Source: an uncultured Eubacteriales bacterium (GTDB lineage Bacteria > Bacillota > Clostridia > Christensenellales > Aristaeellaceae). From it: a DNA stretch of 64,000 nt. The notes below the pieces were generated by a model. It was not told where the DNA came from, did no database searches, and saw nothing but the letters and a program-made list of their open reading frames with translations. Shown one piece after another: positions 1 to 64,000 of this stretch. The DNA lies in NCBI GenBank assembly GCA_900320085.1, contig ONRC01000005.1, forward strand, positions 35,735-99,734. The letters are read 5' to 3'. The position numbers were made by a program, and so were the translations under genes. Each line of letters starts with the position of its first letter. Positions within the stretch are counted from its first letter, which is position 1.

Positions 1-626
1 AAGCGGTCACCGCCGATGCTCTTGCCGGGGGCCACGTCCCACAAGTTGCCCAGGCTGCTCACCCAGCCCAGGGCCTGGGCTTCTTTCTTGGTGATGTAGT
101 TGGACGGCAGTTTGCCAAAAGCCCGCAGGTACGCCGCCACATGTTCTTTATCGGAATACTCTCCATCCTCCACCACGAAGGGTTCTTCTTCGGCTTCCGC
201 TTCTTTGGGCGGGGCGGTGGCGTCGGGCTTGGCGGCAGCGGGGTCGGCGGGCAGCTCCGCGCCGATTTCCTCCGCCAGCAGCACGTAGGTTTCCTCATCC
301 AGCTGCCCGGTGGCATTCAGGCCGAAATCCTTCTGGAAGTCCAGCACCGCCGCTTCCAGCGCTTTGCTGAAATTGCCGTCGGTCTTGCCGCTGTAATAGC
401 CCAGCTGCTTGAGCGCTTCCTGGGCGACCTTCACTTCCTTGCCGGAATCGCCCTTTTTCAGGGTTTGGAAGCCCTCGGCGTTCGCGGCGGCGAAGGGCAG
501 CGCGCCGGTGTTTCCGTTCCGGCCCGGCGCGAAGATGAAGAAGATGCTGCCGCCGATCACGGCCAGCGCCACCACGACGGCGACGATGCGGGCGATCATG
601 CTTCTTGTTTTGTTTTCCTGCGTCAT
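1..626 (-). CDS. Barnase-family ribonuclease with N-terminal TM helix and peptidoglycan-binding domain; partial, 3' end runs off the window
   Basis: Own minus-strand translation from ATG 626..624. It is absent from the ORF track because there is no stop inside the window. MTQENKTRSMIARIVAVVVALAVIGGSIFF is a TM helix. GDSGKEVKVAQEALKQLGYYSGKTDGNFSKALEAAVLDFQKDFGL is PG_binding_1-like. EHVAAYLRAFGKLPSNYITKKEAQALGWVSSLGNLWDVAPGKSIGGDR matches the barnase core YHKLPDNYITKSEAQALGWVASKGNLADVAPGKSIGGD. ATGA start/stop overlap with the upstream methyltransferase. Confidence 0.85.
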   Translation of the reverse strand, partial: MTQENKTRSMIARIVAVVVALAVIGGSIFFIFAPGRNGNTGALPFAAANAEGFQTLKKGDSGKEVKVAQEALKQLGYYSGKTDGNFSKALEAAVLDFQKDFGLNATGQLDEETYVLLAEEIGAELPADPAAAKPDATAPPKEAEAEEEPFVVEDGEYSDKEHVAAYLRAFGKLPSNYITKKEAQALGWVSSLGNLWDVAPGKSIGGDR

Positions 627-1846
627 GTGTTTTCCTCCTGTATCCATACGCTGCGGTTGCCCAGCACGTCCGAAATCAGCACGGCGGGCACGCCCCGCAG
701 CTGGGGCAATTGCAGCGTGGTTTGCAGCGCCGGGGTATGCTTGGCCCGGGCGGCGTTGGCCTGCACGTAGAACGCCCGGTCGCGGTAAAAGCCCACCGAC
801 CACTGGTCCACCGCGTCCAGTCCCGTGACGGGCGCGCCTTCCGGCGTCCGGTAATCAATCAGATGCGCGTCGTGGAAGGCGATGCCGGGGTCAAATTCTG
901 CCTCCATCACCGCGCCTGAGGTGCCCGTCGGCGCTTCCACGGTCATGGCGGTATCCAGCAGGCGCTTGCGCGTCACAGACAGGGAAAGCGTCCCCACATC
1001 CGAGGACAGGAACCGCCGCCCTTCCTCCGCCGCGGCCACCGCCGTGGTGCCCGAACCGCCGAACAGATCAGCCACCAGGTCGCCCTTGCGGGTGGTGGAA
1101 AGGATGATGCGCTTGAGCAGCGCCAGGGGCTTTTGGGTGTCGTAGCCGGTGCGCTGTGGGTCCTTCTGCTGCAAATGGCTCACGTCCGTCCACACATCTC
1201 CGGGATAAACGGGGTCATCGTCGTAATAAATATAGGTCTTTCCCCCGGACTTGATGCTGCGGTAGGGCCGCCCCTGCTCGTCGATGCTGCGGCGCATGTG
1301 GTTGGAGCGGTTTTCGCCCCGGGAAATGGGCACTGCCTGGATGTTGAAATACTGGCTGCGGGACTTGCGGTAGAAAAGAATCACGTCATGCTTGCGGGAA
1401 AAGCGCTTCATCGTGCGCCCGCCGGACTGGTAGGCCCAGATGATCTCATTCACGAAATTGCTTTCCCCGAAAATATCATCGCACAAAAGCCGCGCGTGCG
1501 CCGCCATGCGGCTGTCCAGATGCAAAAACAGCGACCCTTCCTCACTCAGCAGCACCTTGGCGTTTTCCAGCGCCTCCCGCAGCAGGCCCAGAAATTCCGC
1601 CTTCCCGGAAAATTTATCCTGATAGGCAGGCAGGGTCAGGGTGTTTTTGCCCGTCGTCCAGCCCTTCTCCCCCACGCGCATCCGCATAAAAAACTCGTCC
1701 CCGGTCATAAACGGCGGGTCGAGATACACGCACGCGGCCTGGCCCGCCCAGCGGCTGAAATCGCCCCGGGCATCCCGCAGAAGCAAATGGCCCTGACTGC
1801 CGTTCAAATGGATTTCCCGGTCGCATTCCACCTGTACCCAGGACAT
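623..1846 (-). CDS. Site-specific DNA methyltransferase, N6-adenine/N4-cytosine, beta-class (N6_N4_Mtase family), with ~115 aa C-terminal extension
   Basis: 407 aa ORF. Catalytic motif VYLDPPF lies near the N-terminus and the SAM motif DLFGGSGTTAVAA near residue 270, which is the beta-class circular order as in CcrM-type enzymes. RBS GGGAGG lies 8 nt upstream of the ATG. No restriction endonuclease gene is adjacent. Confidence 0.85.
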   Translation of the reverse strand: MSWVQVECDREIHLNGSQGHLLLRDARGDFSRWAGQAACVYLDPPFMTGDEFFMRMRVGEKGWTTGKNTLTLPAYQDKFSGKAEFLGLLREALENAKVLLSEEGSLFLHLDSRMAAHARLLCDDIFGESNFVNEIIWAYQSGGRTMKRFSRKHDVILFYRKSRSQYFNIQAVPISRGENRSNHMRRSIDEQGRPYRSIKSGGKTYIYYDDDPVYPGDVWTDVSHLQQKDPQRTGYDTQKPLALLKRIILSTTRKGDLVADLFGGSGTTAVAAAEEGRRFLSSDVGTLSLSVTRKRLLDTAMTVEAPTGTSGAVMEAEFDPGIAFHDAHLIDYRTPEGAPVTGLDAVDQWSVGFYRDRAFYVQANAARAKHTPALQTTLQLPQLRGVPAVLISDVLGNRSVWIQEENT

Positions 1847-1906
1847 GATTTTTACCTCCCGTGCTGTGATGAGGGAATAGAGATGAGAGAATAGGGTAAT
1901 ATTGAT

Positions 1907-2389
1907 TCAAAATTCTTTCAGCCGTTCATTAAAAGCATGGATGGCGTCGAGAAAAGCCGCGTGCTCGGGGCAAGCATAGAGCACCTTGCCCGCTTCCTTG
2001 ACCGCTTCCACGAACGCGGGGTTCAGCCCCCGCTTGCCCGATTCCATTAAGGGGCACACGGCCCAGGCCCGCCGATCCATTTTCGCGCCGGTGCGGGTGG
2101 GCAGCATCGGGAACAGGCGGCAGGAAAGGGGGCGATTTTCCCGTTCACAGATACCGTCGCAGGTCAGCAGCTTCATGCCCGGCAGCACGGCGTTATCCTC
2201 CCGGATGGAAAAGCCTTCCGGAAGGGTTTCATACAGCGCTTCTTCGCCGGGAAACAGCAGCATGCCGCCCTGGCCGTCCTCGTCCGGCTGGCAGCAGGCG
2301 CCGCCGCAGGCCCGGCCGCAATCCGTTTTGAGCGGCGTCACATCATTCAGTATCCTCCTGGCTTCCACAACCGCTTCGAGCAGTTCCAT
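1907..2389 (-). CDS. YkgJ/UPF0153-family Cys-rich zinc/iron-chelating protein
   Basis: Motif TDCGRACGGACCQ plus further Cys residues (CDGIC, CRLFP, CPLM, CPEH), typical of the CxxCxxCC family. The ORF extends to 2452, but the ATG at 2389 (MELLEAV) avoids overlap with the cca promoter. The start is uncertain. Confidence 0.6.
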   Translation of the reverse strand: MELLEAVVEARRILNDVTPLKTDCGRACGGACCQPDEDGQGGMLLFPGEEALYETLPEGFSIREDNAVLPGMKLLTCDGICERENRPLSCRLFPMLPTRTGAKMDRRAWAVCPLMESGKRGLNPAFVEAVKEAGKVLYACPEHAAFLDAIHAFNERLKEF

Positions 2390-2495
2390 GCAAGCAGCCC
2401 CCAACGCTCCTAGATATACAGTAATCATACCACAAAATCCATGGATTGACAAGGCGGGAATCTGCGATTATGATAAATCGGAAGGAGTGATTCCA

Positions 2496-3743
2496 TTGTA
2501 TTTGATTTTACCACGGCCGGTGGAAACGGCTTTGAACCGTCTGGAAACGGCGGGCTATCCGGCCTTTGCGGTAGGCGGGTGCGTGCGCGACCACGTACTG
2601 GGCTTTACCCCCCACGATTACGACATCTGCACCGCCGCCACCCCGGAGGAAATGCAGCGGGTTTTTCAAGGGGAACGCACCATTGAAACGGGCTTAAAGC
2701 ACGGCACCCTGACGGTGCTGCTTGGCGGGATGCCGCTGGAAATCACCACCTTCCGGGTGGACGGCGCGTATTCCGACGGAAGGCACCCTGATTCCGTGCG
2801 CTTCACCGCGCGGGTGGAGGACGATCTGTCCCGCCGCGACTTCACCATCAACGCCATGGCGTACTCGCCTGTGGCCGGGTTGGTTGACCCCTTTGGCGGT
2901 CAGGAAGATTGCAAAGCTGGGATCATTCGCTGTGTGGGCGATCCCGCTGCCCGATTCGGGGAGGACGCGCTGCGCATCCTGCGGGCGCTGCGGTTTTCCG
3001 CCCGGCTGGGCTTCCCCATCGAGGACGCGACCGCCCAGGCTGTCCGGGAGGGCAGAAGCCAGCTAGGCCACGTCAGCCAGGAACGCATTGCGGTGGAACT
3101 GACGGGCGTGCTGCAGGGCGGCCACGCCGCCGGCGTGCTCAAGCAATTTCCCGAGGTGATCGAAACCGTCCTGCCGGAGTTAAGTCCCCTGATGCGCGGC
3201 GATGATTGGCTGCTAACCCTGAAAACCATTTCTTCTGCGCCGAAGGAGGCCGAGCTCCGATGGGCCGCGTTTCTTCTGCAATGCGGCGCAGATGCGGAGA
3301 GCAGCGCGAAAACGGCCCGCGAAATTTTGAAAAGCCTGAAAATGTCCGTCAAAATGATGGACACCGTATCCGAATTGGTAAGCTATCAGCGCGCTGACCT
3401 GCGCCTTGAAACCATGCAGGAAATGCTGATGCTTGTCGGTCCGGAACGGCTGGGGCAGCTGATCCTGCTGCGGCAGGCTGTGCGAACCGCCGAAGAAAAA
3501 GAAAGCCCGGACGCCGTCGCCCGGGACACGGAAGCACTGAGAGAAAAGCTGTCGTCATTGCTCAGCGAAAACGCCTGCTACACGCTTTCTCAATTGGCTG
3601 TGAACGGAAAGGACATGGCCGCTCTCGGCCTGCGCGGCCCCGCCATCGGGGAAACGCTCCACGCCCTGCTGCTGCAAGTGGTGCGCGGGCAGGTTGAAAA
3701 TGAACGGGATGCCTTGTTGAACACGGTGAAAAAGACACTTTAA
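2496..3743 (+). CDS. cca: CCA-adding tRNA nucleotidyltransferase
   Basis: AVGGCVRDHVLGFTPHDYDICT, RDFTINAMAY and ALRILRALRFSARLGF motifs of polyA polymerase/CCA enzymes. The track ORF (1986..3743) is 5'-extended. A TTG at 2496 is preceded by GGAAGGAG at 8 nt spacing. Confidence 0.85.
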   Translation: MYLILPRPVETALNRLETAGYPAFAVGGCVRDHVLGFTPHDYDICTAATPEEMQRVFQGERTIETGLKHGTLTVLLGGMPLEITTFRVDGAYSDGRHPDSVRFTARVEDDLSRRDFTINAMAYSPVAGLVDPFGGQEDCKAGIIRCVGDPAARFGEDALRILRALRFSARLGFPIEDATAQAVREGRSQLGHVSQERIAVELTGVLQGGHAAGVLKQFPEVIETVLPELSPLMRGDDWLLTLKTISSAPKEAELRWAAFLLQCGADAESSAKTAREILKSLKMSVKMMDTVSELVSYQRADLRLETMQEMLMLVGPERLGQLILLRQAVRTAEEKESPDAVARDTEALREKLSSLLSENACYTLSQLAVNGKDMAALGLRGPAIGETLHALLLQVVRGQVENERDALLNTVKKTL

Positions 3744-3745
3744 GT

Positions 3746-4425
3746 CACGACGGAGCGAGGGCCTATGCGGCCCTCGTGCACCTGCACCAGGAGATTTCTC
3801 ACGGGGCTGCCGCCCGGCCTACGCTGAGAATGATCCACTGGATCATTCTCCGGGCGCTTCAGCCCTCCTGGACCTCAATAGCGGAAACTACATGAATTGT
3901 AAAATCTGCTTGGTTCCCGCTGATACAGGGAAGAACGCGGAAGTCTGGCTTAGTGCCGTTGTGCTTCTGACCCGGCGGATGAATCGCCGATGACCGCCTG
4001 TGGCGGGAATTTCATCGGCGATGAAATCAGGCGAAACGAGCAATGTCCGCATGAAGCGGACTTGCGACGGCCTGCGGGGAACGCCGCCAGCCCGGATGCT
4101 TTGCATCCGGGGAAAGCCAGGGAAGAATCCGCAGGGGAAAGTTTACTTTCCCCCTCGGATTTTCCCGGGCTTTCTTGGGTCAGAAGTCCTCATCCTTTTC
4201 GTAACCCCAGCGCGACAGGCGGAGCTTGGCTGCTTTTCCCAACTACGTTATTTCGCCAAATGCGGGTCCAGGGACGAAGCACGGACAGCCGCCTGTGGCG
4301 GATGTTCTGTCCGTGCTGAGATCAGCCGAAACGAGCAATCTCGCCATGAAGGCGAGTTGCGACGATTGAGGCTGCGGATACTCAGGACCCTGGTTGGGGT
4401 CTGGGGCGAACAGCTGCGTGTTTTA
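3746..4425 (+). repeat. Family-A modular intergenic element, copy 1 (longest; carries modules M1, M2 twice, M3)
   Basis: Collinear sequence identity with 20941-21530 (+) and 31781-32055 (-). Starts 3 nt after the cca stop codon. Dense nested hairpins and no coding-like ORF. Confidence 0.85.
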
Positions 4426-4442
4426 AAGTGTCCAATCAATCA

Positions 4443-5192
4443 TCACACAAAAACCTCCACCACCGTGTTTTCCTTTCCCTTTTTCGACAGGCTTTCCACG
4501 CCCGCGTAGCGGAAGCGGCCAAAGCCGCGCACGGAGATCACGTCGCCGGACTTGGGGGTGTGGCCGGGGCTTTCGCACAGACGGCCGCTGACGAAGATCT
4601 TCCCGGCAGGGAAAAGCGCCTGCGCGTCCCCTCGGCTCATCTTGAACACATGCGCCACCAGCGCGTCCACCCGCTGGGACGCCACCTGCACCAGCATCCG
4701 CCTGGTTTCAAACAGCGCGCCCTCCGGCAGCTCCGGGATGATTTCGCTGGAGAGGGAGGTGTGCCGCGCCTGCACGAAATGCTCCACAATATAGGTTGCG
4801 ATGTGTTCTTCACAGAACAGATATGCCGCGTCCTTCCGGACTACAATGTCCCCCAGCAATTCCCGCTCCATCCCCAGCGCCATCAAGGAGCCCAGATAAT
4901 CCCGGTGGGTCAGGGGCTCGGCAAACTTCGCGCTCAGTGGCGCGATGCGCAGTATGGCGATGGGAAAGGCCTGATCGTAGCCGCACAGTGCCTCGCCGCC
5001 AAAACGCAGCATCTGGCGTTCGCACCCCTCAGCTCCGCCGAACAGCGTCCAGGGAACCGGCGGCAGTGATGACAGCAACGACATAAAATCCGACCGTCCT
5101 GCCAGATCCAGGAAATGCGTAAAACAATAGATCCCCTGGTTATAGCTGCGGTTCGCCAGTTCGGTGAGCCGCTTTTTCAGCGTTTCGTCCAT
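4443..5192 (-). CDS. YlmH-like RNA-binding protein with C-terminal S4 domain
   Basis: 249 aa from ATG 5192 (MDETLKKRLTELANRSY) with AGGAGG RBS. The C-terminus VDALVAHVFKMSRGDAQALFPAGKIFVSGR is S4-like. The track ORF 4443..5990 is an artificial 5' extension running antisense through the NUDIX gene. Confidence 0.7.
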   Translation of the reverse strand: MDETLKKRLTELANRSYNQGIYCFTHFLDLAGRSDFMSLLSSLPPVPWTLFGGAEGCERQMLRFGGEALCGYDQAFPIAILRIAPLSAKFAEPLTHRDYLGSLMALGMERELLGDIVVRKDAAYLFCEEHIATYIVEHFVQARHTSLSSEIIPELPEGALFETRRMLVQVASQRVDALVAHVFKMSRGDAQALFPAGKIFVSGRLCESPGHTPKSGDVISVRGFGRFRYAGVESLSKKGKENTVVEVFV

Positions 5193-5273
5193 GCCGCGCC
5201 TCCTGCTGTCCGTATCTTGCAAATCGGATGCTTTCCTGCTACAATAATACCAGTGAAGCAGGAGGAAAGCAAC

Positions 5274-6032
5274 ATGGAAATGTGGGATTTGTATGATAAA
5301 AACCGTACCTTGACCGGCGAAACCATTGAACGCGGCAAGCCGGGACCGGAAGGCCGGTATCATCTGGTGGTGGACGCGCTTTTCCTGAACAGCAAGGGAG
5401 AAACGCTTTTGCAGCGCCGGGCGAAGGACAAGGACGTGATGCCGGACATTTGGTCGGTGGCCGGCGGTTCCGCCCTGTCGGGCGAGGACAGCGCCGCCGC
5501 CATCGCCCGGGAGGTTTCGGAAGAAATGGGGTTTGCGCCTGATTTTTCGCAGGGACGCATTATGATGACCGAGCGGCGGGAAAGAAAGCTCTGCGGCTTT
5601 TTCCGGGACGTATGGCTGTTCCGCCAGGACGCAGCCATCGAGGATATGCGCTGGCAGCCGGAAGAAGTACAGGACGGCATGTGGATTCTGCCGGAAAAGA
5701 TTGCCGCCGATCCTGAACTGTGGAAGCAGCTGAACGAGCTGTATTTCTGGAAAGAAGCCTACCCATACCTGCTGCTGGAAAGCATGCGCATCCGCATCCC
5801 GAAGGGATATTACCGCCACTATAAGGGCAACCGCTATGAGGTGCTGAACCTGGGCTTGCATTCCGAAACATTGGAGCCCATGGTGATTTATCGCGCGCTG
5901 TACGGACATGGAGAAATCTGGACGCGCCCGGCCGCTATGTGGAACGAAACGGTCATCCTTCCCGACGGTTCTTCCGCGCTCCGGTTTCAACTGGAATCGC
6001 CCGAAAAAGTGGAAGGAGAAAATGAAAAATGA
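5274..6032 (+). CDS. NUDIX hydrolase fused to a C-terminal DUF1653-like domain
   Basis: Nudix box GGSALSGEDSAAAIAREVSEEMGF. The C-terminal YRHYKGNRYEVLNLGLHSETLEPMVIYRALYGHGEIWTRP resembles DUF1653. ATG 5274 is preceded by GGAGGAAAG. Confidence 0.75.
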   Translation: MEMWDLYDKNRTLTGETIERGKPGPEGRYHLVVDALFLNSKGETLLQRRAKDKDVMPDIWSVAGGSALSGEDSAAAIAREVSEEMGFAPDFSQGRIMMTERRERKLCGFFRDVWLFRQDAAIEDMRWQPEEVQDGMWILPEKIAADPELWKQLNELYFWKEAYPYLLLESMRIRIPKGYYRHYKGNRYEVLNLGLHSETLEPMVIYRALYGHGEIWTRPAAMWNETVILPDGSSALRFQLESPEKVEGENEK

Positions 6033-6349
6033 TCACTGTGAATTTGTATTATAAAGGCCAGAACGGCAGCGCCCAGGCCTTTGTCCGGGAAATGGAGGAA
6101 TCCGGCGTCGCGGACGCCATCCGCGCGGAGGAAGGGAATCTGCGCTATCAGTATTTCCAGCCGCTGAACGACCCGGAAACCGTGCTGCTCATCGACTCTT
6201 GGCGGGATCAGGCCGCCATCGACGCTCATCATGCCAGTCCTATGATGGCCCGGCTGACTTCCCTCCGGGAAAAATACGACCTGCACATGACCGCCGAGCG
6301 CTTCATCAGCGACGAGCTCGGCACGGACGCGGCGTTTATCCGAAAATGA
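6029..6349 (+). CDS. Antibiotic-biosynthesis-monooxygenase (ABM) domain protein
   Basis: 106 aa with ferredoxin-like ABM pattern (LRYQYFQPLNDPETVLLIDSWRDQAAIDAHHASPMM). ATGA overlap with the NUDIX gene stop. Confidence 0.65.
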   Translation: MITVNLYYKGQNGSAQAFVREMEESGVADAIRAEEGNLRYQYFQPLNDPETVLLIDSWRDQAAIDAHHASPMMARLTSLREKYDLHMTAERFISDELGTDAAFIRK

Positions 6350-6464
6350 ATAAGAGCCGTCATATCATGGACGCACTGACCGGAAGGCATTCTTTTACGG
6401 TGTTCCTGCTGGAGAGGCGTTCCTTACTGCCTGAAGCGAATAAGCAAAAATGAATCCGCCCATG

Positions 6465-6496
6465 CAAAAGCCCATGCCGCACGGCATGGGCTTTTG
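6465..6496. terminator. Bidirectional intrinsic terminator between convergent genes
   Basis: CAAAAGCCCATGCCG-CA-CGGCATGGGCTTTTG: a perfect GC-rich stem flanked by an A-run and a T-run, so it reads as stem plus U-tract on both strands. Confidence 0.8.
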
Positions 6497-6510
6497 TCTG
6501 TCATCGGATA

Positions 6511-7659
6511 TTATTTCACGATCTCGTGGTATTCCCGGTCGATGGTCTGCAGCCAGTCGATGATGGACAGATGCTGGGGGCAGGCAGCTTCGCACGCGCC
6601 GCACTGGACGCACTGGGACGCGTCGGAACCGTGTTCGATCTGGCCGCGGTAGTTGTTGATGAAGCGGCCTTCCTGCTCGAACATTTTGCTCTGGTTGTAG
6701 CCGTGGAAGATGTCGGGGATATGCACATTCTGGGGGCAGGGCTGGCAGTACTGGCAGCCGGTGCACTTGACGGGCATCCGGGACAGATACGCCTTTTTCA
6801 GCTCCTTGGCAAAGGCGCGGTCCTCCTCCGTCATACCGCCCACAGTCAGGGTATCAAAGATGCGCAGGTTGTCGTCCAGCTGTTCCGGGGTGCTCATGCC
6901 GCTCAGGATGGTGGCCACCTCGGGATAGTCCGCGATGTAGGCGAAGGCCCATTCCACGGCGCTGCGCTTATGGGGATTGGCTTCCATCAAGTCCTTCACG
7001 TTCTGGGGCGGATTCGCCAGCGCGCCGCCGCGCAGCGGCTCCATGATCACCAGGGGCACGCCGCACTTGCCCGCTTCCCGCAGGCCCTTCACGCCCGCCT
7101 GCTCCTCGTCGTCCAGGTAGTTGAACTGAATCTGGGCCAGGCCCCATTCGTCGTAGTCATGCAGGATGCGCAGGAAGGTGTCGCAGTCGTCGTGGAAGGA
7201 GAAGCCGGGGTGCTTCACGCGCCCGTCCTTCACGGCCTGCTTGAAAAAGTCCTTGTAGTGGAAGGCCTGCATCTTGTCCATGCGGCTCTTGTCCATGGCG
7301 TGGAGCAGATAAAAGTCCACATAGGGCACGTCCAGCTTTTTGAGCTGCTCGTCCAGCAGACGGTTCATGTCCTTTTCCTCGTTCACCGCCCACACCGGCA
7401 GCTTGGTGGTCAGGGTCACCTTGTCCCGGTAGCCTTCCTTCAGGGCCAGGCCCACCACGATTTCGCTTTCGCCGCCGTGATAAGGATAAGCGGTGTCCAC
7501 ATAGGTAATGCCGCCGTCAATGCCGTGGCGGATCATGCCGATCGCCTTTTCCCGGTCGATCACGTCCCGGTCGCCGTCCTTCACGGTGGGCAGGCGCATA
7601 CAGCCAAAGCCCAGGCGGGACACGTCAAAGCCATGCTTGCCAAAAGGTACATACTGCAT
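6511..7659 (-). CDS. Aldo/keto reductase with C-terminal 4Fe-4S ferredoxin-type cluster domain
   Basis: LGFGCMRLP, ITYVDTAYPYHGGESE and LEPLRGG are AKR motifs. C-terminal CTGCQYCQPCP and CVQCGACEAACP are Fe-S motifs. ATG 7659 (MQYVPFGK) has a GGAGGAG RBS. Confidence 0.85.
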   Translation of the reverse strand: MQYVPFGKHGFDVSRLGFGCMRLPTVKDGDRDVIDREKAIGMIRHGIDGGITYVDTAYPYHGGESEIVVGLALKEGYRDKVTLTTKLPVWAVNEEKDMNRLLDEQLKKLDVPYVDFYLLHAMDKSRMDKMQAFHYKDFFKQAVKDGRVKHPGFSFHDDCDTFLRILHDYDEWGLAQIQFNYLDDEEQAGVKGLREAGKCGVPLVIMEPLRGGALANPPQNVKDLMEANPHKRSAVEWAFAYIADYPEVATILSGMSTPEQLDDNLRIFDTLTVGGMTEEDRAFAKELKKAYLSRMPVKCTGCQYCQPCPQNVHIPDIFHGYNQSKMFEQEGRFINNYRGQIEHGSDASQCVQCGACEAACPQHLSIIDWLQTIDREYHEIVK

Positions 7660-7774
7660 ATTGTTTTCTCCTCCCATTGTTGATCCGTCGTGCGCGATCC
7701 TTCGTTTCTTCTCCATCTCATTATAACAGCTTCAAACGGATTTGTCCACGATAGTTTGGAACTTTATGGGAATC

Positions 7775-8359
7775 CTATTCTTCCGATATTTCGTCCAGCG
7801 TCATGGCGAAGCCGGGCACGCACTCCATCATGAAGTCCTGCACCTCGTCCAGGTCGATCTGATCCAGGGTCTTTTTCACGCTCTTGCGGGCGGACTCGAA
7901 TTCCTGGTTGCCGCTCTTGCGCTCCTCCAGGCACTTGATGTAAGCGCAGATGCGGTCGGCAGCCTTGACGATCTTCCAGGCGTCGGTGCTTTCGTCGTGG
8001 GCGATGAGGGGGGTGTAGTATTCCCGCAGATCGGGCGGCAGCATGGAAATCAGCTTCTGGGCGGCGATGTCCTCCAGCTTGTTGTATTCCGTTTTGATGG
8101 CGGGGTTGTGGTGCTTGATGGGGGTGGGCAGGTCGCCGGTGATGACCTCGCTGGCGTCGTGGTACATGGCCAGAGCCATGATGTATTCGGCGTCATAGCC
8201 CCGATTATAGCGCACGTTGCCCATCACGGCGATGGCATGGGCGATCATGGCGGTCTGAAGGGCGTGCTCCATGTCGTTTTCCGGCATGGTGTTGCGCATC
8301 AGGCCCCAGCGCTGGATGAACTTCATGCGGTTGATGTAAGCGAAAAAATGATGCTCCAT
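7775..8359 (-). CDS. yfbR: HD-domain 5'-deoxynucleotidase
   Basis: 194 aa, collinear with E. coli YfbR by eye: FFAYINRMKFIQRWGLMRN, MEHALQTAMIAHAIA, MYHDASEVITGDLPTPIK, ADRICAYIKCLEE. Confidence 0.85.
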   Translation of the reverse strand: MEHHFFAYINRMKFIQRWGLMRNTMPENDMEHALQTAMIAHAIAVMGNVRYNRGYDAEYIMALAMYHDASEVITGDLPTPIKHHNPAIKTEYNKLEDIAAQKLISMLPPDLREYYTPLIAHDESTDAWKIVKAADRICAYIKCLEERKSGNQEFESARKSVKKTLDQIDLDEVQDFMMECVPGFAMTLDEISEE

Positions 8360-8371
8360 GGCTGTATCTCC

Positions 8372-8399
8372 TTGACAGAAAAATCAAACGTGATATAAT
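8372..8399 (+). promoter_or_regulatory. Sigma-A type promoter for the TPP riboswitch/thiT
   Basis: TTGACA (8372-8377), 16 nt spacer, TATAAT (8394-8399), about 10 nt upstream of the riboswitch P1. Confidence 0.7.
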
Positions 8400-8404
8400 A
8401 AGGC

Positions 8405-8520
8405 CGTGCATCCGCTGGGGGCGCCGTCCGCAAAGATGGCTGAGACAGAACCCTTGGAACCTGTGTAGATCATCCTACCGTAGGGAAGCGGCGCGCGGCC
8501 TGAAAAGGCCTGCGTTTTAT
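8405..8520 (+). promoter_or_regulatory. TPP (THI-box) riboswitch with terminator-type expression platform
   Basis: CCGCUGGGGGCGCC...GGCUGAGACAGAACCCUUGGAACCUG...CUACCGUAGGGAAGCGG matches the THI-element conserved core (GGGG.GC, CUGAGA, ACCCUU.GAACCUG, GUAGGGAA). It is followed by GCGCGGCC-UGAAAA-GGCCUGCG-UUUU. The downstream gene is a ThiT-type transporter. Confidence 0.88.
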
Positions 8521-8593
8521 CCGTTTCCCACATGCGATATGGCATGTGGGTTTTTCATTTGAGGATGCAACAAAAGATAGGAGGCTGATATTC

Positions 8594-9313
8594 ATGGTAA
8601 CTCTTTGGGCGTCCGCCCTGGCCGAGGAAGCGGCGCAGGTCACGGAAGAAGTAACGGAAGCTGTGGCAGAAACGGCAGCGAAGGCCGACCCCACCTGGGC
8701 TCAGGAAGCGGTAGAAAAGTTTGCTGAAACCCCCGGTACGGTGTGGATCGCTCTGGGTGTGCTGGTGGCGCTGGGCGCCATTCTGCTGGCAATCGGTAAA
8801 ACCTCCAAAAAGTGGACGGCGAAAACTGTCGCTTTCGGCGCGCTGGCCATCGCCCTCTCCTTCGTGCTGTCCTGCATCCGGCTGTACCGTATGCCTCAGG
8901 GCGGCAGCGTGACCCCCGGTTCCATGCTGCCCCTGATGCTGTTCTCCGCGGCGTTTGGCGTTGGCCCCGGCCTGCTGGCGGGCCTGGCCTACGGCGTGCT
9001 GCAATATTTGCAGGGCGGCTGGTTTGCCAACGTGTGGCAGTTCGCGCTGGACTATCTGCTGGCCTTCGCAGCGTTGGGTCTGACAGGTGTGGCCAAGCAT
9101 CTGCCTGAAAAATGGGGCCTGTACTGCGCCATGGTCATCGCCGCCCTGTGCCGCGCCCTGTCCGCCACCCTGGCCGGCATCATGTTCTGGGACACCGCGC
9201 CCTGGGCCAGCCTGGTCTATAACGGCACCTACCTGATTCCCGACACCCTGATCTGCATTGTCCTGGCGATCCTGATCGCCAAGCCGGTGATGAAGGTGCT
9301 GAAAGCGAAGTAA
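8594..9313 (+). CDS. thiT: Thiamine ECF-transporter substrate-specific (S) component
   Basis: Multi-TM protein with the ThiT-like segment RLYRMPQGGSVTPGSMLPLMLFS, under a TPP riboswitch. ATG 8594 follows AGGAGG. It has a ~55 aa acidic/Ala-rich N-terminal extension, so the start is somewhat uncertain. Confidence 0.75.
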   Translation: MVTLWASALAEEAAQVTEEVTEAVAETAAKADPTWAQEAVEKFAETPGTVWIALGVLVALGAILLAIGKTSKKWTAKTVAFGALAIALSFVLSCIRLYRMPQGGSVTPGSMLPLMLFSAAFGVGPGLLAGLAYGVLQYLQGGWFANVWQFALDYLLAFAALGLTGVAKHLPEKWGLYCAMVIAALCRALSATLAGIMFWDTAPWASLVYNGTYLIPDTLICIVLAILIAKPVMKVLKAK

Positions 9314-9321
9314 GTGTTTTC

Positions 9322-9438
9322 AGGGATTAGGGAATAGGGATTAGGCATTAGATGAAAGTTTGCTATGCATTCGGCATCTTCATCTGATGCCTTTTCTTTT
9401 GTGTAATCCCTGACCCTAGTCCCTTTTCCCTAATCCCT
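9322..9438. repeat. Heptad-armed inverted repeat (unit AGGGATT/AGGGAAT) enclosing the thiT terminator
   Basis: Left arm is AGGGATT AGGGAAT AGGGATT AGGCATT (from 9322). Right arm is TAATCCC TGACCCT AGTCCCT TTTCCCT AATCCCT (9404-9438). The arms are largely complementary. Confidence 0.8.
9344..9400 (+). terminator. Intrinsic terminator of thiT
   Basis: GGCATTAGATGAAAG...CTTCATCTGATGCC stem (~14 bp, one G-U) followed by TTTTCTTTTG. Confidence 0.75.
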
Positions 9439-9440
9439 TT

Positions 9441-9713
9441 TTATCCCCTCTCCGCCGCGATCTCCGGGCTTTCCTCCAGCACGCGGTACATTTCAGCGGC
9501 GTTCTCCTTGCGCACGACCTCTTTCACATCGGTGATTTCGTATCGGCCCACCCGGTTGCCGAAGCGGATCTCCATGATGTCCCCTTCCTTGACCTCCGTC
9601 CCGGCCTTGCTGACCTTGCCGTTGATGGTCACGCGGCCGCCGTCGCAGGCCTCCTTCGCCACGGTGCGGCGCTTGATGATGCGGGAAACCTTCAGGTATT
9701 TATCAAGACGCAT
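9441..9713 (-). CDS. rqcP: S4-domain RNA-binding protein, YabO/RqcP (Hsp15-like)
   Basis: 90 aa: MRLDKYLKVSRIIKRRTVAKEACDGGRVTINGK is an S4 motif. AAGGAG RBS. It lies in a yabM-yabN-(hup)-yabO arrangement like the B. subtilis yab region. Confidence 0.8.
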   Translation of the reverse strand: MRLDKYLKVSRIIKRRTVAKEACDGGRVTINGKVSKAGTEVKEGDIMEIRFGNRVGRYEITDVKEVVRKENAAEMYRVLEESPEIAAERG

Positions 9714-9732
9714 GATGTAATACTCCTTTAAT

Positions 9733-10145
9733 AGTTCTAAGTTCCAAGTTCTAAGTTTCAAGCTTATCGTGTTCGCTTCTCTTGGTCACACCATAACAGC
9801 TTATACTGTTTGTCTTCTAAATAATTGAGTAAAGAAACCCCTAAGCCTTCCCCTTGAGGGGAAGGTGCGCCGCGCGGAACCGACTGCATTGAAAGCATCG
9901 GGCATTTTCGCGCGGCTCGGATGAGGTGATTTGCAGGGATGCAGTCAAGAAACTAAAACGAATGCCAACATCACCTCAGAACGCTTCGCTACGCCTTCGG
10001 CCGCAGTCAGGCGCGAATGAACTTGATTTCTTTATCCAGCTTGGTTCCGCGCCTGACAGCTTCCCCTCAAGGGGAAGCCTTCTGGTTGGTATTCTTATTC
10101 AATGGTTTAGAAGATAAACAGTATTAGAACTTATAACTTAGAACT
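9733..10145. repeat. Three-layer nested palindromic element (heptad arms, 40-nt inverted repeat, family-B multi-hairpin core)
   Basis: Outer arms are AGTTCTA AGTTCCA AGTTCTA AGTTTCA (9733-9760) versus TAGAACT TATAACT TAGAACT (10125-10145). Inner inverted repeat is 9801-9838 versus 10088-10127. The core 9846-10079 is homologous in inverted orientation to 14993-15198. Confidence 0.85.
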
Positions 10146-10178
10146 GAAATAATGAAAGCCGTGCCCGAAGGCACGGCT
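10145..10178 (-). terminator. Intrinsic terminator of hup
   Basis: Minus strand AGCCGTGCC-TTCG-GGCACGGCT followed by TTCATTATTTC, 16 nt after the hup stop. Confidence 0.8.
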
Positions 10179-10193
10179 GAAAGGAAAACCGAA

Positions 10194-10466
10194 TTAGTTG
10201 AGGCTGTCCTTCAGGGCTTTGCCGACCTTGAAAGCAGCGGTCTTGCTGGCTTCGATTTCGATGGCTTCGCCGGTGCGGGGATTGCGGGCGCTGCGGGCGG
10301 GGCGTTCCTTGGCTTCGAAGGTGCCAAAGCCGACCAGCTGCACTTTGTCGCCAGCCTTCAGGGTTTCGGTAACCACGTCCACAAAAGCGGACAGGGCCTT
10401 TTCAGCGTCCTTCTTGGACAGTTCAGCTTTCTGAGCCAGAGCGGCGACCAATTCAGATTTGTTCAT
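10194..10466 (-). CDS. hup: HU-family nucleoid DNA-binding protein
   Basis: 90 aa MNKSELVAALAQKAELSKKDAEKALSAFVDVVTETLKAGDKVQLVGFGTFEAKERPARSARNPRTGEAIEI is a canonical HU sequence. GGAGG RBS. Confidence 0.95.
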   Translation of the reverse strand: MNKSELVAALAQKAELSKKDAEKALSAFVDVVTETLKAGDKVQLVGFGTFEAKERPARSARNPRTGEAIEIEASKTAAFKVGKALKDSLN

Positions 10467-10515
10467 GAGTAAAACCTCCACTCAACTTAAAATGTGCTGA
10501 ACACCCGATAATGCC

Positions 10516-11958
10516 TTAGGTTTGCGGGTGTTTTTTGCTACTCTCCCAGTATACATCCATTTCTGATAATGTCAAGTCCTGAAAGCGTTTTCCTTCGCGT
10601 AAAATCGCATTTTCCATGGAAGAAAAGCGGGATATGAACTTTTCAGTGGCTTTTTGGAGGGCGCTTTCCGCATCCACCCCGGCAAGGCGGGCCAGATTGA
10701 CGCAGGCAAAGAACAAATCCCCCAACTCCATTTCCAGGTTTTCACTTTTCGTATCCAGTTCGGACAGCACTTCGTCCGCTTCCTCGTGCACTTTTTTCAG
10801 GGCGTCCCGGGGATCAAGCCAATCAAAGCCCACGTCCCGGGCTTTCTTTTGCACCTTGGCGGCGCGCATCAGCGGCGGCAGGCCCGGCGACACGCCCCTC
10901 AGCACGTCGGTCTGGGTCTTGTAGCCCCGCTCTTCCTTCTTGATTTTTTCCCAGTTGGCCAGCACGTCGTCGGCGGTTTCGCAGTGATCGGAGCCGAAGA
11001 TGTGCCGGTGCCGCTCGATCATTTTGCGGCAGATGTGGGTGGTGATGTCGGAGAGCTCGAAGGTGCCGTACTGCCTGCCGATATTCGCCTGGAACACGAC
11101 TTGCAGCAGCACGTCTCCCAGTTCGTCCGCCACGTGGTCCCAGTCCTCCTCGGACACGGCGGCGGCGGTTTCGTAGGCTTCCTCCACCAGGTACTTTTTC
11201 AGGGTCTCGTGGGTCTGCTCCTTGTCCCAGGGGCAGCCGTCCTCCCCCCGCAGAATATCCATCACCCGCACCAGGTCATAGAAATCAAAGCGTTTGCGTT
11301 CCGTTAAACCCACGGGCGGCAGCAGCACAGCGCAGGTGTGGTCGTACTTTTGCTGGCGGTCGATGTCGGACAGGGGCATCTCCTTGAACGTTCTGACCGG
11401 CTGATCGCTGGGCGGGAAGAACAGGGCGGGCTGATCAGCGTCGTACCAGGACAGCAATTGCAGTTTGCATTCTCCCGCCAGCATCCGGGAATCGACTTCC
11501 AGGATCAGCAGCGGATTCTGGGTGGACGTGATTTCCAGGCTGCTGGCTGTCTGGATTTCGATTTTGCTTTGCACCGGAGCCGCCGCCAGGAACGGCGCGG
11601 ACAGCGGCACGCCGGGCACTACCACAGCCTCCGGGGCCTTCGCCCGCAGCGCGGCCACGGTTTCATCCGCCGCCGCGTCGAATACCCCGTAGCACAGCGG
11701 TTTTTCCTCCGCCTTTTCCAACAGGTATTGCACCGCCCGCTCGGTCAGCTCGTCAAAGTCCTCGCATTCCTCATGGAGGAAATCCAGCGTCTCAAATTGC
11801 ACCCCGATCTCCCGCAGGTAATCCGCCGCGTCGCAGCGCAGGGAGGTTCTCAGGATCACCCACTCCGCCTTTTTCAGCGCGTCGATTGCCCCCAAGGTCA
11901 GGTATTCCCGAGGCCCGGGGCCCAGGGATACCACCGTGATTTTGCTTTTGTCCGTCAT
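10516..11958 (-). CDS. mazG: Tetrapyrrole-methylase-like domain fused to MazG nucleoside triphosphate pyrophosphohydrolase (YabN type)
   Basis: N-terminal ITVVSLGPGPREYLTLGAIDALK. The C-terminal MazG repeats include CPWDKEQTHETLKKYLVEEAYE, ELGDVLLQVVF and EELGDLFFACVNLAR. ATGA overlap with the upstream flippase gene. Confidence 0.85.
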   Translation of the reverse strand: MTDKSKITVVSLGPGPREYLTLGAIDALKKAEWVILRTSLRCDAADYLREIGVQFETLDFLHEECEDFDELTERAVQYLLEKAEEKPLCYGVFDAAADETVAALRAKAPEAVVVPGVPLSAPFLAAAPVQSKIEIQTASSLEITSTQNPLLILEVDSRMLAGECKLQLLSWYDADQPALFFPPSDQPVRTFKEMPLSDIDRQQKYDHTCAVLLPPVGLTERKRFDFYDLVRVMDILRGEDGCPWDKEQTHETLKKYLVEEAYETAAAVSEEDWDHVADELGDVLLQVVFQANIGRQYGTFELSDITTHICRKMIERHRHIFGSDHCETADDVLANWEKIKKEERGYKTQTDVLRGVSPGLPPLMRAAKVQKKARDVGFDWLDPRDALKKVHEEADEVLSELDTKSENLEMELGDLFFACVNLARLAGVDAESALQKATEKFISRFSSMENAILREGKRFQDLTLSEMDVYWESSKKHPQT

Positions 11959-13556
11959 TTGATGAACCTCCTGATTTTCGTGGGCAGGTCCTCTTTGTCC
12001 ACCGCTTTCGTTTTCAGCGCCAGGAAGCCGTATACCAGCACGCCCACGATCAGGCACAGGATGATCCCCGCCGTGAGCTTAAACCCGTTCAGATGCCCCG
12101 GATACCCGAAGCCCAGCGTCCATATCGCATACACACATACGCCCATCACCGCCGCGCAGCCAAAGGGCTTCACCACCACGCCCACCATGTTGAAACGATA
12201 GCCGGTATACTTGGATACGAAGTACAGGTTGGGGATCATGCTGGCCGTGTAGCACAGCAGCGAGGCCCAGGGCGCGCCGTGAATGTCCACGCCGGGGATG
12301 CGGACGAGGGTGTAGTTCAGGGCGATTTTCAGCGCCACGCCCAGCACCAGGGTATACATGGGGATGCGCTGCTTGCCTGCGCCCTGCAAAATGCCGCTGG
12401 TGGCCTGCACCATGGTGAAGAGCACAATGGTCAGGCTGGAAATGCGGAGCAATTCAGCGGCAACATCCAATTGGGCGGCCGTGTAGCTGCCCCGGTAGCA
12501 CAGGTACAGAATGGGCTGGGCCAGCAGGCTCATGCCGATGGAGCAGGGAAAGCCGATCACCGCCGCCATCCTCAGGCCCACGCCTGCCTCCTTGGCGACG
12601 TATTCCTTTTCGCCCCGGGCCAGCCCCGCGGCGATGTCGGGCACCAGGTTGGTGCTCATGGCCATGGCAATGGCGGTCGGCACATTGATCAGCGTCAGCA
12701 CCGGCCCGGCATAGGAGCCATAGCGCACCAGCGCGTCCTCCGCCGTCATGCCCGCGCCCTCCATGAGCTGGGTCAGCATGATGCTGTCAATGAACCCCGC
12801 CAGGGGCACGATGCAGGCCCCGAGCGTGATGGGGATGGCGACGCGGATCAGCCGCTGGGCGATGATGCTGCTTTGAATGGGCGATTCTCCGTCCCGCTGG
12901 GGGACAAAATCCAGGGCCTGGTCGGCCTTCTTATGCTGGAGCAGCATATACAGCAGCGCCGCGCCTTCGGCGATGGTGCCCCCCAGCAGGGCGCCTGCCG
13001 CGCCCAGCGCCACGCCGCCCCGCCGCATGCCGAAATACGCAAACGGGAGCGCGATGAACACCCGGCCGATCTGCTCGATCAGCTGGCTCACCGCCGTGGG
13101 CACCATGTTCCTTTGTCCCTGCAAAAAGCCGCGGTAGGCGCTCATAACGCACACAAAGAATAGGCTGGGCGCAATGGCCATATAGCCCGCTTTGGTTTCC
13201 GCCGTGCCTTGCCAGGCCGCCAATTGTCCGGAAAACACCAGCATCAGCATCGTCGTCAGCAAGCCCAGCACCAGCAGCATCCGCATGGCCATGGTGAAAA
13301 TACGCCGGGCGTTGCGCGGGTCCTCCCGAGTCACATAATGGGCCACCATGCGGGAAATCGCCACCGGCAGGCCGGCGGAAGAAATGGTGAGCAGCAGGTT
13401 ATAGGCGGGGTACACCTTGTGGTACACGCCCATGCCCTCCGGCCCGATCAGATGGGCCAGGGGGATACGGTACAAAACGCCCACTACCTTGCAGATGATG
13501 CCCGCGATGCCCAGGATGGACACCCCGCCGACCAAAGTTTTTTGTTTCTGGGTCAT
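11955..13556 (-). CDS. MOP-superfamily polysaccharide/lipid II flippase (YabM/SpoVB/MurJ-like)
   Basis: 533 aa with ~14 TM segments. N-terminus ILGIAGIICKVVGVLYRIPLAHLIGPEGMGVY is typical of the family. Syntenic with yabN. The start is taken at ATG 13556, because the longer ORF start lies inside a repeat element. Confidence 0.8.
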   Translation of the reverse strand: MTQKQKTLVGGVSILGIAGIICKVVGVLYRIPLAHLIGPEGMGVYHKVYPAYNLLLTISSAGLPVAISRMVAHYVTREDPRNARRIFTMAMRMLLVLGLLTTMLMLVFSGQLAAWQGTAETKAGYMAIAPSLFFVCVMSAYRGFLQGQRNMVPTAVSQLIEQIGRVFIALPFAYFGMRRGGVALGAAGALLGGTIAEGAALLYMLLQHKKADQALDFVPQRDGESPIQSSIIAQRLIRVAIPITLGACIVPLAGFIDSIMLTQLMEGAGMTAEDALVRYGSYAGPVLTLINVPTAIAMAMSTNLVPDIAAGLARGEKEYVAKEAGVGLRMAAVIGFPCSIGMSLLAQPILYLCYRGSYTAAQLDVAAELLRISSLTIVLFTMVQATSGILQGAGKQRIPMYTLVLGVALKIALNYTLVRIPGVDIHGAPWASLLCYTASMIPNLYFVSKYTGYRFNMVGVVVKPFGCAAVMGVCVYAIWTLGFGYPGHLNGFKLTAGIILCLIVGVLVYGFLALKTKAVDKEDLPTKIRRFIK

Positions 13557-13566
13557 ACTTTTTTGT

Positions 13567-13669
13567 AGGGGAAACCGCTCTTTGGACAACCTCATCCGGC
13601 CCTGTGGGCCACCTTCCCCTCATAGGGGAAGGCTAAAAACGGTTTTCCCCACACCCCTTTCCGAGAAAG
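13567..13669 (-). repeat. Family-C palindromic element, copy C1 (inverted orientation)
   Basis: The reverse complement reads TTTCTCGGAAAGGGGTGTGGGGAAAACCG...GGATGAGGTTGTCCAAAGAGCGGTTTCCCC, with an internal CCTTCCCCT-ATG-AGGGGAAGG hairpin. Homologous to 18634-18760, 29263-29323 and 40648-40814. Confidence 0.8.
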
Positions 13670-13680
13670 CTGTAAAAACG

Positions 13681-14898
13681 TTAATGAGCTTTATTGATGG
13701 CGTCAATGCGCTGGCTCAGCGTCGGATGGGAATACTCCAGCTTCACCAGCAGGGGATGGGGCGAAAGGTCTGCAAAGTTTTCTTTGGCCAGCTTTTTGAG
13801 GCCGCTGATCAGCGCGTTCCCATAGCCCTCCTTCACCGCCTGGGCGTCGGCCCGGTATTCGGCCCGGCGGGAATGCCAGTTCACCGCCAGCCCGAACAGC
13901 GGCGCGATCAGGGCAAATTCCACGCTCATGATGAGGATCAGGGCAAAGCCATAGTTCACCCTATCAAATCCGAAGGCCTGGAAAATATCCGGCGTGCGCA
14001 GGGTCAGCCAGGCCAGCACGCCTAAAATCAGCATCTGCACAAAGGTCAGTATTTGATTTTTCAGCGTGTCTTTATGCAGGCCGTGGCCCATTTCATGGGC
14101 GAACACCGCGCAGATTTCGTCCGCCGTCATGCTCTGCACCAGGGTGTCGTAGAGCACGATGGTTTTCATTTTGCCAAAGCCGGAGAAATAGGCGTTGGAC
14201 TTGGTGGAGCGCTTGGAGGCGTCCATCACCTGAATGGCCCGCACCTTATAGCCGTTCTTTTCCAGCAGGGCGGTGATGCGGTCCTTCAGCTCACCGTCCT
14301 CCAGCGGGGTGAATTTATTGAAGATTTTGCTGAAAAAGGGATAAAGGAAGGAGAAAAACAGCATCACCGCTGTCATGCCCCCGGCGAAAGCCAGAATCAG
14401 CCAGTCGCCCAGCCATTGATGCGCCGCCATGAGCAGCCAGCCGATAAACGTCATGAAGCCCAGGCCGATGAGAAACTGTTTGACCTGATCCAGCCAGAAG
14501 GTTTTCTTGCTGGTGCGGTTGAAGCCATACTTTTCCTCAATCCGCATCGTGTCGTAATACCGCGTGGGAAGCAGGAAAACATCGGTCAATGCGGAGAGCA
14601 GCAGTACCGCGAACAGCTGCTGAACCGTATTGTCAGAGAACAGCCGTGCAAAGGCGGCGTATAGATTAAACACCAGCAGGCAAACCTCCACCAGGAAGGA
14701 AACCGTGCTTTCCACGACGGACAGGCGGCTCTTTTCCCCGTTGTAAGCCTTCCACTTCTGGTAGGTTTCCCCGTCGTACACATCGGAAACATTCGCCGGG
14801 ATGGGGTTCTTCGCGCTGCGCGCCTTGAGCAGGTTCAGAAACAGATTCCATAAGTACACCACGAACAAAATGACCAGGGCAATCGCTTTGAAATTCAT
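13681..14898 (-). CDS. M48-family (Ste24/HtpX-like) membrane zinc metallopeptidase
   Basis: 405 aa, multi-TM, HEMGH zinc motif (VFAHEMGHGLHKD) and C-terminal HPLLVKLEYSHPTLSQRI. Confidence 0.85.
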   Translation of the reverse strand: MNFKAIALVILFVVYLWNLFLNLLKARSAKNPIPANVSDVYDGETYQKWKAYNGEKSRLSVVESTVSFLVEVCLLVFNLYAAFARLFSDNTVQQLFAVLLLSALTDVFLLPTRYYDTMRIEEKYGFNRTSKKTFWLDQVKQFLIGLGFMTFIGWLLMAAHQWLGDWLILAFAGGMTAVMLFFSFLYPFFSKIFNKFTPLEDGELKDRITALLEKNGYKVRAIQVMDASKRSTKSNAYFSGFGKMKTIVLYDTLVQSMTADEICAVFAHEMGHGLHKDTLKNQILTFVQMLILGVLAWLTLRTPDIFQAFGFDRVNYGFALILIMSVEFALIAPLFGLAVNWHSRRAEYRADAQAVKEGYGNALISGLKKLAKENFADLSPHPLLVKLEYSHPTLSQRIDAINKAH

Positions 14899-14992
14899 GG
14901 GTGCTTTCCTCTCTAAATTCTTATTGGTGCGATGGATGATATAATGGAAATCTTCAATTCACAAACACAAGTAAGAAAAGCGTCTTCAAAAG

Positions 14993-15285
14993 CCTTCCCC
15001 TCGCAGGGGAAGGTGTCAGGCGCGGAAACAAGATGGAAAGCGTGATCAAGATAATCCGCGCCTGACGGATGAGGCGCTCCCCCAGTTACATGCTCACATA
15101 TTGCCGGGTGAGTTCACCTCATCCGAGCCGCGCGAACTATCTTGACTTCTTTTTCCTACTTTGTTCCGCGCGGCCCACCTTCCCCTGCGAGGGGAAGGCT
15201 TTTGGAAAACCTTTTACTGCTTTAAAGTTCCCTTTCTCAAACTCCTCTTTACAACCAAATGGGCCTTCCCCAAAGCGGGGAAGGC
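14993..15285. repeat. Family-B multi-hairpin element (five consecutive hairpins) plus one extra CCTTCCCC hairpin
   Basis: Hairpins: CCTTCCCCT-CGC-AGGGGAAGG, TCAGGCGCGGA...TCCGCGCCTGA, CGGATGAGG...CCTCATCCG, GCCGCGCGAA...TTCCGCGCGGC, CCTTCCCCT-GCG-AGGGGAAGG, then CCTTCCCC-AAAGC-GGGGAAGG at 15264-15285. Confidence 0.85.
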
Positions 15286-15301
15286 TTTATGGTGCCGTGA
15301 A

Positions 15302-17830
15302 TCAAATATCGTCGTTGTTTTCGGGCTCGGAAGCGGACGCTTCGTCCTGGGTGTCCTCCGCGTCTTCCACAGGCAGGTTCACGGGCGTTTCGTCCTCTTC
15401 CGGTTCCTCTTCCTTTTCGGCGCGGGCCACGGCCACGATGCGGCTGCCCTCCGCCACGCGCATGAGGCGCACGCCCTGGGTGGCGCGGCCGCAGACGCGG
15501 ATATCCTCCACCGGCGTGCGGATGACAGTGCCATCGTCGGTGATGAGCAGGATGTCTTCATCCGGATGCACCATCAGCTGCGCCACCAGCCAGCCGGTCT
15601 TTTCGGTCAGGTTCATGGCGATGATGCCCTTGCCGCCGCGGTTGGTTTCGCGGTACGCCTCGGGCTCGGTGCGCTTGCCGTAGCCGTTCTCGGTGATGGA
15701 CAGCACATGGCAGTCCTCCTCGATCACGCACAGGTCGGTCACCTCGTCGCCCGCCTCCAGGTTCATGCTCTTGACGCCGTGGCTCACGCGGCCCATAGAG
15801 CGCACGTGGCGTTCGGCAAAGCGGATGGCCTTGCCCTTCCGGGTGCCCAGGAGCAGTTCTTCCCCGTCGCGGCACATTTCCACGCCGATCAGCTCGTCGC
15901 CCTCGTTGAGCACGATGGAGATGAGGCCCGCCTTGCGCAGGTTCTGGAATTCAGAGAGCGCGGTCTTTTTGATCAGGCCCTCCCTGGTCGCCATGATCAG
16001 ATAGCAGCCTTCCGCCATTTCGGGCATGGGGATCATGTTGGTCACCTTTTCCCCGCCGGACAATTGCAGCAGGTTCACGATGGCGGTGCCCCGGGCGGTG
16101 CGGCTGGCTTCGGGGATCTGATAGCAGGTCAGGGTGTACACCCGGCCCTTATTGGTAAAGAACAGGATGGGCTCGTGGGAATTGACGATGCGGATGTTTT
16201 CGGCATAGTCATCTTCCCTGGTGGTCATGGCGCTGACGCCCTTGCCGCCCCGGCCCTGGGCCCGGTAGGTGGATTTGCTCAGGCGCTTCACATACCCAAA
16301 GTGGGTCAGGGTGACTACCATATCGTCCACGGCGATCAGGTCGGCAATGTCGATTTCCCCTTCGATGGCGGAGATTTCCGTGCGGCGGGGATCGGCGTAT
16401 TTATTCTTGATTTCCAGCAGCTCGTCCTTCACCACACCCAGCAGCTTCTGCTTGTCGGCCAGCAGGGACTGCAGGTATTCGATGGTCTTTTCCAGTTCCT
16501 GATATTCCTCCAGCAGCTTGTCCCGTTCCAAACCGGTCAGACGGGCCAGGCGCATGTCCAGGATGGCCTGGGCCTGCTTGTCGGAGAAATCGAAGGTGTC
16601 CATCAACTGCTGCTTGGCCGTGGGGGTGTCGGGGCTCTGGCGGATGATGCGCACGATCTCGTCGATATGATCCAGCGCTTTGAGCAGGCCCTCCAAAATG
16701 TGGGCCCGGGCCAGGCTCTTGTCCAGGTCGTACTTGGTGCGGCGGGTCACCACGTCCTCCTGGTGGAGGATATAGTAATACAGCGCGTCCCGCAGGGACA
16801 GCACCTTGGGTTCCCCGTTCACCAGGGCCAGCATGATGACGCCGAAGGTGTCCTGCAGCTGGGTATGCTTGTACAGGTAATTCAGCACCACCTGGGCCTG
16901 TACGTCGCGCTTTAATTCGATCACGATGCGCATGCCGTTGCGGTCGGATTCGTCGCGGATATCGCTGATACCGTCCAGGCGCTTTTCATGCACCAGCTCG
17001 GCGATCTTTTCCACCAGCCGGGCCTTGTTGACGGCGTAGGGAATTTCGGTCACGATGATGCGGTCGCGGCCGGAGGACATGGATTCGATCTCCGTCTTGG
17101 CCCGGGTGATGATACGGCCGCGGCCCGTATGGTAGGCTTCCCGGATGCCGCTGCGGCCCAGGATGATGCCGCCGGTGGGGAAGTCCGGGCCCTTGATGTG
17201 CTCCATCAGGTCGTCCAGGGTGGCTTCGGGATTGTCGATCAGGCATGCGCAGCCGTCGATCACCTCGCCCAGGTTGTGAGGCGGGATGTTCGTCGCCATG
17301 CCCACGGCAATGCCGCTGGTGCCATTCACCAAAAGGTTGGGGAAACGGGCGGGCAGCACGGTAGGCTGCATCAGGGTCTCGTCGAAGTTGGGATAAAAAT
17401 CCACCGTGTCCTTCTCGATGTCCTGGAGCATGGCGGTGCAGATTTTGCTCATGCGGGCTTCCGTGTAACGCATGGCCGCCGCGCCGTCGCCGTCGATGGA
17501 GCCGAAATTGCCCTGACCGTCCACCAGCATGTAGCGCAGGTTGAAATCCTGGGCCAGGCGCACCATGGCGTCGTACACGCTGCTGTCGCCGTGGGGGTGG
17601 AACTTGCCCAGCACGTCGCCCACCAGACGGGCGGACTTGCGGTAGGGCTTGTCCGGCGTCATGCCCAGCTCGTTCATATCGTACAGGATGCGCCGGTGCA
17701 CGGGCTTGAGGCCGTCCCGCACGTCGGGCAGCGCCCGGTCCACGATGACGCTCATGGCGTAGCTGATAAAGCTCTGCCGCATCTCGTGTTCCAGGTCGGT
17801 GGGGATCAGTCTGTCTTGGATGTCGCTCAT
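15302..17830 (-). CDS. gyrA: DNA gyrase subunit A
   Basis: 842 aa. [31 protein letters not shown] and [10 protein letters not shown] (active-site Tyr region). Acidic C-terminal tail. Confidence 0.97.
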
Positions 17831-17994
17831 GGAAGGTACTTCCTTTCAGGCGTTGTAGTCATTTTTAAAAGAGGTTATTGCGAAACCCCTCAGTCGGCTT
17901 CGCCGACAGCTCCCCTGATAGGGGAGCCGGGAACGGAAGCCTTTTTTGCCTCCCCTATCAGGGGAGGTGGCGCGAAGCGCCGGAGAGGTCCGGT

Positions 17995-18615
17995 TTACTC
18001 CGTAGGCATATTCAGATCATCCGCCGCGCGGGAGGGAATGAACTGGGCGGTGGCGATCACCGCGCCGTTGGCGGTGGGAACAAAGGTGACCAAGAAAGCG
18101 TACAGCCCGCCGTACTGCATCACCGCGAAGCAGGGACCGTCCATGGTGTCCGGTTGGATGAAGGCGTCGGTCAGCGTCAATAAAGAGGACAGCGCCAGCA
18201 CAGCATCCCCTTCCTGGCTTGCCAGTATCGCGCCGGTGCTGTTATACAGCCGCTGCCAGGTAAGCGTTTTCAGGGCGGGCGATACTTCCGCGGCAAAGAG
18301 CAGGATGTGGGGATCGCCCGGCTCATACATGGCAAACGCGTCGTCAGTGCGCACGATGGTCACGTCCACGGGCTGAGTGAAATCCTGCATCTGCACCAGG
18401 GCCAGCACGTCCTTTACGCCATCGGGAATCTGGATCAAAGACAGATATTCCTCGCTGTGCAGCGCTTCGTTGAACAGCCCGGCGTATTCCATGGCCCGCT
18501 CATGCAGGCTGGTGTAAAGCGGATCGTCTTCCTGCAATTTCACCGGCGGGGTGTCCGCCAGCGCGGAGGGAATGACCAGCAGGAAGCATACGAGAATACA
18601 TAACAGTTTTTTCAT
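17995..18615 (-). CDS. Secreted protein of unknown function (signal peptide)
   Basis: 206 aa from ATG 18615: MKKLLCILVCFLLVIPSALADTPP is signal-peptide like. No recognisable domain. The longer track ORF start lies in a family-C repeat. Confidence 0.55.
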   Translation of the reverse strand: MKKLLCILVCFLLVIPSALADTPPVKLQEDDPLYTSLHERAMEYAGLFNEALHSEEYLSLIQIPDGVKDVLALVQMQDFTQPVDVTIVRTDDAFAMYEPGDPHILLFAAEVSPALKTLTWQRLYNSTGAILASQEGDAVLALSSLLTLTDAFIQPDTMDGPCFAVMQYGGLYAFLVTFVPTANGAVIATAQFIPSRAADDLNMPTE

Positions 18616-18633
18616 CAAATACCCTTTTATACC

Positions 18634-18760
18634 TTTCTCGGAAGGGGGTCTGGGGGAAACCATCTTTGGGGCCGAAGCGCCCGGGAAACCTGCCCTTGGG
18701 CTGGTTTTCAGCGGAGGCCGGGCCGGAAGGCCCCGGACAGCAAAGAGCGGTTTCCCCCAG
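18634..18760 (+). repeat. Family-C palindromic element, copy C2
   Basis: TTTCTCGGAAGGGGGTCTGGGGGAAACC...CAAAGAGCGGTTTCCCCCAG, ending 10 nt downstream of the gyrB stop codon. Confidence 0.8.
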
Positions 18761-18769
18761 TTCCGTCCC

Positions 18770-20779
<2,010 letters not shown>

Positions 20780-20940
20780 TCAAACAAATAATATTTCACC
20801 TGCTTATTATACCACAAAACCGGGAAAAATGGAAGGGTTCCTTCTTATATAATGGCATTTTCCCATGGAGAAAAAAGAGGGATTTTGACCGGTTATACCA
20901 TGATCATGCTATGAACTTTTAAAATACTGACAGGCGTGTT

Positions 20941-21530
20941 GCAAAGGGAGACGACGAGGCGAGGGCCTGTGCGGCCCTCGTGCACCTGCACCAGGAGATT
21001 TCTCACGGGGCTGCCGCCCGGCCTACGCTGACAATGATCCACTGGATCATTGTCCGGGCGCTTCGGCCCTCCTGGACCTCAATAGCGGAAACTGTTTGAA
21101 TGATAAAGTCAGCTTGGTTCCCGCAGAAGCGGGGAGGAACGCGGAAGTCTGGCTTGGCGCCGTGGCGCTTCTGGCCCGGCGGCAAAGCCGCCAGCCCGGA
21201 TGCTTTGCATCCGGGGAAAGCCAGGGAATCAACCGCAGGGGTAAGTTCACTTTCCCCTGCGGTTGATTCCCTGGCTTTCTTGGGCCAGAAGCCCTCAAAC
21301 TATCCGTTACCCCAGCGCACCAGGCGGAGCTTGTTTGCTTACCTCAAATCCGTTATTTCGCCAGTTGCGGGTCCAGGGCAGTCACCGCCCTGGCGCAGGA
21401 CGAACCGCCGATGACCGCCTGTGGCGGAATTCTCATCGGCGGTGAGATCAGCCGAAACAAGCAATGTCCGTAGGACTTGCGCCGATTGAGGCTGCGGAAC
21501 TGGGGGGCGCGCAGCCCCCAGCGTTCCCTT
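20941..21530 (+). repeat. Family-A modular intergenic element, copy 2 (carries M1, M3, one M2)
   Basis: Near-identical to copy 1 over 20941-21180 and collinear thereafter. Lies between the gyrB upstream region and the mscL 3' end, antisense to both neighbours. Confidence 0.85.
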
Positions 21531-21647
21531 TGGTCAGTTTTGAACATCGTCCATGAAAGTACGACTGTTAAAAGGAAAACAGCAGAACAGAAAAAAGCGG
21601 CGGAATATTTCATCCGTCGCTTTATGAAAATCGGATTCAAACGCGGT

Positions 21648-22064
21648 TTACGCGGCCTTGTACTTGGGCAGCTCGCTGGTGCAGTGGGGGCAGCGGGTAG
21701 CTTCCTTGGCGATTTCGGAGCAGCAGAAGGGGCACTTGCGGGGCTCTTCCTTGGGCGGTTCGGGCTTCTTGGTCAGGTTCTTGGCGGCGTTCATGGCCTT
21801 GATGATCACGAACAGCACCAGCGCGGTAAGCACGAATTCAATCACGACACCCAGGAAGCTCATGATGCTGCCGGCGAACCCAGGCTGGTTGCCGTTGAGC
21901 GCGGCGGCGGCGGTGATGTTTTCGATGATGGGATTGAGGAAAATGTCGATCACGGCGGTGACCACCTTGCCGAACGCGGCACCGATGATAACACCGACGG
22001 CCATGTCGATCACGTTTCCTCTGAGGGCAAACTCCTTGAACTCTTTGAGCAGCTTCTTAAACAT
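21648..22064 (-). CDS. mscL: Large-conductance mechanosensitive channel with C-terminal CxxC...CxxC zinc-ribbon tail
   Basis: MFKKLLKEFKEFALRGNVIDMAVGVIIGAAFGKVV is the canonical MscL N-terminus. The tail is CPFCCSEIAKEATRCPHC. Confidence 0.9.
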   Translation of the reverse strand: MFKKLLKEFKEFALRGNVIDMAVGVIIGAAFGKVVTAVIDIFLNPIIENITAAAALNGNQPGFAGSIMSFLGVVIEFVLTALVLFVIIKAMNAAKNLTKKPEPPKEEPRKCPFCCSEIAKEATRCPHCTSELPKYKAA

Positions 22065-22102
22065 GCGTATCTCCTCCTTTTTGCGATTGATTTCTTGCTT
22101 GT

Positions 22103-22131
22103 ATTATAGCACGGGCAGCGTAGCAAATCAA
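22103..22131 (-). promoter_or_regulatory. Putative sigma-A promoter of mscL
   Basis: Minus strand TTGATT, 17 nt spacer, TATAAT, about 35 nt upstream of the AGGAGG RBS. Confidence 0.5.
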
Positions 22132-22184
22132 GCAAACCACACGAAAAACAACAAAAAAATCAGTGAAAATGCACGGACTGAAAA

Positions 22185-22814
22185 TTATTCCAACAGCGTT
22201 TTCCTGAGCTCCTCCATCGTGCGGAAACGCCAGAGCGCATCATAATCGGCATAGAAATCATCGGGGTCGAACAGCGCGCCGGGCATGTGCGCGTTCTTCG
22301 CGGCGTCCAGGTCAATGTCCCGGTCGCCCACCATCACGCAGTCCTTTAAGTCCAGTCCGTGCTTGCCGACCAAGTAATTCAGCGCGTCCGGCGCGGGCTT
22401 GGAGGGGAAGCCGTCCAGGGTGGTGATGGTTTCGGTGAACAGGCCGGTGATGCCGTCGTGCTCCAGCCATCGGAACACGCTGCCGCTGCGGTGGGTGTAG
22501 AGGTAGTTCTTTCCCCCGCGCGCCACCACTTCTCTCAGCGTCTCCAGCGCGCCGGGGAAGGGCCGGATGGACTCCTCGCCCTCCTGTTCGCTGTGGCGGT
22601 GGTAAATCTCCAGGAATTGGTCATAAGTGTATCCCAGCGGCTCGGCCCATTTCGCGCACACCGCGAACAGGCTGCGCTTCGCCACGGGGAACACCTCCTC
22701 CGCCGTCAGCTTTACGCCCATATCCCCCAGCGCATTGGTGGCCGCGCGGGTGATGCGGCCATAGGTGTCGTACAGCGTGCCGTCAAAGTCCCAGAAAAAA
22801 TGGCGGTATTTCAC
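22185..22814 (-). CDS. HAD-superfamily phosphatase (phosphoglycolate phosphatase-like)
   Basis: FWDFDGTLYDT (motif I DxDGT), SKPAPD, and VGDRDIDLDAAKNA (motif IV). A GTG start at 22814, 9 nt after AAAGGA, is chosen. The track ORF is 5'-extended through non-coding sequence. Confidence 0.75.
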   Translation of the reverse strand: MKYRHFFWDFDGTLYDTYGRITRAATNALGDMGVKLTAEEVFPVAKRSLFAVCAKWAEPLGYTYDQFLEIYHRHSEQEGEESIRPFPGALETLREVVARGGKNYLYTHRSGSVFRWLEHDGITGLFTETITTLDGFPSKPAPDALNYLVGKHGLDLKDCVMVGDRDIDLDAAKNAHMPGALFDPDDFYADYDALWRFRTMEELRKTLLE

Positions 22815-22899
22815 GATCAAACATCCTTTCGTACAAGAACCGTTATAGAAAACGATCCGGCTTTGTGGTAGAATAGAAAAGCAAAGGAGGCGAAGCAGA

Positions 22900-23895
22900 A
22901 TGAATTTCTCCATCGGCAGACTGCCCCATGGCAGCCGCAACCTGATTACCGATGTGCCGGGGGTGCGCGTGGGCCACGCGACGGTGGACGAAGGGGACTG
23001 CCACACGGGCGTGACCGTGGTGCTGCCGCCCCGGGAAAACCCGTTTACGGACAAGCTGACGGCAGCCTGCTGTGTGTTCAACGGCTTCGGGAAAACCCTG
23101 GGCCTGGTGCAGCTGGAGGAACTGGGCCAGCTGGAAACCCCCATTGCCCTGACCAACACCCTGAACGTGGGCAAGGTCCACGACGCGCTGGTGAGCTACA
23201 TGATCAGCCTCTGCCAGCGGGACGGCGTGAAGCTGACCTCCGTGAACCCCGTCGTCTGCGAATGCAACGACAGCCGCATCAGCGACATCGTTCAGCGCCC
23301 CATCGGGGAAAAAGAAGTGTTTGCCGCTATCGCGTCCGCTTCTTCTGATTTCGCCCAAGGCGCGGTCGGCGCGGGCCGCGGCACCGTCTGCTACGGCATG
23401 AAGGGCGGCGTCGGCTCCTCCTCCCGCCTGATGGAAATCGACGGGAACACGTATACCCTGGGCGTGCTGGTGCAAAGCAATTACGGCGCGTCGGCGGACT
23501 TCCGCGCGGCCTGCCTGCCGGAGGAGCTTTCGGAATGCGATCAGGGCAGCATCATCCTGATTGCCGCCACCGACCTGCCGCTGTCCTCCCGTCAGCTCAA
23601 GCGCGTACTGCGCCGGGCCTCCGTGGGCATGGCGCGCTTAGGCTCCTACATTGGCCATGGCAGCGGGGAAATCGCCGTGGGCTTTACCACGGCCAAGCCG
23701 GAAACTCACGGCAGCTTCCAGACGCAGACCGTCCTGCGGGAAGACCTGATGAACCTGCCCTTCCGCGCCATCGGGGAGTGCGCCGAGGAAGCCATCCTGC
23801 AATCCCTCTGGCATGCCGCCCCGGATCACGCGCTGGACGGCACGCCGATTCCCTCCCTGCGGGAGTTTTTAGCGGATAGAAAGCGGGAAAAATAA
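22900..23895 (+). CDS. Peptidase family S58 (DmpA/P1 aminopeptidase-like)
   Basis: NLITDVPGVRVGHATV...TGVTVVL at the N-terminus and GSIILIAATDLPL around the self-processing Ser/Thr region are typical of DmpA-type Ntn hydrolases. Confidence 0.7.
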   Translation: MNFSIGRLPHGSRNLITDVPGVRVGHATVDEGDCHTGVTVVLPPRENPFTDKLTAACCVFNGFGKTLGLVQLEELGQLETPIALTNTLNVGKVHDALVSYMISLCQRDGVKLTSVNPVVCECNDSRISDIVQRPIGEKEVFAAIASASSDFAQGAVGAGRGTVCYGMKGGVGSSSRLMEIDGNTYTLGVLVQSNYGASADFRAACLPEELSECDQGSIILIAATDLPLSSRQLKRVLRRASVGMARLGSYIGHGSGEIAVGFTTAKPETHGSFQTQTVLREDLMNLPFRAIGECAEEAILQSLWHAAPDHALDGTPIPSLREFLADRKREK

Positions 23896-23929
23896 GAGGA
23901 CAGACACACTCTGCCCTCTTTATTTTTCA
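23896..23929 (+). terminator. Intrinsic terminator after the S58 peptidase gene
   Basis: AGAGGACAGA-CACAC-TCTGCCCTCT (one mismatch) followed by TTATTTTT. Confidence 0.6.
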
Positions 23930-25054
23930 CTTTTCCCAATACGACATCACTTCGCCGGGAGACGATTCCAAATGAATCCGGTTGATTTCCTCCAGCTCCG
24001 CCAGGCGGCGGGGGGGCTGGCAGTAAGGGCAGGGCGTGAGGGAGGCAAAGCTGTCCTCCTCCAATTGACCGTAGGTGAAGGACTCCATCTGTGCCCAATA
24101 CTTTTCCTTGATGCCCCGGCAGTCGTGCTCGGTGTGGTAATTGCTGCCGCCGTTGGGATTGTAGTACAGCAGAGTGTCGTCCGACGGGATCTCGACCTGG
24201 CGGCCCTGGTAATCTTCCCAAACCACCAGCTTGGTGCCGTTCTTGATATTGTCCCAGATCCACTTCATGTTGATGCCGTCCTGATTTTTCAGCCGCTGCA
24301 CCCGGATGCAGCCGTGGCTGGCACGGGTGCCCAGCTTGGGCTCGTTGTACTTATAATTCTTGGAGCCGTCGCCGTTTTTGGTGTGGGGCACCTCATGCAG
24401 CAGATCGCCGCTGTTGAAGCGCATGCCCATGGCGCAGGTCAGGCTGTCGCTTTTGAAATCGCCCACCCGGGACACGATGATGAACTCGCCGGAGCGGGTT
24501 TCGTTGTAGGGCTGCTTTTCGTTATACAGGCCGGTGGACACGGCCAGAGTGCTCATCAGGTGGCCGTCGTGGAAAATGTACAGCGTCTGGGTCAGCTTGT
24601 CGATCACGATGCCGTAATCCTGGTTGACCTTCTTTTCTTTCAGCTTATTGGACTGCACATAGCCGGTCACGAACTGGTTCCAGTTTTTCACCTTGCTGTC
24701 GTGGAAGGAGCTGGAATAGGTTTCCACCAGCGCCCAGCCGTCCTTGTTTTTTTCCAGTACGTGCACCGCCTGGCTGGCCCCGGTGATGACGCCGATCTGT
24801 TCGCTGTTTTTATCGGGCTCGGCGTACAGGATCACCTGATCCCTCTGCCCCGCGTCCACGATGGTGATGGGGGCCGTCAGCATGGCCCACACCGCTTCCT
24901 CGTCGTGAATGTCCATGGGGGTACACCAGTAGCAGGCTTCATGCCCGGGCCGGTAGATGCTGCGGCAGGCGGGGGTGATCGCTTCCTCCGCCAGCGCCGC
25001 GGAAACAAAAAAGATCAAAAATACAGTCAAGAGCGAAAACAGGATTTTCCGCAT
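23927..25054 (-). CDS. Secreted L,D-transpeptidase (YkuD domain) protein
   Basis: Signal peptide MRKILFSLLTVFLIFFVSAALA. YkuD catalytic motif ASHGCIRVQ. RBS AAGGAGG. Confidence 0.8.
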   Translation of the reverse strand: MRKILFSLLTVFLIFFVSAALAEEAITPACRSIYRPGHEACYWCTPMDIHDEEAVWAMLTAPITIVDAGQRDQVILYAEPDKNSEQIGVITGASQAVHVLEKNKDGWALVETYSSSFHDSKVKNWNQFVTGYVQSNKLKEKKVNQDYGIVIDKLTQTLYIFHDGHLMSTLAVSTGLYNEKQPYNETRSGEFIIVSRVGDFKSDSLTCAMGMRFNSGDLLHEVPHTKNGDGSKNYKYNEPKLGTRASHGCIRVQRLKNQDGINMKWIWDNIKNGTKLVVWEDYQGRQVEIPSDDTLLYYNPNGGSNYHTEHDCRGIKEKYWAQMESFTYGQLEEDSFASLTPCPYCQPPRRLAELEEINRIHLESSPGEVMSYWEK

Positions 25055-25150
25055 ACGTTCCTCCTTAGGCGCTTCTAACACAGCCATATCATACCACATC
25101 CGTCTGCGGATTGCAAATCCCGTTCCCCGCTCTCCGAATCATTTTACAAT

Positions 25151-26110
25151 TCAGTTCCCGGTTTCCAGGTTCAGATACCGGCATTCATCCTCCGTGAGCT
25201 TCAGGTTCAGGGCCGCGATATTCTCCTGAATCCGGGCGGGGGAGGACATGGTGGCGATGGCGAAGGTATTCATGGGCTGGCTGTACACCCAGGCCATGGC
25301 GATCTGCGCCACAGAGCAGCCCTTCTGCGCCGCCAGCTCCTCGCACCGGGCCAGGCGCTGATAGTTGTCCGCACAGCCGTAGCCCTTCATGGCGAACGAA
25401 TCCAGCACCCTTCCGGCGTTCTTTGCGTCGCTGCTTTTCAGCTTACCGGACAGCAGCCCCCGCCCCAGGCTGGAATAAGCGAACACGGGCGTTTGCGTCT
25501 CGGTATACCAGCGCCGCGCATCGGCGTTTTCATCGCCGGTCAGGGACACGCAGCCCCCGCCGTAGGGGTCCGCCTGCTGGCGGGCCAGGCTGAAATGCGG
25601 ACTGGAAACGGAGAAGGGCACAAGGCCGCGCTTCTCCGCGTACTCCTGGGCCTGGCGGAACCGCTCATACGTCCAGTTGGACGCGCCGAAGGCGTCGATC
25701 TTGCCCTCCGCTTTCAGCGCGTTCATGATCTCGATCATGGCCCCCGGCTCCACGGACGGATGGTCGCGGTGGAATAAATAAATATCGATCCTGTCCGTGC
25801 CCAGCTCCCGCAGGGAGGTTTCCAGATCCTTGCGGATGTCCTTTTCCGTCAGCCGCATGGGATGCAGAAGCGAAGGATGGGCGCACTTGCTTACGATCAC
25901 CACTTCCTCCCGGTGCTTTCCCAGCCATTGTCCGATCACGCGCTCGGACTGGGCGTATACCCGCGCTGTGTCCAGCGTGTTGATGCCCGCCGCCAGCGCG
26001 GCGTCCATTACGGCGCTCATGTCTTTTCCGCCATTGAATCCGTCCGACGCGCAGCCCAGAATGATCCTGGACACTGGCAGCCGAACCTGCGGAATGGAAC
26101 GGTATTCCAT
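25151..26110 (-). CDS. Aldo/keto reductase
   Basis: 319 aa. INTLDTARVY, DIYLFHRD and GASNW motifs. Confidence 0.85.
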   Translation of the reverse strand: MEYRSIPQVRLPVSRIILGCASDGFNGGKDMSAVMDAALAAGINTLDTARVYAQSERVIGQWLGKHREEVVIVSKCAHPSLLHPMRLTEKDIRKDLETSLRELGTDRIDIYLFHRDHPSVEPGAMIEIMNALKAEGKIDAFGASNWTYERFRQAQEYAEKRGLVPFSVSSPHFSLARQQADPYGGGCVSLTGDENADARRWYTETQTPVFAYSSLGRGLLSGKLKSSDAKNAGRVLDSFAMKGYGCADNYQRLARCEELAAQKGCSVAQIAMAWVYSQPMNTFAIATMSSPARIQENIAALNLKLTEDECRYLNLETGN

Positions 26111-26225
26111 ACGTGTCGCCTCCTGAGAAGATATTCAGACTGAATCATACTGATGGCGGACAAGCTCAGCCTTAGAGCTTAGAACTTAAAACCCGTTATG
26201 CGCCATGTTCATTCGCCGGCAAAAA

Positions 26226-27128
26226 TCATTTCCGCAGCCTGGCCAGCGGCCTGCTCTGCAGGCGTTTCCGTTCTCCTTCAATTTCATGCTTGACCCGCTT
26301 CATTTCCTCGGTGGCCGTCGTTTCGTCGTACAGCATACCGATCAGCGCGTCCTGCTTTTCGATGATGGTATTCTTGATCATGGCTGTAGGCTCCATGCGC
26401 GCGGTGATACGTTCCTCCGCCTCCCGGCGGATTTTTTCCGTTTCGGCCTTGATCGCTGCCAGTCGGGCGTTAATACGCTCCGTGCGGTACACTACCTCCG
26501 GGTATGCGTCCGCGAAACGGCGGTAGAAGATGTTCCGGTCGCTGAGCAGCACGCGGATCTCGCGGTTGATTTCCTCGGTGTTGTCGGCCTCGCTGCGCTC
26601 AATGCCCGACTTTACCAGCTTCAGCACGAAGTGGGTCACCGCATAGTCGGCGGCGAAAACGCACAGCAGCGCGGCGTCGATGATCTCGCGGGTTTGGAGG
26701 GAAAGCCGTTCAAAGAGCCGGAACAGCGGCGGGTTGATGATATGAATGATCGCCACGCCGCCCAGGCCGAACAGAATCAGGTTGCCGATCCAAATACGCC
26801 CGTGCAGGTTCATGGGCTTCTGGCTGTAATCCCACCATCGGGCGTGGAAGCGCTTTTCCATAAAATAGCTGGTGAAGTATTCCACCGCTCCGCACAGCAG
26901 GAAGGAGGCCAGAAACGTTATCCCATACCCCTTTTCTACCGGGCCCAGGCCGCCCACTACCAACGTGATCAGCGCCGCGCCTGTGCCGTAAATGGGGCAG
27001 ATGGGGCCGGTGAAAAAACCGCGGTTGATGAAGCGATGATACTGAATGTATTTCAGCGTCACCTCCACACACCAGCCCAGGAACGAATAAAAGAAAAACA
27101 GCAGCACAAGGTTTATCACATACAGCAT
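26226..27128 (-). CDS. Membrane protein, putative ABC-transporter type IV (DUF1113-like), with C-terminal coiled-coil tail
   Basis: FFFYSFLGWCVEVTLKYIQYHRFINRGFFTGPICPIYGTGA is typical of the family. About 5 TM segments. AAGGAG RBS before ATG 27128. Confidence 0.65.
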   Translation of the reverse strand: MLYVINLVLLFFFYSFLGWCVEVTLKYIQYHRFINRGFFTGPICPIYGTGAALITLVVGGLGPVEKGYGITFLASFLLCGAVEYFTSYFMEKRFHARWWDYSQKPMNLHGRIWIGNLILFGLGGVAIIHIINPPLFRLFERLSLQTREIIDAALLCVFAADYAVTHFVLKLVKSGIERSEADNTEEINREIRVLLSDRNIFYRRFADAYPEVVYRTERINARLAAIKAETEKIRREAEERITARMEPTAMIKNTIIEKQDALIGMLYDETTATEEMKRVKHEIEGERKRLQSRPLARLRK

Positions 27129-27162
27129 AAGTGACTCCTTTGTCACCCATCCGTTTGCAGGC

Positions 27163-28442
<1,280 letters not shown>

Positions 28443-28443
28443 G

Positions 28444-29172
28444 TTAAGTTTCCTGCATCGCCGGCTTGATCTGGGGCCAGATGGTTTCCAGGCCCTTGAG
28501 CTCCCGCTCGAAGAACAGCCAGGGCTTTTCCTCGGGGGTGGGGGCGATGAAGAGCATTTGGTCCTTGGTGATGGGGTGGGCGAAGCTGAGGCGCATGCCC
28601 CACAGGGCGATCTGCTCCTTGCCCTTGCCGTTGCCGTAGCGATGGTCGCCCCAGAGGGGGAAGCCGGCGTGCTGCATCTGCACGCGAATCTGATGCGCCC
28701 GGCCCGTTTCCAGCTGGATCGCCACCAGGCTCAGCCCGTCCCGGTGCGCCACGGTGCGGCCGTGGAGGATGGCTTCCTTGCCCTGCAATTTGAGGTAAGG
28801 CGGCAGCACGGTGACCATGTTCTTTTCCGGGTCCTTGGCCAGATAGTCCACGTAGGTGAAGCGGTCAGGGGTTTCGCCCTCCACGATGGCCACGTACTGG
28901 CGGTTCAGCTCGTGCACCTTCACCTGCTCGGAAAGCCGCGCAGCCGCTTTGCTGGTGCGGGCGAACACCAGCAGACCGCCCACGGGCCGGTCCATCCGGT
29001 GCACCAGGCCGATATATGCTTCGCCGGGCTTGTTGTAGGTTTCCTTCACGTATTCCTTGATCTGATCCAGCAGGTTTTCGTTTCCCGTTTCGTCCCCCTG
29101 GGTCAGCAGGTTCTGGGGCTTTACCGCCACGATCACGTGATTATCCTCGTACAAAATAGTCGGTGTATTCAT
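28444..29172 (-). CDS. RluA-family pseudouridine synthase (no S4 domain)
   Basis: ILYEDNHVIVAVKPQNLL and the catalytic HRMDRPVGGLLVFA motif. HQIRVQ. Confidence 0.85.
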   Translation of the reverse strand: MNTPTILYEDNHVIVAVKPQNLLTQGDETGNENLLDQIKEYVKETYNKPGEAYIGLVHRMDRPVGGLLVFARTSKAAARLSEQVKVHELNRQYVAIVEGETPDRFTYVDYLAKDPEKNMVTVLPPYLKLQGKEAILHGRTVAHRDGLSLVAIQLETGRAHQIRVQMQHAGFPLWGDHRYGNGKGKEQIALWGMRLSFAHPITKDQMLFIAPTPEEKPWLFFERELKGLETIWPQIKPAMQET

Positions 29173-29262
29173 GTTATCCCTCTTTCATCGAGATGGTAAA
29201 AAAGAAATCTGTTTGGAAGCAACAATATCGGATCGTTATAATAATGCTGTACCCTTTATGGA

Positions 29263-29323
29263 TTTCTCGGAAGGGGGCCAGGGGGAAACCGCTCTTTGGC
29301 CTACAAAGAGCGGTTTCCCCCAG
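29263..29323 (+). repeat. Family-C palindromic element, minimal copy C3
   Basis: TTTCTCGGAAGGGGGCCA then GGGGGAAACCGCTCTTTG-GCCTA-CAAAGAGCGGTTTCCCCC, a perfect 18-bp stem. Confidence 0.85.
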
Positions 29324-29336
29324 CACTTTCCCGTTC

Positions 29337-30194
29337 TTACCGGGCGATCCAGCGTCCCGTCGCGCCGCAGGGCAGCACGCCGCCGGAGCGGACGGGGAGA
29401 CAAAGCTCCTGGGAGTCGATTTCGCCGCCGTATTTCCGGGCGACAGTCTTTTGCAGGATATTTTGCAGCACGGCGGGCTGGAAGCCGGTGGTGTAGCTGT
29501 TGATGAAGAAGAAGAGCGGGTCGTCGCTCAGCACCCCGGCGCAGGTGTCCACCAGGTTGAACAGCTCGTTTTCCAGCTTCCACACTTCGCCCGTGGGCCC
29601 GCGGCCGTAGCTGGGCGGGTCCATCACCACGCCGTCGTACTTGCTGCCGCGGCGAATCTCCCGCTTCACAAAGGCCAGTGCGTCCTCCACGATGAAGCGG
29701 AAGCTGGTCTCCGGTAGGCCGGACAATTCCCGGTTTTCCTTGGCCCACAGCACCATGCCCTTGGCCGCGTCCACATGGGTCACATGCGCCCCCGCATCCG
29801 CGCAGGCCAGAGACGCGCCGCCGGTGTAGGCGAACAGGTTCAGCACCTTCGCGCCGGGCCGCTGCTTCAGCATCCCGGCCATGGCGTCCCAGTTGGCCGC
29901 CTGCTCAGGGAAAAGCCCGGTGTGCTTAAAGCCCGTGGGCCGCACGTAAAACTTCAAATCCCGGTAGGAAATCACCCACCTGTCCGGCAGCTTTTCCCTG
30001 AACTCCCAGGCCCCGCCCCCTCGTTCGCTGCGGGTGTAATGTGCCTGGGCCTTCTGCCAGAGCCGATCGTTTTCCCGGGGCCAGATCACCTGCGGGTCCG
30101 GCCGGGCCAGCAGGATGTCCCCCCACCGCTCCAGCTTTTCCCCTTCGCCGGTGTCCAGCACTTCAAAATCCTTCCATCCGTTAGCAAGAAACAT
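29337..30194 (-). CDS. Class I SAM-dependent RNA methyltransferase (RlmI/RlmK-like)
   Basis: VLNLFAYTGGASLA (SAM motif I) and VVMDPPSYGRG (motif IV). ATG 30194 follows CAGGAGGA. Confidence 0.75.
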   Translation of the reverse strand: MFLANGWKDFEVLDTGEGEKLERWGDILLARPDPQVIWPRENDRLWQKAQAHYTRSERGGGAWEFREKLPDRWVISYRDLKFYVRPTGFKHTGLFPEQAANWDAMAGMLKQRPGAKVLNLFAYTGGASLACADAGAHVTHVDAAKGMVLWAKENRELSGLPETSFRFIVEDALAFVKREIRRGSKYDGVVMDPPSYGRGPTGEVWKLENELFNLVDTCAGVLSDDPLFFFINSYTTGFQPAVLQNILQKTVARKYGGEIDSQELCLPVRSGGVLPCGATGRWIAR

Positions 30195-30338
30195 AAGGTC
30201 TATCCTCCTGCGGGGAAACCCCCAATGTAGATTATAACACGGAAAAACAGCCGTTACAAGCGCAAAATAAAGCAATCAACCCATTCGTGAGCATACCGCT
30301 ATAACAAAACAATCTCAATCAAAAATCTTTCCGTGATC

Positions 30339-30386
30339 CCAAAACGCTGTCATCCTGAGCGCGTTCGGATACGCTCAGGATGACAG
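30339..30386 (-). terminator. 15-bp perfect hairpin downstream of the kinase gene (possible terminator / REP-like hairpin)
   Basis: CTGTCATCCTGAGCG-10 nt-CGCTCAGGATGACAG. On the minus strand it is followed only by CGTTTTGG, a weak U-tract. Confidence 0.45.
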
Positions 30387-30486
30387 AACAGTTGATGGAT
30401 GATCAATTTCTTAATAGACAGCGATGCTATAATATTTCATCATTTCGTTGATGGTATTGACCATATGGAAACACAAATTGCTTGCT

Positions 30487-31614
30487 TTACTGCCGGTACT
30501 TCCGGGCGCACTCGTTCACGATGGCCTGCATAGCGTCCATCTTTTCAAGCATGTCCTTGGCCAGAGCGATCTGGCAGCGGGTGCGCACCAGGTTGTGCTT
30601 TTCCTTTTTGACATTGAAGTACTTGTCGCCGTTGATATAGTCGTCCAGGAAGCGGGTGGCCAGCTCGCAGGCCAGCACAAAGCAGGACAGACCCAGGGTG
30701 GCGATCTCGTTTTCGGTCAGGGTCTTGGCGGTGTATTTCAGGAACCCTTCGGCGAAGGCCCAGAAAATGTTCAGGTTGATGCCAGCCTTGGGGTAATCCG
30801 CCGAATCCTCCTCCACAAAGTTGGCGGCGAAGCGGATGGCGTCGCCGAAGTCATGGCCCACCAGGCCCGGCATGACCGTGTCCAGGTCAACCACCACCAG
30901 GGCTTCACGGGTGTCCACGTCGAAGAGGACGTTGTTGATCTTGGTGTCGTTATGGGTCACGCGCAGGGGCAGTTCCCCCGCGTTGAACATATCGGTCAGC
31001 CTGCACGCCTGATCCTGCACGGACAGGAGCCAATCCAACTCTTCCCTGACTTCCGCCACGCGGCCGCAGGGATCGGCCTGCACATCCTGGATCAGCGTTT
31101 CATAGCGCTTGCGGGTGTTGTGGAAATCGGGGATGGTGTAATACAGGCGGCTGGCGTCAAAATCGCTCAGCACCATCTGGAATTCGCCGAAGGCCTCGCC
31201 CGCGTTGCGCACCACGCGCAGATCGTCGCAGGTGTCGAACGTGACGGAGGGCACGTAATTGCAGATGCGCCAGAAGCTGCCGTCGTCGTCCATCAGGTAG
31301 GTTTTCCGGCCGTTCTCCTCGCCCGTGTGATGGTAATGCAGGCTCACCTTGTCCGGCTGTTTTTCCCGGATGTACTCCGTCACCAGGTCGATGTTTTCCA
31401 TCAATTGAACGGGATTGCGGAACGCGTAGGTATTTACCCGCTGCACCAGATAGCTTTTGATCACCGCCATGCCCGTGCCGTCGTCCCGGACGTAATTGGC
31501 CTTGTAGGTACGGTTCACGTTGCCCTGGCTGACTTCCTCGTAGGAAAAGAACGGGCCTTTCAGATGAAACCCTTCCCCTACCTGCTGCAATTTTCGCGCC
31601 ATTTGCTGATCCAT
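30487..31614 (-). CDS. Aminoglycoside-phosphotransferase-fold sugar kinase, N-acetylhexosamine 1-kinase (NahK)-like
   Basis: 375 aa. THNDTKINNVLFD (catalytic loop), VVDLDTVMPG (DxD), and overall length and pattern like NahK/LnpB-type kinases. Specificity not established. Confidence 0.65.
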   Translation of the reverse strand: MDQQMARKLQQVGEGFHLKGPFFSYEEVSQGNVNRTYKANYVRDDGTGMAVIKSYLVQRVNTYAFRNPVQLMENIDLVTEYIREKQPDKVSLHYHHTGEENGRKTYLMDDDGSFWRICNYVPSVTFDTCDDLRVVRNAGEAFGEFQMVLSDFDASRLYYTIPDFHNTRKRYETLIQDVQADPCGRVAEVREELDWLLSVQDQACRLTDMFNAGELPLRVTHNDTKINNVLFDVDTREALVVVDLDTVMPGLVGHDFGDAIRFAANFVEEDSADYPKAGINLNIFWAFAEGFLKYTAKTLTENEIATLGLSCFVLACELATRFLDDYINGDKYFNVKKEKHNLVRTRCQIALAKDMLEKMDAMQAIVNECARKYRQ

Positions 31615-31678
31615 GGTCTTTCCTCGCTTTAATGCCGATGCCCTGTGGCATGTTGTATTTGGAGATATTCCGCCCTAC

Positions 31679-31707
31679 ATGATACCTGATTTTGCCAGAT
31701 ATGTCAA
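31679..31707 (-). promoter_or_regulatory. Sigma-A type promoter of the NahK-like gene
   Basis: Minus strand TTGACA, 17 nt spacer, TATCAT, about 60 nt upstream of the ATG. Confidence 0.6.
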
Positions 31708-31780
31708 TCAGGAAAAAACGGGTCTTTCAGCGGGTATGCTGTTCCCAAGGATAAATCGTCCATCCAGCAAGAAGGAAACA

Positions 31781-32055
31781 CTGGGGTTTCACCCCAGACC
31801 CCACCAGGGTCCTGAGGACCCTGGACCCACAACTGGCGAATTATCCTGGTTGGGTAAAGCAGGCAAGCTCCGCCTGGTGCGCTGGGCCAGAAGCACAACG
31901 GCATCAAGTCAAACTTCCGCATTTCTCCATGCCTTTACGGGAACCAAGCTGATTCACCAGACCAAGCTATTTCCGCTATTGGAGTCCAGAGGATGAAATC
32001 CTTTGGTGCAGGGGTACGGGGCCGCATAGGCCCCTGCCTCGTCGTAACCCTTTGC
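31781..32055 (-). repeat. Family-A element, copy 3 (minimal 275-nt core without M1/M2/M3 modules)
   Basis: The reverse complement aligns end to end with the conserved blocks of copies 1 and 2. Begins 72 nt after the ABC ATPase stop and ends upstream of the NahK-like promoter. Confidence 0.85.
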
Positions 32056-32127
32056 AGCATCAATAATGTAGAAAAGAATACCAACAAACGCAAAAATGTG
32101 GAGCCGCATGGGCCCCACACTTTTGCT

Positions 32128-34179
<2,052 letters not shown>

Positions 34180-34194
34180 GCTTCTCTCCCTCCC

Positions 34195-35253
34195 TTACAC
34201 GTGATTGCGGGGGTCGCAGGCGTCGGAGAACGCGTTGCCCACCAGGTAGAAGGTGATGGTGATTATGGACACGATGACGGCCGGGAACAGCAGGGTGTAG
34301 GACGCCCTGGGGAACACGGCGCGGGCGGAGGACAGCAGCATACCAAGCGAAGGCTTGGTGATGTCCATCAGGCCCAGATAGGTCAGCGTGGTTTCATAGG
34401 CGATGGTGCCGGGGATGGCCAGGGCCAGGCGCAGGATGATAACGCTGACCAGGTAGGGGAAGATGTTCCGGAACAGGATGCGGCCCAGCTTGGTGCCCAG
34501 GCAGCGGGAAGCCAGGTTGTATTCCCGGTCACGGTACATGAACACCAGGTTGCGCACGTTGCGCGCCGTGGCGAGCCAGCCAAAGCCCACCATGGCGATG
34601 CCCATGGTCAGCATGGTTTTACCCACCATCAGGGCGATCAGGGTCATATAGATAATGGTGGGGATGTTGTCGATCAGGTTATACAATTCGGTGAAGAACC
34701 GGTCCAGCTTGCGCACATAGCCCCACACCAGGCCGATGATCACGCCCACGGTGATCTGGCCGATGGAAACCAGCACCGCCAGCAGGATGGACGCGCGGGT
34801 GGCGTACCACACCTGGGCCCAGTAGTCCTGGCCGATGGCGTTGGTGCCGAACCAGTATTCGCCGTTGGGCTCAATGTAGGCGCGGTTCAGCACGTCAGGG
34901 GCCATGTTGATGTCATACTTGCCGATGGCGGAAGCCACGAACGTGAAGATGAACAACAGGATGAACACAATGGACATGATCACGGCGGACTTCTTTTTCA
35001 GGAAGTTGGCCCACACGCTCTTCCAGTAGGAATAGTTGGAATAGCCGATCTTTTCGGCTTCCTGGGCCTCGTACTTGACGAAGGAGAACAGCTGGCTTTC
35101 GGGCATCTGGCTGCGGGCCTTGGGATATTCGCGGCCCATGGGGCGCGCCCGGTGCGGGTCGGGGTCCACGGTGGAATAGTCCACGTGCAGGTCTACCTTC
35201 GGGGCTTCCAGCTCCTGAATGGTCTTTTCTTTTCTCGTATTCTTCTTGCTCAT
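34195..35253 (-). CDS. Opp/Dpp-type ABC permease (OppC-like)
   Basis: 352 aa, 6 TM, BPD_transp_1 pattern. Adjacent to the OppB-like gene with overlapping stop/start. Confidence 0.85.
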   Translation of the reverse strand: MSKKNTRKEKTIQELEAPKVDLHVDYSTVDPDPHRARPMGREYPKARSQMPESQLFSFVKYEAQEAEKIGYSNYSYWKSVWANFLKKKSAVIMSIVFILLFIFTFVASAIGKYDINMAPDVLNRAYIEPNGEYWFGTNAIGQDYWAQVWYATRASILLAVLVSIGQITVGVIIGLVWGYVRKLDRFFTELYNLIDNIPTIIYMTLIALMVGKTMLTMGIAMVGFGWLATARNVRNLVFMYRDREYNLASRCLGTKLGRILFRNIFPYLVSVIILRLALAIPGTIAYETTLTYLGLMDITKPSLGMLLSSARAVFPRASYTLLFPAVIVSIITITFYLVGNAFSDACDPRNHV

Positions 35254-36449
35254 CAGCGCACATCCCCCTTCCCGGTCAGCTTGATTCTGGGATCAATCAG
35301 GGTCATCAGCAAATCGCCCAGGAACACGCCCAGGATGCCCAGCGTGGCGTAGAGCAGCACGATGCCCTGCACCAGGTTCAGGTCATAGCGGCCGATGGCC
35401 ATGGTCAGTTCCGGGCCCATGCCGGGCACGGCGAAGAACGTTTCCACCAGCAGCGAGCCGCCCACCGTCAGCAGGATGGAATAGGGCAGGTACTGGGCCA
35501 GGGGCACGAAGGCGTTTTTCAGCACGTGGCGGAACATGACCTGACGGTCGCTGAGGCCCTTCAATTTGGCCAGCCGAATATAATCCTTGTTCAGCTCGTC
35601 CACCATGTAGCGCCGCGTCCACAGCATATAACCGGCGGTAGAGCCGATGGACAAACACACGATGGGCAGCACCATGGTCAGCCAGGGCTGGGGCGCCGTG
35701 GCATCGTAACGCATGGGCAGGCCGAAAATCGACGCGCCGGCGATCATGATGACGGTGTAGATGACCAGATGGGGCACGGCGTTCACCACGACCGTGTAGC
35801 CCGTGCCGATGTGGTCAAACAGCTTATCCTTGTACCGGGCTTGGAGCACGCCCAGCACCACGCCCAGCACCAGCGACACCGCCAGGGCAATCAGGCCGAT
35901 GCGCATGGACACGCTCATCTTGACCGCGATCACGTCGGTGACGTACTGGTTCTTTTCCAGACGGATGCTCTTGCCCAGGTTGAACATGAGGCGGGTGGAA
36001 TAATCGTCCTTCAGTTTGCCTTCAAAGGGCGTTTCCCCCGCGGCCTTCATCTTCCAATAATTGATCAGGGAGATGGGCTCGATGGACTTGACTTCCTTGC
36101 CCTTGGAATTGAACACGCGCATTTGCAGCATATCGGCAAAGAAATCCCCCAGCTGAGCGAAGACGGAACGGTTGATGTAGCCCGTGCCCTTGGCGTCCTG
36201 TTCGGTTTCGCGGCATCTGGCGCAAGCGGCGTCGCCCTCCATGCCGGTGCCGTGGCACTGGGGGCAGATTTCCATCATGCCCAAACGTTCCAGCTTGGCG
36301 TATTTCTGGCTTTCGGTAAACTTCATCAGCTCATCTTCGGTGAAGAAATAATCGCTGGGCATGAGCCGCAGCAGGAAGAACACCACGCAAACGACCAGCA
36401 GAATCACAACCAGTGACTGAAACAGCCGTTTCAGGATATACTTGACCAA
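35253..36449 (-). CDS. Opp/Dpp-type ABC permease (OppB-like) with enlarged first external loop carrying a Cys4 motif
   Basis: 398 aa. N-terminal MVKYILKRLFQSLVVILLVV is typical of OppB. The loop contains CPQCHGTGMEGDAACARC. Confidence 0.85.
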   Translation of the reverse strand: MVKYILKRLFQSLVVILLVVCVVFFLLRLMPSDYFFTEDELMKFTESQKYAKLERLGMMEICPQCHGTGMEGDAACARCRETEQDAKGTGYINRSVFAQLGDFFADMLQMRVFNSKGKEVKSIEPISLINYWKMKAAGETPFEGKLKDDYSTRLMFNLGKSIRLEKNQYVTDVIAVKMSVSMRIGLIALAVSLVLGVVLGVLQARYKDKLFDHIGTGYTVVVNAVPHLVIYTVIMIAGASIFGLPMRYDATAPQPWLTMVLPIVCLSIGSTAGYMLWTRRYMVDELNKDYIRLAKLKGLSDRQVMFRHVLKNAFVPLAQYLPYSILLTVGGSLLVETFFAVPGMGPELTMAIGRYDLNLVQGIVLLYATLGILGVFLGDLLMTLIDPRIKLTGKGDVR

Positions 36450-36869
36450 AGGTCATCCCCTCCGTTTTTATTATTTCGGGAAAAGAAACGTAATGGATTT
36501 TGGCGAATCCCGATGGAAACCGCGGGCGACACCGCGGCTTGCGTCGAGATTCATCCAGTGGGAAATTGTAAAGGGGATCTCCCCTTTACGAAAACCCGCA
36601 GCGGCGGCATGTACGCCGCGAGGACTGAAAATTTCAGGAGCGAGCGAAGACGAGCGGAAGAAATTTTCTTTCCTTACGGTTTTTCCGCCCGGGAAGCCCG
36701 AAGGGCTGACAGGAAAAACCGCAAATCGAAATGGGAAAGCATTTCCCATTTCGCGTTCCTGTGCAGCCGAAGGCGGAACAGGAACGGAATATGAAACTTC
36801 CGGGGCAGTCCGATGGGGGCCGCCCCGGAAGCGTCATTTGCTTTTATCCGGTGTTATACCGGGAGCAGA

Positions 36870-38786
36870 TTATTCAGCAGCGTAAGCGGCGGCGAAAGCA
36901 TCCACTTCTTCGGTGGTGTAGGGCTCGGTCTGAGCCTGCCAATCCACGTAGCGGTAGCTCTGCATGCCGTACATGCTGTACACCTTGGTGTAGTTATTGA
37001 TCTTGGTCAGTTCCCAGCCCACTTCGTAGGAGCAGGGGATCACCAGCGCGTGATTCAGCATGCAGGCTTCGGCCTTGGCGAAGGCGGCATAGCGGGCATC
37101 CAGATCGTTGGTGATGGCCTTGGCGGCGGTCACCAGGTCGGTGAATTCCTGATAAGCGGCGATCAGATCGGGATCGTCGTTGTCGTTGCAGTTGCTGTAA
37201 GCGTTGGAGTAGTAAGCGGCGGTGTCGTTGTAGGTTTCCTGGCCCAGGAAGTTGACGGGATCGGCGAAGTCAGCGCCCCAGCCGTTGATGTAGATGGAAG
37301 CCTTGCGGGGCTTGCGCACTTCGTTGGCCAGAGAGGAGATGTAGGTGTTGGTCTTGAGCACCACGTAATCGTCGCCCAGGCATTCGGAGAAGATGTTCTC
37401 CAGCACCTTCGCGGTCTGCGCGGCCACGTCGGAGGAACCGGCGATGTAGTAGTCCACGGTCACGGGGAAGGTGACGCCCTTGGCAGCCAGTTCTTCCATG
37501 GCTTTGGCCTTGTATTCAGCAGCCAGGTCCTTGTTCAGGCGGTTGTAGGTTTCGTCGCTGTATTCCAGACCCAGTTCTTTCAGAACCAGCTTGGTGTAGT
37601 CGGTGCCGTCAGAGGTGAAGGACACGCCGTTGCCGGTATAGCAGAAGTTCTGGCAGGACAGGGGGTTGATGGCGTTGGTGCGGGCGAAGTAGTTGGTCAA
37701 GTCGAGGCCGTAGTACAGGCTCTTGCGGAAGTTTTCGTTGGCGACAGCCTTGTTCCAGTTTTCATCGGGGGTTTCGCCGTCTTCCAGGTTCTTGCTGTAC
37801 ACCAGGTGGATCTGGTAGCTGTACTTGGTGGGGCGGGCCTGCACCAGGTTGGGCTTGTATTCGGTGTCAGAGGTGCCGCCATAGATGCCCTGCAGGGTGG
37901 CCTGGTCCAGGGACACATGGTCGATTTCGCCGTTCTTGAACAACTGGAAGGCCACGGAAGCGGAGTCCACCATCTTGATGGTCACGGTGTCGAAGCGCTT
38001 GCAGTTGGCGTCATTCCAGTAGTTGGGGCTCTTGGTGAGCACCTTCTGGTTCTGGTTCTCAAAGTAGGTCACGGTGTAAGCGCCGTTGTACCACATATCT
38101 TCCCAGGTCACATCGCGGTAGCCGTCCACACCCAGTTCTTCGATCAGCTCGGCAGACAGGGGATAGAGGCAGTTGTAGGTAGCCACAGAGGGGAAGTAGG
38201 GCAGAGCGTCCACCAGGGTGTAGGTGATGGTGCCGGCTTCATCGTCGCACACGATGCCAACCTTGGCGAATTCTTCGCCGGTGGCGTCCAGGGCCTTCAC
38301 GGCGTCCGCGCCGTCGGATTCGGTCAGGGCCTTGGTGTATTCATAATACTCCGCGGCGCCCGCGATCATTTCCATAGGCATGGAGGCGTTATAGGAATCG
38401 TTCTTGGCATAGTTCAGCACCCATTCCAGGCCGGTGGCCCAGTCGGAAGCCTTCACGTCGGCCTGCACTTCGCCGTCTTTGTTGAACCAGGTCATGCCCT
38501 CGTTCAGGGTGAAGATCCAGGTCTTGCCGCCGTCGGGAGATTCATAGCTCTTGGCGGCGTTCAGCTTCAGGTTGCCGTGGTTGTCGTTGGTCAGAAGACC
38601 ATCGTACAGGTTGCACAGCACGTTCAGGTCAGCGGCGGCCTGGGAATAATGAATGTTCCAGGTTTCCAGCTCACGGGCCTTGGTTTCATAGGTGTTCAGG
38701 TTCTTGAGTTCCTCAGCGCTCGCGCCGGTGACGGCCAGGGTGGCCAGCATCGCCAAAGCGAGAACCAATGAAAGCAGCTTCTTCAT
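36870..38786 (-). CDS. Family-5 (OppA/DppA-type) extracellular solute-binding lipoprotein/secreted protein
   Basis: Signal peptide MKKLLSLVLALAMLATLAVTGASA. 638 aa. First gene of the ABC operon. AGGAGG RBS. Confidence 0.85.
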   Translation of the reverse strand: MKKLLSLVLALAMLATLAVTGASAEELKNLNTYETKARELETWNIHYSQAAADLNVLCNLYDGLLTNDNHGNLKLNAAKSYESPDGGKTWIFTLNEGMTWFNKDGEVQADVKASDWATGLEWVLNYAKNDSYNASMPMEMIAGAAEYYEYTKALTESDGADAVKALDATGEEFAKVGIVCDDEAGTITYTLVDALPYFPSVATYNCLYPLSAELIEELGVDGYRDVTWEDMWYNGAYTVTYFENQNQKVLTKSPNYWNDANCKRFDTVTIKMVDSASVAFQLFKNGEIDHVSLDQATLQGIYGGTSDTEYKPNLVQARPTKYSYQIHLVYSKNLEDGETPDENWNKAVANENFRKSLYYGLDLTNYFARTNAINPLSCQNFCYTGNGVSFTSDGTDYTKLVLKELGLEYSDETYNRLNKDLAAEYKAKAMEELAAKGVTFPVTVDYYIAGSSDVAAQTAKVLENIFSECLGDDYVVLKTNTYISSLANEVRKPRKASIYINGWGADFADPVNFLGQETYNDTAAYYSNAYSNCNDNDDPDLIAAYQEFTDLVTAAKAITNDLDARYAAFAKAEACMLNHALVIPCSYEVGWELTKINNYTKVYSMYGMQSYRYVDWQAQTEPYTTEEVDAFAAAYAAE

Positions 38787-38982
38787 TCTTTGCTTTCCTC
38801 CTATATTGTTGATTGGGCCATGTATACAAAAATACATTGCACCCATATGCATGAAATATTATACATTCTAATAAGAAATGCTGTCAAGGCTTATTGTGAA
38901 AAAACAATAAAAACACATTTTCCCATACATTTTTTATGAAATCCATGGTATAATTTTGTTTTCCCGAAAGGAGGAAACAGCG

Positions 38983-39393
38983 TTGATTGCATGGCTGAAA
39001 AACCATTTTCATCCGTCCATGACCCGGGCCTTGATCTACAAAGTGTTTTCGAGGGGCATCCTGGCGCTGTTTGCCGCGCAGCTGGTTCACTTTTTCGCGC
39101 CTGCGTCCTGGCCGCTGACCCGATTTAACAATCTTGCGGCGGCGCTGGGCATTCTGTTCGTTTTATTCGCCGTGCTGGCCTGGCTGCGGTATGACGGGCT
39201 GAAAATCCCTCATGCGAAGCTGCCGCGCATGAAACGAAAAGACCCGCCCTTCCTTACCAACGATATCGCCGACCACCTGGATGACGATGTCATCCTGTTT
39301 GACGATCTGGATAAGGAAGAGCAGGACGTTTGCGTTTTGCTGGCCGATGTGATTTTGGCCGTTATTTGCTTTGCGTTGATGGCATTTGTGTAA
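38983..39393 (+). CDS. Small membrane protein of unknown function
   Basis: A TTG at 38983 lies 8 nt after AGGAGG. Predicted TM segments ILALFAAQLVHFF, LAAALGILFVLFAVLAWL and VLLADVILAVICFALMAF. An extended -10 (TGGTATAAT) lies upstream. Confidence 0.5.
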   Translation: MIAWLKNHFHPSMTRALIYKVFSRGILALFAAQLVHFFAPASWPLTRFNNLAAALGILFVLFAVLAWLRYDGLKIPHAKLPRMKRKDPPFLTNDIADHLDDDVILFDDLDKEEQDVCVLLADVILAVICFALMAFV

Positions 39394-39410
39394 TAAGAAG
39401 TGCAAGCGGA

Positions 39411-40577
39411 TTATTTGGAATGAAGAAACGCCTGATTCGCCCGGATGAACGCGATGCGCTGCTTCACGCAGTCCACGCTGCGGCCGGGGTCGGCGGGGGT
39501 GTTGAACACATAGTCCTTGAGTCGATCAATATCGGTGGTGGCGACGTGGAGGCGGGTATCGCTGGAAGCGTAGTAGATGTATACCTTGCCGTCCGGCGCG
39601 GCAATGGCACCGTTGGTGAAAGCCACGTTGCTCACGTCGCCCACGCGCTCGTCCCCCAGGGGCCCGATCAGGAATCCGCCGGGCTCGGCGATCACCCGGG
39701 AGGGATCGTCCAGGGCCGTGGCGAAGCAGTAAATCACATACCGCAGACCCGCCGCCGTGTTGCGCACGCCGTGGGCGATATGAATCCAGCCTCTGTCCGT
39801 TTTGATGGGCACCGCGCCCGCGCCGTTCTTGCTTTCGGTGATGGTGTGGTACTTGCGGACGGAGGTCATTTTTTCTTCGTCAATGACCGCGTGGGTGATG
39901 TCGTCGCACAGGCCGAAGCCGATGCCGCCGCCGGAACCGGTTTCGATAAAGTCGTCCATGGGCCGGGTGTAGAAAGCGTATTTGCCGTTCACAAATTCCG
40001 GGTGCAGGCACACGTTGCGCTGCTGGGGCGAGCGCAGGGTGACCAAGTTCGGCAGCCGCTCCCAGGTTTTCAAATCCTTGGTGCGCACGATGCCCGCGGC
40101 GGCCACGGCGGCGGAGAGATCGTTCACCGACGTATCCTTGCTTTCCGAGCAGAACACGCCGTAGATCCAGCCGTCCTCGTGCCGGGTCAGGCGCATGTCG
40201 TACACGTTGGTTTCCTCAGGGCAGGTGTCGGGCAGGAGGACGGGCTCGTCCCAGAAGCGGAAGCCGTCCACGCCATTATCCGATTGCGCCACTGCGAGAA
40301 AGCTCTTGCGGTCGCTGCCCTCCACCCGGGCCATGAGGGTGAATTTGCCGTCCAGCAGGATCGCGCCGCTGTTAAAGACCGCGTTCACGCCCAGGCGCTG
40401 CATCATAAAGGGATTCGTTTCCGGGTTCGGATCGTACATCCAGAAGGGCGGGATGTGATCCCGGGTCAGAACCGGGTTCGTCCAGCGCTCAAAAATGCCG
40501 TTGTACCGCTCCCGGTTCACGGTGTTTTTTGTTTGAATCAGCTTTTCGTACCGCGCTTCCAATTCCTGATAGGTCAT
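39411..40577 (-). CDS. GH130 4-O-beta-D-mannosyl-D-glucose phosphorylase-like enzyme
   Basis: 388 aa. The N-terminus [41 protein letters not shown], and GH130 blocks ([30 protein letters not shown]), resemble the Bacteroides/Ruminococcus MGP type. Adjacent to an epimerase. Confidence 0.8.
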
Positions 40578-40647
40578 GATTACTTCCTCCATTTTTGCAA
40601 ACAGTCATAAAAAACGAGTCATTTGTTTTTACTTTCCCCCTTTCGCC

Positions 40648-40814
40648 TTTCTCGGAAGGGGGTCTGGGGGAACCGCTCTTAGCCTTCCCCCCGCAGGGGG
40701 GCCGCAGCGCCCGGAAAATGATCCAGTGGATCATTTTCAGCGTAGGCCGGGCGGCAGCCCCGGATGGTGGCCCGCAGGGCCGGATGAGGTTATCCAAAGA
40801 GCGGTTTCCCCCAG
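40648..40814 (+). repeat. Family-C element, copy C4, expanded by nested insertion of module M1 (inverted) and a GGATGAGG module
   Basis: TTTCTCGGAAGGGGGTCTGGGGGAACCGCTCTTAG ... 40707-40762 equals the reverse complement of the M1 block found in family A ... CCAAAGAGCGGTTTCCCCCAG. Confidence 0.85.
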
Positions 40815-40818
40815 AATA

Positions 40819-41988
40819 TTATTTGGGATTCCTGCGTAAATACTCCATGCACATGCGTCCGTTGTGATAGGGGCACTTCCAGGGCTCCACGATGGGTTCG
40901 TCGCTGCCGGGGGTGCCGTCCTCATGCAAATACCAGAACCATTCGCTGCCGGGGCGCTTGTCGATAAGGTGATCCCGGATGTAGGTCCACTGCGTGACAA
41001 CGGCGTTTTTATAGCGTTCTTCGCCGGTCTTTTCATACGCGTTCAGGAAGCCCAGCAGCGCTTCCGCCTGTACCCACCAGATGCGCTTCTGGTTCACGAC
41101 GCCCCGTTCGCACTCGTTGGCAAAGCCGTGGTCGGTGAAGGCGGCATGATAGGTGTGATCGGCCATCTGCAAAAGAAGCGGACGGATGCGGGCGGTCAGC
41201 GCCGGGTCGTTCAGCGCTTCCAGGGTCTTTTCCGCCAGCCAGCTGGTTTCAATGTCGTGACCGAAGGAGTGCAGGTCGATCAGGGTGTTGTATTCGTGAT
41301 CGAAGAACACCTCCTGCCGCCGCTTTTCCTTGTTGTAAATCTTGTTTTCAAAAATATCCAGAATCTCATACAGCCGGGCTTTGACGCTTTCATCCGGCCA
41401 GGCCTGATATAAACCCGTGTAGCCCTCCATCACATGCAGCAGGGTGTTCATGGTGCGGGTGGCCATCACGCCGTTTTCACTGAGCTTTTCATTGCTCTCC
41501 GGCTGCCAGTCTGCGGTGAAGGCTTCCAGATAGCCGCCTGCGTCCCGGCACTTGGTTTCGATGATTTCAAACAGGGCTTTGGCCCGTTCCAGCGCGTCCC
41601 TCTCCCCTACTGCCCGGTAATAAGCCGACAGGGCGTAGATAGCGAATGCCTGGTTATAGGTGTGCTTGGTGCCGTCAGCCACTGTGCCGTCCGCGTGCAG
41701 GGCCCAGTACACCCCGCCGTTTTTTTCATCCATCATGTGTTTCAGCATGGCGTAGGCGTGGCGGGCGTCGTCCAGCAGTTCTTCCTCTTTCAGCAGCATG
41801 TAAGCCTCTGAGAAAAACCAGAGGATGCGGCTGTTCAGGATGCAGCCCTTGTCCGCCTCCGGGCGGCGGGTCAGGTCAAAGTCCACCTGGCCGATAAAGC
41901 CGCCGTTTTGATCGTCCCGCAGCCCGCGCCAAAACGGAATGATGCGCCGGGTCAGTTCATTCCGGATTTCCGAATGCATATCTGGCAT
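40819..41988 (-). CDS. N-acylglucosamine 2-epimerase-fold enzyme, cellobiose 2-epimerase-like
   Basis: 389 aa. RIIPFWRGLRDDQNGGF, CILNSRILWFFSEAY and HVMEGYTGLY are AGE/CE family patterns. Partner of the GH130 MGP in the known mannobiose pathway. Confidence 0.75.
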   Translation of the reverse strand: MPDMHSEIRNELTRRIIPFWRGLRDDQNGGFIGQVDFDLTRRPEADKGCILNSRILWFFSEAYMLLKEEELLDDARHAYAMLKHMMDEKNGGVYWALHADGTVADGTKHTYNQAFAIYALSAYYRAVGERDALERAKALFEIIETKCRDAGGYLEAFTADWQPESNEKLSENGVMATRTMNTLLHVMEGYTGLYQAWPDESVKARLYEILDIFENKIYNKEKRRQEVFFDHEYNTLIDLHSFGHDIETSWLAEKTLEALNDPALTARIRPLLLQMADHTYHAAFTDHGFANECERGVVNQKRIWWVQAEALLGFLNAYEKTGEERYKNAVVTQWTYIRDHLIDKRPGSEWFWYLHEDGTPGSDEPIVEPWKCPYHNGRMCMEYLRRNPK

Positions 41989-42062
41989 AGCTTTCCCTTT
42001 CTTTACACAGTTTCTTTTTTATAGCGGTATTGTACAATGTGCCGTCTGCCGCTGTCAAGATT

Positions 42063-42101
42063 GCAAAAGCAAAAAGGAACCCGCGTTTAATCGCGGGTTC
42101 C
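42063..42101 (-). terminator. Intrinsic terminator of rpoC
   Basis: Minus strand GGAACCCGCG-ATTAAA-CGCGGGTTCC followed by TTTTTGCTTTTG, 10 nt after the stop. Confidence 0.9.
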
Positions 42102-42111
42102 GATGCGGAAA

Positions 42112-45669
<3,558 letters not shown>

Positions 45670-45715
45670 GGATACAAACTCCCTCCGTTGTGGCGCGGGT
45701 TGAACAGTCGGGGCC

Positions 45716-45819
45716 GAGTGTGCAGAGTTCAGAGTACAGAGTTCAGATGATATACCCGATCAATTTCGATTTGCGCAGAGCACTCACTATCTTATCTGTA
45801 CTCTGAACTCTGCACTCTA
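45716..45819. repeat. Heptad-armed inverted repeat (unit CAGAGTT/CAGAGTA) in the rpoB-rpoC spacer
   Basis: Left arm CAGAGTT CAGAGTA CAGAGTT CAGATGA (45723-45750). Right arm TACTCTG AACTCTG CACTCTA (45799-45819). About 23 bp potential stem. Confidence 0.85.
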
Positions 45820-45850
45820 AAAATCTTCTGCCTATCAGATAAACCCCGGC

Positions 45851-48800
45851 TTATTCTAAGTCGTCATCGTCGTCCAGCTTCAGGTCATCCAGCATATCGT
45901 CGGCCTCGAAGTCGGCAAAATCGTCGTCCAAGGTGATATCTTCGTCCAGCTCCAGCGAATCGGTTTCGTCCAGGGCAGGCGCGTCGTCGTAATCCGTCTC
46001 GGGCAGGGGCTCGCGTCCGGCGGGGATGGAATCGCCCAGATCGTCGTCCTCGTCGTCCAGCTCGCGGATTTCGATTTCTTCCTTGTTTTCGTTCAGCACG
46101 CGGATATCCAGCGCCAGGGCCTGCAGCTCCTTGATGAGCACCTTGAAGGATTCGGGCACGCCGGGCGTGGGGATGTTCTGGCCCTTCACGATGGCTTCGT
46201 AGGTCTTGACGCGGCCCACGATGTCGTCGGACTTGACGGTCAGGATTTCCTGCAATGTGTTCGCAGCGCCGTAGGCTTCCAGCGCCCACACTTCCATCTC
46301 GCCAAAGCGCTGGCCGCCGAACTGGGCCTTGCCGCCCAGAGGCTGCTGCGTGACGAGGGAGTAAGGGCCGGTGGAGCGGGCGTGCATCTTGTCGTCCACC
46401 AGATGGTGCAGCTTCAGGAAGTACATGATGCCCACGGTAACGGGGTTTTCAAAGGGATCGCCGGTGCGGCCGTCGTACAGGATGGTCTTGCCGTCGGGAC
46501 GCAAACCGGCCTTTTGCAGACATTCTTCAATATCTTCCTTGGTCGCGCCGTCAAACACGGGGGTCGCGATGTGCCAGCCCAGGGTCCGGGCCGCGATGCC
46601 AAGGTGGACCTCCAGCACCTGCCCGATGTTCATACGGGAAGGCACACCCAGGGGGTTCAGCACGATGTCCAGCGGCGTTCCGTCGGGCAGGAAGGGCATG
46701 TCCTCCTCGCGCAGGATACGGGACACGACGCCCTTGTTGCCGTGGCGCCCGGACATCTTGTCGCCGACGGAGATCTTTCTCTTCTGCGCGATATACACGC
46801 GCACCATTTCGTTGACGCCGGGGCTCAGCTCGTCCTTGTTTTCACGGGTGAAAATCTTCACGTCCACGATGATGCCGCCCTCGCCGTGAGGAACCTTCAA
46901 GGAGGTGTCGCGCACTTCGCGGGCTTTTTCACCAAAGATGGCCCGCAGCAGGCGTTCCTCGGCGGTCAGCTCGGTTTCGCCCTTGGGGGTGACTTTGCCC
47001 ACCAGGATGTCGCCGCTGCGCACCTCCGCGCCGATGCGGATGATGCCGTTTTCGTCCAGATCGCGCACCGCGTCCTCGCCCACGTTGGGAATATCGCGGG
47101 TGATTTCTTCCGGGCCCAGCTTGGTTTCGCGGGCTTCGGACTCGTATTCTTCAATATGAATGGAGGTGTATTTGTCGTACTTGACCAGGCGTTCGCTGAT
47201 CAGCACGGCGTCCTCGTAGTTGTAGCCTTCCCAGGTCATGAAGCCGATGAGCATATTCTTGCCCAGGCCGATTTCGCCGTTCTCGGTGGAGGGGCCGTCG
47301 GCCAGCAGGTCGCCCACTTCGATCTTCTGTCCCTGATAGACGCGGGGGCGCTGGTTGATGCAGGTGCCCTGGTTGGAGCGGGCGAACTTGGTCAGGTGGT
47401 AGCTGTGCTTTTCGCCCAGCTCGTCCTGAATGACCACTTCGTCCGCCGCCACGGAATACACCGTGCCCGCGTGCTTGGAAAGCAGCACCACGCCGGAGTC
47501 GTGGGCGGCCTTGTATTCCATGCCGGTGCCCACGATGGGGGCTTCGGGCACCAGCAGCGGCACGGCCTGACGCTGCATGTTGGAGCCCATCAGGGCGCGG
47601 TTGGCGTCGTCGTTTTCCAGGAAGGGGATCATGGCCGTGGCCACGGACACCACCTGCTTGGGCGACACGTCGATATAGTCCACGTCCTTGGCGGGCACTT
47701 CGATGGTCTCGTCGCGCCAACGCACCACGACGCGCTTGTTGATGAAGCGGTTGTTTTCGTCCAGGGGCTCCTTGGCCTGGCCCACCTTATAGTTGTCTTC
47801 CTCGTCGGCGGTCATGTAGACGATTTCGTCCGTCACCTGGCCCGTTTCCTTGTTCACCTTGCGGTAAGGCGCTTCGATGAAGCCGTACTCGTTGATGCGG
47901 GCGTAGGTGGCCAGAGAGCCGATCAGGCCGATGTTGGGGCCTTCAGGCGTCTCGATGGGGCAGATGCGGGCGTAGTGGGAATAGTGCACGTCGCGCACTT
48001 CCATGCTGGCGCGGTCGCGGTTCAGGCCGCCGGGGCCCAGAGCGGACAGACGGCGCTTGTGGGTCAGCTCCGCCAGGGGGTTGGGCTGGTCCATGAACTG
48101 GGACAGCTGGGAGGAGCCGAAGAACTCCTTGATGGCGGCGGACACCGGGCGGATGTTGATCAGTTCGCCGGGCTTGACGTCGTTGGCGTCCTGAATGGCC
48201 ATGCGCTCGCGCACCACGCGCTCCAGGCGACTTAAGCCGATGCGCACCTGGTTTTGCAGCAGCTCGCCCACGCTGCGCAGGCGGCGGTTGCCCAGATGGT
48301 CGATATCGTCGATGGTGCCCACACCGTAGGGCAGGCCCAGCAGATAGCTGACGGAGGCCACGATGTCGTCGATGATGATGTGCTTGGGCACCAGGTTGTA
48401 TACGTTTTCGGAAACGACCCGCTTCAAATCCTCGGCGGGGGTTTCTTCGATGATTTTAAGCAAAGTGGGCAGGTGCACCATTTCCAGGATGCCCGCTTCC
48501 CTGGGATCGAAGGGCAGGAAGCCCCGGGCGTCGGCAAAGTTGTTGCCCAGCACCTTGTGCACCACGTTTTCGCACTGCAAAAGCACCGCGTTCACACCGG
48601 CATTCTGGATCTCAATGGCGGTTTCGCGGGAGATCACATTGCCCTTTTCCACCATCACTTCGCCGCTGATGGGGTTGATAATGTCCTCGGCGGCCACCTG
48701 GCCCGCGATACGGGCGGACAGGCCCAGCTTCTTATTGAACTTATAGCGGCCCACGCGCATCAGGTCATAGCGCTTGGGGTCAAAGAACAGGCTGCGCAGC

Positions 48801-49564
48801 AGGGCGCGGGCGCCGTCCTCGGTGGGCGGCTCGCCGGGCTTCTGGCGCTTGTAGATTTCCAGCAGGCCCTGGGTCTGGGTCTTGGTCTGGTCGGAGCGGG
48901 CGATGGTGGCCATCAGCCGTTCGTCCTCGCCCAGCAGGTCATAAATTTCCTGGTCGGTGCCGTAGCCCAGCGCACGCAGAAGCACCGTGATGGGCAGCTT
49001 GCGGGCGCGGTCAATACGCACCCACAGCACATCGTTGTTGTCGGTTTCATATTCCAGCCAGGCGCCCCGGTTGGGGATGATCTGGGAGGAGAACAGGTGC
49101 TTGCCCGACTTGTCGATGGTGTCGCCGAAATAAGCGCCGGGCGAACGCACCAGCTGGCTGACAATGACGCGCTCCGCGCCATTGATGATAAAAGTGCCAT
49201 GCTCGGTCATCAGCGGGAAATCACCCATAAAGACTTCCGATTCCTTGATTTCGCCGGTCTCCCGGTTCTTCAGGCGGACGAAAACCTTCAGCGGGGCCGC
49301 GTAGGTCAGGTCGCGTTCCTTGCACCGCTCCACAGAATTCTTGGGCGTGCCGTCGAGCGAGTAATCGACGAATTCCAACACCAGATTTTCGCTGTAATCC
49401 GTGATGGGAGACACGTCCGCCAGAACCTCTTTCAGATCTTCGGTCAGAAAACGCTTATAGCTGTTTTTCTGCACCTCGATCAGGTTGGGCATGTCCAGAA
49501 CCTCGTCGATGCGCGAGAAGCTCATGCGCTTTCGCAGCTTCCCCATTTGGACCTCGTGCACCAT
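45851..49564 (-). CDS. rpoB: DNA-directed RNA polymerase subunit beta, with ~85 aa poly-acidic C-terminal tail
   Basis: 1237 aa. [28 protein letters not shown] and [15 protein letters not shown] motifs. The tail is DDEDDDLGD...[25 protein letters not shown]. Confidence 0.98.
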
Positions 49565-49707
49565 AAAGCTATCACCCCTTCATTGGCTGCCCAGAAACCG
49601 AAAAAAGCGCATATTTCCCCTACCCCATCGGCCTTGTCATTTTTTAACAGGAAGCCGTATGACCATAGGGAAAAAGGCGCACCTGTTCGACACTGGTGCA
49701 ATTTTAG

Positions 49708-49736
49708 ATGATAGCATACGTTTTTGATCATGTCAA
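49708..49736 (-). promoter_or_regulatory. Sigma-A type promoter of rpoBC
   Basis: Minus strand TTGACA, 17 nt spacer, TATCAT, about 140 nt upstream of the rpoB ATG and just downstream of the argG terminator. Confidence 0.6.
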
Positions 49737-49745
49737 TACTTTTCT

Positions 49746-49793
49746 GGAAAAAAATATGCAAAATCGCCGCGTTTTCTGAAAAAACGCGGCGAT
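49746..49793 (-). terminator. Intrinsic terminator of argG
   Basis: Minus strand ATCGCCGCGTTTT-TTCAG-AAAACGCGGCGAT followed by TTTGCATATTTTTTT. Confidence 0.85.
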
Positions 49794-49807
49794 GATATTT
49801 TGCTTTT

Positions 49808-51025
49808 TTACTTTTTGCCGTCCACCATGGCCTGCACCTTGATGGGCAATCCGAACAGGTTGATGAAGCCCGCGGCGTCCTGCTGGTTGTAATCGGACGC
49901 GCCGAAGGTGGCGATGTTTTCGGAGTACAGGGAGTATTCGCTCCACACGCCGGCCTTGATGATGTTGCCCTTGTAGAGCTTGAGCTTCACCGTGCCGGTG
50001 ACCTTCTCCTGGGTCTTGTTGACGAAGGCGGTGAGGGCTTCCCGCAGGGGGGTGAACCACTGGCCGTTGTACACCAGCTCGGCGAAGGTGATGGAAAGGC
50101 GCTGCTTTTCGTGGGCGGTCATCTTGTCCAGGCAGACGCTTTCCAGATATTCATGGGCTTTGTACAGGATGGTGCCGCCGGGGGTCTCGTACACGCCGCG
50201 GCACTTCATGCCCACCAGCCGGTTCTCCACGATGTCCAGCAGGCCGATGCCGTTCTTGCCGCCCAGCTCGTTGAGCTTCAGGATGATTTCCTTGGCGCTC
50301 ATGGCTTCGCCGTTCAGCTTGACGGGCTTGCCCTGGTCAAAGTCCAGGGTGATATAGGTGGGTTCGTCGGGCGCCTGAAGGGGCGACACGCCCATTTCCA
50401 GGAAGCCGGGCTTCTCATACTGGGGCTCGTTGCCGGTGTCTTCCAGGTCCAGGCCCTCATGGCTCAGGTGCCACAGGTTCTTGTCCTTGGAATAGTTGGT
50501 TTCCCGGTTGATTTTCAGGGGCACGTTGTGGGCCTCGGCGTAGTCGATTTCCTCGTCGCGGCTCTTGATGTCCCATTCCCGCCAGGGGGCGATGATGGGC
50601 ATGTTGGGGGCGAAATGCTTGATGGCCAGCTCGAAACGCACCTGGTCGTTGCCCTTGCCGGTGCAGCCGTGGCAGATGGCGTCGGCGTTCTCTTTCAGCG
50701 CAATTTCCACCAGGCCCTTGGCGATGCAGGGCCGGGCATGGCTGGTGCCCAGCAGGTATTCTTCATACACCGCGCCCGCCTGCATGGTGGGGATGATGTA
50801 GTTGTCCACGTAGTCGTCGGTCAGGTCGAGGACGTACAGCTTGGACGCGCCGGTTTTCAGCGCTTTTTCCTCCAGGCCCTCCAGCTCGTCCGCCTGGCCC
50901 ACGTTGCCGGACACGGCGATGACTTCGCAGTTGTTGTAGTTTTCCTTCAGCCAGGGAATAATAATGGAGGTGTCCAGGCCTCCCGAATATGCCAATACGA
51001 CTTTCTTGATCTTGCTCTTGTCCAT
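49808..51025 (-). CDS. argG: Argininosuccinate synthase
   Basis: 405 aa. [25 protein letters not shown] and SHEGLDLED motifs. Confidence 0.97.
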
Positions 51026-51060
51026 CGTTCCTTACTCCTTCTCTGAATAAATACACGTAG

Positions 51061-51088
51061 ATTATACCGCAGAAAATGCGTTTGTCAA
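51061..51088 (-). promoter_or_regulatory. Near-consensus sigma-A promoter of argG
   Basis: Minus strand TTGACA (51088-51083), 16 nt spacer, TATAAT (51066-51061). Confidence 0.7.
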
Positions 51089-51127
51089 GGGTTAAAATGA
51101 AATTTTATTCATATAATTCTGAAATAA

Positions 51128-51152
51128 ATGAATAAATATAATATTTATTCAT
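51128..51152. promoter_or_regulatory. ARG-box-like perfect palindrome (putative ArgR/AhrC operator) upstream of argG
   Basis: ATGAATAAATAT-A-ATATTTATTCAT has 12-nt perfect arms containing the TGAAT...ATTCA ARG-box core. More TGAATAAAT-like half sites lie at 51040-51055 and 51105-51125, in an AT-rich island. Confidence 0.65.
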
Positions 51153-51178
51153 TATTCCGCCAGAAACGACATGGCCCG

Positions 51179-52063
51179 TCAACGGGCTTCCTCCTCCTTG
51201 GTGGGAAGCGATTTGGGCAGGAACCCCCGGAAAGCGGTGAAAGCCTCATTGCTTTCCACGGTCAGATCGCCTTCCGCGCCGCGCATGGTTTCCCGGGCGA
51301 TATACAGGCCCATGCCCCGGCCCTCGCCCTTGCCGGAAAAGCCCGCCTCAAAGATGGACGCCAGGTTCTTTTCGGGAATGGCCGGGCCGTTGTTCTTCAC
51401 CTCGAAGGAATAGCTTTTCACGTCCTCCCCCAGGGTGATCCAGATGCGGGGATCGGGGCATTCCTTCAGCGCGTCCATGGCGTTGTCGATCAGGTTGCTC
51501 AGCACGCGGCACATTTCCCAGGCGGGCAGGGGCAGATCCTCCCACGCGGCGTGCACCGCGCATTCCGCCTGAATGCCCCGCTGATTCGCCTCCGCCATCT
51601 TGGCGCGCAGCAGGGCGTTCACCGGCGCGCAGCGGGTTTTGAGCGCCTGGCTCAGGGATTGGATGTCGCCGTACACCTGCTCGATATAGCGGTTCGCTTC
51701 CTCGTATTCCCGCATCTCGATCAGGCTGTACACCACCTGCAAATGGTTCAGGAAATCGTGGCGCTGGGCGCGGAGGGCGATGTTCATTTCGCTCATCTGA
51801 TTCACGGTTTCGTCCAGGCCCCGGAGCTTGAAGGACAGCTTGCCCGCCTTGTACGCCTCCCGAATATCCATCACCGCGCCCCAGGACACCACCGCCGCCA
51901 GCAGCAGCACCACGATATCCCCCATAGGGCCGTGAAGCGCCTGGTTCACCCCGTCGGACAGGATGTAGGCGGCCAGGGCCAGTACCGCCACGATCTGCAA
52001 AGCGTTGATGACAATGGAATACAGCGCCGCTTTCCGCACGTTCAGTTGGGGCTGCACTTTCAT
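51179..52063 (-). CDS. Two-TM AgrC/Spo0B-type (HPK10-like) GHKL histidine kinase
   Basis: 294 aa. Two N-terminal TM helices. H-box AQRHDFLNHLQVVYSLIEMREYEEANRYI. N-box VLSNLIDNAMDAL. G-box GFSGKGEGRGMGLYIA. ATGA overlap with the sigma gene. Confidence 0.75.
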   Translation of the reverse strand: MKVQPQLNVRKAALYSIVINALQIVAVLALAAYILSDGVNQALHGPMGDIVVLLLAAVVSWGAVMDIREAYKAGKLSFKLRGLDETVNQMSEMNIALRAQRHDFLNHLQVVYSLIEMREYEEANRYIEQVYGDIQSLSQALKTRCAPVNALLRAKMAEANQRGIQAECAVHAAWEDLPLPAWEMCRVLSNLIDNAMDALKECPDPRIWITLGEDVKSYSFEVKNNGPAIPEKNLASIFEAGFSGKGEGRGMGLYIARETMRGAEGDLTVESNEAFTAFRGFLPKSLPTKEEEAR

Positions 52064-52797
52064 GGCTGTTCCGTCAACTCCTTTCGCAGGGCGGCCAGGA
52101 TACGCCGCTCCATACGGGATACCTGCATCTGGGTTTTGTTCATCCGCGCGGCGGCGTCCCGCTGGGACAAGCACTGGGTAAAGCGAAGGTTCAACAATAG
52201 TTTTTCTTCCTCGGTCAATGCTGACATGGCGCGGGCCAAATCCTCCCGCTGCTCCATCCGCTCAAAGCCCGCTTCTGAAAACGGCAGGCGCTCCGCCAGG
52301 GTCAGCCCGTTTTCGTCCGTTTCCTCCAGGGAGGAAACCCGGGTGGAGGAAAGATAATTCCACGCGGCCAGCACCCGCCCGATTTCCCAGCCCAGGATGT
52401 CAGCCAGCTGCCGGGCGGAGGGCTCGGCGTGGTATCGGTTCAGGTAAGCGTCCCGGGCTTTTTCCACGTCCATGGCCTGCTGCCGCAGGGCCCGGGGCGC
52501 GCGCAAAAGCGGCGCCTGATCCCGCAGGTAATTGCGCACCGCGCCGGTGACGGTGGGGGTTACGTAGCTGGTGAATTTGAGCCCGCGCTCCGGCTCAAAG
52601 CCCTTGAGCGCGTTCACGCAGGCCAGACACGCCACCTGGTAAAGATCGTCGTACTCCGCGCCGCGGCTCAAAAACCGCCGAGCGATCAGGGCGCACAGCG
52701 GCAGGCAGGCGTCCAGCGCCGCGTTCAGCGCCTCCTCGGTTCGGGACAGGGCAAATTCGCACGCCGTGGCGTGCATCAAAGCGGCATCCATCGCCAT
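52060..52797 (-). CDS. Group-3 sigma-70 family RNA polymerase sigma factor (SigB/SigF-like)
   Basis: 245 aa. Region 2 YDDLYQVACLACVNALKGFEPERGLKFTSYVTPTVTGAVRNYLRD. Region 4 HTH LSQRDAAARMNKTQMQVSRMERRIL. Confidence 0.85.
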   Translation of the reverse strand: MAMDAALMHATACEFALSRTEEALNAALDACLPLCALIARRFLSRGAEYDDLYQVACLACVNALKGFEPERGLKFTSYVTPTVTGAVRNYLRDQAPLLRAPRALRQQAMDVEKARDAYLNRYHAEPSARQLADILGWEIGRVLAAWNYLSSTRVSSLEETDENGLTLAERLPFSEAGFERMEQREDLARAMSALTEEEKLLLNLRFTQCLSQRDAAARMNKTQMQVSRMERRILAALRKELTEQP

Positions 52798-52801
52798 GGC
52801 G

Positions 52802-53179
52802 TCACACCCCGGCGGGCAGCGTCATATGGACGCAGTGCACGCCCCCTTCGTCCTGATCCAGGGTCACTTCCCGCACCAGCGTTTGAATGATCAGCTGGGC
52901 GATGTCCGCGTCGGCTTTTTCTTCTTCCTCGCACCGGGTGCGCTCCTGGGCGGTGAGGCTCACGTGGAGGCCGTCGGGCTTCTGCTCACAGGAAAGGGTC
53001 AGGGTTTCGGCGATGAAATCCTGATGCAGCAGCAAATCGCAGCTTTCCTCCACGGCGGTGCACAGGTCGTCCATCAGGTCCAGCGGCAGGTTATACAGCG
53101 CGCCCACGCCGCTGGCGGCCATGCGCAGCACCAGCGCCCATTCCTGCTTCGCGGGCACAGTCAGGGTCATCGGGGTCAC
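52802..53179 (-). CDS. Small anti-sigma-factor-like protein (truncated RsbW/SpoIIAB-type fold; tentative)
   Basis: 125 aa. LTVPAKQEWALVLRMAASGVGALYNLPLDLMDDLCTAVEESCDLL resembles the N-terminal half of HATPase_c_2 anti-sigma kinases but lacks the G-boxes. Immediately upstream of a sigma gene. GTGA overlap with the dnaE stop (an alternative ATG is at 53170). Confidence 0.45.
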   Translation of the reverse strand: MTPMTLTVPAKQEWALVLRMAASGVGALYNLPLDLMDDLCTAVEESCDLLLHQDFIAETLTLSCEQKPDGLHVSLTAQERTRCEEEEKADADIAQLIIQTLVREVTLDQDEGGVHCVHMTLPAGV

Positions 53180-56100
53180 GGCTTCTCCACCACCTTCATG
53201 TCTTGTTCGTCCAGGTCAAAGAGCAGGGACGTTTTGGTCAGGTTCGCGTCCTTCACCCACAGCTGGCGGGGGCAGAGCAGGGTGATGCCCTCCTCCGGCA
53301 GGTTGATGTACACCGGAACGTTCCCCGGCGATTGCAGCAGCATGGTCTGGATGTGGGGCATCTGCTCCCGGCTCATGCGCAGATACAGCTTGGTTTTCGC
53401 TTCCTTGGCGATCTGGGCGTCGGTGCGGGTTTCGACGGGCTTGGGGATGGCTTCGCCCAGGGGCTCCACCATATCGGCCAATAATTTTGTATCCTCGTCG
53501 TCCCGCACGGACAGCCTGCCCGTCACCAGCACCGCCTGGTCGGCGGCGAGGGAGCGGCCATAGCGCTCGTAGATTTTGGGGAACATGAGGCATTCCACCT
53601 GGCCGGTCTGATCCTCCAGGGTGAAAAAGCCCATCAGCCCGCCTTTCCGCGTGGCCTTGCTGTGGGCCTCCACGATGATGCCGCCCATGACCACCTTGCG
53701 GCCATCCTCGGAAAGACCCTTGTCCTCCCGGTCTTCCATCTCAGCCAGATACGCCGTGTTCACCGGCAGGTTTTTCAGCTGGTCGGCGTATTCGTCCAGC
53801 GGGTGGGCGCTGCAATAGACCCCCGTCATTTCCTTTTCCTGGGACAGTAATTCTTTTAACGGATACTCCGGCATGGGTGGGAAGGTTTCTTCCGTACGCA
53901 GCTCCTCGGCGGGCTGGCCGAAATCGAACAGGGAAATCTGGCCCGTCACGTTCTGCTTGCGCTGGTTGAGCTGGGCGTCCATGGCGGATTCGTACACCGC
54001 CACGCACTGGGCGCGGCTGGCCCCCAGGCCGTCAAAGCAGCCCGCCTTGATGAGGCTTTCCACGGCCCGCTTGTTCACATCCTCCCCGGCGACCCTTCGG
54101 CAGAAATCAAAAATATCCCGGAAGGGGCCGTGGTTGAACCGGTCGCGGACGATGGATTCCACCGCCTTCTCCCCCACGTTCTTGACCCCGCCCATACCGA
54201 ACCGGATGCCCTGCTTGCCGTCCTTGTCCGTGTCCACAGTGAAGGCATAGAAGGAGGAATTGATGCGCGGCGGCAGGATGGGGATGCCCTTCTGGCGGCA
54301 GTAATAAATATACGCGGCGATCTTGGCGCTGTTGCCGGTGACGGAATTCATCAGCGCCGCCATGAACTCGGCGGGGTAATGGTATTTCAGATAGCCCGTC
54401 TGCAAGGCCACCACCGCGTAGCAGGCGGCGTGGGGCTTGTTGAAGGCGTAGGAGGCGAAAGAAGTCATTTCGTCGAAGATGGATTCCGCCACCTCCGGGG
54501 AAACGCCCTTGGCCACCGCGCCGGGAATGTGGTCTTCCTCGGAGCCGTAGACGAAGTTCTTGCGTTCCTTCGCCATCACGTCTTTTTTCTTCTTCGCCAT
54601 GGCGCGGCGCACCAGGTCGCTGCGGCCGTAGGAATAGCCCGCCAGGTCGCGCACGATCTGCATCACCTGCTCCTGGTACACCATGCAGCCATAGGTCACG
54701 TCCAGGATGGGGGCCAGCAGCGGGGTTTTGTACTGCACGGTTTCCGGGTGCTGTTTGCCCCGGATGTAGCGGGGAATGGATTCCATGGGGCCGGGGCGGT
54801 AGAGGGAAATGGCGGCGATGATGTCCTCAAAGCTCCGGGGCCGCATATTGGTCAGGAATGTGCGCATCCCGCCGCCTTCCAGCTGGAACACCCCGTCGGT
54901 GTCGCCCGCGCAGATCATATCGAACACGCCCTCGTCGTCCATGGGGATGTCCTCGGGCTTTAAATGGATGCCCCGCTTTTCGATCATGTCCAGCGTGTCC
55001 CGGATGACGGTCAGGGTGCGCAGGCCCAGGAAGTCCATCTTTAAAAGGCCCAGCTTTTCGATGATGCCCATGGGGAACTGGGTGGTGATCACGTCGTCGT
55101 TGGTCTGCAGGGGCACGTAATGCACGGCGGGCTCCCGGGTGATGAGCACGCCCGCCGCGTGGGTGGAGGCGTGGCGGGGCATCCCCTCCAGCGTCAGGCC
55201 CGTATCGATCAAGCGCTTCACCTTGGGGTCGGATTCGTACATGTCCCGCAGTTCCTTGTTTTGCTGCATGGCCTTTTCCAGCGTCATGTCCAGCGCCATG
55301 GGCACGGCCTTGGCGACAACGTCCACCTCCGCATAGGAATAGCCCAGCACCCGCCCCACGTCCCGCAGCACGCCCCGGGCGGCCATGGTGCCGAAGGTGA
55401 TGATCTGGCACACGTGGTCATGGCCGTACTTCCGCGCCACGTAGTCGATCACCTCCTGCCGCCGCTCGTAGCAGAAGTCCACGTCGATATCGGGCATGGA
55501 CACCCGCTCCGGGTTCAGGAAGCGCTCAAAGAGCAGCTGGTATTTCAGCGGGTCCAGCATGGTGATGTTCAGGCAGTAGGCCACGATGCTGCCCGCGCCG
55601 CTGCCGCGCCCGGGGCCCACCATGATGCCGTTGTCCTTGGCGTACTTGATGAAGTCCCACACGATCAGGAAATAATCCACATAGCCCATGCGGGTGATGA
55701 CGGACAATTCATATTCCAGCCGTTCCCGGGCGGTCTGGTTGTCGGGGGCGTAGCGCTTGGCGAAGCCTTCCTCGCACAGCCGCCGCAGCATGGAATCCGC
55801 CGTTTCGCCGGCGGGCACGTCGTAGCGGGGCAGGTGGACGGTGTGGAAATCAAACTCCACCTGGCAGCGCTGGGCGATTTCCTCGGTGCGCTGGATGGCC
55901 TCCTCCAGCTCGGGGAACAGATCCCGCATTTCCTGTTCGGATTTTACATACAGTTCCTGGGTGTGCTGGCGCATCCGGTTGTCGTCCTCCAGGGTCTTGC
56001 CCATCTGGATGCACATCAGCACCTCCTGGGCGTCGGCGTCCCGGCGGGTCAGGTAGTGGCAGTCGTTGGTGGTCACCAGCGGAATGCCGGTGCGTCGGCT

Positions 56101-56670
56101 CATTTCGATCAGCCGAGGCCGCACGGCCTTTTCCTCGTCCAGGCCGTGATCCATGACCTCAATATAAAAGTGGTCGGGGCCAAACAATTCCGACATTTCC
56201 CGGATGTACTTTTCCGCGTCGTCATAGCGTTCGTCCAGCAGGCACTTCGGCAGGTCGCCGGAGATGCAGGCGGACAGGGCGATCAGCCCTTCATGGTGCT
56301 GACGGATCAGGGCATAGTCCATGCGGGGCTTATAATAAAACCCACGGGTAAACGCTTCGCTGACCAGGTACATTAAATTCCGGTAGCCCGTTTCGTTTTC
56401 GCACAGCAAAATCAAATGGCTGTATTCCCGGGAGAGGGAGCGCTTGTCCTCCATGTCGGGGCAGACGTACACTTCGCACCCAATCACAGGATGGATGCCC
56501 ACGTCCTTGCACGCTTGATAAAACTCCACCGCGCCGTACAGCACGCCGTGGTCGGTGATGGCGCAGGCGTCCATGCCCAGCTCTTTCACGCGCTGAACCA
56601 CCTTTTTGATCTGGCACGCGCCGTCCAGCAGGCTGTATTCCGTATGCAGATGCAGGTGCGCAAACGCCAT
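53176..56670 (-). CDS. dnaE: DNA polymerase III alpha subunit, DnaE type
   Basis: 1164 aa from ATG 56670. PHP motif FAHLHLHTEYSLLDG, and PDIDVDF, HAAGVLI and FNKPHAACYA motifs. Confidence 0.96.
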   Translation of the reverse strand: MAFAHLHLHTEYSLLDGACQIKKVVQRVKELGMDACAITDHGVLYGAVEFYQACKDVGIHPVIGCEVYVCPDMEDKRSLSREYSHLILLCENETGYRNLMYLVSEAFTRGFYYKPRMDYALIRQHHEGLIALSACISGDLPKCLLDERYDDAEKYIREMSELFGPDHFYIEVMDHGLDEEKAVRPRLIEMSRRTGIPLVTTNDCHYLTRRDADAQEVLMCIQMGKTLEDDNRMRQHTQELYVKSEQEMRDLFPELEEAIQRTEEIAQRCQVEFDFHTVHLPRYDVPAGETADSMLRRLCEEGFAKRYAPDNQTARERLEYELSVITRMGYVDYFLIVWDFIKYAKDNGIMVGPGRGSGAGSIVAYCLNITMLDPLKYQLLFERFLNPERVSMPDIDVDFCYERRQEVIDYVARKYGHDHVCQIITFGTMAARGVLRDVGRVLGYSYAEVDVVAKAVPMALDMTLEKAMQQNKELRDMYESDPKVKRLIDTGLTLEGMPRHASTHAAGVLITREPAVHYVPLQTNDDVITTQFPMGIIEKLGLLKMDFLGLRTLTVIRDTLDMIEKRGIHLKPEDIPMDDEGVFDMICAGDTDGVFQLEGGGMRTFLTNMRPRSFEDIIAAISLYRPGPMESIPRYIRGKQHPETVQYKTPLLAPILDVTYGCMVYQEQVMQIVRDLAGYSYGRSDLVRRAMAKKKKDVMAKERKNFVYGSEEDHIPGAVAKGVSPEVAESIFDEMTSFASYAFNKPHAACYAVVALQTGYLKYHYPAEFMAALMNSVTGNSAKIAAYIYYCRQKGIPILPPRINSSFYAFTVDTDKDGKQGIRFGMGGVKNVGEKAVESIVRDRFNHGPFRDIFDFCRRVAGEDVNKRAVESLIKAGCFDGLGASRAQCVAVYESAMDAQLNQRKQNVTGQISLFDFGQPAEELRTEETFPPMPEYPLKELLSQEKEMTGVYCSAHPLDEYADQLKNLPVNTAYLAEMEDREDKGLSEDGRKVVMGGIIVEAHSKATRKGGLMGFFTLEDQTGQVECLMFPKIYERYGRSLAADQAVLVTGRLSVRDDEDTKLLADMVEPLGEAIPKPVETRTDAQIAKEAKTKLYLRMSREQMPHIQTMLLQSPGNVPVYINLPEEGITLLCPRQLWVKDANLTKTSLLFDLDEQDMKVVEKP

Positions 56671-56708
56671 GGCCAACCCTCCCTTGAAGCTCAATTTTCA
56701 CCGCTATC

Positions 56709-56737
56709 ATTATACCGCAAACACAGTGGAATGTAAA
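56709..56737 (-). promoter_or_regulatory. Sigma-A type promoter of dnaE
   Basis: Minus strand TTTACA, 17 nt spacer, TATAAT, about 40 nt upstream of the ATG. Confidence 0.6.
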
Positions 56738-56784
56738 ACAAAAAATAGCGGATGGCCAACAGCAATCAGCTTCCTTTCAGACAG

Positions 56785-56817
56785 CAAAAAAGCCCGGCCG
56801 GGTTTCCCCGGTCAGGC
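56785..56817 (-). terminator. Intrinsic terminator after the SPFH gene
   Basis: Minus strand GCCTGACCGGG-GAAA-CCCGGCCGGGC (GNRA loop, one mismatch) followed by TTTTTTG. Confidence 0.8.
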
Positions 56818-56832
56818 GTAAGAACGTTGGGT

Positions 56833-57786
56833 TTATTCCGCTGTGGTTCCGGCCTCGGGCTGCTGGACGGCGTTCAGGCTCAGCACGGGCAGGGCTTCCG
56901 CCGCGCCGCCGGAAACGTAGGTGGGCAGCTGGCCGTTCCAGGTGTTTATCTGGGTGAACTGGATCAGGTTGTCGGTCAGGCTCTCGGCGATTTTTTTATT
57001 CGCTTCGGCTTCCGCTTCGGCCTTCACGCGGGTGGAATAGGCTTCGGCATCGGCGTTGATCTTCACCACGGCGGCCTTGGCGTCGGCTTCGATCTTCTGG
57101 CGCTCCGCCTGCTGCTCGGTTTCCATGGTCTTCTGTTCCTGTTCGATCTCGGCCTGGAGTTTGCGCTGGGCGGCGACCTGCTTGGCTTCGACGGCGTCGG
57201 TGAAGGCGTCGGTGAAGTCGATGTTTTCAATGGACACGCTGATGATGGAAATGCCGTAGCGCTCCATTTCGCGGCTCAGGTTGTCGCGGATCTGGATGGA
57301 CAATTGCTCCCGGGCGCTGACCAGGTTTTCAGCGGTGTACTTGGAGAACACGGCCTTCGTGTTTTCCAGCATCCGGGGATTGACCAGCTTGTTGAAGTAA
57401 TCCGTGCCGACTTCCTTGAACAGGGTCATGGCGGTGGACTTGTTGATGGCGTAGTTGATGGAGCCCACGATGTCCACCTGCTGGATGTCGCTGGAGAACG
57501 CCTGGGTGGAGAAGGGCGTTTTCTGCTCCCGGTTGTCCATCAGGATGACCTCCTGGAAGGGGCTCTTCAAATGGAAGCCGGCCTCCATGGTGTAATCCTC
57601 CACCTTACCGAAGGTGGTCACGATGGCGGTATAGCCGGTATCGATCTGCACGGTGCAGCGGAAGAACACGATCAGCGCGATCAAAATGATCACAACCGCC
57701 ACGATCAGGCCCAGCGTGCCTTTTTTGCCCGCCTTCCTGGGGGCTTTCTGGGGGTTGGCGTTGAGCGGCGTGGTGAACTGGGACAT
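56833..57786 (-). CDS. SPFH/Band-7 (prohibitin/stomatin-like) membrane protein
   Basis: 317 aa. One N-terminal TM, an SPFH core (IDTGYTAIVTTFGKV..., ISIISVSIENIDF), and an Ala/Glu/Gln-rich coiled coil. AAGGAGG RBS. Confidence 0.85.
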   Translation of the reverse strand: MSQFTTPLNANPQKAPRKAGKKGTLGLIVAVVIILIALIVFFRCTVQIDTGYTAIVTTFGKVEDYTMEAGFHLKSPFQEVILMDNREQKTPFSTQAFSSDIQQVDIVGSINYAINKSTAMTLFKEVGTDYFNKLVNPRMLENTKAVFSKYTAENLVSAREQLSIQIRDNLSREMERYGISIISVSIENIDFTDAFTDAVEAKQVAAQRKLQAEIEQEQKTMETEQQAERQKIEADAKAAVVKINADAEAYSTRVKAEAEAEANKKIAESLTDNLIQFTQINTWNGQLPTYVSGGAAEALPVLSLNAVQQPEAGTTAE

Positions 57787-57935
57787 GGTTCTAACCTCCT
57801 TGTATCTCTTGCGGAACGCGGCACACGCCGCGCCCCGGTTCCTTGTGACGGAGAAAGTATACCATACCGCCGCCGTTTCCGCCAGAGGGAACGCCTGAAA
57901 GATACAGAAAAGGTGCTGAATTGTCAGAAAATGCT

Positions 57936-57987
57936 GAGGAAAAGCCAACAGCGGAGCAGGCGCAGGCCCCTCCGCTGTTGGCTTTTG
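57936..57987 (-). terminator. Intrinsic terminator after the GH2 gene (palindromic, usable on both strands)
   Basis: AAAGCCAACAGCGGAG-14 nt-CTCCGCTGTTGGCTTTT is a 16-bp stem with T-runs on both strands. Confidence 0.8.
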
Positions 57988-58017
57988 TTTCCCGTATAAG
58001 CGCGGGACAGCGTCCGA

Positions 58018-60240
58018 TTATGCCTTGGGAATGGCGTTCAGCTTGGCGTTGATATCCAGCAGTTCTTCCTTGGTGAAGGGCGCGCGGCTGAGGCGGATGA
58101 GGCGCACCACGGTGAAGCTCTGGCGGATCTTCTTCATGGTGTCGCTTTCCTTGTCGTCCCCCAGCGGACCCTTCCGCTCGGGAATCCGGGGCAGCACTTC
58201 GGTGTCCAGCAGGGCCTTGCCCGCTTCGCTTGCGCCGATGTCGCCCAGGGTGTCGTTCAGGGAATAGAAGCCGTCGATCTCGTTGATCTCCTGCCAGGAC
58301 AGGATGGCCCCTTCCTCCTTGAAAATGTAGGCGGGGTTGGGCTCGTCCACATGACGGAAGCAGGCTTCATCCCGGCATTCCCCGGCTACGGCTGTCAGCT
58401 GCGTCACGCCGTCGTTGGGCGCGTCGAAGCGGAAGAAGTGATCCTCCGCGGTCTTTTTGCCCAGGCTGACGCCGTTGGCGAAGAGCTCCACCTCGGGCTG
58501 GTTGGAATACACGGTGATATGGCTGGGGTTCTCCACCCGGTCGATGTACCGCTTGCCGCAGATGTGCACGAAGGGCTCGTCGCTGAGCCAGGCCTTGTAG
58601 GCGTAGAAGGAATCCTTCTTGTACTTGCGGTCGAAGGTGACCAGGCCCTTGTGGTTCATGCCGTTTTCGCCGCCCTCGTTGCGGCCGTCGGCGGCAAAGT
58701 CGAACATGTTCCACACGTGGGTGGCCCAGACGTAGGGACGGGTAAACAACTGCTTGATATGTTCTTCGTGGTAGAAGGCCTGGTATTCCTCGCTGTAATC
58801 GCCCTGGTGGGGCCGGCCGGTGTGCCAGTTCAGGGCCTCCGCGCCGTACTCGCTGACGCCGATGGGCGTTTCAGGATACTTGGCGTGGAACTCATCCAGC
58901 CAGGGGCCGGTCATACTGGGCTTGCCGCCGTACCAGCCGAAATACAGGTTGTAGCTGATCACGTCGGGGATGCGCACGATGGGGTCGTCGATGGAGCACA
59001 TGGACACGCAGGCCATGACGGTGGGCCGGGTGGCGTCCATTTGATGGGCCATATCATTCAGGATATGGTGATTCTCCAGCATGTCGTCGTTGGTGGGGGT
59101 CATCATGGTGATTTCGTTGGACAGGCCCCAGACCACGATGGAGGCATGGTTGTAGTTCTGGGTGATCAGCTCCCGCATCTGGGAAATGGTGTTGGCCCGG
59201 CCATTTTCCATGTGGGCGGAGATGTAGGGGATTTCCGCCCAGATCACCAGGCCCTTTTCATCGCACAGGTCGTACAGGTACTGCGCCTGCTGGTAGTGAG
59301 CCAGGCGGATGGTGTTGGCGCCGACTTCCAGAATCAGGGCAATGTCTTCCTCATGATGGCAGGGCAGCAGCGCGTTGCCGATGTTGGGGCGGTCCTGGTG
59401 GCGGCATACGCCCCGGAGGGGGTACAGTTCGCCGTTCAGAATGAAGCCCTTTTCCGGGTCAATGCTGTATTCGCGGCAGCCGAACCGGGTGCAGACGGCG
59501 TCCAGCTCTTCCCCGCCCCTGAGCAGCGTCACGACGGCGGTGTACAGATAGGGGTCCTTCTTGCCGTGCCAGCGGTGAACGGAGTTCAGCGTCAGGGTGG
59601 CTTCCGTTTCGTTGGAAACGGTTTCCGCCACGGTCTTTCCTTCTGCGTCCAGGATGGCATAGCGCAGGGTCAGGGCGGCGTCGGCGTTTACCAGCCTGGT
59701 TTCGATTTTCACGTCAGCCTTTTCACCGTCCAGCTCGGGGGTGACGTGCAGGCCGGGGAAGCCGTCGGTTTCGGTGTCAATATGGGCGGCAGGTACGGCA
59801 ATCAGGTTCGCGCCGCGATACAGGCCGCCGTAGAAGGTGAAGTCCGCCCGCTGGGGATACACCCGGTCATTGTCGCTGTTGTCGGCCAGCACGCAGATCA
59901 GGTTCTGTTCCTCCAGCGCGTCGGTAATGTCCACCTTGAAATCGCTGTAGCCGCCGTCGTGGTGGCACAGATGCCTGCCGTTCACATACACGTCGGCGGA
60001 GGCGTTCACCGCCGGGAAGTCCAGCAGATAGCGTTCGGCCTGGGGCAGCTCGGCTTTGGACAGCTCCTTCACATAGCAGGCCGTGCCGCGCCAGAAATCC
60101 GCGCCGCCGTCTTGGCCGTCAATGCCGTTCCAGGTGTGGGGCAGGTTCACAAAGTCCCAGTCCCGGGGGAGCGTGGTGGGTGGGGTGGAAACGCCCTTGC
60201 GGAACACCCATTTATGATTCAATGAAATGATGGTACGCAT
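58018..60240 (-). CDS. Glycoside hydrolase family 2 (beta-galactosidase/beta-glucuronidase-like)
   Basis: 740 aa. N-terminal sugar-binding domain (WDFVNLPHTWN). Catalytic TIM barrel with NHASIVVWGLSNE (acid/base Glu) and GVSEYGAEA (nucleophile Glu). Confidence 0.85.
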   Translation of the reverse strand: MRTIISLNHKWVFRKGVSTPPTTLPRDWDFVNLPHTWNGIDGQDGGADFWRGTACYVKELSKAELPQAERYLLDFPAVNASADVYVNGRHLCHHDGGYSDFKVDITDALEEQNLICVLADNSDNDRVYPQRADFTFYGGLYRGANLIAVPAAHIDTETDGFPGLHVTPELDGEKADVKIETRLVNADAALTLRYAILDAEGKTVAETVSNETEATLTLNSVHRWHGKKDPYLYTAVVTLLRGGEELDAVCTRFGCREYSIDPEKGFILNGELYPLRGVCRHQDRPNIGNALLPCHHEEDIALILEVGANTIRLAHYQQAQYLYDLCDEKGLVIWAEIPYISAHMENGRANTISQMRELITQNYNHASIVVWGLSNEITMMTPTNDDMLENHHILNDMAHQMDATRPTVMACVSMCSIDDPIVRIPDVISYNLYFGWYGGKPSMTGPWLDEFHAKYPETPIGVSEYGAEALNWHTGRPHQGDYSEEYQAFYHEEHIKQLFTRPYVWATHVWNMFDFAADGRNEGGENGMNHKGLVTFDRKYKKDSFYAYKAWLSDEPFVHICGKRYIDRVENPSHITVYSNQPEVELFANGVSLGKKTAEDHFFRFDAPNDGVTQLTAVAGECRDEACFRHVDEPNPAYIFKEEGAILSWQEINEIDGFYSLNDTLGDIGASEAGKALLDTEVLPRIPERKGPLGDDKESDTMKKIRQSFTVVRLIRLSRAPFTKEELLDINAKLNAIPKA

Positions 60241-60256
60241 GAATGCACTCCTTTCG

Positions 60257-61405
60257 TCAGCGGTTCGGATACCAGAACAGCAGCCCGTCGCCGCGCAGCT
60301 TGTTCACGGCCTCGATGAAGTAATAATCACCGTAGGTCATGGTGATGTGGCGGCCGGGCAGGTCGTGCCAGGCGGAGGTGCACTTGGTAAAGATCGCCGG
60401 GTCGTTCAGCTCCCAGTTGGCGGCGTCCTGCTCCTGGGCTTTCAGAATGCGGAGGGCGGCGTCAAAGTAGAATTTCCCTTCCAGCTCCGGAAGCGCCCGG
60501 GCCAGCTCCAGCAGGCCGCAGGCCGCCACGTTGCCCGCCACGTTGTCCTTGAGGGCGGGTTCGGCGGGCTGGCGGAAATCGCAGCGCGGCATCCAGTCGT
60601 CGGTGATCTGGCTGATGAAGTAGTTGGCGATGCGCTTGGCGGTATCCAGGTATTCCCGCTTTCCGGTATGCAGCCAGGACAGCACGAAGCCATACAGCGC
60701 CCAGCTCTGGCCCCGGCTCCAGGAGGAACCGGATTCGTAGCCCTGCCCGCCGGGATTGTCCAAGAACGCGCCGGTCTCCGGATCGAAAATCACGATATGG
60801 TTGCAGGAGCCGTCCGGACGGACGAAGTGTGCCATCGTGGTGTCCGCGTGGCGCATGGCGATCAGCTTATAGCGCGGGTCGCCGGTGATTTCCGTGGCCC
60901 AGTAGAGCAGCGGCAGGTTCATCATGCAGTCCACGATGGCCCAGCCCTCGCGGCCCTGGCCGTTCCAGGCGCGGATGAAGCCGTTGGGATTGAAGCGTCC
61001 GGCCAGCATGTCGGCGGCGTACAGCACCCGGTCATAACTGTCGGCGTTCTGCTCCAGGGCATAGCGCACCCCGGAATGAATGAGCCACATGAAGCCCACG
61101 TCATGGCTGAGGTTCTTAAAGTCCATCAGCGCCTTGTCCAGCATTTTTTCCGCCCGCAGCGCTTCGTCTCGGTACAATTCATCCCCGGTCATGCGGTACA
61201 TCTGCCACATATTGGCGGGCCAGAAGCCATTCGTCCACCAGCCGATCTCCGTTTTCTTCCACTGGCCGTCCGCCGTGGAATAGGGCATGTAATCCACTTC
61301 CCGGGCCTTACCCACGGCGAAGCGCATTTTCCTGTCCAGCTTTTGGATCATATCCTCCAGCCAGGCCTTGTCCCGGAACGCGGCCACAATGTCAAAGTTT
61401 GGCAA
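60257..61405 (-). CDS. Glycoside hydrolase family 88/105-type unsaturated glucuronyl/galacturonyl hydrolase
   Basis: 382 aa. WWTNGFWPANMW, HDVGFMW, AIVDCMMNLPLLYWA and WSRGQSWALYGF patterns. TTG start after AAAGGAG. Confidence 0.8.
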   Translation of the reverse strand: MPNFDIVAAFRDKAWLEDMIQKLDRKMRFAVGKAREVDYMPYSTADGQWKKTEIGWWTNGFWPANMWQMYRMTGDELYRDEALRAEKMLDKALMDFKNLSHDVGFMWLIHSGVRYALEQNADSYDRVLYAADMLAGRFNPNGFIRAWNGQGREGWAIVDCMMNLPLLYWATEITGDPRYKLIAMRHADTTMAHFVRPDGSCNHIVIFDPETGAFLDNPGGQGYESGSSWSRGQSWALYGFVLSWLHTGKREYLDTAKRIANYFISQITDDWMPRCDFRQPAEPALKDNVAGNVAACGLLELARALPELEGKFYFDAALRILKAQEQDAANWELNDPAIFTKCTSAWHDLPGRHITMTYGDYYFIEAVNKLRGDGLLFWYPNR

Positions 61406-61429
61406 GAAAAGAGCACTCCTTTCTTAATA

Positions 61430-61526
61430 AGGCAGTAGGCAGTAGGCAATAGGCAGTAGATAAGGAAGTGTGCGCAGTGTGTACTTTTTCTTAATGCCTA
61501 CTGCCTACTGCCTAATGCCTATTGCC
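61430..61526. repeat. Heptad-armed inverted repeat (unit AGGCAGT/AGGCAAT) immediately upstream of the GH88 RBS
   Basis: Left arm AGGCAGT AGGCAGT AGGCAAT AGGCAGT (61430-61457). Right arm TAATGCC TACTGCC TACTGCC TAATGCC TATTGCC (61492-61526). Confidence 0.85.
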
Positions 61527-61528
61527 TC

Positions 61529-62443
61529 TTACCCTTTCACCGCGCCGACCATGACGCCCTTCACGAAGTACTTCTGCAGGAAGGGATAGATGCACAGCAC
61601 GGGCACGGTGGTGAGGATGATGGTGGAATACTTGATGGCTTCCGCGTACTGGTTCACCATGTCGTTGTCGGAACCGGCGGAGTTGAGCACGTTGGAGTTG
61701 GCGATCAGGATGGAGCGCATGACGTTCTGGATGGGCAGCTTCTCGTTATCGGCCAGATACAGGGAAGCGTTGAACCAGGCGTTCCAGTGGCCCACGCCGT
61801 AGTACAGCAGCAGCACGGCGATGGTGGGCATAATCAGCGGCAGGATGATGCGGAACACCACGATGATGTCGTTGGCGCCGTCCAGATACGCCGATTCGGT
61901 CAGGCTCTCCGGCACGCCCTGGATGGCGGTGCGGCAGATGATGGAGTTATATACGCTCATAGCGCCGGGCAGGATCAGGGCCCAGAGGGAGTTGTACAGC
62001 CCCAGGTCGCGCACGTTCAGGTAGGCGGGGATCATGCCGCCGGAGAAGAACATGGTGAACATCACCAGGAACTGGATGACGGGCTTGAACATCAGGTTCT
62101 TGGACGCGGTCACATAGCCGCAGAACAGCGTCAGAATGATGTTGATCGGCAGGGAGACCAGCAGCACGATCAGGATGTTTTTATAGCCGCTCAGCAGCAG
62201 GGGATGGGAAAAGGCCAAGCCGTAGGAGCCCGCCGTAAAGCCGTGGGGCCAGAGGATCGCGCCGGGGTGGGCCACCAGATAGCTGTTCTCCGTGAAGGAG
62301 GCGCACAGCACGTACCACATGGGATACAGAGTCACAAAGCACAGCAGGATCATGAAAATGATATTGCACACGTCGAAGATCTTGCTGCCGGTTGTCTTCT
62401 TGATTTTGTTGGTTTCCGGAATATGTTTCGCAACGGTGGACAT
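61529..62443 (-). CDS. Carbohydrate ABC transporter permease (LplC/YtcP type)
   Basis: 304 aa, 6 TM, EAA-type loop ESAYLDGANDIIVFRIILP. Confidence 0.85.
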   Translation of the reverse strand: MSTVAKHIPETNKIKKTTGSKIFDVCNIIFMILLCFVTLYPMWYVLCASFTENSYLVAHPGAILWPHGFTAGSYGLAFSHPLLLSGYKNILIVLLVSLPINIILTLFCGYVTASKNLMFKPVIQFLVMFTMFFSGGMIPAYLNVRDLGLYNSLWALILPGAMSVYNSIICRTAIQGVPESLTESAYLDGANDIIVVFRIILPLIMPTIAVLLLYYGVGHWNAWFNASLYLADNEKLPIQNVMRSILIANSNVLNSAGSDNDMVNQYAEAIKYSTIILTTVPVLCIYPFLQKYFVKGVMVGAVKG

Positions 62444-62461
62444 TTCGCGCTTCCTCCTTTC

Positions 62462-63427
62462 TCAGAACAGACTGCTGTCGCTTACCTTGCTGCTGATAAA
62501 GTTGGTGGCCAGCAGGAACACGACGTTGACCAGGGTGTTGAACAGGCCGATGGCCGTGGAGTAAGAATACTGGGGCGTGCCGCCGCCGAAGGACAGGCGG
62601 TAGGTGTAGGTGGAAATAATATCGGATACGTCGTAGATGTTGGAGTTGTACAGCAGCAGGGTCTTTTCATAGCCCACGTTCAGGATGTTGCCCATGCGCA
62701 GGATAAACAGGATCGTGATGGTGGGCATGAGGCCGGGCAAGGTGATATGCAGGCACTGCTGGAAGCGGTTCGCGCCGTCGATGCGGGCGGCTTCGTACTG
62801 CTCCTGGTCGATGCTGGACAGGGCCGCCAGGTAAATAATCGAGTTCCACCCGATGGTCTGCCATATTTCGGAGATGATGTAGATCGTTCGGTAATTGCCC
62901 GAATTCATCAGCCAGTTTTGCCGCTCACCTCCGAAGAATACCACAATGTCGGACAGCAAACCGTCCTGCTGGCAGTACACGCGGATGAGGGCGCAGGTGA
63001 CCACCATGGAGATGAAGTAGGGCATGTAGGTGATCGTCTGCACGGTGCGCTTGAATTTGTTGTGGTTGATTTCGTTCAGCAGCAGGGCCAGCAGGATGGG
63101 AGCCGGGAAGCCGAACACGATGGTCAGAATGGAGATGGTGAAGGTGTTGCCGATCAGGCGGCCGAAGTACGGGTCGGTAAAGAACTTTTCAAACCAGGCG
63201 TACCACGGGTCCATCCAGGCGCTGCGCTCGATACCGCGGGTGGGCTTGTAGTTCTTGAACGCGATCACCAGGCCGTACATGGGCTTGTAACAGAACAGGG
63301 CCAGGTACACCAGCACCGGGATAATGAGCAGATACTTCCATTTATTGAGTTTCCAGTCCCGCACCACGCGCTGGCCGAAGTTGAGATGGCGGTAGTGGGC
63401 GATGGGACCGGCGTTTTTCACGGACAT
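62462..63427 (-). CDS. Carbohydrate ABC transporter permease (LplB/YteP type)
   Basis: 321 aa from ATG 63427. EAARIDGANRFQQCLHITLPGL loop. Confidence 0.85.
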   Translation of the reverse strand: MSVKNAGPIAHYRHLNFGQRVVRDWKLNKWKYLLIIPVLVYLALFCYKPMYGLVIAFKNYKPTRGIERSAWMDPWYAWFEKFFTDPYFGRLIGNTFTISILTIVFGFPAPILLALLLNEINHNKFKRTVQTITYMPYFISMVVTCALIRVYCQQDGLLSDIVVFFGGERQNWLMNSGNYRTIYIISEIWQTIGWNSIIYLAALSSIDQEQYEAARIDGANRFQQCLHITLPGLMPTITILFILRMGNILNVGYEKTLLLYNSNIYDVSDIISTYTYRLSFGGGTPQYSYSTAIGLFNTLVNVVFLLATNFISSKVSDSSLF

Positions 63428-63570
63428 TCGCGGAGCCCCCTTTTTTTGCGATGATGAGTAATGGCGGAAACAGCAAAGCGGGGAAGGATGCTCGTGCATC
63501 CTCCCCCGCCGTTCACGCTTGGAATGATACAGCGATCATATGCGCAGGTGAACTGGTATATGGGCTGCTG

Positions 63571-64000
63571 TTAACGGGCTTCGTAGCGGTCCAGAGCGCC
63601 CTGACGGATTTCCAGGATCTTGGTCAGGTTCAGGGAATCGAAGCCGGCCAGGTAGGCTTCCCAAACGGCGTCGTCCGCGATGTCCTTGGAGCCGGTGATG
63701 AACGCGGCGTAGTTCTCGGCCACATAGGTGTTCAGGTTGCTGTTGCCGCCCAGCAGGTCCAGCTTGTCGCTTTCGTCGGTGGTGAAGGTGATGCCCACGG
63801 GCCACTTCCAGCCGCCGGTGACGGCCAGGGTCTTTTCCTTCACGGCTTCGTCAGCGAAGTATTCGTCCTTGCCGAAGGTGTAGAAGAAGGCGTCGTTGGC
63901 TTCGATAGCAGTCTGGCTGTTCTTCAGGTACAGCAGGTTGGTGGCCTGGATGCAGCTGTTGCCCCAGGTAGCGCCGTTGTACTTGGTCATGGGGTCGTTG
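63571..64000 (-). CDS. Extracellular sugar-binding protein of the LplABC-type transporter; partial, 5' end outside the window
   Basis: The open frame continues to the window edge. The C-terminal segment ...WEAYLAGFDSLNLTKILEIRQGALDRYEAR is typical of large lipoprotein LplA-type SBPs. Operon position is upstream of two permeases. Confidence 0.6.
   Translation of the reverse strand, partial: NDPMTKYNGATWGNSCIQATNLLYLKNSQTAIEANDAFFYTFGKDEYFADEAVKEKTLAVTGGWKWPVGITFTTDESDKLDLLGGNSNLNTYVAENYAAFITGSKDIADDAVWEAYLAGFDSLNLTKILEIRQGALDRYEAR

Follow-up and report, generated by a model that had tools for sequence, protein, structure and literature searches.

A barnase–barstar cassette behind an orphan DNA methylase in one genus of Clostridia: probably two unrelated gene pairs in one tight operon

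Introduction

What could bring a DNA methylase and a putatively peptidoglycan-binding ribonuclease of the barnase type so close together that their genes overlap? The question is raised by the left edge of a 64,000-nucleotide stretch of DNA (here called the window), which corresponds to positions 35735–99734 of its contig. The host is an uncultured Clostridia bacterium of the rumen or gut, labelled Oscillospiraceae in some records. A first-pass annotation, made from the window alone, described at this edge an orphan methylase translationally coupled to a membrane-anchored RNase. It noted that barnases normally travel with the inhibitor barstar and are freely secreted, and it suggested, among other roles, a methylase-linked toxin/immunity or defence module. 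The contig continues for 35.7 kb to the left of the window, and we read its positions 24000–40000 for genes beyond the edge. We then examined the proteins encoded at the locus and the distribution of the genes in related and unrelated genomes.

Results

Organization of the locus

Both the ORF map and the sequence reveal two minus-strand reading frames at the left edge of the window, the methylase followed by the RNase, the latter running past the edge (Table 1). The methylase stop codon (TGA, 625–623) overlaps the RNase start codon (ATG, 626–624) as ATGA, just as the first-pass annotation had it. The overlap makes translational coupling possible, but the RNase gene has its own AGGAGG Shine–Dalgarno sequence, lying within the 3' end of the methylase gene, and coupling is therefore not required.

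Leftward extension of the contig, which had been proposed as a check, recovered both the remainder of the RNase domain and a barstar ORF. In the direction of transcription, the block thus consists of four minus-strand genes encoding a Cys-rich protein, the methylase, the RNase and barstar. The start of the Cys-rich gene was placed at the ATG at 2389, which is backed by homologs (160 aa), rather than at the TTG at 2452 given by the ORF lister. A promoter-like site is present about 35 nt upstream of this gene and is the sole such site on the minus strand in the block.

Table 1. Coordinates of the features at the locus. Positions are those of the window unless the contig is named.
Feature	Position	Strand	Basis or remark
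Exported RNase gene (putative export), first 208 of 263 codons	1..626	-	Pfam; last 55 codons left of the window
Full RNase gene, 263 aa	contig 35572-36360		contig read and Pfam
Barstar gene, 88 aa	contig 35304-35570 (~165-431 nt left of window position 1)		PF01337
N-terminal hydrophobic segment of RNase, residues 14-32	531..587	-	homolog alignment
PG_binding_1 domain of RNase, residues 61-115	282..446	-	Pfam and PDB sequence matches
Pro/Ala/Glu-rich linker of RNase, residues 116-160	147..281	-	homolog alignment
Barnase catalytic domain, residues 161-208 of 161-263 (remainder beyond the window)	1..146	-	barnase alignment
AGGAGG Shine–Dalgarno sequence of RNase gene, 7 nt ahead of ATG	634..639	-	sequence
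Beta-class DNA amino-methyltransferase, orphan, 407 aa	623..1846	-	PF01555, PDB profiles, Foldseek
Methylase catalytic domain, residues 1-296	959..1846	-
Methylase C-terminal all-beta, Ig-like domain, residues 297-407	626..958	-	AlphaFold
Cys-rich protein, 160 aa, first gene of the block	1907..2389	-	homolog-called genes of 160-162 aa
Promoter-like site TTGTCA, 17 nt spacer, TG-TATGAT	2424..2452	-	consensus match alone

The barnase is followed by a canonical barstar

The first-pass annotation saw a barnase without barstar. The inhibitor seemed to be missing because the window edge had cut off its gene, which begins 1 nt past the RNase stop codon. Its product readily matches the barstar family in Pfam (PF01337; E = 2.9e-15, 56.4 bits against a cut-off of 23.4). 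The barnase-binding helix is kept (YYGxNLDALxDCLT; YYGHNLDALHDCLTE aligns with YYGENLDALWDCLTG), and so are both of its Asp residues (D35 and D39). The apparent oddity of the locus therefore came from the window edge, and the main value of our analysis lies in this correction. A genome-wide search found exactly one barnase and one barstar.

The RNase itself is a typical barnase in its catalytic part. The full 263-aa protein matches PF00545 in Pfam (E = 2.8e-19, 69.9 bits, cut-off 24), and its RNase domain aligns without gaps with residues 9–109 of barnase (phmmer to barnase chains, E about 1e-34). Residues K180, D207, E226, R236, R240 and H255 correspond to barnase K27, D54, E73, R83, R87 and H102. 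Thus, equivalents of the general acid/base pair Glu73 and His102, as well as of Lys27, Arg83 and Arg87, are all present, and all six residues are invariant in an alignment of 19 homologs.

Upstream of the catalytic domain, the protein contains a PG_binding_1 domain (PF01471; 5.3e-19, 68.5 bits, cut-off 23 for the full protein, and 5.7e-19 for the part within the window). Its sequence matches in PDB are the peptidoglycan-binding domains of SleB, CtpB and phage endolysins. The Pro/Ala/Glu linker that joins the two domains varies in length and sequence among homologs. The Pfam matches and the gapless barnase alignment thus bear out the domain composition given by the first-pass annotation, namely a PG_binding_1-like repeat, a linker of this composition and a barnase core. 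PG_binding_1 is a stock module of this genome, with about 25 further repeats in at least eight other loci.

The N-terminus of the RNase has a basic n-region that leads into a hydrophobic segment of 19 residues; beyond this lies a conserved Ala-x-Ala motif (A46-N-A48 before E49). The motif occupies the same column in 18 of the 19 homologs and lies 14 residues past the hydrophobic segment, which may be either the h-region of a cleaved signal peptide or a signal anchor. Hence, of the membrane-anchoring helix proposed previously, the hydrophobic stretch (residues 14–32) is real, but the anchor is uncertain, as Ala-x-Ala would also suit a cleaved signal peptide. Judging from the sequence features, the RNase would reside outside the cytoplasm and associate with the wall under either reading of the hydrophobic segment.

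How does this cassette compare with the best known one, barnase–barstar of Bacillus amyloliquefaciens? The catalytic domain, alignable without gaps and with the same six residues, is shared with that barnase and with B. pumilus binase, and the likeness extends to an inhibitor gene directly downstream, to the YYGxNLDALxDC helix and, if our reading of the N-terminus is right, to export of the enzyme. Unlike B. amyloliquefaciens barnase, the present RNase carries PG_binding_1 at its N-terminal end, joined through a 45-aa linker, and is therefore expected to be retained on the wall instead of diffusing away. In addition, barnase R59 is replaced by Tyr, and the gene forms part of a methylase operon.

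Surface tethering of barnases in gut anaerobes

To see how typical such an arrangement is, we collected 61 other barnase loci from Lachnospiraceae, Blautia, Bacteroidales and other groups, 59 of them with complete ORFs. According to tblastn, barstar follows barnase in 57 of the 61 loci. The homologs have the same domain (55–78% identity), a low-complexity linker, barstar downstream and a predicted surface tether, all of which they share with the RNase studied here. The means of tethering is different: 40 of the 59 complete homologs carry a lipobox-like motif past the hydrophobic segment, and in most of the remaining ones a Lys-rich or low-complexity linker comes after a signal or anchor. As lipoprotein-type signals are this frequent, we regard surface tethering as normal. 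Barnases tethered to the surface are, on the evidence of these predicted signals, the rule in gut anaerobes, which is at odds with the earlier assumption that barnases are freely secreted. The genus of the window would be expected to use PG_binding_1 in place of the lipid anchor. A methylase gene adjoins barnase in none of the 61 loci.

A putatively wall-binding nuclease encoded just ahead of its inhibitor invites another explanation. Zhang et al. 2012 (PMC3482391) deal with simple pairs of barnase and barstar, place them among toxin–immunity pairs of the polymorphic-toxin type and name PGB1 among the adhesion domains of secreted toxins. The RNase could accordingly be an interbacterial toxin that docks through PG_binding_1 on the peptidoglycan of neighbouring Gram-positive cells, with barstar serving as the immunity protein. 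The gene order, toxin and then immunity protein, agrees with this explanation, and so does the general resemblance to the PGB1/LysM toxin–immunity pairs of that study, in which a secreted nuclease bears a peptidoglycan-binding adhesion domain and precedes an immunity gene. The resemblance stops there. The RNase possesses no translocation or receptor-binding domain that would bring it into the cytoplasm of a target cell. Unlike the pairs in question, the locus displays no polymorphism, no trafficking domains and no cassette arrays; neither polymorphic C-terminal cassettes nor spare immunity genes accompany the single barnase and barstar of the genome. Moreover, the cassette is a stable, vertically inherited single copy throughout the genus instead of varying between strains. 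We therefore consider a role in antagonism rather unlikely. A literature search returned nothing specific on wall-bound or lipoprotein barnases.

The methylase is an orphan with a partner of its own

The methylase matches PF01555 in Pfam (E = 5e-40, 138 bits). Its motif IV (DPPF, residues 43–46) precedes motif I (FGGSGTT, residues 262–268), the order that defines the beta class, and the earlier assignment of the ORF therefore stands. A profile search against PDB detected M.BceJIV (1.4e-24), MboIIA, RsrI, Type III Mod subunits and CcrM. The AlphaFold model (pLDDT 81, pTM 0.83) gave CcrM (7.7e-16) and M.BceJIV (TM 0.74) as the best Foldseek matches, and the folds of RsrI and MboIIA match too. 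The DPPF motif, together with the closest relatives and structures, suggests that the methylated base is probably N6-adenine.

No restriction enzyme adjoins the methylase, either here or at the compared loci, in agreement with the first-pass annotation. Its neighbours at this locus are the Cys-rich protein, the RNase and, further out, the gene for the CCA-adding enzyme; across the compared loci they are the Cys-rich protein and cca, plus barnase, mreB or trmD. With no adjacent restriction enzyme and with a position conserved across the taxon, the methylase is an orphan (solitary) methyltransferase.

The additional C-terminal domain that had been noticed in the methylase is also real. It is roughly 110 aa long and conserved among homologs, and AlphaFold predicts residues 297–405 as an eight-strand all-beta domain with pLDDT above 90. 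No Pfam family matched it. A search with this domain alone against 1.84 billion representatives yielded only 53 clusters, and almost without exception these were C-terminal parts of methylases from this family. The outlier is a 2128-aa secreted protein in which the domain recurs 13 times and which also bears a sorting tail for type IX secretion; it gave a weak Ig-like match, for which reason we call the domain Ig-like.

CcrM of Caulobacter and M.BceJIV of Burkholderia cenocepacia are the natural points of reference for this enzyme. All three belong to PF01555, have motif IV ahead of motif I and lack a partner restriction enzyme, and, as with those two, the methylase is conserved over a large taxon as a core gene. 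Yet it is only 20–28% identical to them, its all-beta Ig-like C-terminal module is unrelated to the C-terminal domain of CcrM, and, unlike either, it is paired with a Cys-rich protein. On orphan methylases in Oscillospiraceae or Ruminococcaceae, nothing specific was found in the literature.

The Cys-rich protein has eight invariant Cys residues (C24, C28, C32, C33, C77, C81, C90 and C112) and probably binds metal. It matched no family in Pfam, NCBIfam or PADLOC, the best Pfam result being DUF3109 at an E-value of only 0.06–0.19. A sequence profile search against PDB produced no match, and Foldseek found no fold match in PDB for its confident model (pLDDT 84).

The four-gene block is confined to one genus

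We next asked how far the association between methylase and barnase extends. An even sample of 151 genomes from across the family was used to compare where the two genes lie. Full-length methylase orthologs were present in 133 of them, representing 64 of the 72 genera. The orthologs are 41–71% identical, cover residues 1 to about 405 and are nearly always single-copy. Order-wide, orthologs were detected in 40 of 151 genomes from at least 15 families. The methylase is thus an old, mostly single-copy gene of the Clostridia order, situated in a housekeeping neighbourhood (cca, mreB, trmD). Barnase domains were common in the family survey, but on other contigs or 4.7–24 kb away from the methylase. 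Only four genomes had barnase next to the methylase, and all four belong to the genus of the window.

We inspected 17 methylase loci from the rest of the family. In 15 of them a Cys-rich homolog adjoins the methylase, often with cca next to the Cys-rich gene, and in none of the 17 does barnase or barstar lie beside the methylase. The next gene downstream at these loci is mreB-like or trmD, separated by a gap of 150–600 nt. The methylase, for which the first-pass annotation knew no separate partner, therefore has one upstream, and barnase is absent from the very loci that reveal it. Most genera of the family have this pair.

Within the genus the picture is entirely different. Of its 39 species, 38 have both genes, and in 37 of the 38 the RNase lies directly behind the methylase on the same strand; the single exception is an assembly break. 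The full-length PG_binding-barnase protein was found at 18 species-representative and 4 metagenome loci (50–89% identity), all with upstream DNA available, and every one of them has the complete four-gene block. Across the genus, identity drops to 50% for the RNase and to 66% for the methylase. In 25 related loci, the junctions between methylase and RNase are mostly -4 to +5 nt and those between RNase and barstar -4 to +1 nt; in most of them GGAGG precedes the RNase start within the last methylase codons. The flanks of the block vary: upstream, cca is replaced in two loci, and downstream there may be a HAD hydrolase, a Peptidase_M28 gene or an HTH/S24 regulator.

Chance adjacency within the genus, one of the outcomes considered at the start, is ruled out by the 37 of 38 genomes that keep the pair. 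Outside the genus, the adjacency was not found in any surveyed genome or locus, so a survey of gene neighbourhoods upholds conservation of the pair in this one clade and nowhere else. Because of this confinement, the pairing looks like shared descent, not independent selection.

Could the methylase and barnase–barstar nevertheless make up one module, whether for toxin/immunity, for anti-phage defence or for stabilising the methylase operon as an addiction cassette? The four genes lie close together, at junctions of -4 to +5 nt, and in 37 of 38 genomes the block persists despite changing flanks, as might be expected of a functional unit. Against this, the association has a single origin in a single clade: it is absent from the 71 other genera of the family and from the 61 other barnase loci, and each half has a universal partner of its own. 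PADLOC reports generic methylase models only and no other component of a defence system. Furthermore, an exported RNase could serve as an abortive-infection toxin inside the cell only if its export were blocked. In our estimation a common module, and with it the methylase-linked toxin/immunity or defence system proposed initially, is very unlikely. The persistence of the block might also reflect functional integration, in which the methylase, perhaps with its Cys-rich partner, gates the synthesis of RNase and barstar at the epigenetic or translational level, or in which barnase–barstar is an addiction module protecting the methylase operon; we give this only a slim chance.

Discussion

Each half of the block has its separate partner, and the halves are paired in one genus only; we therefore conclude that they are independent modules. 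Nothing in the data ties the methylase to the RNase in function. Quite probably, the locus comprises two unrelated gene pairs in one tight operon, the second of which provides an exported, wall-held scavenging RNase and a cytoplasmic barstar. The conservation of the pair within the genus, the canonical barstar and the separate partner of the methylase mean that the first-pass interpretation is supported in part. Its view of the RNase as an exported, wall-associated barnase holds, with scavenging or antagonism as plausible roles; the idea of a novel methylase-linked module does not.

If the locus is indeed made of two pairs, its workings can be envisaged as follows. The Cys-rich protein and the orphan beta-class methylase, probably N6-adenine-specific, would represent an ancient housekeeping pair, to which a standard barnase–barstar cassette was added. 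The RNase would leave the cell by means of its N-terminal hydrophobic signal and would be kept on the surface through PG_binding_1, which a flexible linker joins to the catalytic domain. There it could cut extracellular RNA, most likely for scavenging of nucleotides or phosphate. Any RNase that folds before export would be neutralised by barstar in the cytoplasm.

As to the origin of the cassette, one insertion event accounts most simply for its distribution: the ancestor of the genus probably acquired it at the 3' end of the methylase operon, and vertical inheritance followed. The cassette would use the promoter of the operon and its own ribosome-binding site. The position of the sole promoter-like site, ahead of the Cys-rich gene, would agree with a cassette that relies on the operon promoter, although co-transcription of the four genes is presumed here from their spacing and order.

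These results have implications beyond the single locus. Tethering of barnases, whether through a lipid anchor or PG_binding, suggests that degradation of RNA at the cell surface is common in gut and rumen communities. A large and mostly uncultured family of Clostridia turns out to have a core orphan methylase related to two regulatory enzymes, CcrM and M.BceJIV. The methylase and its Cys-rich partner, for which neither a family nor a fold could be recognised, would merit study by methylome and structural methods. As a separate observation, the block has remained intact genus-wide while its flanks were rearranged, and some selection for linkage may still be acting on it.

Genomic neighborhood and variants of the orphan methylase

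In other genera of the family, the orphan methylase is flanked upstream by a divergently oriented cca and downstream by either an mreB-like gene or trmD, a housekeeping neighborhood (loci L014–L030). Across the family the Cys-rich protein adjoins the methylase; outside the window's own genus it does so at 15 of 17 loci. Searches of Pfam, NCBIfam and PADLOC assigned this protein to no family, and comparison of its confident AlphaFold model with PDB folds returned no match. The two genes are separated by 2–74 nt, except in one species, where the gap is 351 nt and may represent an inserted element.

The predicted substrate of the methylase is DNA or, less likely, RNA. Its C-terminal domain is nearly restricted to the same methylase family, but also matches 13 tandem repeats in P0265, a 2128-aa protein with a type IX secretion sorting tail. 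One methylase homolog, P0135 (79% identical), has GRPF in place of the DPPF motif found in all others, and because of this replacement may be a catalytically dead variant.

Architecture of the barnase proteins

Beyond the RNase, the window's genome (G000) encodes many further multi-repeat PG_binding_1 proteins. PG_binding_1 is therefore this organism's stock module for predicted wall binding. Of 59 barnase homologs from other gut bacteria, 40 have a lipobox-like lipoprotein signal, and others have Lys-rich linkers; a barstar gene lies 3′ of barnase at nearly all of these loci (L050–L110).

Some of the family's genera have single open frames that each code for a tandem pair of barnase domains. 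Within the four-gene block, the RNase of one species has 165 aa and lacks the PG_binding_1 part, and in a second species the N-terminal half of the RNase is strongly diverged.

Coordinates of the features discussed
Feature	Location	Strand
Methylase C-terminal all-beta domain	window 626-958	-
Cys-rich protein, 160 aa, 8 invariant cysteines	window 1907-2389	-
Gap, Cys-rich gene to methylase	L032:2259-2612	
Multi-repeat PG_binding_1 proteins (G000)	C27:39287-40330; C15:6104-7936; C69:4357-5091; C69:19814-21304; contigs C47, C81, C57, C79	
Tandem double-barnase frame	G022:C4:117902-118630	
Tandem double-barnase frame	G133:C1:3184201-3184908	
Tandem double-barnase frame	G037:C9:52399-53112	
Tandem double-barnase frame	G098:C25:15761-16498	
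Short RNase	L013 (G149:C11:7775-8110)	
Diverged RNase	G168:C41:3794-4615

Follow-up and report, generated by a model that had tools for sequence, protein, structure and literature searches.

We have identified a family of intergenic elements, several copies of which lie in a 64,000-nucleotide stretch of DNA from an uncultured Eubacteriales bacterium (the window), that is best explained as a new group of MITE-type or foldback-type mobile repeats, non-coding and non-autonomous, located at the terminators of bacterial and phage genes. We put the probability of this reading at about two in three. We call the family F1, its copies in the source species c0 to c3, and the comparison loci by L-numbers. 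An earlier note on the window, made from its letters alone, had proposed either a large structured RNA or a nested MITE. The second of these proved essentially right, given the inverted-repeat ends, the palindrome, the nested repeats, the differences in presence between relatives and the decay by insertion and deletion that are described below. The first, the reading of F1 as a large RNA gene, is not supported.

The three copies first noticed, at 3746-4425 (plus strand), 20941-21530 (plus strand) and 31781-32055 (minus strand), are real. Their mutual similarity (E-values of 1e-13 to 1e-84 in blastn and nhmmer) is far beyond chance, and block-by-block alignment agrees with the description of ordered, collinear blocks in c1, c2 and c3. 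The sites were placed correctly but the ends were not, as c2 extends over ~20900-21590 and c3 over ~32086-31735, both with inverted-repeat ends. Nor are there only three copies, a fourth (c0) lying just left of the window. The copies in the source species are as follows (positions are those of the window unless a locus is named):

3744 to 4434, plus strand: c1, of a short-ended subtype, spanning the interval between the stop codon of cca and the conserved flank ATCAATCATCAC, with three nested inserts.
20900 to 21590, plus strand: c2, with both inverted-repeat ends (left 20900-20950, right ~21531-21590).
31735 to 32086, minus strand: c3, a derivative without domain b, with its deletion junction at 31877-31894.
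32046 to 32086 (left) and 31735 to 31757 (right, degenerate), minus strand: the inverted repeats of c3.
L029:5826 to 6298: c0, the fourth copy, from the same species, ~1.2 kb left of the window start.

The gene context given in the earlier note proved accurate. Copy c1 follows the stop codon of cca (the gene for the CCA-adding enzyme) by 3 nt and has a convergent YlmH-like gene downstream. Copy c2, which is antisense to both flanking genes, is bounded by the promoter region of gyrB and the terminator of mscL, and c3 is found 72 nt past the stop codon of an oligopeptide ABC-ATPase gene, flanked by the terminator of that gene (32126-32090) and by the promoter of an APH-like gene (31707-31679). 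The start of c0 is the stop codon of a gene for an F5/8 type C domain protein. The neighbours of F1 (cca/ylmH, gyrB/mscL, opp ATPase/APH, cysK/histidine kinase, a Sel1-repeat protein and phage head genes) are unrelated to one another, which rules out a cis-regulatory element of one gene class. Of the seven copies whose upstream gene is known, six have the same orientation as that gene, a bias that is not significant (binomial, one-sided p = 0.06). As had been noticed before, F1 contains no conserved ORF, and no transposase is found among the neighbouring genes; the indels between copies are not multiples of three. We also note that a group consisting of a gene for a barnase-like ribonuclease with a PG-binding domain, a barstar gene and an N6/N4 DNA methylase gene (L029:7072-9351, the right part of which is the window start to 1846) adjoins cca and is conserved in L030, L032 and L033. 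A look-up of the protein at the right end of the window, aimed at extending the locus, gave no match on record.

Beyond c0 to c3 we found five further copies, three in rumen assemblies, one at the same locus in another strain and one on a phage contig. Eight independent copies at unrelated loci are thereby available. Exact-pattern scans of whole collections returned true copies only on a pair of contigs from one genome, another pair from metagenomes and a single viral contig, the pattern matches at L003-L011, L013-L021, L023 and L041-L043 having been dropped as chance. The additional copies are:

L001 and L002: copies in the rumen Clostridiales MAG RUG14706 (CADCJO01).
L012: a metagenome contig with the c2 locus of another strain, 99.3% identical.
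L022: a metagenome contig with a copy cut by the contig end.
L040: a viral contig with a copy at the phage locus L040/L044.

Four copies occur in the ~72 kb from the source species, whereas none is found in ~160 kb of non-redundant loci that belong to its close relatives (gyrB 89-95%, cca 81-92% and APH 89-94% identical in amino acid sequence), and the family is therefore narrow and patchy. Its subfamilies cross species. Copy L002 is 88-89% identical to c1 and c2, and the nearest relative of c1 is the phage copy L040 (85% identity), with which it has the ends CTTTAAGTCAC ... TTTAAAGTGTCC in common; within one genome, c0 and c3 are only 75-81% identical to c1 and c2. We found no match to F1 in PLSDB or INPHARED (blastn, distant mode) that would indicate a plasmid or known-phage source, and no autonomous element with F1 ends in the ~430 kb of loci examined.

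Dispersed copies that are present in one genome and absent from its relatives are a hallmark of MITEs, and F1 displays both. The cleanest case for mobility is the comparison of phage L044 with phages L045 and L046. The phage locus L040/L044 contains a major head protein gene (phrog_1357, E = 2e-61), and L045 and L046 are collinear with L044, with head proteins that are 72-75% identical. In L045 and L046 the spacer between a small ORF and the next gene is 52 nt long and holds a 36-nt intrinsic terminator. The matching interval of L044 is 475 nt long and is filled, from stop codon to ribosome-binding site, by a 459-nt F1 copy. Likewise, at the c3 site the spacer measures 198 nt in the relatives L036 and L037 (APH 90% identical, order of ABC-ATPase and APH genes kept) as against 513 nt in the window. 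Terminators adjoin further copies: c3 and L002 each come after one, and the right end of c2 is at the mscL terminator.

The c1 site is less simple. In L032 sequences like the c1 ends stand on both sides of a different small hairpin built of GGTAGGAGG units, and we have withdrawn L032 as a clean empty site because the end-like sequences remain around this (GGTAGGAGG)n hairpin. Their retention means that some of the differences in presence or absence may be deletions. In addition, the last codons of cca in this clade (L032, L033) resemble the left end of F1. We observed that the last codons together with the stop (GGTGAAAAAGACACTTTAA; window 3715-3743; L032:11220-11248; L033:6540-6585) are similar to the left end of the phage copy (ATGTGGTAAAAGGGTGCTTTAAGTCAC), and that in L033 the reading frame continues through the sequence equivalent to the cca end. 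The C-terminus of the cca protein may therefore stem from an insertion that took place long ago.

Every complete copy, a unit of ~450-520 bp, is a single large imperfect palindrome with inverted-repeat ends, an overall shape that the earlier note had overlooked. When the left half of L002 was aligned with the reverse complement of its right half, the arms matched over 244 columns with 59% identity and a score of 71, as compared with 21.9 +/- 4.1 in shuffles; the arm-to-arm scores were 49 for c2 (shuffles 21.8 +/- 3.1) and 43 for c0 (shuffles 16.4 +/- 2.9). The terminal inverted repeats of the MITE class are thus present, with arm alignments far above shuffles. Moreover, when the 3' ends are reverse-complemented, they fall under one consensus with the 5' ends across different copies. 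The ends are A/T-rich and of two types, a long type (TRTTGTSCC..TAACAGTC.TGTT.T.AAGG.T.AA, with an A/T-rich stretch after TRTTGTSCC) and a short type (GGRYRCTTTAARTCAC), the end motifs being TAACAGTCATGTTGTGAAGGGT and GGRYRCTTTAARTCAC. The phage copy L040 has GGRYRCTTTAARTCACAAMGG at either end, and since it shares the short ends we revised our view of c1 from a truncated copy without ends to a bearer of the second end type.

Within the ends, each arm contains a pair of G+C-rich hairpins, H1 and H2 on the left and H3a and H3b on the right. H1 mirrors H3b, and H2 with the GAC..CAATAGCGGAAA that comes after it has its mirror image in TTCGCC.GTTG.GGGT and the adjoining H3a. The profile of the right arm matches the reverse strand of the left arm. 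The centre of the palindrome is domain b, a 137-nt cluster of three hairpins within a closing stem, GCTTCTGGCCC/GGGCCAGAAGC. As a consequence of the overall palindrome, the blocks listed in the earlier note partly mirror one another. That note had named terminal inverted repeats, target-site duplications and a lack of supported covariation as the signs of a plain non-autonomous transposon. The inverted repeats are there; covariation, as discussed below, is present in the local hairpins rather than absent; and no target-site duplication could be demonstrated, the exact termini being uncertain and the junctions in L036 and L045 diverged. The trinucleotide TCA flanks L002, and TTTAA occurs near both ends of c1 and L040, but both sequences belong to the inverted repeat.

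The large copies are enlarged by nested repeats, which we call modules a and c. These and domain b are located as follows:

3800 to 3864, plus strand: module a in c1, a 65-nt palindromic repeat in the loop of hairpin H2.
21004 to 21068, plus strand: module a in c2, at the same position as in c1.
40694 to 40762, minus strand: a solo module a, inside another nest of palindromic repeats (40637-40823).
3979 to 4082, plus strand: first module c in c1, a 104-nt structured repeat in the loop of hairpin Hb1, after GCGG.
4273 to 4381, plus strand: second module c in c1, in hairpin H3a after CAGG, its stems differing by compensatory changes.
21400 to 21499, plus strand: module c in c2, after GGCGCAGG, between hairpins H3a and H3b.
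L029:6172 to 6270: module c in c0, at the same junction as in c2.
21167 to 21292, plus strand: domain b of c2, the palindrome centre with its closing stem.

All four known copies of module c (~100 nt), two in c1 and one each in c2 and c0, lie within F1. They occupy three distinct insertion points, each after CAGG or GCGG and with no duplication seen (in c0 the left junction is deleted), and in this respect module c is reminiscent of target-specific hairpin elements, for example those of the IS200/IS605 type. Its stems show compensatory changes between copies, GAGATCAGCCGAAAC..GCAAT is constant, and it has no match among the Rfam ribozymes. The long copies had been said to differ from the 275-nt copy mainly by insertions at hairpin tips. 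This is correct for modules a and c, which are the only true insertions; the largest difference, that of the 137-nt domain b, arose instead by deletion from the short copy. Domain b is complete in five of the seven other copies, including those of RUG14706 and the phage, and starts in a sixth, L022, before the contig breaks off; c3 retains the 5' strand GCTTCTGGCCC of the closing stem without its partner strand. Thus, the 275-nt copy is not a minimal core, as we had considered, but a derivative that has lost the palindrome centre. Deletion of the centre is typical of long DNA palindromes.

The architecture of F1 differs in every copy. Domain b is missing from c3, the inner right arm from c0, where module c plus a deletion takes its place, and part of the left end from L001. 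Losses also distinguish strains. In L029, c1 has lost 31 nt and with them one strand of the domain b stem; in the window, it has lost 13 nt and with them half of H3b. In L039, which is otherwise 100% identical to the window over 9.5 kb, c2 has a 30-nt deletion (21069-21098) that takes away one strand of H2 together with CAATAGCGGAAA, the most invariant block of the family. Strain comparison of c2 with L012 was uninformative as to selection, as divergence is mosaic (element 99.3%, mscL 99.5%, gyrB 95.7% identical). L039 further differs from the window by indels of ~107 nt and ~30 nt in the fused double ABC-ATPase gene and the APH-like gene (window 34019-34124 and 30666-30696), which are either repeat-mediated variants or assembly differences.

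Is F1 nonetheless an RNA? Ten local hairpins are well supported, their aligned cells comprising 426 Watson-Crick pairs, 4 G.T, 8 A.C and 17 others. Double (compensatory) changes were found in 12 hairpin pairs, a count that rests on seven sequences, as compared with 5.5 +/- 1.6 in shuffles (none of 500 reached 12) and 1-4 in slid controls, and it follows that the pairing itself is selected. One example had been pointed out before, the hairpin after CCTGCACC having changed on both strands (GGAGAT/ATCTCC, GGAGGT/ACCTCC, AAGGAT/ATCCTC). Of the properties generally expected of an RNA gene, F1 thus possesses covariation in support of its helices. The others were not found. All supported pairs belong to local palindromic hairpins, wobble pairs show no excess (4 G.T against 8 A.C mispairs), and neither strand is favored: the RNAalifold consensus energy is -130.2 kcal/mol for the sense strand versus -136.7 kcal/mol for the antisense strand, and single-sequence folding energies are equal on both strands. 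The very low folding energy of a single strand (z = -12.6 versus shuffles) is due to the palindromic nature of the element. Nor is there a single architecture with its own promoter and terminator. A terminator-like hairpin is present at the 3' end of c2 and c3, and no conserved promoter was found among the copies examined; promoter-like hexamers in the left end, which we considered and rejected, occur in L002 only and face outward on the antisense strand.

Searches for known families agree with the impression in the earlier note that F1 is unlike several familiar RNAs. At gathering scores, Rfam 15 yielded nothing in the window other than a TPP riboswitch elsewhere, and permissive scans (E up to 10) of c1, c3 and L002 gave chance hairpin matches far below threshold, for example to microRNA models. 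We therefore discarded ROOL, GOLLD, OLE, HEARO, raiA, group I and II introns, hammerhead and other ribozymes, none of whose covariance models matched. The riboswitch itself (RF00059; 8407-8503, plus strand; 61.1 bits, E = 1.6e-9) lies upstream of a gene for a YuaJ-type thiamine transporter, which is annotated in the matching locus at L029:16085-16783.

An alternative that we consider unlikely but take seriously is that F1, or its left core of ~160 nt (H1, H2, CAAUAGCGGAAA, CUUGGUUCCC and GCGGAAG), is a functional structured RNA, acting as a 3'-UTR element or as a small RNA made from or after the upstream gene. A function such as termination, protection from exonucleases or the sequestering of a protein would then conserve the interior, and the palindromic ends would be a mere vehicle for spreading. 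MITEs usually have ends that are better conserved than the interior. In F1 the pattern is reversed: identity among copies is 80-88% in the interior, 49-62% in the inner ends and 41-49% in the outer ends, so that the ends are the least conserved part, which suggests that the constraint is on the interior. This reversal keeps a functional interior alive as an explanation. The left core is intact in eight of eight independent copies and has invariant unpaired blocks (CAATAGCGGA, CTTGGTTCCC and GCTTCTG). The compensatory changes, the prevailing sense orientation, the low folding energy, the terminator-like 3' hairpins of c2 and c3, and the fact that the phage copy occupies the exact position of the terminator in its relatives all point the same way. 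Against this, strands that fold equally, the want of a conserved promoter and of a G.U excess, and supported pairs that are all local perfect palindromes do not fit a dedicated RNA. Furthermore, what has been lost differs from copy to copy, near-identical strains differ by deletions that remove helices and an invariant block, and sister species do without F1. Finally, the nested modules show compensatory change of the same kind, so that this seems to be a general property of palindromic repeats in this genome.

A more specific version, which we regard as a somewhat longer shot, holds that the left core and the central hairpin cluster form an undescribed functional RNA module that phages have spread, with a mobile palindrome as its carrier. 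At the 3' end of the upstream transcript such a module would bring about termination, give protection or bind a protein of the host. Selection on such a module would explain why the interior of F1 is so much more conserved than its ends.

Less probable again is that F1 does not transpose at all and is a palindromic cassette of terminator regions, spread by illegitimate or homology-assisted recombination or by phage transfer, its inverted ends being only the outer part of the palindrome and not sites for a protein. The lack of a demonstrable target-site duplication and the variability of the ends, with their two types, would be in keeping with such a history, as would the replacement or abutment of a terminator in the phage, at c1 and in L002, the likeness of the cca 3' end in L032 and L033 to the F1 left end, and the loss of the palindrome centre in c3. 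However, both arms retain the motifs TAACAG, TGTT and AAGG beyond what their mutual pairing would require, and the mismatches between the arms are mostly transversions and not compatible with wobble pairing. Also, the occurrence of F1 in either orientation at no fewer than six unrelated loci, with subfamilies that cross species, is hard to account for without an active copying mechanism. Finally, a new self-cleaving ribozyme or the RNA component of a retroelement might explain multi-copy spread and occurrence in a phage, and the circumstantial signs are there (structure, invariant unpaired nucleotides, no Rfam match), but we judge it very improbable, as no copy has a reverse transcriptase or other partner gene nearby, no ribozyme family matches even at permissive thresholds, and the element is a palindrome with inverted ends and no strand asymmetry.

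We return, then, to F1 as a mobile repeat. In the model that we favor, F1 would be moved in trans by a transposase or recombinase that is encoded elsewhere and recognizes the ends. Insertion would favor the A/T-rich tract at intrinsic terminators, and once inserted the element would probably act as a bulky block of hairpins at the 3' end of the upstream transcript, as a terminator or a stabilizer. Copies would spread between a few rumen Clostridia, probably with the help of phages that ferry them between hosts, and then decay, as the deletions described above show. The compensatory changes that keep the hairpins paired are likely to reflect a need for structure, either in spreading or in being tolerated at the ends of genes, rather than a dedicated RNA gene.

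The window contains other repeats of palindromic form. Two foldback elements, X (9793-10134) and Y (14969-15222), have inverted-repeat ends of their own and are related in their G+C-rich interior (AAGCCTTCCCCTYGMGGGGAAGG...). Arm-to-arm alignment of X gave a score of 51 versus 16.9 +/- 3.3 in shuffles. We rejected a single transposase for F1 and X, as their ends are not significantly alike. A further palindromic family (CTCGGAAGGGGGTCTGGGGGAAACCGCTCTTTG ... CAAAGAGCGGTTTCCCCCAG) is found at gene ends at 13563-13659, 18623-18783, 29252-29332 and 40637-40823, the last copy enclosing the solo module a. Hairpins with arms of tandem units (GGTAGGAGG, AGGCAGT, AGAGTWC) also occur at gene ends (L032:11255-11385; window 61430-61520; and 28331-28367 with 45782-45818), and the one in L032, at the c1 position, has ATCAAT on either side.

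Nested, G+C-rich palindromic repeats abound in this lineage of rumen Clostridia, and with their very low folding energy, compensatory changes and conserved blocks they look like structured RNAs. Scans for large non-coding RNAs will keep flagging them, and to that extent F1 is mainly a matter of annotation. In addition, F1 clearly exemplifies a non-coding repeat common to phage and bacterial chromosomes that occupies the exact place of an intrinsic terminator in relatives. Should its conserved interior prove to be a functional RNA, F1 would exemplify the spreading of a transcript-end module by means of a mobile shell.

How does F1 compare with known systems? It falls in the size range of ROOL, GOLLD, OLE, HEARO and raiA and like them occurs in Clostridia or phages, but those RNAs have a strand-specific, non-palindromic architecture that is kept in all members, and F1 does not. 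REP and BIME units are short (~20-40 nt), G+C-rich, clustered palindromes linked to the RAYT transposase. At 450-520 bp F1 falls outside that class, and no RAYT or IS200-like gene was found at the loci examined; the 65-nt module a may be closer to the REP/BIME type. The repeats bcr1-bcr18 of the Bacillus cereus group, described by Kristoffersen and co-workers in 2011, reportedly include some that are MITE-like and some with conserved secondary structure and compensatory changes. Like F1, these are intergenic repeats of Firmicutes that raise the question of RNA or mobile DNA; they are shorter and have no sequence relation to F1, and we know of no description of a whole-element palindrome with nested repeats among them.

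Among the pneumococcal repeats, BOX is an array of repeat units, BOX, RUP and SPRITE have predicted stable RNA structures, and SPRITE resembles a Rho-independent terminator and is biased to the 3' ends of genes that converge (PMC3184786). F1 shares with them modularity and a predicted stable structure. It differs in host group, has no sequence similarity to them and is one large palindrome rather than a tandem array, and its modules a and c, unlike the building blocks of BOX, are independent nested repeats. The Correia elements (CREE) of Neisseria have terminal inverted repeats, are present or absent between strains, occur in prophages, can carry promoters and affect neighboring transcripts (PMC3184786). 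F1 resembles them in its terminal inverted repeats and in its presence or absence between close relatives, but CREE are 104-157 bp long with well-conserved ends, whereas F1 is three to four times longer and has ends that are less conserved than the interior.

With 450-520 bp, F1 stands at the upper end of the size range of bacterial MITEs, of which MaeMITE reaches 435 bp (PMC3184786). The ERIC or IRU elements of Enterobacteriaceae, which are of the MITE class, are imperfect palindromes located between genes at gene 3' ends, are co-transcribed with their neighbors and are patchy between related species (PMC3184786). ERIC measures ~127 bp, as compared with 450-520 bp and a multi-hairpin interior in F1, has no sequence similarity to it and is flanked at both termini by a TA motif, whereas no flanking duplication is demonstrable for F1. 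Some ERIC copies are enlarged by internal insertions. F1 is like ERIC in being an intergenic imperfect palindrome at the 3' ends of genes with a patchy abundance.

Follow-up and report, generated by a model that had tools for sequence, protein, structure and literature searches.

M2, a folded module nested in the intergenic repeats of uncultured rumen Clostridia, is a candidate small non-autonomous insertion element

The window, by which we mean the whole 64,000-nucleotide stretch of DNA that was analysed, contains three copies of a dispersed, intergenic, pseudo-palindromic repeat of 300–690 nt, referred to here as the host. Two of these copies enclose smaller modules, M1 and M2. M1 is a portable hairpin module (GGGGCTGCCGCCCGGCCTACGCTGA-hairpin-CCGGGCGCTTCAGCCC) that lies in the loop of host hairpin 2. 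A second repeat, X, is a hairpin repeat unrelated to the host and consists of a perfect hairpin of ~20 bp (CTGGGGGAAACCGCTCTTTG...) followed by CCCCCTTCCGAGAAAGG. The features are located in the window as follows.

3744..4433, + strand: host copy A, ~690 nt, carrying M1 and the M2 copies a1 and a2 (aligned with copy B)
20928..21570, + strand: host copy B, ~640 nt, carrying M1 and the M2 copy b
~31762..32060, - strand: host copy C, a minimal form lacking M1, the central hairpins and M2 (from blastn and direct reading)
3803..3865, + strand: M1 in host copy A
21007-21069: the same module in host copy B
3977..4080, + strand: M2 a1, 107.3 bits with covariance model R1
4272..4380, + strand: M2 a2, 121.2 bits with covariance model R1
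21398..21500, + strand: M2 b, 118 bits with covariance model R1
18632..18760, - strand: repeat X
29261-29323 and 40634-40813, - strand: the other window copies of repeat X, all three copies being without M2

Host copy A lies between the stop codon of a CCA-adding enzyme gene and a convergent ylmH-like gene, and copy B between the region upstream of gyrB and the end of mscL. The two copies are ~90% identical, except for insertions and deletions of whole modules. The host has terminal inverted repeats, its 5′ arm being an inverted copy of its 3′ arm, and it resembles a miniature inverted-repeat transposable element (MITE). Folding energies of the host alignment were equal for both strands. One genome scan detected 11 host copies in "uncultured Clostridiales RUG14706" and 2 in RUG14052, so that at least 11 copies are present in one metagenome-assembled genome. 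Across the loci L014–L029 and the window, the host shows a conserved non-palindromic core (GCTTGGTTCCCG...GCGGAAGT...CAGGCGGAG), together with the mirrored arms and a terminator-like 3′ hairpin. No model match was obtained for an RNase P-like or raiA-like identity of the host, with the raiA-hairpin model reaching 15 bits against a threshold of 43.7. The sole Rfam match in the window was a TPP riboswitch aptamer at 8407-8503 (+), with 61.1 bits (gathering score, 54.3).

Other repeats accompany the host. The copies of repeat X are situated directly 3′ of stop codons and just before the ribosome-binding site of the next gene, like a REP- or terminator-type repeat. In locus L017 (1870-2045), an element with the ends ATACTAAACTCAA/TTGAGTTTAGTAT lies inside a host hairpin loop and occurs again at ~2470-2600 downstream; the family of this element is termed Y, and M2 was found within Y in five metagenome loci. 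At the host A locus of L126 (3265-3410), there is a palindrome of ~150 nt made up of AGGAGGTAGGAAGT-like units and flanked by the direct repeat ATCAAT; this locus seems to attract palindromic insertions preferentially.

M2 is a self-contained unit of ~103–109 nt with a GC content of ~60%, and its three copies in the window all lie on the + strand. Copy a1 takes the place of the CGAA loop in the host central hairpin (GGCGG-CGAA-GCCGCC). Copy a2 is located at the tip of the host 3′ hairpin (CCAGGG...CCCTGG), with the element proper extending over ~4274-4378 (ACGAA...GCGGA), and copy b occupies the site GCGCAGG^, which separates the host 3′ hairpin from the terminator-like one. Both of the latter sites were also found empty: L014 and host copy C have the plain hairpin CCAGGGTCC-TCA-GGACCCTGG at the a2 site, and L019 and L020 have CCCTGGCGCAGGTCTGGGGG at the b site. 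The 20-nt pattern GATCAGSCGAAACRAGCAAT, which represents a conserved joint, matches the window three times, namely at the M2 copies, where 0.03 matches are expected. The folding energy of each copy was well below that of shuffled controls, both as RNA (z = -3.7 to -5.4) and as DNA (z = -4.5 to -7.2). Nine further assemblies of the window's species share the exact sequence of b, and no differences in the presence or absence of M2 were found among the strains of that species.

The M2 fold, modelled over 107 positions, has five helices with 31 pairs in all and is organized in two domains, given below for a2.

4279..4316, + strand: domain 1, a long bulged hairpin
4279-4288 with 4307-4316, + strand: outer stem of domain 1
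4289-4301, + strand: invariant apical hairpin CCGCC-TGT-GGCGG of domain 1
4302-4306, + strand: variable 5-nt bulge of domain 1
4323..4374, + strand: domain 2, a long-range helix enclosing purine-rich internal loops and the distal hairpin
4323-4327 with 4370-4374, + strand: long-range helix of domain 2
4335-4338 with 4357-4360, + strand: GCAA/TTGC pairing of domain 2
4340-4356, + strand: distal hairpin of domain 2

Among the window copies, the outer stem reads CGCCGATGA/TCATCGGCG in two and GCACGGACAG/CTGTCCGTGC in one, the long-range helix reads CAGCC/GGCTG twice and CAGGC/GCCTG once, and the distal hairpin occurs in three variants, while the invariant CCGCC-TGT-GGCGG hairpin is accompanied by a bulge of 5–6 nt. 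Approximately 45 unpaired, purine-rich bases are nearly constant, and purines make up 67% of the unpaired segments when M2 is read on the strand shown. The original prediction had described three copies sharing an outer stem, the CCGCC-TGT-GGCGG hairpin, a long-range helix, a distal hairpin and the joints between them. All three copies and each of these elements were confirmed, and the covariance model corrects the starts, which had been placed 7–8 nt short at the 5′ end. The segments between the helices are conserved as described, with the exception of a1, whose internal loop has lost 5 nt (ATTGA) on its 3′ strand. Only the window shows this deletion; in L105, L106 and L080 the same copy is complete.

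Two further observations concern the sequence of M2. Alignment columns 49–52 hold a GATC site in 50 of 55 copies. In addition, the conserved host sequence CGCACCAGGCGG (21316-21327) is complementary to the invariant M2 sequence CCGCCTGTGGCG (21415-21426), with seven perfect pairs (CAGGCGG/CCGCCTG), which could be an alternative pairing or a chance occurrence in GC-rich sequence.

A scan of metagenomes with the pattern CCGCCTGTGGCGG-N(22-34)-AAACNAGCAAT retrieved 75 M2 loci. The organism of the window is an uncultured Clostridia bacterium represented by metagenome assemblies, their rumen origin being judged by record names alone. We aligned 56 distinct full copies and tested the structure of the original prediction with one extra pair added. 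Standard pairs occupied 98.7% of 1,723 helix cells, and 16 of the 31 pairs had changed on both sides (173 cells). None of 500 shuffles reached any of five pairing measures, and sliding the 3′ partners by 1–3 columns as a control reduced pairing to 31–48% of cells. Both-sided changes affected 9 of the 10 pairs of the outer stem, and perfectly paired variants numbered 15 for the outer stem (all Watson–Crick), 8 for the long-range helix and 10 for the distal hairpin. These three helices are free of the constraint imposed by the search pattern; the invariance of the apical hairpin and of part of the joint, in contrast, follows from what the pattern demanded.

The covariance model yielded 90 strong matches (69–132 bits) in 486 kb of fetched loci and nothing weaker. 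Only 2 of the 90 lie outside the pattern selection, and both retain the apical hairpin. The extra pair, C61–G93, is replaced by A–T in one copy that was not picked by the pattern. Columns 62 and 91 covary in every case (G-A in 25 copies, A-C in 26 and G-T in 4), although the variable distal hairpin lies between them. The larger alignment still covaries; with the compensated variants of the three helices and nearly invariant joints, M2 stands as a folded nucleic acid whose pairing is kept as its sequence changes, as had been proposed. The original prediction had also named recombination between pre-existing palindromes as a way in which the differences might have arisen without selection for pairing. 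Recombination between copies does occur, since L035, L048 and L067 contain chimeras formed from two M2 copies in one host, with mismatches in the long-range helix. As a full explanation it fails, the compensated variants being too many for two pre-existing palindromes. The M2 fold is real and under constraint.

Searches of known families and collections did not assign M2. Neither M2 nor the host matched Rfam 15 at the gathering score or at E-values up to 10, and Rfam searches of 16 related loci gave no M2 or host match. In viral contigs, the M2 pattern had two matches only, both chance ones in coding DNA, and the host pattern had none; plasmid and phage collections gave no match. Literature searches turned up no prior description, the papers retrieved being general accounts of REP and BOX repeats. 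Several candidate identities were considered and rejected: a hammerhead-like core, as a2 has GACAG where a1 and b have GATGA; a kink-turn in the internal loop, for which the sequence does not fit; an integron attC site, for which the box sequences are wrong; and an IS607-type GG crossover, which the junctions do not fit.

At least six sequence contexts of M2 were found, involving the host, repeat X, repeat Y and unique sites.

Tip of the host 3′ hairpin: ~25 copies, forward relative to the carrier
Host pre-terminator site, between the 3′ hairpin and the terminator-like hairpin: ~15 copies, forward relative to the carrier
Host central hairpin: 5 copies, forward relative to the carrier
Two hairpins of the host 5′ arm: ~10 copies, reversed relative to the carrier
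GGGG^TCTGGGG junction of repeat X: 13 copies, in one orientation
Repeat (MITE) Y, with inverted-repeat ends: 5 copies, in one orientation
Unique sites: several copies

Every M2 copy has GG on its left flank, and its usual place is a hairpin tip. It either replaces a few loop bases at such a tip or is slotted between two hairpins. In repeat X, the junction is clean, falling between the G and the T of GGGGG^TCTGGGGG (L093 compared with the window copies of X), and there is no target duplication. At the a1 site, where the CGAA loop has been replaced, GAA stands at both junctions. The ends of M2 (ACGAAC... and ...TGCGGA) are not inverted repeats. The two host 3′ sites are occupied independently, with none, either or both filled. 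Since the host arms are mirrored, a reversed M2 in the 5′ arm is oriented to its arm in the same way as a forward M2 in the 3′ arm, and it is the local target sequence that sets the orientation of M2, irrespective of which way the carrier runs. The variety of contexts, the reversed copies in the host 5′ arm and the presence or absence of M2 as a unit speak against the initial idea of M2 as a sub-module belonging to a single larger functional RNA. M2 variants at the host 3′ hairpin track host subfamilies (r = 0.48), which indicates that much of the spread took place with the carrier and not by M2 itself.

M2 can itself carry an insert. Its distal loop holds a further module in L090 (930-1060), L097, L101 and L104, which reads AGCGYCGARCG...CTGAGGACG-hairpin-CGTCCGAAACCC...GGGGCGT and has the short motifs GAACGAAG, TGAG, AGCAAT and GAAAC in common with M2. 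At a unique site in L100 (2861-2990), the 3′ end of M2 reads GCGGAGG and is followed, at a distance of 9 nt, by the ATG of an ORF (MARFVPKDKLSKK...), so that M2 provides a sequence resembling a ribosome-binding site there.

The same loci were fetched from relatives by means of their flanking proteins. L128 carries host copy A at the same locus with few base differences, and a plain GGCGGCGAAGCCGCC hairpin replaces a1, which is present at that site in the window, L105, L106 and L080. As the central hairpin is plain in nearly all other host copies, a gain of a1 is the simpler reading. In L128, copy a2 is half deleted, its 3′ end having gone in a deletion of ~55 nt. M2 is gained or lost as one block. 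The carriers are insertions as well: host A is absent at the same locus in L130–L133 and L126, host B is absent in the close relative L120, where the mscL–gyrB spacer measures only 228 nt, and an M1-like module of ~66 nt, found in the loop of repeat X at 18672-18740 (-), is polymorphic, with L122 (2326-2345) having a 4-nt loop, GAAC, in its place. At both of these same-locus module polymorphisms (a1, and the M1-like module in X), the loop bases were replaced, not split, a pattern equally compatible with gene conversion in which another carrier copy with the module in place was the donor.

On balance, we favour, with some reservation, the view that M2 represents a new family of small non-autonomous insertion elements that depend on their structure, and that it is one of several intergenic repeats nested in each other in uncultured rumen Clostridia. 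Among small non-autonomous insertion elements, it is best filed as a structurally unusual variant. The fold and its constant joints would then serve as a recognition surface for a copying or inserting machinery acting on a single strand, most likely of DNA, perhaps in the way that IS200/IS605-type ends or REP sequences are bound by HUH transposases. An inserted M2 would survive only where the insertion spares the hairpins of its carrier, and a resident copy would spread on with the carriers and through recombination between carrier copies. Spread at the level of the carrier is suggested by the three chimeras formed within one host and by the M2 variants that track host subfamilies. A further-reaching version, of which we are doubtful, would unite M2, M1 and the module in the M2 loop in a new class of structured mobile elements that insert recursively at hairpin tips after GG and are moved either through an RNA intermediate or by a recombinase acting on single-stranded DNA, with the joints as a recognition or catalytic fold.

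Some observations speak against mobility. M2 has neither terminal inverted repeats nor a clear target duplication, and no turnover was seen among the strains of the window's species. The reversed copies in the inverted host arm could be explained by duplication or conversion of the arm and not by insertion of M2. Searches by tblastn with three query proteins (IS200, IS608 and a REP-associated tyrosine transposase, RAYT) against a small sample, 697 kb of repeat-broken contigs, detected no transposase.

Comparison with known systems places M2 close to several of them. Non-autonomous elements derived from IS200/IS605, the palindrome-associated transposable elements, have neither terminal inverted repeats nor target duplications. 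Like them, M2 lacks inverted ends and has hairpins just inside both ends. They insert 3′ of a short fixed target in one orientation, with a preference for DNA able to be single-stranded, and M2 likewise has GG before every copy and an orientation that is constant for each class of site, the mirrored arms included. In contrast to these elements, the two hairpins of M2 are only loosely alike (CCGCCTGTGGCGG versus, for example, TCCGCTGTGCGGA), and M2 keeps an extra long-range helix. The pairing of a guide with the cleavage site was not seen in M2, where the IS608 rule of hairpin-foot bases pairing with the cleavage site, judged by eye, did not fit.

REP sequences, BIMEs and REPINs are moved by REP-associated tyrosine transposases and share with M2 the combination of short extragenic palindromic repeats into mosaics, as well as compensated stems, recognition of hairpins, a location at gene ends and the insertion of other elements (PMC2817692). 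A REP unit, however, is a single imperfect palindrome of 20–40 nt with a conserved 5′ tetranucleotide of the GTAG type, and M2, with ~105 nt, three helices and long constant joints, falls outside this definition. A further difference from both the REP and the IS200 systems is that no REP-associated or Y1 transposase was found for M2 in the 697 kb of sampled DNA. The pneumococcal BOX (boxA-boxB(n)-boxC) and SPRITE repeats are, like the M2 set, modular intergenic repeats of Firmicutes, in which a sub-module may be absent or multiple without upsetting the rest of the predicted fold; terminator-like repeats and slow present-day turnover are further points of likeness (PMC3049150). There is no sequence relation to BOX, whose boxB modules are in tandem whereas M2 is nested in hairpin loops, and the long invariant internal loops of M2 have not been reported for BOX (PMC3049150). 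With classical MITEs, M2 shares its small size (~105 nt), its non-coding and multicopy nature (90 copies), strong pairing, presence or absence between relatives (a1 being absent in L128) and nested insertions; it differs from them in having neither terminal inverted repeats nor clear target duplications and in being GC-rich. The host, which does have terminal inverted repeats, suits the class of classical MITEs better than M2.

It is also conceivable, although we consider it unlikely, that M2 is a functional RNA domain that binds a protein or a ligand or makes tertiary contacts, is transcribed within the host and other untranslated regions and is moved by recombination, the reversed copies being passengers of arm duplication. 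Compensated stems joined to invariant purine-rich joints agree with such a domain, and the high purine content of the unpaired bases and the non-Watson–Crick covariation of columns 62 and 91, being more typical of RNA, lean towards it. In the central and 3′ parts of the host, M2 always lies in the sense of the terminator-like hairpin, and the upstream gene runs in the same direction as M2 in 18 of 29 cases, by crude gene calls. A convergent downstream gene, found by equally crude calls in 32 of 43 cases, reflects the placement of the carrier and not M2 itself. Because the host 5′ arm is an inverted 3′ arm, the reversed copies can be accounted for without insertion of M2 as such; these copies, however, score as high with the covariance model as forward ones and are equally intact, which speaks against a single RNA sense. 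Both strands of M2 fold alike, as RNA and as DNA, which also speaks against it; the slightly lower folding energy of the forward strand in 46 of 56 copies leans towards RNA. Against RNA, the pairs are almost purely Watson–Crick, and among ~1,700 cells G:T and A:C combinations occurred 11 times each, so that there is no excess of G:U over A:C. Likewise, the M2 copies in repeat X would be antisense to transcripts reading the window's X copies, the conserved loop of a1 has suffered its 5-nt deletion in the window and a2 is half deleted in L128; no promoter is evident, and Rfam has no match. As the covariation comes from a portable, wobble-free unit present in either orientation, it identifies by itself neither the molecule nor the strand, and the data are compatible with the folded strand being RNA or single-stranded DNA.

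The replaced loop bases at both polymorphic sites, the chimeras of two copies within one host, the tracking of host subfamilies and the almost exclusively Watson–Crick pairs, symmetric between strands, are also what would be expected if M2 had neither a function nor mobility machinery of its own and were a palindromic block spread among homologous repeats by gene conversion, its pairing kept not by selection but by template switching within the hairpin during replication. We regard this as improbable: gene conversion cannot put M2 into unrelated carriers (X, Y and unique sites) or into five host positions, and template switching leaves unexplained both the constant GG at the left junction and the near-invariant joints beside stems that have diverged into 15 variants. 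Many small ribozymes are repeat-associated and multicopy, as M2 is, and its compact fold of several helices, with GAAAC and UGAGAU in the conserved joints, would suit a small self-cleaving ribozyme or a part of an RNA-mediated retroelement. This origin is nevertheless very improbable, given that no ribozyme family of Rfam matched at E-values up to 10, that the hammerhead arrangement CUGANGA...GAAA is absent and that the gene tables show no reverse transcriptase in the vicinity.

Covariation as strong as that of M2 is normally taken as proof of a functional RNA, and its occurrence in a portable unit calls for caution in RNA discovery. Repeats of this kind also break metagenome assemblies, and many of the contigs studied here end inside them. 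If the RNA reading were true, M2 would be an undescribed, portable RNA domain. If M2 is mobile, these rumen Clostridia would carry layered repeats that insert into each other's hairpin loops, and an as yet uncharacterised enzyme with a specificity for folded single strands would be implied.

Follow-up and report, generated by a model that had tools for sequence, protein, structure and literature searches.

Small palindromic repeats such as REP, BIME, RPE and MITE-like sequences are common in bacteria, and their mode of spread is known in few cases; for uncultured gut anaerobes, almost nothing is known about it. REP and BIME sequences of enterobacteria and the REPIN-RAYT system of Pseudomonas consist of short imperfect palindromes in many, mostly intergenic copies, which form mosaics and tandem clusters. 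Rickettsia palindromic elements (RPE) have a length of approximately 100-150 bp, possess no known transposase and can sit in frame in genes. ERIC sequences occur in size classes that differ by blocks at fixed internal points, BOX elements are built of A-B-C sub-elements, and Correia elements duplicate a TA target. HUH enzymes of the IS200/IS605 type typically act on a single strand that is folded into a hairpin and adjoins a conserved single-stranded segment, and insertion takes place without target duplication.

The DNA analysed in this study, in the following called the window, is a stretch of 64,000 nucleotides (contig C68, 35735-99734) from an assembly of 2.91 Mb in 90 contigs with 57.9% G+C, which is 91% complete. 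A preliminary description had reported a 56-nt palindromic block (M1) nested in two repeat families, here referred to as A and C. This observation was confirmed. The block is present at 3802-3857 (+), 21006-21061 (+) and 40707-40762 (-), and it occurs in both orientations within otherwise unrelated repeats, with sharp borders. The third copy is indeed flanked by a GH130 gene (39411-40592, -) and a gene of the GlcNAc-2-epimerase family (40819-41988, -). The 12-bp palindrome described within M1 is perfect in all three copies in the window, its third pair being G:C, C:G and A:T, respectively, which represents compensating changes, and the GCCCGG/CCGGGC clamp was found as well. The central 19-mer, which is palindromic and hence scored on either strand, occurs at three sites in the window, where dinucleotide shuffles predict 0.00 sites. 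A BLAST search of the whole genome with short words revealed ten full copies of the 56-mer, six in the context of family A and four in that of family C.

The size given for the module did not hold. A discrete, self-contained hairpin of 63-64 nt, here called the cassette, has M1 as its inner 56 nt, and we regard it as fairly probable that this cassette is a nested DNA hairpin module of REP/BIME-like character. It would have been placed by structure-directed insertion or recombination, for which no enzyme was identified, and would then have spread mainly as a passenger of its host repeats. With REP/BIME and REPIN-RAYT it shares the occurrence as many intergenic palindromes in mosaics and clusters, compensating changes in the hairpin and a lineage-specific expansion. 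Unlike REP, it has no conserved GTAG-type head, is longer (64 nt) and carries a conserved unpaired stretch of 10 nt. Furthermore, its units are nested in one another's loops, whereas those of REP/BIME lie side by side. As in ERIC/IRU, Correia (NEMIS) and BOX elements, the hairpin-forming intergenic repeats described here are modular, with optional blocks at fixed points; unlike in ERIC, Correia and BOX elements, their nesting is recursive over three levels, each of which is a hairpin.

Structure and copies of the hairpin cassette

The outer stem of the cassette is formed by GGGGCTG (5' half) and CGGCCCC (3' half). It encloses a stem of 7 bp (CGCCCGG/CCGGGCG); 3' of CGCCCGG follow about 10 conserved, unpaired nucleotides (CCTNCGCTGA) and then an apical part consisting of an A-run, a variable stem of 5-8 bp, a CACNG or CAAAGG loop and a T-run. 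The left 26 nt of M1 recur at about a dozen further loci, where another apical stem and then the same right clamp follow; M1 is therefore one variant of a wider unit.

With a covariance model built from 69 copies, 26 cassette copies were detected in the genome in at least five host contexts, a number that is an upper figure, as a single locus divided between two contig ends may have been counted twice. Copy 1 (3803-3865, +; 90.8 bits) and copy 2 (21007-21069, +; 92.2 bits) lie in the loop of a CCAGGAG/TCCTGG hairpin of family A, and copy 3 (40698-40761, -; 94.4 bits) is located in a scaffold (S-short) which itself is nested in the loop of a family C hairpin. As single-stranded DNA, all three fold far more stably than shuffled sequences (z -5.7, -5.0 and -6.1, respectively). 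A fourth, divergent copy (18664-18737, -; hairpin proper 18668-18734; 63.3 bits) with the apical stem CCAGCCC/GGGCAGG lies directly in a family C hairpin loop without scaffold S; this family C hairpin and its tail (18625-18760, -; hairpin 18650-18760) are found between gyrB and the next ORF. On contig C72, a copy occurs in a fifth context, which is common in related genomes. All copies in the window are intergenic. In agreement with the preliminary description, which had placed M1 at a hairpin tip, the cassette occupies the loop or the arm of the host's own hairpin, and cassette and host together form the tips of longer hairpins (fold z -3.8 and -5.4 versus shuffles).

In an alignment of 115 matches (98 distinct), which was fitted to the covariance model itself, nine out of ten apical pairs change on both sides. 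The number of cells with double changes was 193 compared to 56.1 +/- 8.9 in shuffles, none of 500 shuffles reaching 193, and slid controls gave at most 54. When the partner column was slid by 1-3 positions, the proportion of paired cells dropped from 90% to 34-55%. The conservation of the CCTNCGCTGA stretch and of the 7-bp stem is partly built in, because the scan of the genome collection demanded both and left only the apical part free.

The strong apical covariation, together with the conserved unpaired stretch and CACNG-like loop, would also suit a cis-acting structured RNA, that is, a protein-binding or processing hairpin, a messenger stabiliser or an attenuator, with the unpaired stretch and the loop as recognition surface. 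A U-G pair in the outer stem points in the same direction; it is nearly fixed (91 of 95 distinct sequences), and it concerns one position only. Nevertheless, we consider an RNA element unlikely. Among approximately 980 cells of the ten apical pairs, only three G-U and five A-C combinations occur, and G-U pairs are thus nearly absent from the variable stems, which is unusual for helices of such variability. Either strand can consequently form the stem equally well, which is what DNA would be expected to show. Stems that are perfect on both strands would result from a DNA palindrome or from concerted copying of one arm from the other, and would be untypical of RNA helices as variable as these. 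In the favoured interpretation, the cassette would accordingly act as folded single-stranded or cruciform DNA.

Host repeats with and without the cassette

Family C is a perfect 20-bp hairpin (CTGGGGGAAACCGCTCTTTG - 5 nt - CAAAGAGCGGTTTCCCCCAG), and 64 of 65 copies possess a conserved tail on one side. Discrete size classes exist, namely short (44-45 nt, 45 copies), medium (87-89 nt, 16 copies) and long (151-153 nt, three copies), besides a single copy of 138 nt; the long form in the window is a fourth long copy, which fell outside the script count due to a 1-nt gap in one arm. All three size levels are present within the window. The short form (29279-29323, +) is a hairpin of 20 bp whose 5-nt loop holds no nested element. 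The loop of the medium form (13565-13652, +) holds S-short, consisting of ACCTCATCCG, a small GC hairpin, CACC and then a hairpin CCTTCCCCT/AGGGGAAGG; it is empty at the junction CACC-TTCCCCT (the hyphen marks the junction) and carries no cassette. The long form (40633-40814, -), with its hairpin at 40664-40814 and its conserved tail at 40633-40663, corresponds to the medium form plus a cassette placed after CACC(T/A)TCC. Three levels of nesting thus exist, with the cassette in scaffold S and scaffold S in the family C hairpin.

Scaffold S occurs furthermore with a larger first hairpin (S-long), which is the core of a repeat of approximately 200 nt with about 100 copies. Two S-long copies with empty junctions lie in the window at 14992-15015 (-) and 15176-15199 (+), that is, within 14992-15199. 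The empty junction CACC-TTCCCCT...AGGGGAAGG was found 148 times when S-short and S-long were counted together, and about a dozen S-long copies are filled at exactly this point with a cassette of the CAGTCC stem type. The S-long repeat (window 14957-15206) exists in two subtypes with compensating changes in the first hairpin (TCAGGCGCG.../AGCCGCGCG...). In two scaffold S copies (G000:C78:53755 and G000:C56:50516), the cassette junction is occupied by about 115 nt of unrelated, GC-rich sequence, so that this junction accepts more than one kind of insert.

Of family A, the genome contains the 360-nt body in about 70 copies, whereas a left module is present about 40 times. In the window, the first copy (3739-4414, +) is a mosaic with extra optional modules, and the second one (20959-21378, +) is given as the aligned part of an element that extends further. 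Among the copies listed, 45 show the plain hairpin CCAGGAGAT-TTC-ATCTCCTGG and six are filled in that loop. All four combinations of left-module type and filled or empty state exist; as each type is found with and without the cassette, this requires recombination, or gains or losses that happened more than once. An extra block of the first window copy (approximately 3979-4068) was also observed in a copy at C68:106936.

The cassette is hence present or absent at an identical junction in at least three host repeats, each time in the loop or the arm of a host hairpin. Cassette, scaffold S, family C hairpin and family A modules are variously combined, as in BIME-type mosaics, and the filled and empty sites at three nesting levels within one genome form an unusually clear set.

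Judged by related loci, the composites containing the cassette are evidently insertions. The spacer between the epimerase and the GH130 gene (window 40593-40818) comprises 226 nt, in comparison to 12-13 nt at two related metagenome loci, L155 and L163, with protein identities of 89% and 93%, respectively. It consists of the long family C element, the tail and about 60 further bases, and the family C insertion lies between the stop codon of the epimerase gene and the ribosome-binding site of the GH130 gene, which is kept. The last codons of the epimerase gene differ from those at the related loci, and the insertion lies within a likely operon.

Contig C78 harbours a prophage (large terminase, portal, PcfJ) with three scaffold-plus-cassette units. 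One of these, with a length of 117 nt (39 codons), is inserted in frame into the primase/helicase gene of the prophage (L151:6439-6556 = G000:C78:44438-44555, in the ORF L151:5792-8941), which stays open. The insertion lies in the linker that joins the CHC2 zinc finger to the TOPRIM domain. Primase homologues with 77-83% identity have a short linker and no insertion at this position, and the 117-nt insertion is lacking from the homologues P0004, P0006, P0009 and P0010 and from the phage L154. Two other homologues apparently contain a translated empty scaffold, and a homologue with 96% identity carries a version of the same length in another frame. The cassette resembles RPEs in being palindromic, in having no known transposase and in this in-frame coding insertion. 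Unlike RPEs, it shows a single coding insertion, nearly all of its copies being intergenic, it has no sequence similarity to them, and the hosts are free-living gut Clostridia and their phage. The prophage was also considered as a vector and rejected; relatives of the primase occur in nine of 101 genomes, and only three of these nine contain the cassette.

Junctions, mode of spread and candidate enzymes

When filled and empty junctions of scaffold S and family A were compared, no target-site duplication was detected except for an ambiguous CC at the S junction, so that the duplicated flanking bases considered in the preliminary description were not found. In this respect, and in that no parent insertion sequence was found, the cassette differs from Correia and MITE-like repeats. 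The borders of the insert are somewhat ragged: three bases in the 3' arm of the family A host are replaced, and in most filled S copies the T preceding the insert is changed to A. Family C has a T-run in just one of its two flanks.

Within one host context, the cassettes of this genome are 94-96% identical, in comparison to 90% between family A and family C/S-short; the divergent cassette type shows 91% identity between two unrelated contexts. The copies cluster by host context, and therefore most cassettes spread as passengers of their hosts. A handful of placements (at least five in this genome) followed by amplification of the hosts would explain most of the copies, and independent movement of the cassette is probably rare at best. 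The proposal that M1 is an independently mobile or recombining unit was thus supported in part: a discrete unit at fixed host junctions was found, and independent transposition was not. The alternative named in the preliminary description, a simple segmental duplication with M1 confined to two contexts, agrees with the AATGATCC stem type of this genome, which occurs in the contexts A and C/S-short only, and does not agree with the wider hairpin family, nor with the same stem type in related genomes, where it has further contexts.

Across genomes, 122 cassette instances were assigned to contexts by flank patterns of our own making, and stem types and contexts combine freely among them. The AATGATCC stem type was found in the contexts A, S, C-direct, ctx2 and others (up to five contexts per type), the CAGTCC stem type in S, C-direct, ctx2 and ctx7, and context S holds at least seven apical stem types. 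In the genome studied here the cassette was seen as single units and not as the inverted doublets typical of REPINs, and in the relative G085 in direct tandem arrays. The unit of these arrays comprises approximately 84 nt (3' hairpin of S plus cassette) and is repeated up to about nine times (L145:3900-4830 = G085:C83; L146, L147); the array of L145 sits near a contig end. In our preferred interpretation, the steps following placement would consist mainly of passenger multiplication with the host repeats, including such tandem arrays.

Conversely, the filled forms could be ancestral and the empty forms could have arisen from precise loss of the hairpin by slippage or tip cutting, with unrelated hosts being reached by recombination or segmental duplication. 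The C/G runs at both borders (TTCC-GGGG...CCCC-CCT) offer short repeats for slippage, and on contig C35 a cassette copy has shed just the apical stem. Moreover, the loops of short family C hairpins differ from copy to copy with near-identical stems, as independent deletions of the centre would give, and both the ragged junctions and the clustering of copies by host fit such losses. It is nonetheless quite unlikely that no insertion took place at all. Empty sites outnumber filled ones by about 7 to 1 or more in every host, and a 64-nt unit of at least 90% identity still had to enter repeats that have no other sequence in common. In addition, one context holds several discrete stem types in different genomes, and a sister species of the same genus possesses about three family C hairpins, with neither cassette nor scaffold S. 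Recombination or precise hairpin loss on the one hand and true transposition on the other cannot be told apart; no orthologous locus was found that differs by the cassette alone.

Two modes of placement are conceivable for the module favoured here. A structure-directed cut-and-join enzyme might read the hairpin and the conserved single-stranded stretch, or template switching or recombination might take place at extruded hairpins. A more far-reaching possibility, which we put forward only tentatively, is a new kind of structure-targeting mobile DNA, in which hairpins would integrate into the loops or arms of other extruded hairpins, three levels deep and also in frame in genes. The mover would then be an enzyme other than Y1/RAYT and IS110, or the cell's own machinery for hairpin cutting and repair, and CCTNCGCTGA would be the site of recognition or cleavage. 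The conserved single-stranded motif could point to such an enzyme. If placement is enzymatic, this would represent a tool-like activity that recognises DNA hairpins; if it is due to the cell's own handling of hairpins, it would show the growth of palindromes by recursion.

A RAYT or IS200-type gene, which had been named as a candidate mover, was not found in this genome (no match to the Y1 transposase family PF01797 in an assembly that is 91% complete), which sets the cassette apart from REPIN-RAYT. Among the related genomes, Y1 genes showed no association with the cassette, being present in four of nine cassette-positive and 29 of 92 cassette-negative genomes, and for IS110 (PF01548) no association was seen across 101 genomes. 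TnpB was rejected as a candidate, as the sole match to PF07282, a weak one of 22 bits, is the zinc ribbon of RadA. Multi-copy ORFs were likewise rejected as transposases, since they start inside repeat DNA and contain no Pfam domain. Neither a parent insertion sequence with matching ends nor a true multi-copy transposase ORF was detected in this assembly. Metagenome assemblies drop repeats and insertion sequences, and a missing transposase is therefore weak evidence. Like the ends of IS200/IS605 and PATEs, the cassette has a hairpin that adjoins a conserved single-stranded stretch, and the lack of a target duplication is likewise shared with insertions by these enzymes. It differs from IS200/IS605 derivatives in that it shows no co-occurrence with Y1 and, as far as weak proxies tell, no replication-strand bias, and in that it consists of one hairpin without distinct left and right ends. 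By these features it fits neither the REPIN-RAYT systems nor the MITEs nor the IS200/IS605 derivatives.

Throughout the genome, repeat DNA produces false paralogues, long ORFs whose first 90-110 codons are translated repeat, with up to about 90 tblastn matches (for example G000:C72:29991-31109 and G000:C62:31705-33309). Such false ORFs and "paralogues" matter for the annotation of metagenome-assembled genomes from the rumen.

Orientation, read depth and distribution

If the cassette acted as RNA, copy 3 (40698-40761) would be suitably placed, as it lies in a likely operon in the sense of the genes. As a whole, neither cassettes nor scaffolds showed an orientation bias with respect to flanking genes, GC skew or gene-strand bias; the latter two are weak proxies of the replication strand in an assembly of 90 contigs and agree poorly with each other (33 versus 20 windows). 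Of the window cassettes, one is oriented with the genes and another against them. Unlike REP/BIME, the cassette is not enriched at the 3' ends of genes, and neither are the scaffolds. A function as intrinsic terminator was rejected, because the apical stem is AT-rich, the T-run itself is paired and no orientation preference exists. In a search against Rfam 15, the cassette gave no match at gathering scores or at E values up to 1.

The repeats do have depth in RNA libraries, which would suit an RNA element. However, the excess of depth over the repeats was about equal in DNA and RNA runs, roughly 18-19 fold, as determined with contigs of two DNA and two RNA runs. The contigs of these four runs stop at the repeats, and the sequence of a loose end at 3798 is that of family A with an empty junction, although it may stem from any of about 45 empty copies. 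The presence and absence at the same site and the in-frame coding copy also fit selfish DNA better than an RNA module. An element acting at the DNA level is therefore favoured.

A pattern scan of 185,579 species genomes, with the apical part left free, yielded 107 cassette loci. Of these, 93 belong to assemblies from rumen or gut, whose titles name Clostridia, Clostridiales or Christensenellaceae and in one case Synergistales; 14 of the 107 are lone matches in unrelated taxa of high G+C content and were taken as chance. When genomes of the same family were sampled, the covariance model detected the cassette in nine out of 101, corresponding to six of 72 genera with this genome included. The number of copies per positive genome was at least 47 in two genomes, 41 in one and 2-10 in the others. 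In phage collections no cassette match was obtained, and a single weak match of 57 nt in plasmid collections, on a Rhodobacter plasmid, was considered as chance. DNA of the window is present in runs from bovine and sheep gut metagenomes. The cassette would hence be one module of lineage-specific, nested and mosaic palindromic repeats in a clade of rumen Clostridia. A full-text literature search, of which the listings and the openings of abstracts were seen, revealed no description of these repeats.

This patchy occurrence also bears on the possibility that the hairpin is bound as a duplex by a protein of the host cell, for example gyrase, a nucleoid protein or a regulator, and is kept for its use to the cell. 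The cassette is a palindrome without preferred orientation, one of its copies neighbours gyrB and gyrA, and the BIMEs of E. coli bind gyrase and IHF. Still, such a function is very improbable. Neither the sister species nor 92 of 101 relatives possess the cassette, and the number of copies varies from 2 to at least 48 among carriers. Moreover, the apical sequence varies freely with the pairing kept, which argues for recognition of the folded strand and not of a duplex sequence.

The repeats also interrupt assemblies; several contigs of this genome terminate within such sequences, and S-long in particular holds many contig ends. Beside the repeats, a TPP riboswitch (RF00059, 61.1 bits) was identified at positions 8407-8503 of the window, which is the sole Rfam match in the window reaching the gathering score.

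Follow-up and report, generated by a model that had tools for sequence, protein, structure and literature searches.

Heptanucleotide repeats have been catalogued since 1990 and, to our knowledge, have been given no accepted origin or function, and as far as we know the same holds for the intervening sequences (IVS) of 23S rRNA genes and the S23p/IVP proteins that go with them. The STRR heptanucleotide repeats of cyanobacteria were reportedly described by Mazel in 1990. Other described cases are the GGGAATC inverted pairs (70-75) of Xanthomonas (PMC4692102) and the TAACTGA repeats (PMC4679880). The IVS of the Coxiella 23S rRNA is a selfish element that lies in helix 45, with S23p as its product. 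RNase III cuts it out at a terminal stem of 28 bp, and it contains GACAGAT heptamers, the number of which is variable among strains (PMC4990558). Avd, an accessory protein of DGRs, is homologous to the proteins of the PF05635 family (PMC10053308). In the literature that was searched S23p and heptamers are joined in the Coxiella paper only (PMC4990558), the papers on the heptamers of Xanthomonas, Nostoc and Beggiatoaceae giving no link to mobile elements or IVP genes, and the arm sequences described below were not found in a bacterial context.

Heptads of this kind are found in the spacer between rpoB and rpoC in the window, by which we mean the whole stretch of 64,000 nucleotides that was analysed. 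A preliminary description of this DNA had placed a hairpin with heptad arms at this position and this was confirmed: the stem has 24 bp, is 96% complementary and is built of the units CAGAGTT/CAGAGTA with 54 nt between the arms, and both neighbouring genes are assigned by Pfam. We think it fairly probable that this hairpin is a gene-less miniature of an IVS-type foldback element, dispersed and non-coding. The parts of the locus are the following.

45717..45818, minus strand: whole foldback element in the rpoB-rpoC spacer, co-transcribed, made of two heptad arms and a 54-nt AT-rich centre
45717..45740, no strand assigned: arm 1, AGTGTG CAGAGTT CAGAGTA CAGA
45741-45747, no strand assigned: extra unit GTTCAGA after arm 1, unpaired
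45741..45794, no strand assigned: centre (loop), 41% GC against about 60% GC for the genome
45795..45818, no strand assigned: arm 2, TCTG TACTCTG AACTCTG CACTCT, complementary to arm 1
45844..45850, minus strand: GCCGGGG directly past the rpoB stop codon, from the MFE fold
45851..49564, minus strand: rpoB, the upstream gene (Pfam)
42112..45669, minus strand: rpoC, the downstream gene (Pfam)

The RNA of the 181-nt rpoB-rpoC spacer folds at -65.2 kcal/mol (z = -4.2 against shuffles) and the 24-bp stem is retained in both the MFE and the centroid folds. In the MFE fold GCCGGGG (45844-45850) is able to pair with positions 45707-45716 (CGGCCCCGAC, sense strand), and this pair brackets the element. 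Possibly it is what is left of an earlier GC stem-loop whose loop took the insertion of the element, since three relatives (L006, L213 and L215) have GC stem-loops at the corresponding position. The 54-nt centre contains no ORF; its series GATAGTGA...AATTG..GATC recurs, as judged by eye, in the centres of L247 and L251, both of them prophage copies. Between 45500 and 46000 neither terminator-like nor promoter-like features were found on either strand, and there is no U-tract. At the Rfam gathering score the sole match in the window is a TPP riboswitch, with no rRNA present, and the hairpin itself gave sub-threshold matches to generic miRNA-precursor hairpins and no others. A known RNA family, a promoter or a terminator was thus rejected as the identity of the hairpin, no bacterial RNA family or such site having been matched.

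The nearest RpoC sequences belong to uncultured Clostridia MAGs, the best having 91% identity in the genome collection. An identical RpoC is encoded on 12 contigs; the 10 listed come from ENA metagenomes, apparently in several cases from surveys of the cattle rumen. Within the species the spacer and its hairpin do not vary among 10 contigs from rumen metagenomes, although their flanks diverge by 0-0.8%, and the hairpin at 28 kb is also unchanged in 10 strains, with a flank divergence of up to 2.1%. The comparison of orthologous spacers that had been proposed was extended to RpoC relatives, and both presence or absence and replacement were found. In L211/L212, with an RpoC 98% identical in amino acids and 95% in nucleotides, the spacer is of 134 nt and holds an AGGGAWT hairpin (AGGGAAT/AGGGATG/AGGGATT ... 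CCCTAAT); it can be aligned to that of the window only in the last 31-34 nt before the rpoC ATG. A plain GC-rich stem-loop is found in the spacers of L213 (RpoC 96%), L215 (94%) and L006 (91%), while L217 (92%) has a 34-nt spacer and L001-L003 and L007 (67-85%) have spacers of 20-35 nt, all of them with no hairpin. At 86-95% nucleotide identity the hairpin of the window is missing or replaced. Moreover, five heptad hairpins and two solo arms were counted in the 64 kb of the window, three hairpins in the 23.5 kb of L211 and one in L213, and none in the L215, L217 and L001-L006 loci; in other Clostridia loci only 6 period-7 arrays were present in 1.04 Mb. The rpoB-rpoC hairpin is probably a recent, species-specific copy of an element that is small, selfish and palindromic, and not a conserved regulator of rpoB/rpoC. 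Intercistronic spacers of this genome turn over within about 5% sequence divergence, and a conspicuous hairpin in a core transcription operon is here probably a tolerated parasite rather than a regulator.

The preliminary description had seen in the position of the hairpin a possible means of balancing rpoB and rpoC expression. In its fullest form this explanation would have a host-selected RNA element tuning rpoB against rpoC, as a processing site, a stabiliser of the rpoB 3' end or a partial attenuator; any hairpin of sufficient stability would do for this, so that the structure is kept and the sequence turns over. The E. coli rplL-rpoB spacer holds an RNase III site, and here some stem-loop is present in the spacers of the window, L211, L213, L215 and L006, with a very stable stem in the window that did not change in ten strains. 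The invariance of both the rpoBC and the 28-kb hairpins, in spite of flanks that differ by up to 2.1%, could be due to purifying selection on a function, and together with the recurrence of some hairpin in the rpoB-rpoC spacer of several relatives it counts against the foldback reading. Nevertheless we consider such a host-selected element unlikely, and the balancing role could not be upheld: L217, L001-L003 and L007 do without a hairpin, the same families occur in unrelated operons and in prophages, including prophage late operons, and neither a U-tract nor a terminator-like or promoter-like site accompanies the stem. In addition, a hairpin that is exchanged for a different one of its own repeat class points to a hot spot of insertion more than to structural selection.

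A self-similarity scan of the window at periods 4-15 found eight period-7 arrays, against 0.03 expected from Markov shuffles, no array at periods 4, 5, 8-11 and 13, and a few at periods 6, 12 and 15 which are codon-related. In the window period 7 is thus strongly enriched, in agreement with the heptad periodicity noticed earlier. All eight arrays are arms of intergenic hairpins, namely of four short-looped ones and the left arm of a fifth; the right arm of the latter (10124-10145) and the solo arms at 26171-26192 and 1868-1894 were obtained with Tandem Repeats Finder and a period-14 scan. Besides the rpoB-rpoC element the window contains these members.

28330..28442, minus strand: CAGAGTW hairpin between an rluA-like gene and tgt, beginning 2 nt past the upstream stop codon
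61430..61527, minus strand: AGGCAGT/AGGCAAT hairpin, flanked by genes for an ABC permease and a GH88 protein
9322..9438, plus strand: AGGGATT/AGGGAAT hairpin filling the spacer of convergent thiT-like and S4-domain genes
9733..10145, minus strand: AGTTCTA/AGTTCCA hairpin with arms at 9733-9762 and 10124-10145 and a 322-nt MITE (9803-10124) in its centre
26171..26192, no strand assigned: partnerless solo arm of the AGTTCTA/AGCTCTA type, with two SNPs among strains
1868..1894, no strand assigned: partnerless degenerate solo arm, AGGGAAT AGAGATG AGAGAAT AGGG

The class with a shared design is thus real and is represented in the window by five hairpins, and some of its described properties have to be corrected. 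The loops measure 35-62 nt and not 27-250 nt, with a single gap of 369 nt (from 9733-9762 to 10124-10145) that exists because of the 322-nt MITE. One-base variants of the units are present as had been described, but they do not alternate strictly, the order being loose (ABA, AABA, ABAC). The solo arm at 26171-26192 looks like a decaying remnant, given its two SNPs among strains. The MITE is located at a different site in strains L219, L223 and L227, and a polymorphic MITE inside the AGTTCTA hairpin indicates that hairpin centres do receive insertions. The RNA folds of the other window hairpins have z values of -6.8 to -7.9, two of them with a mismatch every seventh bp at the variable position of the unit, as in the stem of 28330-28442 with its one mismatch per 7 bp. 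At the variable position of the unit the two arms often fail to pair; compensatory changes at this heptad position were for this reason rejected, and selection on pairing could not be told apart from conservation of the unit. A G-quadruplex was also rejected as a shared property, as it fits the AGGGAWT family only. Neither a transposase nor a RAYT was found in the 64-kb window, and no exact database match is on record for the 91-aa S4-domain protein.

Turnover could be followed among strains at the 61-kb site, in contigs that encode an identical 304-aa permease and whose flanks are 93-100% identical to the window. The AGGCAWT arms have 5 + 4 units in the window, L229 and L230, 4 + 4 in L235 and 5 + 3, with reshuffled variants, in L232 and L234, and a single variant base is changed in the hairpin of L236. 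An AGTTCAG/AGTTCAA/AGTTCTA hairpin with a different centre is present instead in L231 and L238, a CAGAGTG hairpin is nested in degenerate outer AGGCAWT arms in L233, and L237, where the downstream gene differs, is without a heptad hairpin. Heptad families therefore replace and nest within one another at this site. Since strains differ by single 7-nt units, one arm at a time, slippage is indicated, and it is in this form, as slippage of heptads, that the common generating mechanism proposed in the preliminary description is partly upheld. The unit sequences had also been considered unrelated, which cannot be maintained: AGTTCAG is CAGAGTT in rotated form, a single arm of L231 contains AGTTCAG, AGTTCAA and AGTTCTA in series, and in L211 an AGGCAWT arm pairs with an AGGGAWT arm. 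These single-base steps between units and the pairing across families argue that the unit families are not unrelated.

To describe the dispersed CAGAGTW copies, the two in the window were compared with those in L125, L166, L167, L171, L191, L205, L211, L233, L247 and L251. At unlinked loci and on other contigs they have the same outer unit AGAGTG and the same inner boundary, with CAGAT before the centre and ATCTG after it, the shared terminal order in full being AGAGTG CAGAGTT CAGAGTA ... CAGAT, centre, ATCTG .... The centres, of 41-66 nt, are AT-rich (27-49% GC) and mostly unrelated in sequence, with a mean z of 0.9 over 55 pairs and few pairs clearly related; homologous centres were found in two composite paralogous copies of L125 and in the prophage copies L247 and L251. 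The centres were also considered as captured foreign, spacer-like DNA, and this was rejected in a limited test in which the five window centres gave no BLAST match in 50,697 phage records. No second copy of these five centres was found in any sequence examined.

The pattern CAGAGTWCAGAGTWCAGAG is present in at least 120 metagenome contigs with a GC content from 33 to 70%, 15 of which have an inverted partner within 120 nt. The copies have a polarity, about 19 of them reading 5'-CAGAGTT...AACTCTG-3' and 3-4 being reversed. In viral contigs CAGAGTK arrays were found in 13 loci and AGGCAWT arrays in 57, and there were 50 hairpins in 647 kb, those of AGGCAGT reaching up to 4 per 7.8 kb. L251 is a genuine prophage in which one hairpin separates terL from the portal gene and another separates the gene for a ClpP-type protease from that for the capsid. 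This viral and prophage occurrence, together with the sites inside operons, indicates a design that is common, tolerated in tight operons and phage-borne. No target-site duplication was seen at the ends inspected (window copies, L125, L167 and L233). As for a parent IS, no transposase was found between matching arrays up to 4 kb apart, and in other taxa the genes enclosed by two arms of one unit are IVP genes. Within this lineage the search gave no longer parent element that shares these arms.

The same observations can be read in terms of DNA rather than RNA. The arms would then be arrays of double-stranded DNA sites, convergent heptads bound by some heptad-recognising protein (global regulator, nucleoid protein or phage repressor), with the hairpin potential as a by-product; the omega protein of the inc18 plasmids offers a comparison. 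Six positions of each unit are conserved and the seventh, which is degenerate, does not co-vary between the two arms, the density in phage genomes is high and the polarity is strong, although by shared ancestry the copies that show it are not independent. Moreover, heptanucleotide pairs of Geobacter are annotated as predicted global regulator sites (PMC2700814). We nonetheless hold this explanation to be rather improbable, as the sites are located past stop codons or between cistrons and not at promoters, several unit families would require several proteins, the nesting, replacement and decay to solo arms resemble repeated elements, and the arms of rRNA IVS work as RNA stems (PMC4990558). An origin in place, by local heptamer slippage and intrastrand template switching that copies one arm to the other with no dispersal between loci, agrees with the slippage shown by single-unit, single-arm changes, with the adjacent sub-arrays of related units in many contigs, with the mostly unrelated centres and with heptamers being the commonest long simple repeats in many bacteria (in what PMC4679880 reports of Mrazek 2007), but is made very improbable by the same units, terminal order and CAGAT/ATCTG inner boundary at unlinked loci and in other genomes, by the homology of some centres between copies and by centres that are not derived from the ancestral spacer.

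Some inverted arrays, about 520 nt apart, enclose small ORFs that correspond to PF05635 (23S_rRNA_IVP) and to TIGR02436 'four helix bundle protein'. Six such genes (L091, L199, L157, L165, L122 and L067) came out of an iterative search through the whole of the sequence gathered. The five on the 120 contigs selected by CAGAGTW (L091, L199, L157, L165 and L122) are all placed between or beside heptad arrays, and the single IVP gene in the control set of Clostridia selected by rpoC (L067) has a heptad hairpin 75 nt upstream. The inverted heptad arrays around IVP genes elsewhere include arrays of CAGAGTT. When plasmids were searched by tblastn with an IVP protein, 30 records were obtained. At least 25 belong to cyanobacteria, including 14 to Nostoc and 4 to Calothrix, and Gemmatirosa and Azospirillum are also represented. 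Eight plasmid IVP genes were then picked by protein similarity, their flanks being unseen beforehand, and short tandem arrays were found to flank all eight, with heptads in seven cases and octads in one (Gemmatirosa). Anabaena, N. punctiforme, Picosynechococcus, Azospirillum and Calothrix have heptads that are clearly inverted around the IVP gene; PCC 7120 has them on a single side, and in Pseudanabaena direct as well as inverted arrays occur. Several of these plasmid genes lie inside operons, in the order cas6, IVP, cas4 or cas10, IVP, cmr3. The IVP gene of Azospirillum (L317) is inside a 23S rRNA gene of 3199 nt, against 2925 nt for the model, and the two arrays that flank it are the sole arrays of at least 3 heptads in 50 kb.

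Neither the window nor about 250 kb of contigs of its lineage contains an IVP gene, a transposase or another candidate mobilising gene, and a single-protein IVP query of viral contigs gave no match. The preliminary description had suggested a ligand with a period of 7 nt, or a co-occurring protein. In other organisms the four-helix-bundle 23S_rRNA_IVP protein is a candidate for this role, its binding being putative, and in the about 250 kb of the present lineage the suggestion finds no counterpart.

According to the foldback reading, elements formed by two inverted arms, each of 3-5 imperfect heptads, round an AT-rich centre of about 35-60 nt would have reached this rumen Clostridia lineage recently. 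They lie in gene-3'-proximal and intercistronic spacers, often in or beside existing stem-loops, the centres of one another included. Once there they gain or lose 7-nt units, in one arm at a time, and are replaced or reduced by decay to solo arms. The short forms would be the counterparts, and possibly the descendants, of longer elements whose heptad arms enclose an S23p/IVP (Avd-like) gene, the classical 23S IVS being among them, and new copies could arise by an IVP-dependent process, by another recombinase or by recombination mediated by the arms. In the transcript the arms would pair as a stem of 21-24 bp and bring the two flanks close to each other. To judge from the analogous intervening sequences of rRNA, this stem is probably cut by RNase III, and such a cut could leave the rpoB mRNA with a protective 3' stem. 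Folding out and cutting would explain why an element is tolerated even between rpoB and rpoC, where its effect on expression may be close to neutral.

The foldback reading is supported by the gain and turnover at rpoBC, the restriction to a subclade, the dispersed homologous copies and the several states found at one site, as well as by the MITE in a hairpin centre, the tolerance in tight operons, the link to IVP genes, the design of the Azospirillum IVS and the precedent of Coxiella. The unrelated centres count against a simple copy-and-paste of whole elements; for them to arise, the centre would have to diverge fast, the arms to mediate recombination, or one element to insert in another and then decay. 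The lack of an IVP or other mobilising gene, of target-site duplications and of a longer parent also counts against this reading.

It is possible, and we propose it only tentatively, that heptad-armed palindromes are one widespread mobile foldback class of bacteria and phages, in which the long forms carry S23p/IVP as a putative 7-nt-periodic ligand that aids spread or maintenance and the short forms are non-autonomous. If true, a single class would provide a common origin for the cyanobacterial STRRs, the excess of heptamers in bacteria and the 23S IVS, and a function for a large protein family that is without one. Heptanucleotide repeats and rRNA IVS are already known kinds of sequence; what deserves further study is the association, in general, between heptad arms and IVP genes. 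As heptads (or octads) are found by IVP genes and the same families form gene-less hairpins in operons and prophages, two puzzles become one testable hypothesis. The elements can moreover be used to mark strains, and they may be RNase III sites at which operon transcripts are split.

Among known systems, an intrinsic terminator differs from the rpoBC site by its short GC-rich stem and U-tract, which are missing there. The bacterial MITEs (Correia, RUP, BOX, ERIC) are similarly small, non-coding, hairpin-forming, intergenic, co-transcribed and variable in presence among strains, but the heptad elements are without a target-site duplication or an identified parent IS, their arms have a 7-nt period and their centres are not conserved. 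Eukaryotic foldback elements such as Drosophila FB have inverted arms of short tandem subrepeats of 10-31 bp and are much larger. They share with the heptad elements the long arms built of subrepeats, an arm length that differs from copy to copy and a variable centre with or without a gene; they are unlike them in being eukaryotic and in their much larger size, and nothing was found to indicate a common ancestry.

The REPIN/REP-BIME sequences, which are mobilised by RAYT (PMC3116915), resemble the heptad elements in their length of about 100 nt, in their two conserved inverted ends round a less conserved spacer of fairly constant length, in their extragenic location, in singlets that are decayed remnants and in the common differences between strains. 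The window arms are, on inspection, direct heptad arrays with no internal palindrome and no GTAG-type tail, unlike REP sequences, and no RAYT accompanies them in the 64-kb window. With the STRR and other heptamer repeats of cyanobacteria they share the intergenic tandem 7-nt units (at least 3), the several unit sequences per genome and the over-representation, and with those of the Xanthomonas and Geobacter type the frequent convergent pairs on opposite strands and a function that is likewise without assignment. The differences are that the host here belongs to the rumen Clostridia and not to the cyanobacteria, and that the window arrays, of 3-5 imperfect units, are short and nearly always occur in pairs.

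The 23S IVS (Coxiella, Leptospira and the Azospirillum case L317) differ from the window copies in residing in rRNA helix 25 or 45 and not in mRNA spacers. The window copies have a centre of about 35-60 nt with no PF05635/TIGR02436 ORF, and their RNase III substrate-like stem is only predicted. The likenesses extend to the terminal inverted repeats with a stem of more than 20 bp (24 bp in the window copy, about 20-28 bp in the IVS) and to the tandem heptamers in the arms, whose number is strain-variable, as it is here in the 61-kb member, the rpoBC copy being invariant in 10 strains. Both are also sporadic and lineage-specific in distribution and more AT-rich than their host. The IVS are inserted at the tip of an existing stem-loop and are tolerated since the element folds out, and the same probably holds for the window copies.

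The spacer of the heptad hairpin with AGTTCTA/AGTTCCA units (arms at 9733-9762 and 10124-10145) is occupied by a miniature transposable element (MITE), and a different element and other long or GC-rich palindromes lie elsewhere in the window:

9803-10124, MITE of 322 nt, inside the heptad hairpin
14969-15288, related long palindrome
31727-32082, different element of about 356 nt
4121-4166, 17904-17972, 21216-21279 and 29281-29321, GC-rich, near-perfect palindromes with short loops and no 7-nt periodicity

The MITE has the ends ATACTGTTTGTCTTCTAAA and the inner hairpins GGGGAAGG, and in three other strains (L219, L223 and L227) it is found at another site, the one at which the window carries the element of about 356 nt. 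The GC-rich palindromes, of which that at 21216-21279 has arms of 31 nt (97%) and a loop of 2 nt, appear to be a second class of intergenic palindromes separate from the heptad hairpins. The AGGGATT hairpin (9322-9438) is placed after the 3' end of a ThiT-like thiamine transporter gene (8546-9313), which is itself downstream of a TPP riboswitch (8407-8503, 61 bits).

Species with 92-98% identical RpoC do not share a conserved gene order around rpoBC: on both sides the neighbours vary from species to species (L211-L218 against window 32000-56000). In one strain an IS110-family transposase (L088, 6400-7575) is inserted 115 nt downstream of rpoC. In the comparison contig L087 (578-6157) a 1441-aa rpoB call is preceded by rplJ and by a small ORF that lacks annotation and may be rplL, and because of these preceding genes the upstream context there is different or chimeric. 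A long acidic tail, rich in D and E, forms the C-terminus of RpoB in the window clade (window 45851-46100 and relatives), and its length and sequence vary between close relatives.

The purine-rich strand forms the 5' arm in nearly all hairpins (for example window 9322-9345 and 61430-61459, prophage contig L251 4124-4155, and L310 552-583). Shine-Dalgarno-like sequences (AGGAG, GGAGG, GAGG) are frequent in these 5' arms and the 3' arms are therefore anti-Shine-Dalgarno-like; the arms may affect translation of the downstream gene.

The same design was also seen with other periods, namely nonamers and octads:

L317 25615-25735, nonamer-armed hairpin (AGTGGGTTT x3 / AAACCCACT x3) within a prophage region of Azospirillum
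L311, flanks of 601-936, octad arrays CTCCTGCC flanking the Gemmatirosa gene for the 23S rRNA intervening-sequence protein

On a single metagenome contig (L205, 7.2 kb, GC 0.46) there are heptad arrays of six kinds, CGTGAGT, CCAGGAA (hairpin), TCGGGAG, TAACTGA, CAGAGTK (hairpin) and GTGACAG, and among them TAACTGA is a repeat known from Beggiatoaceae (PMC4679880).
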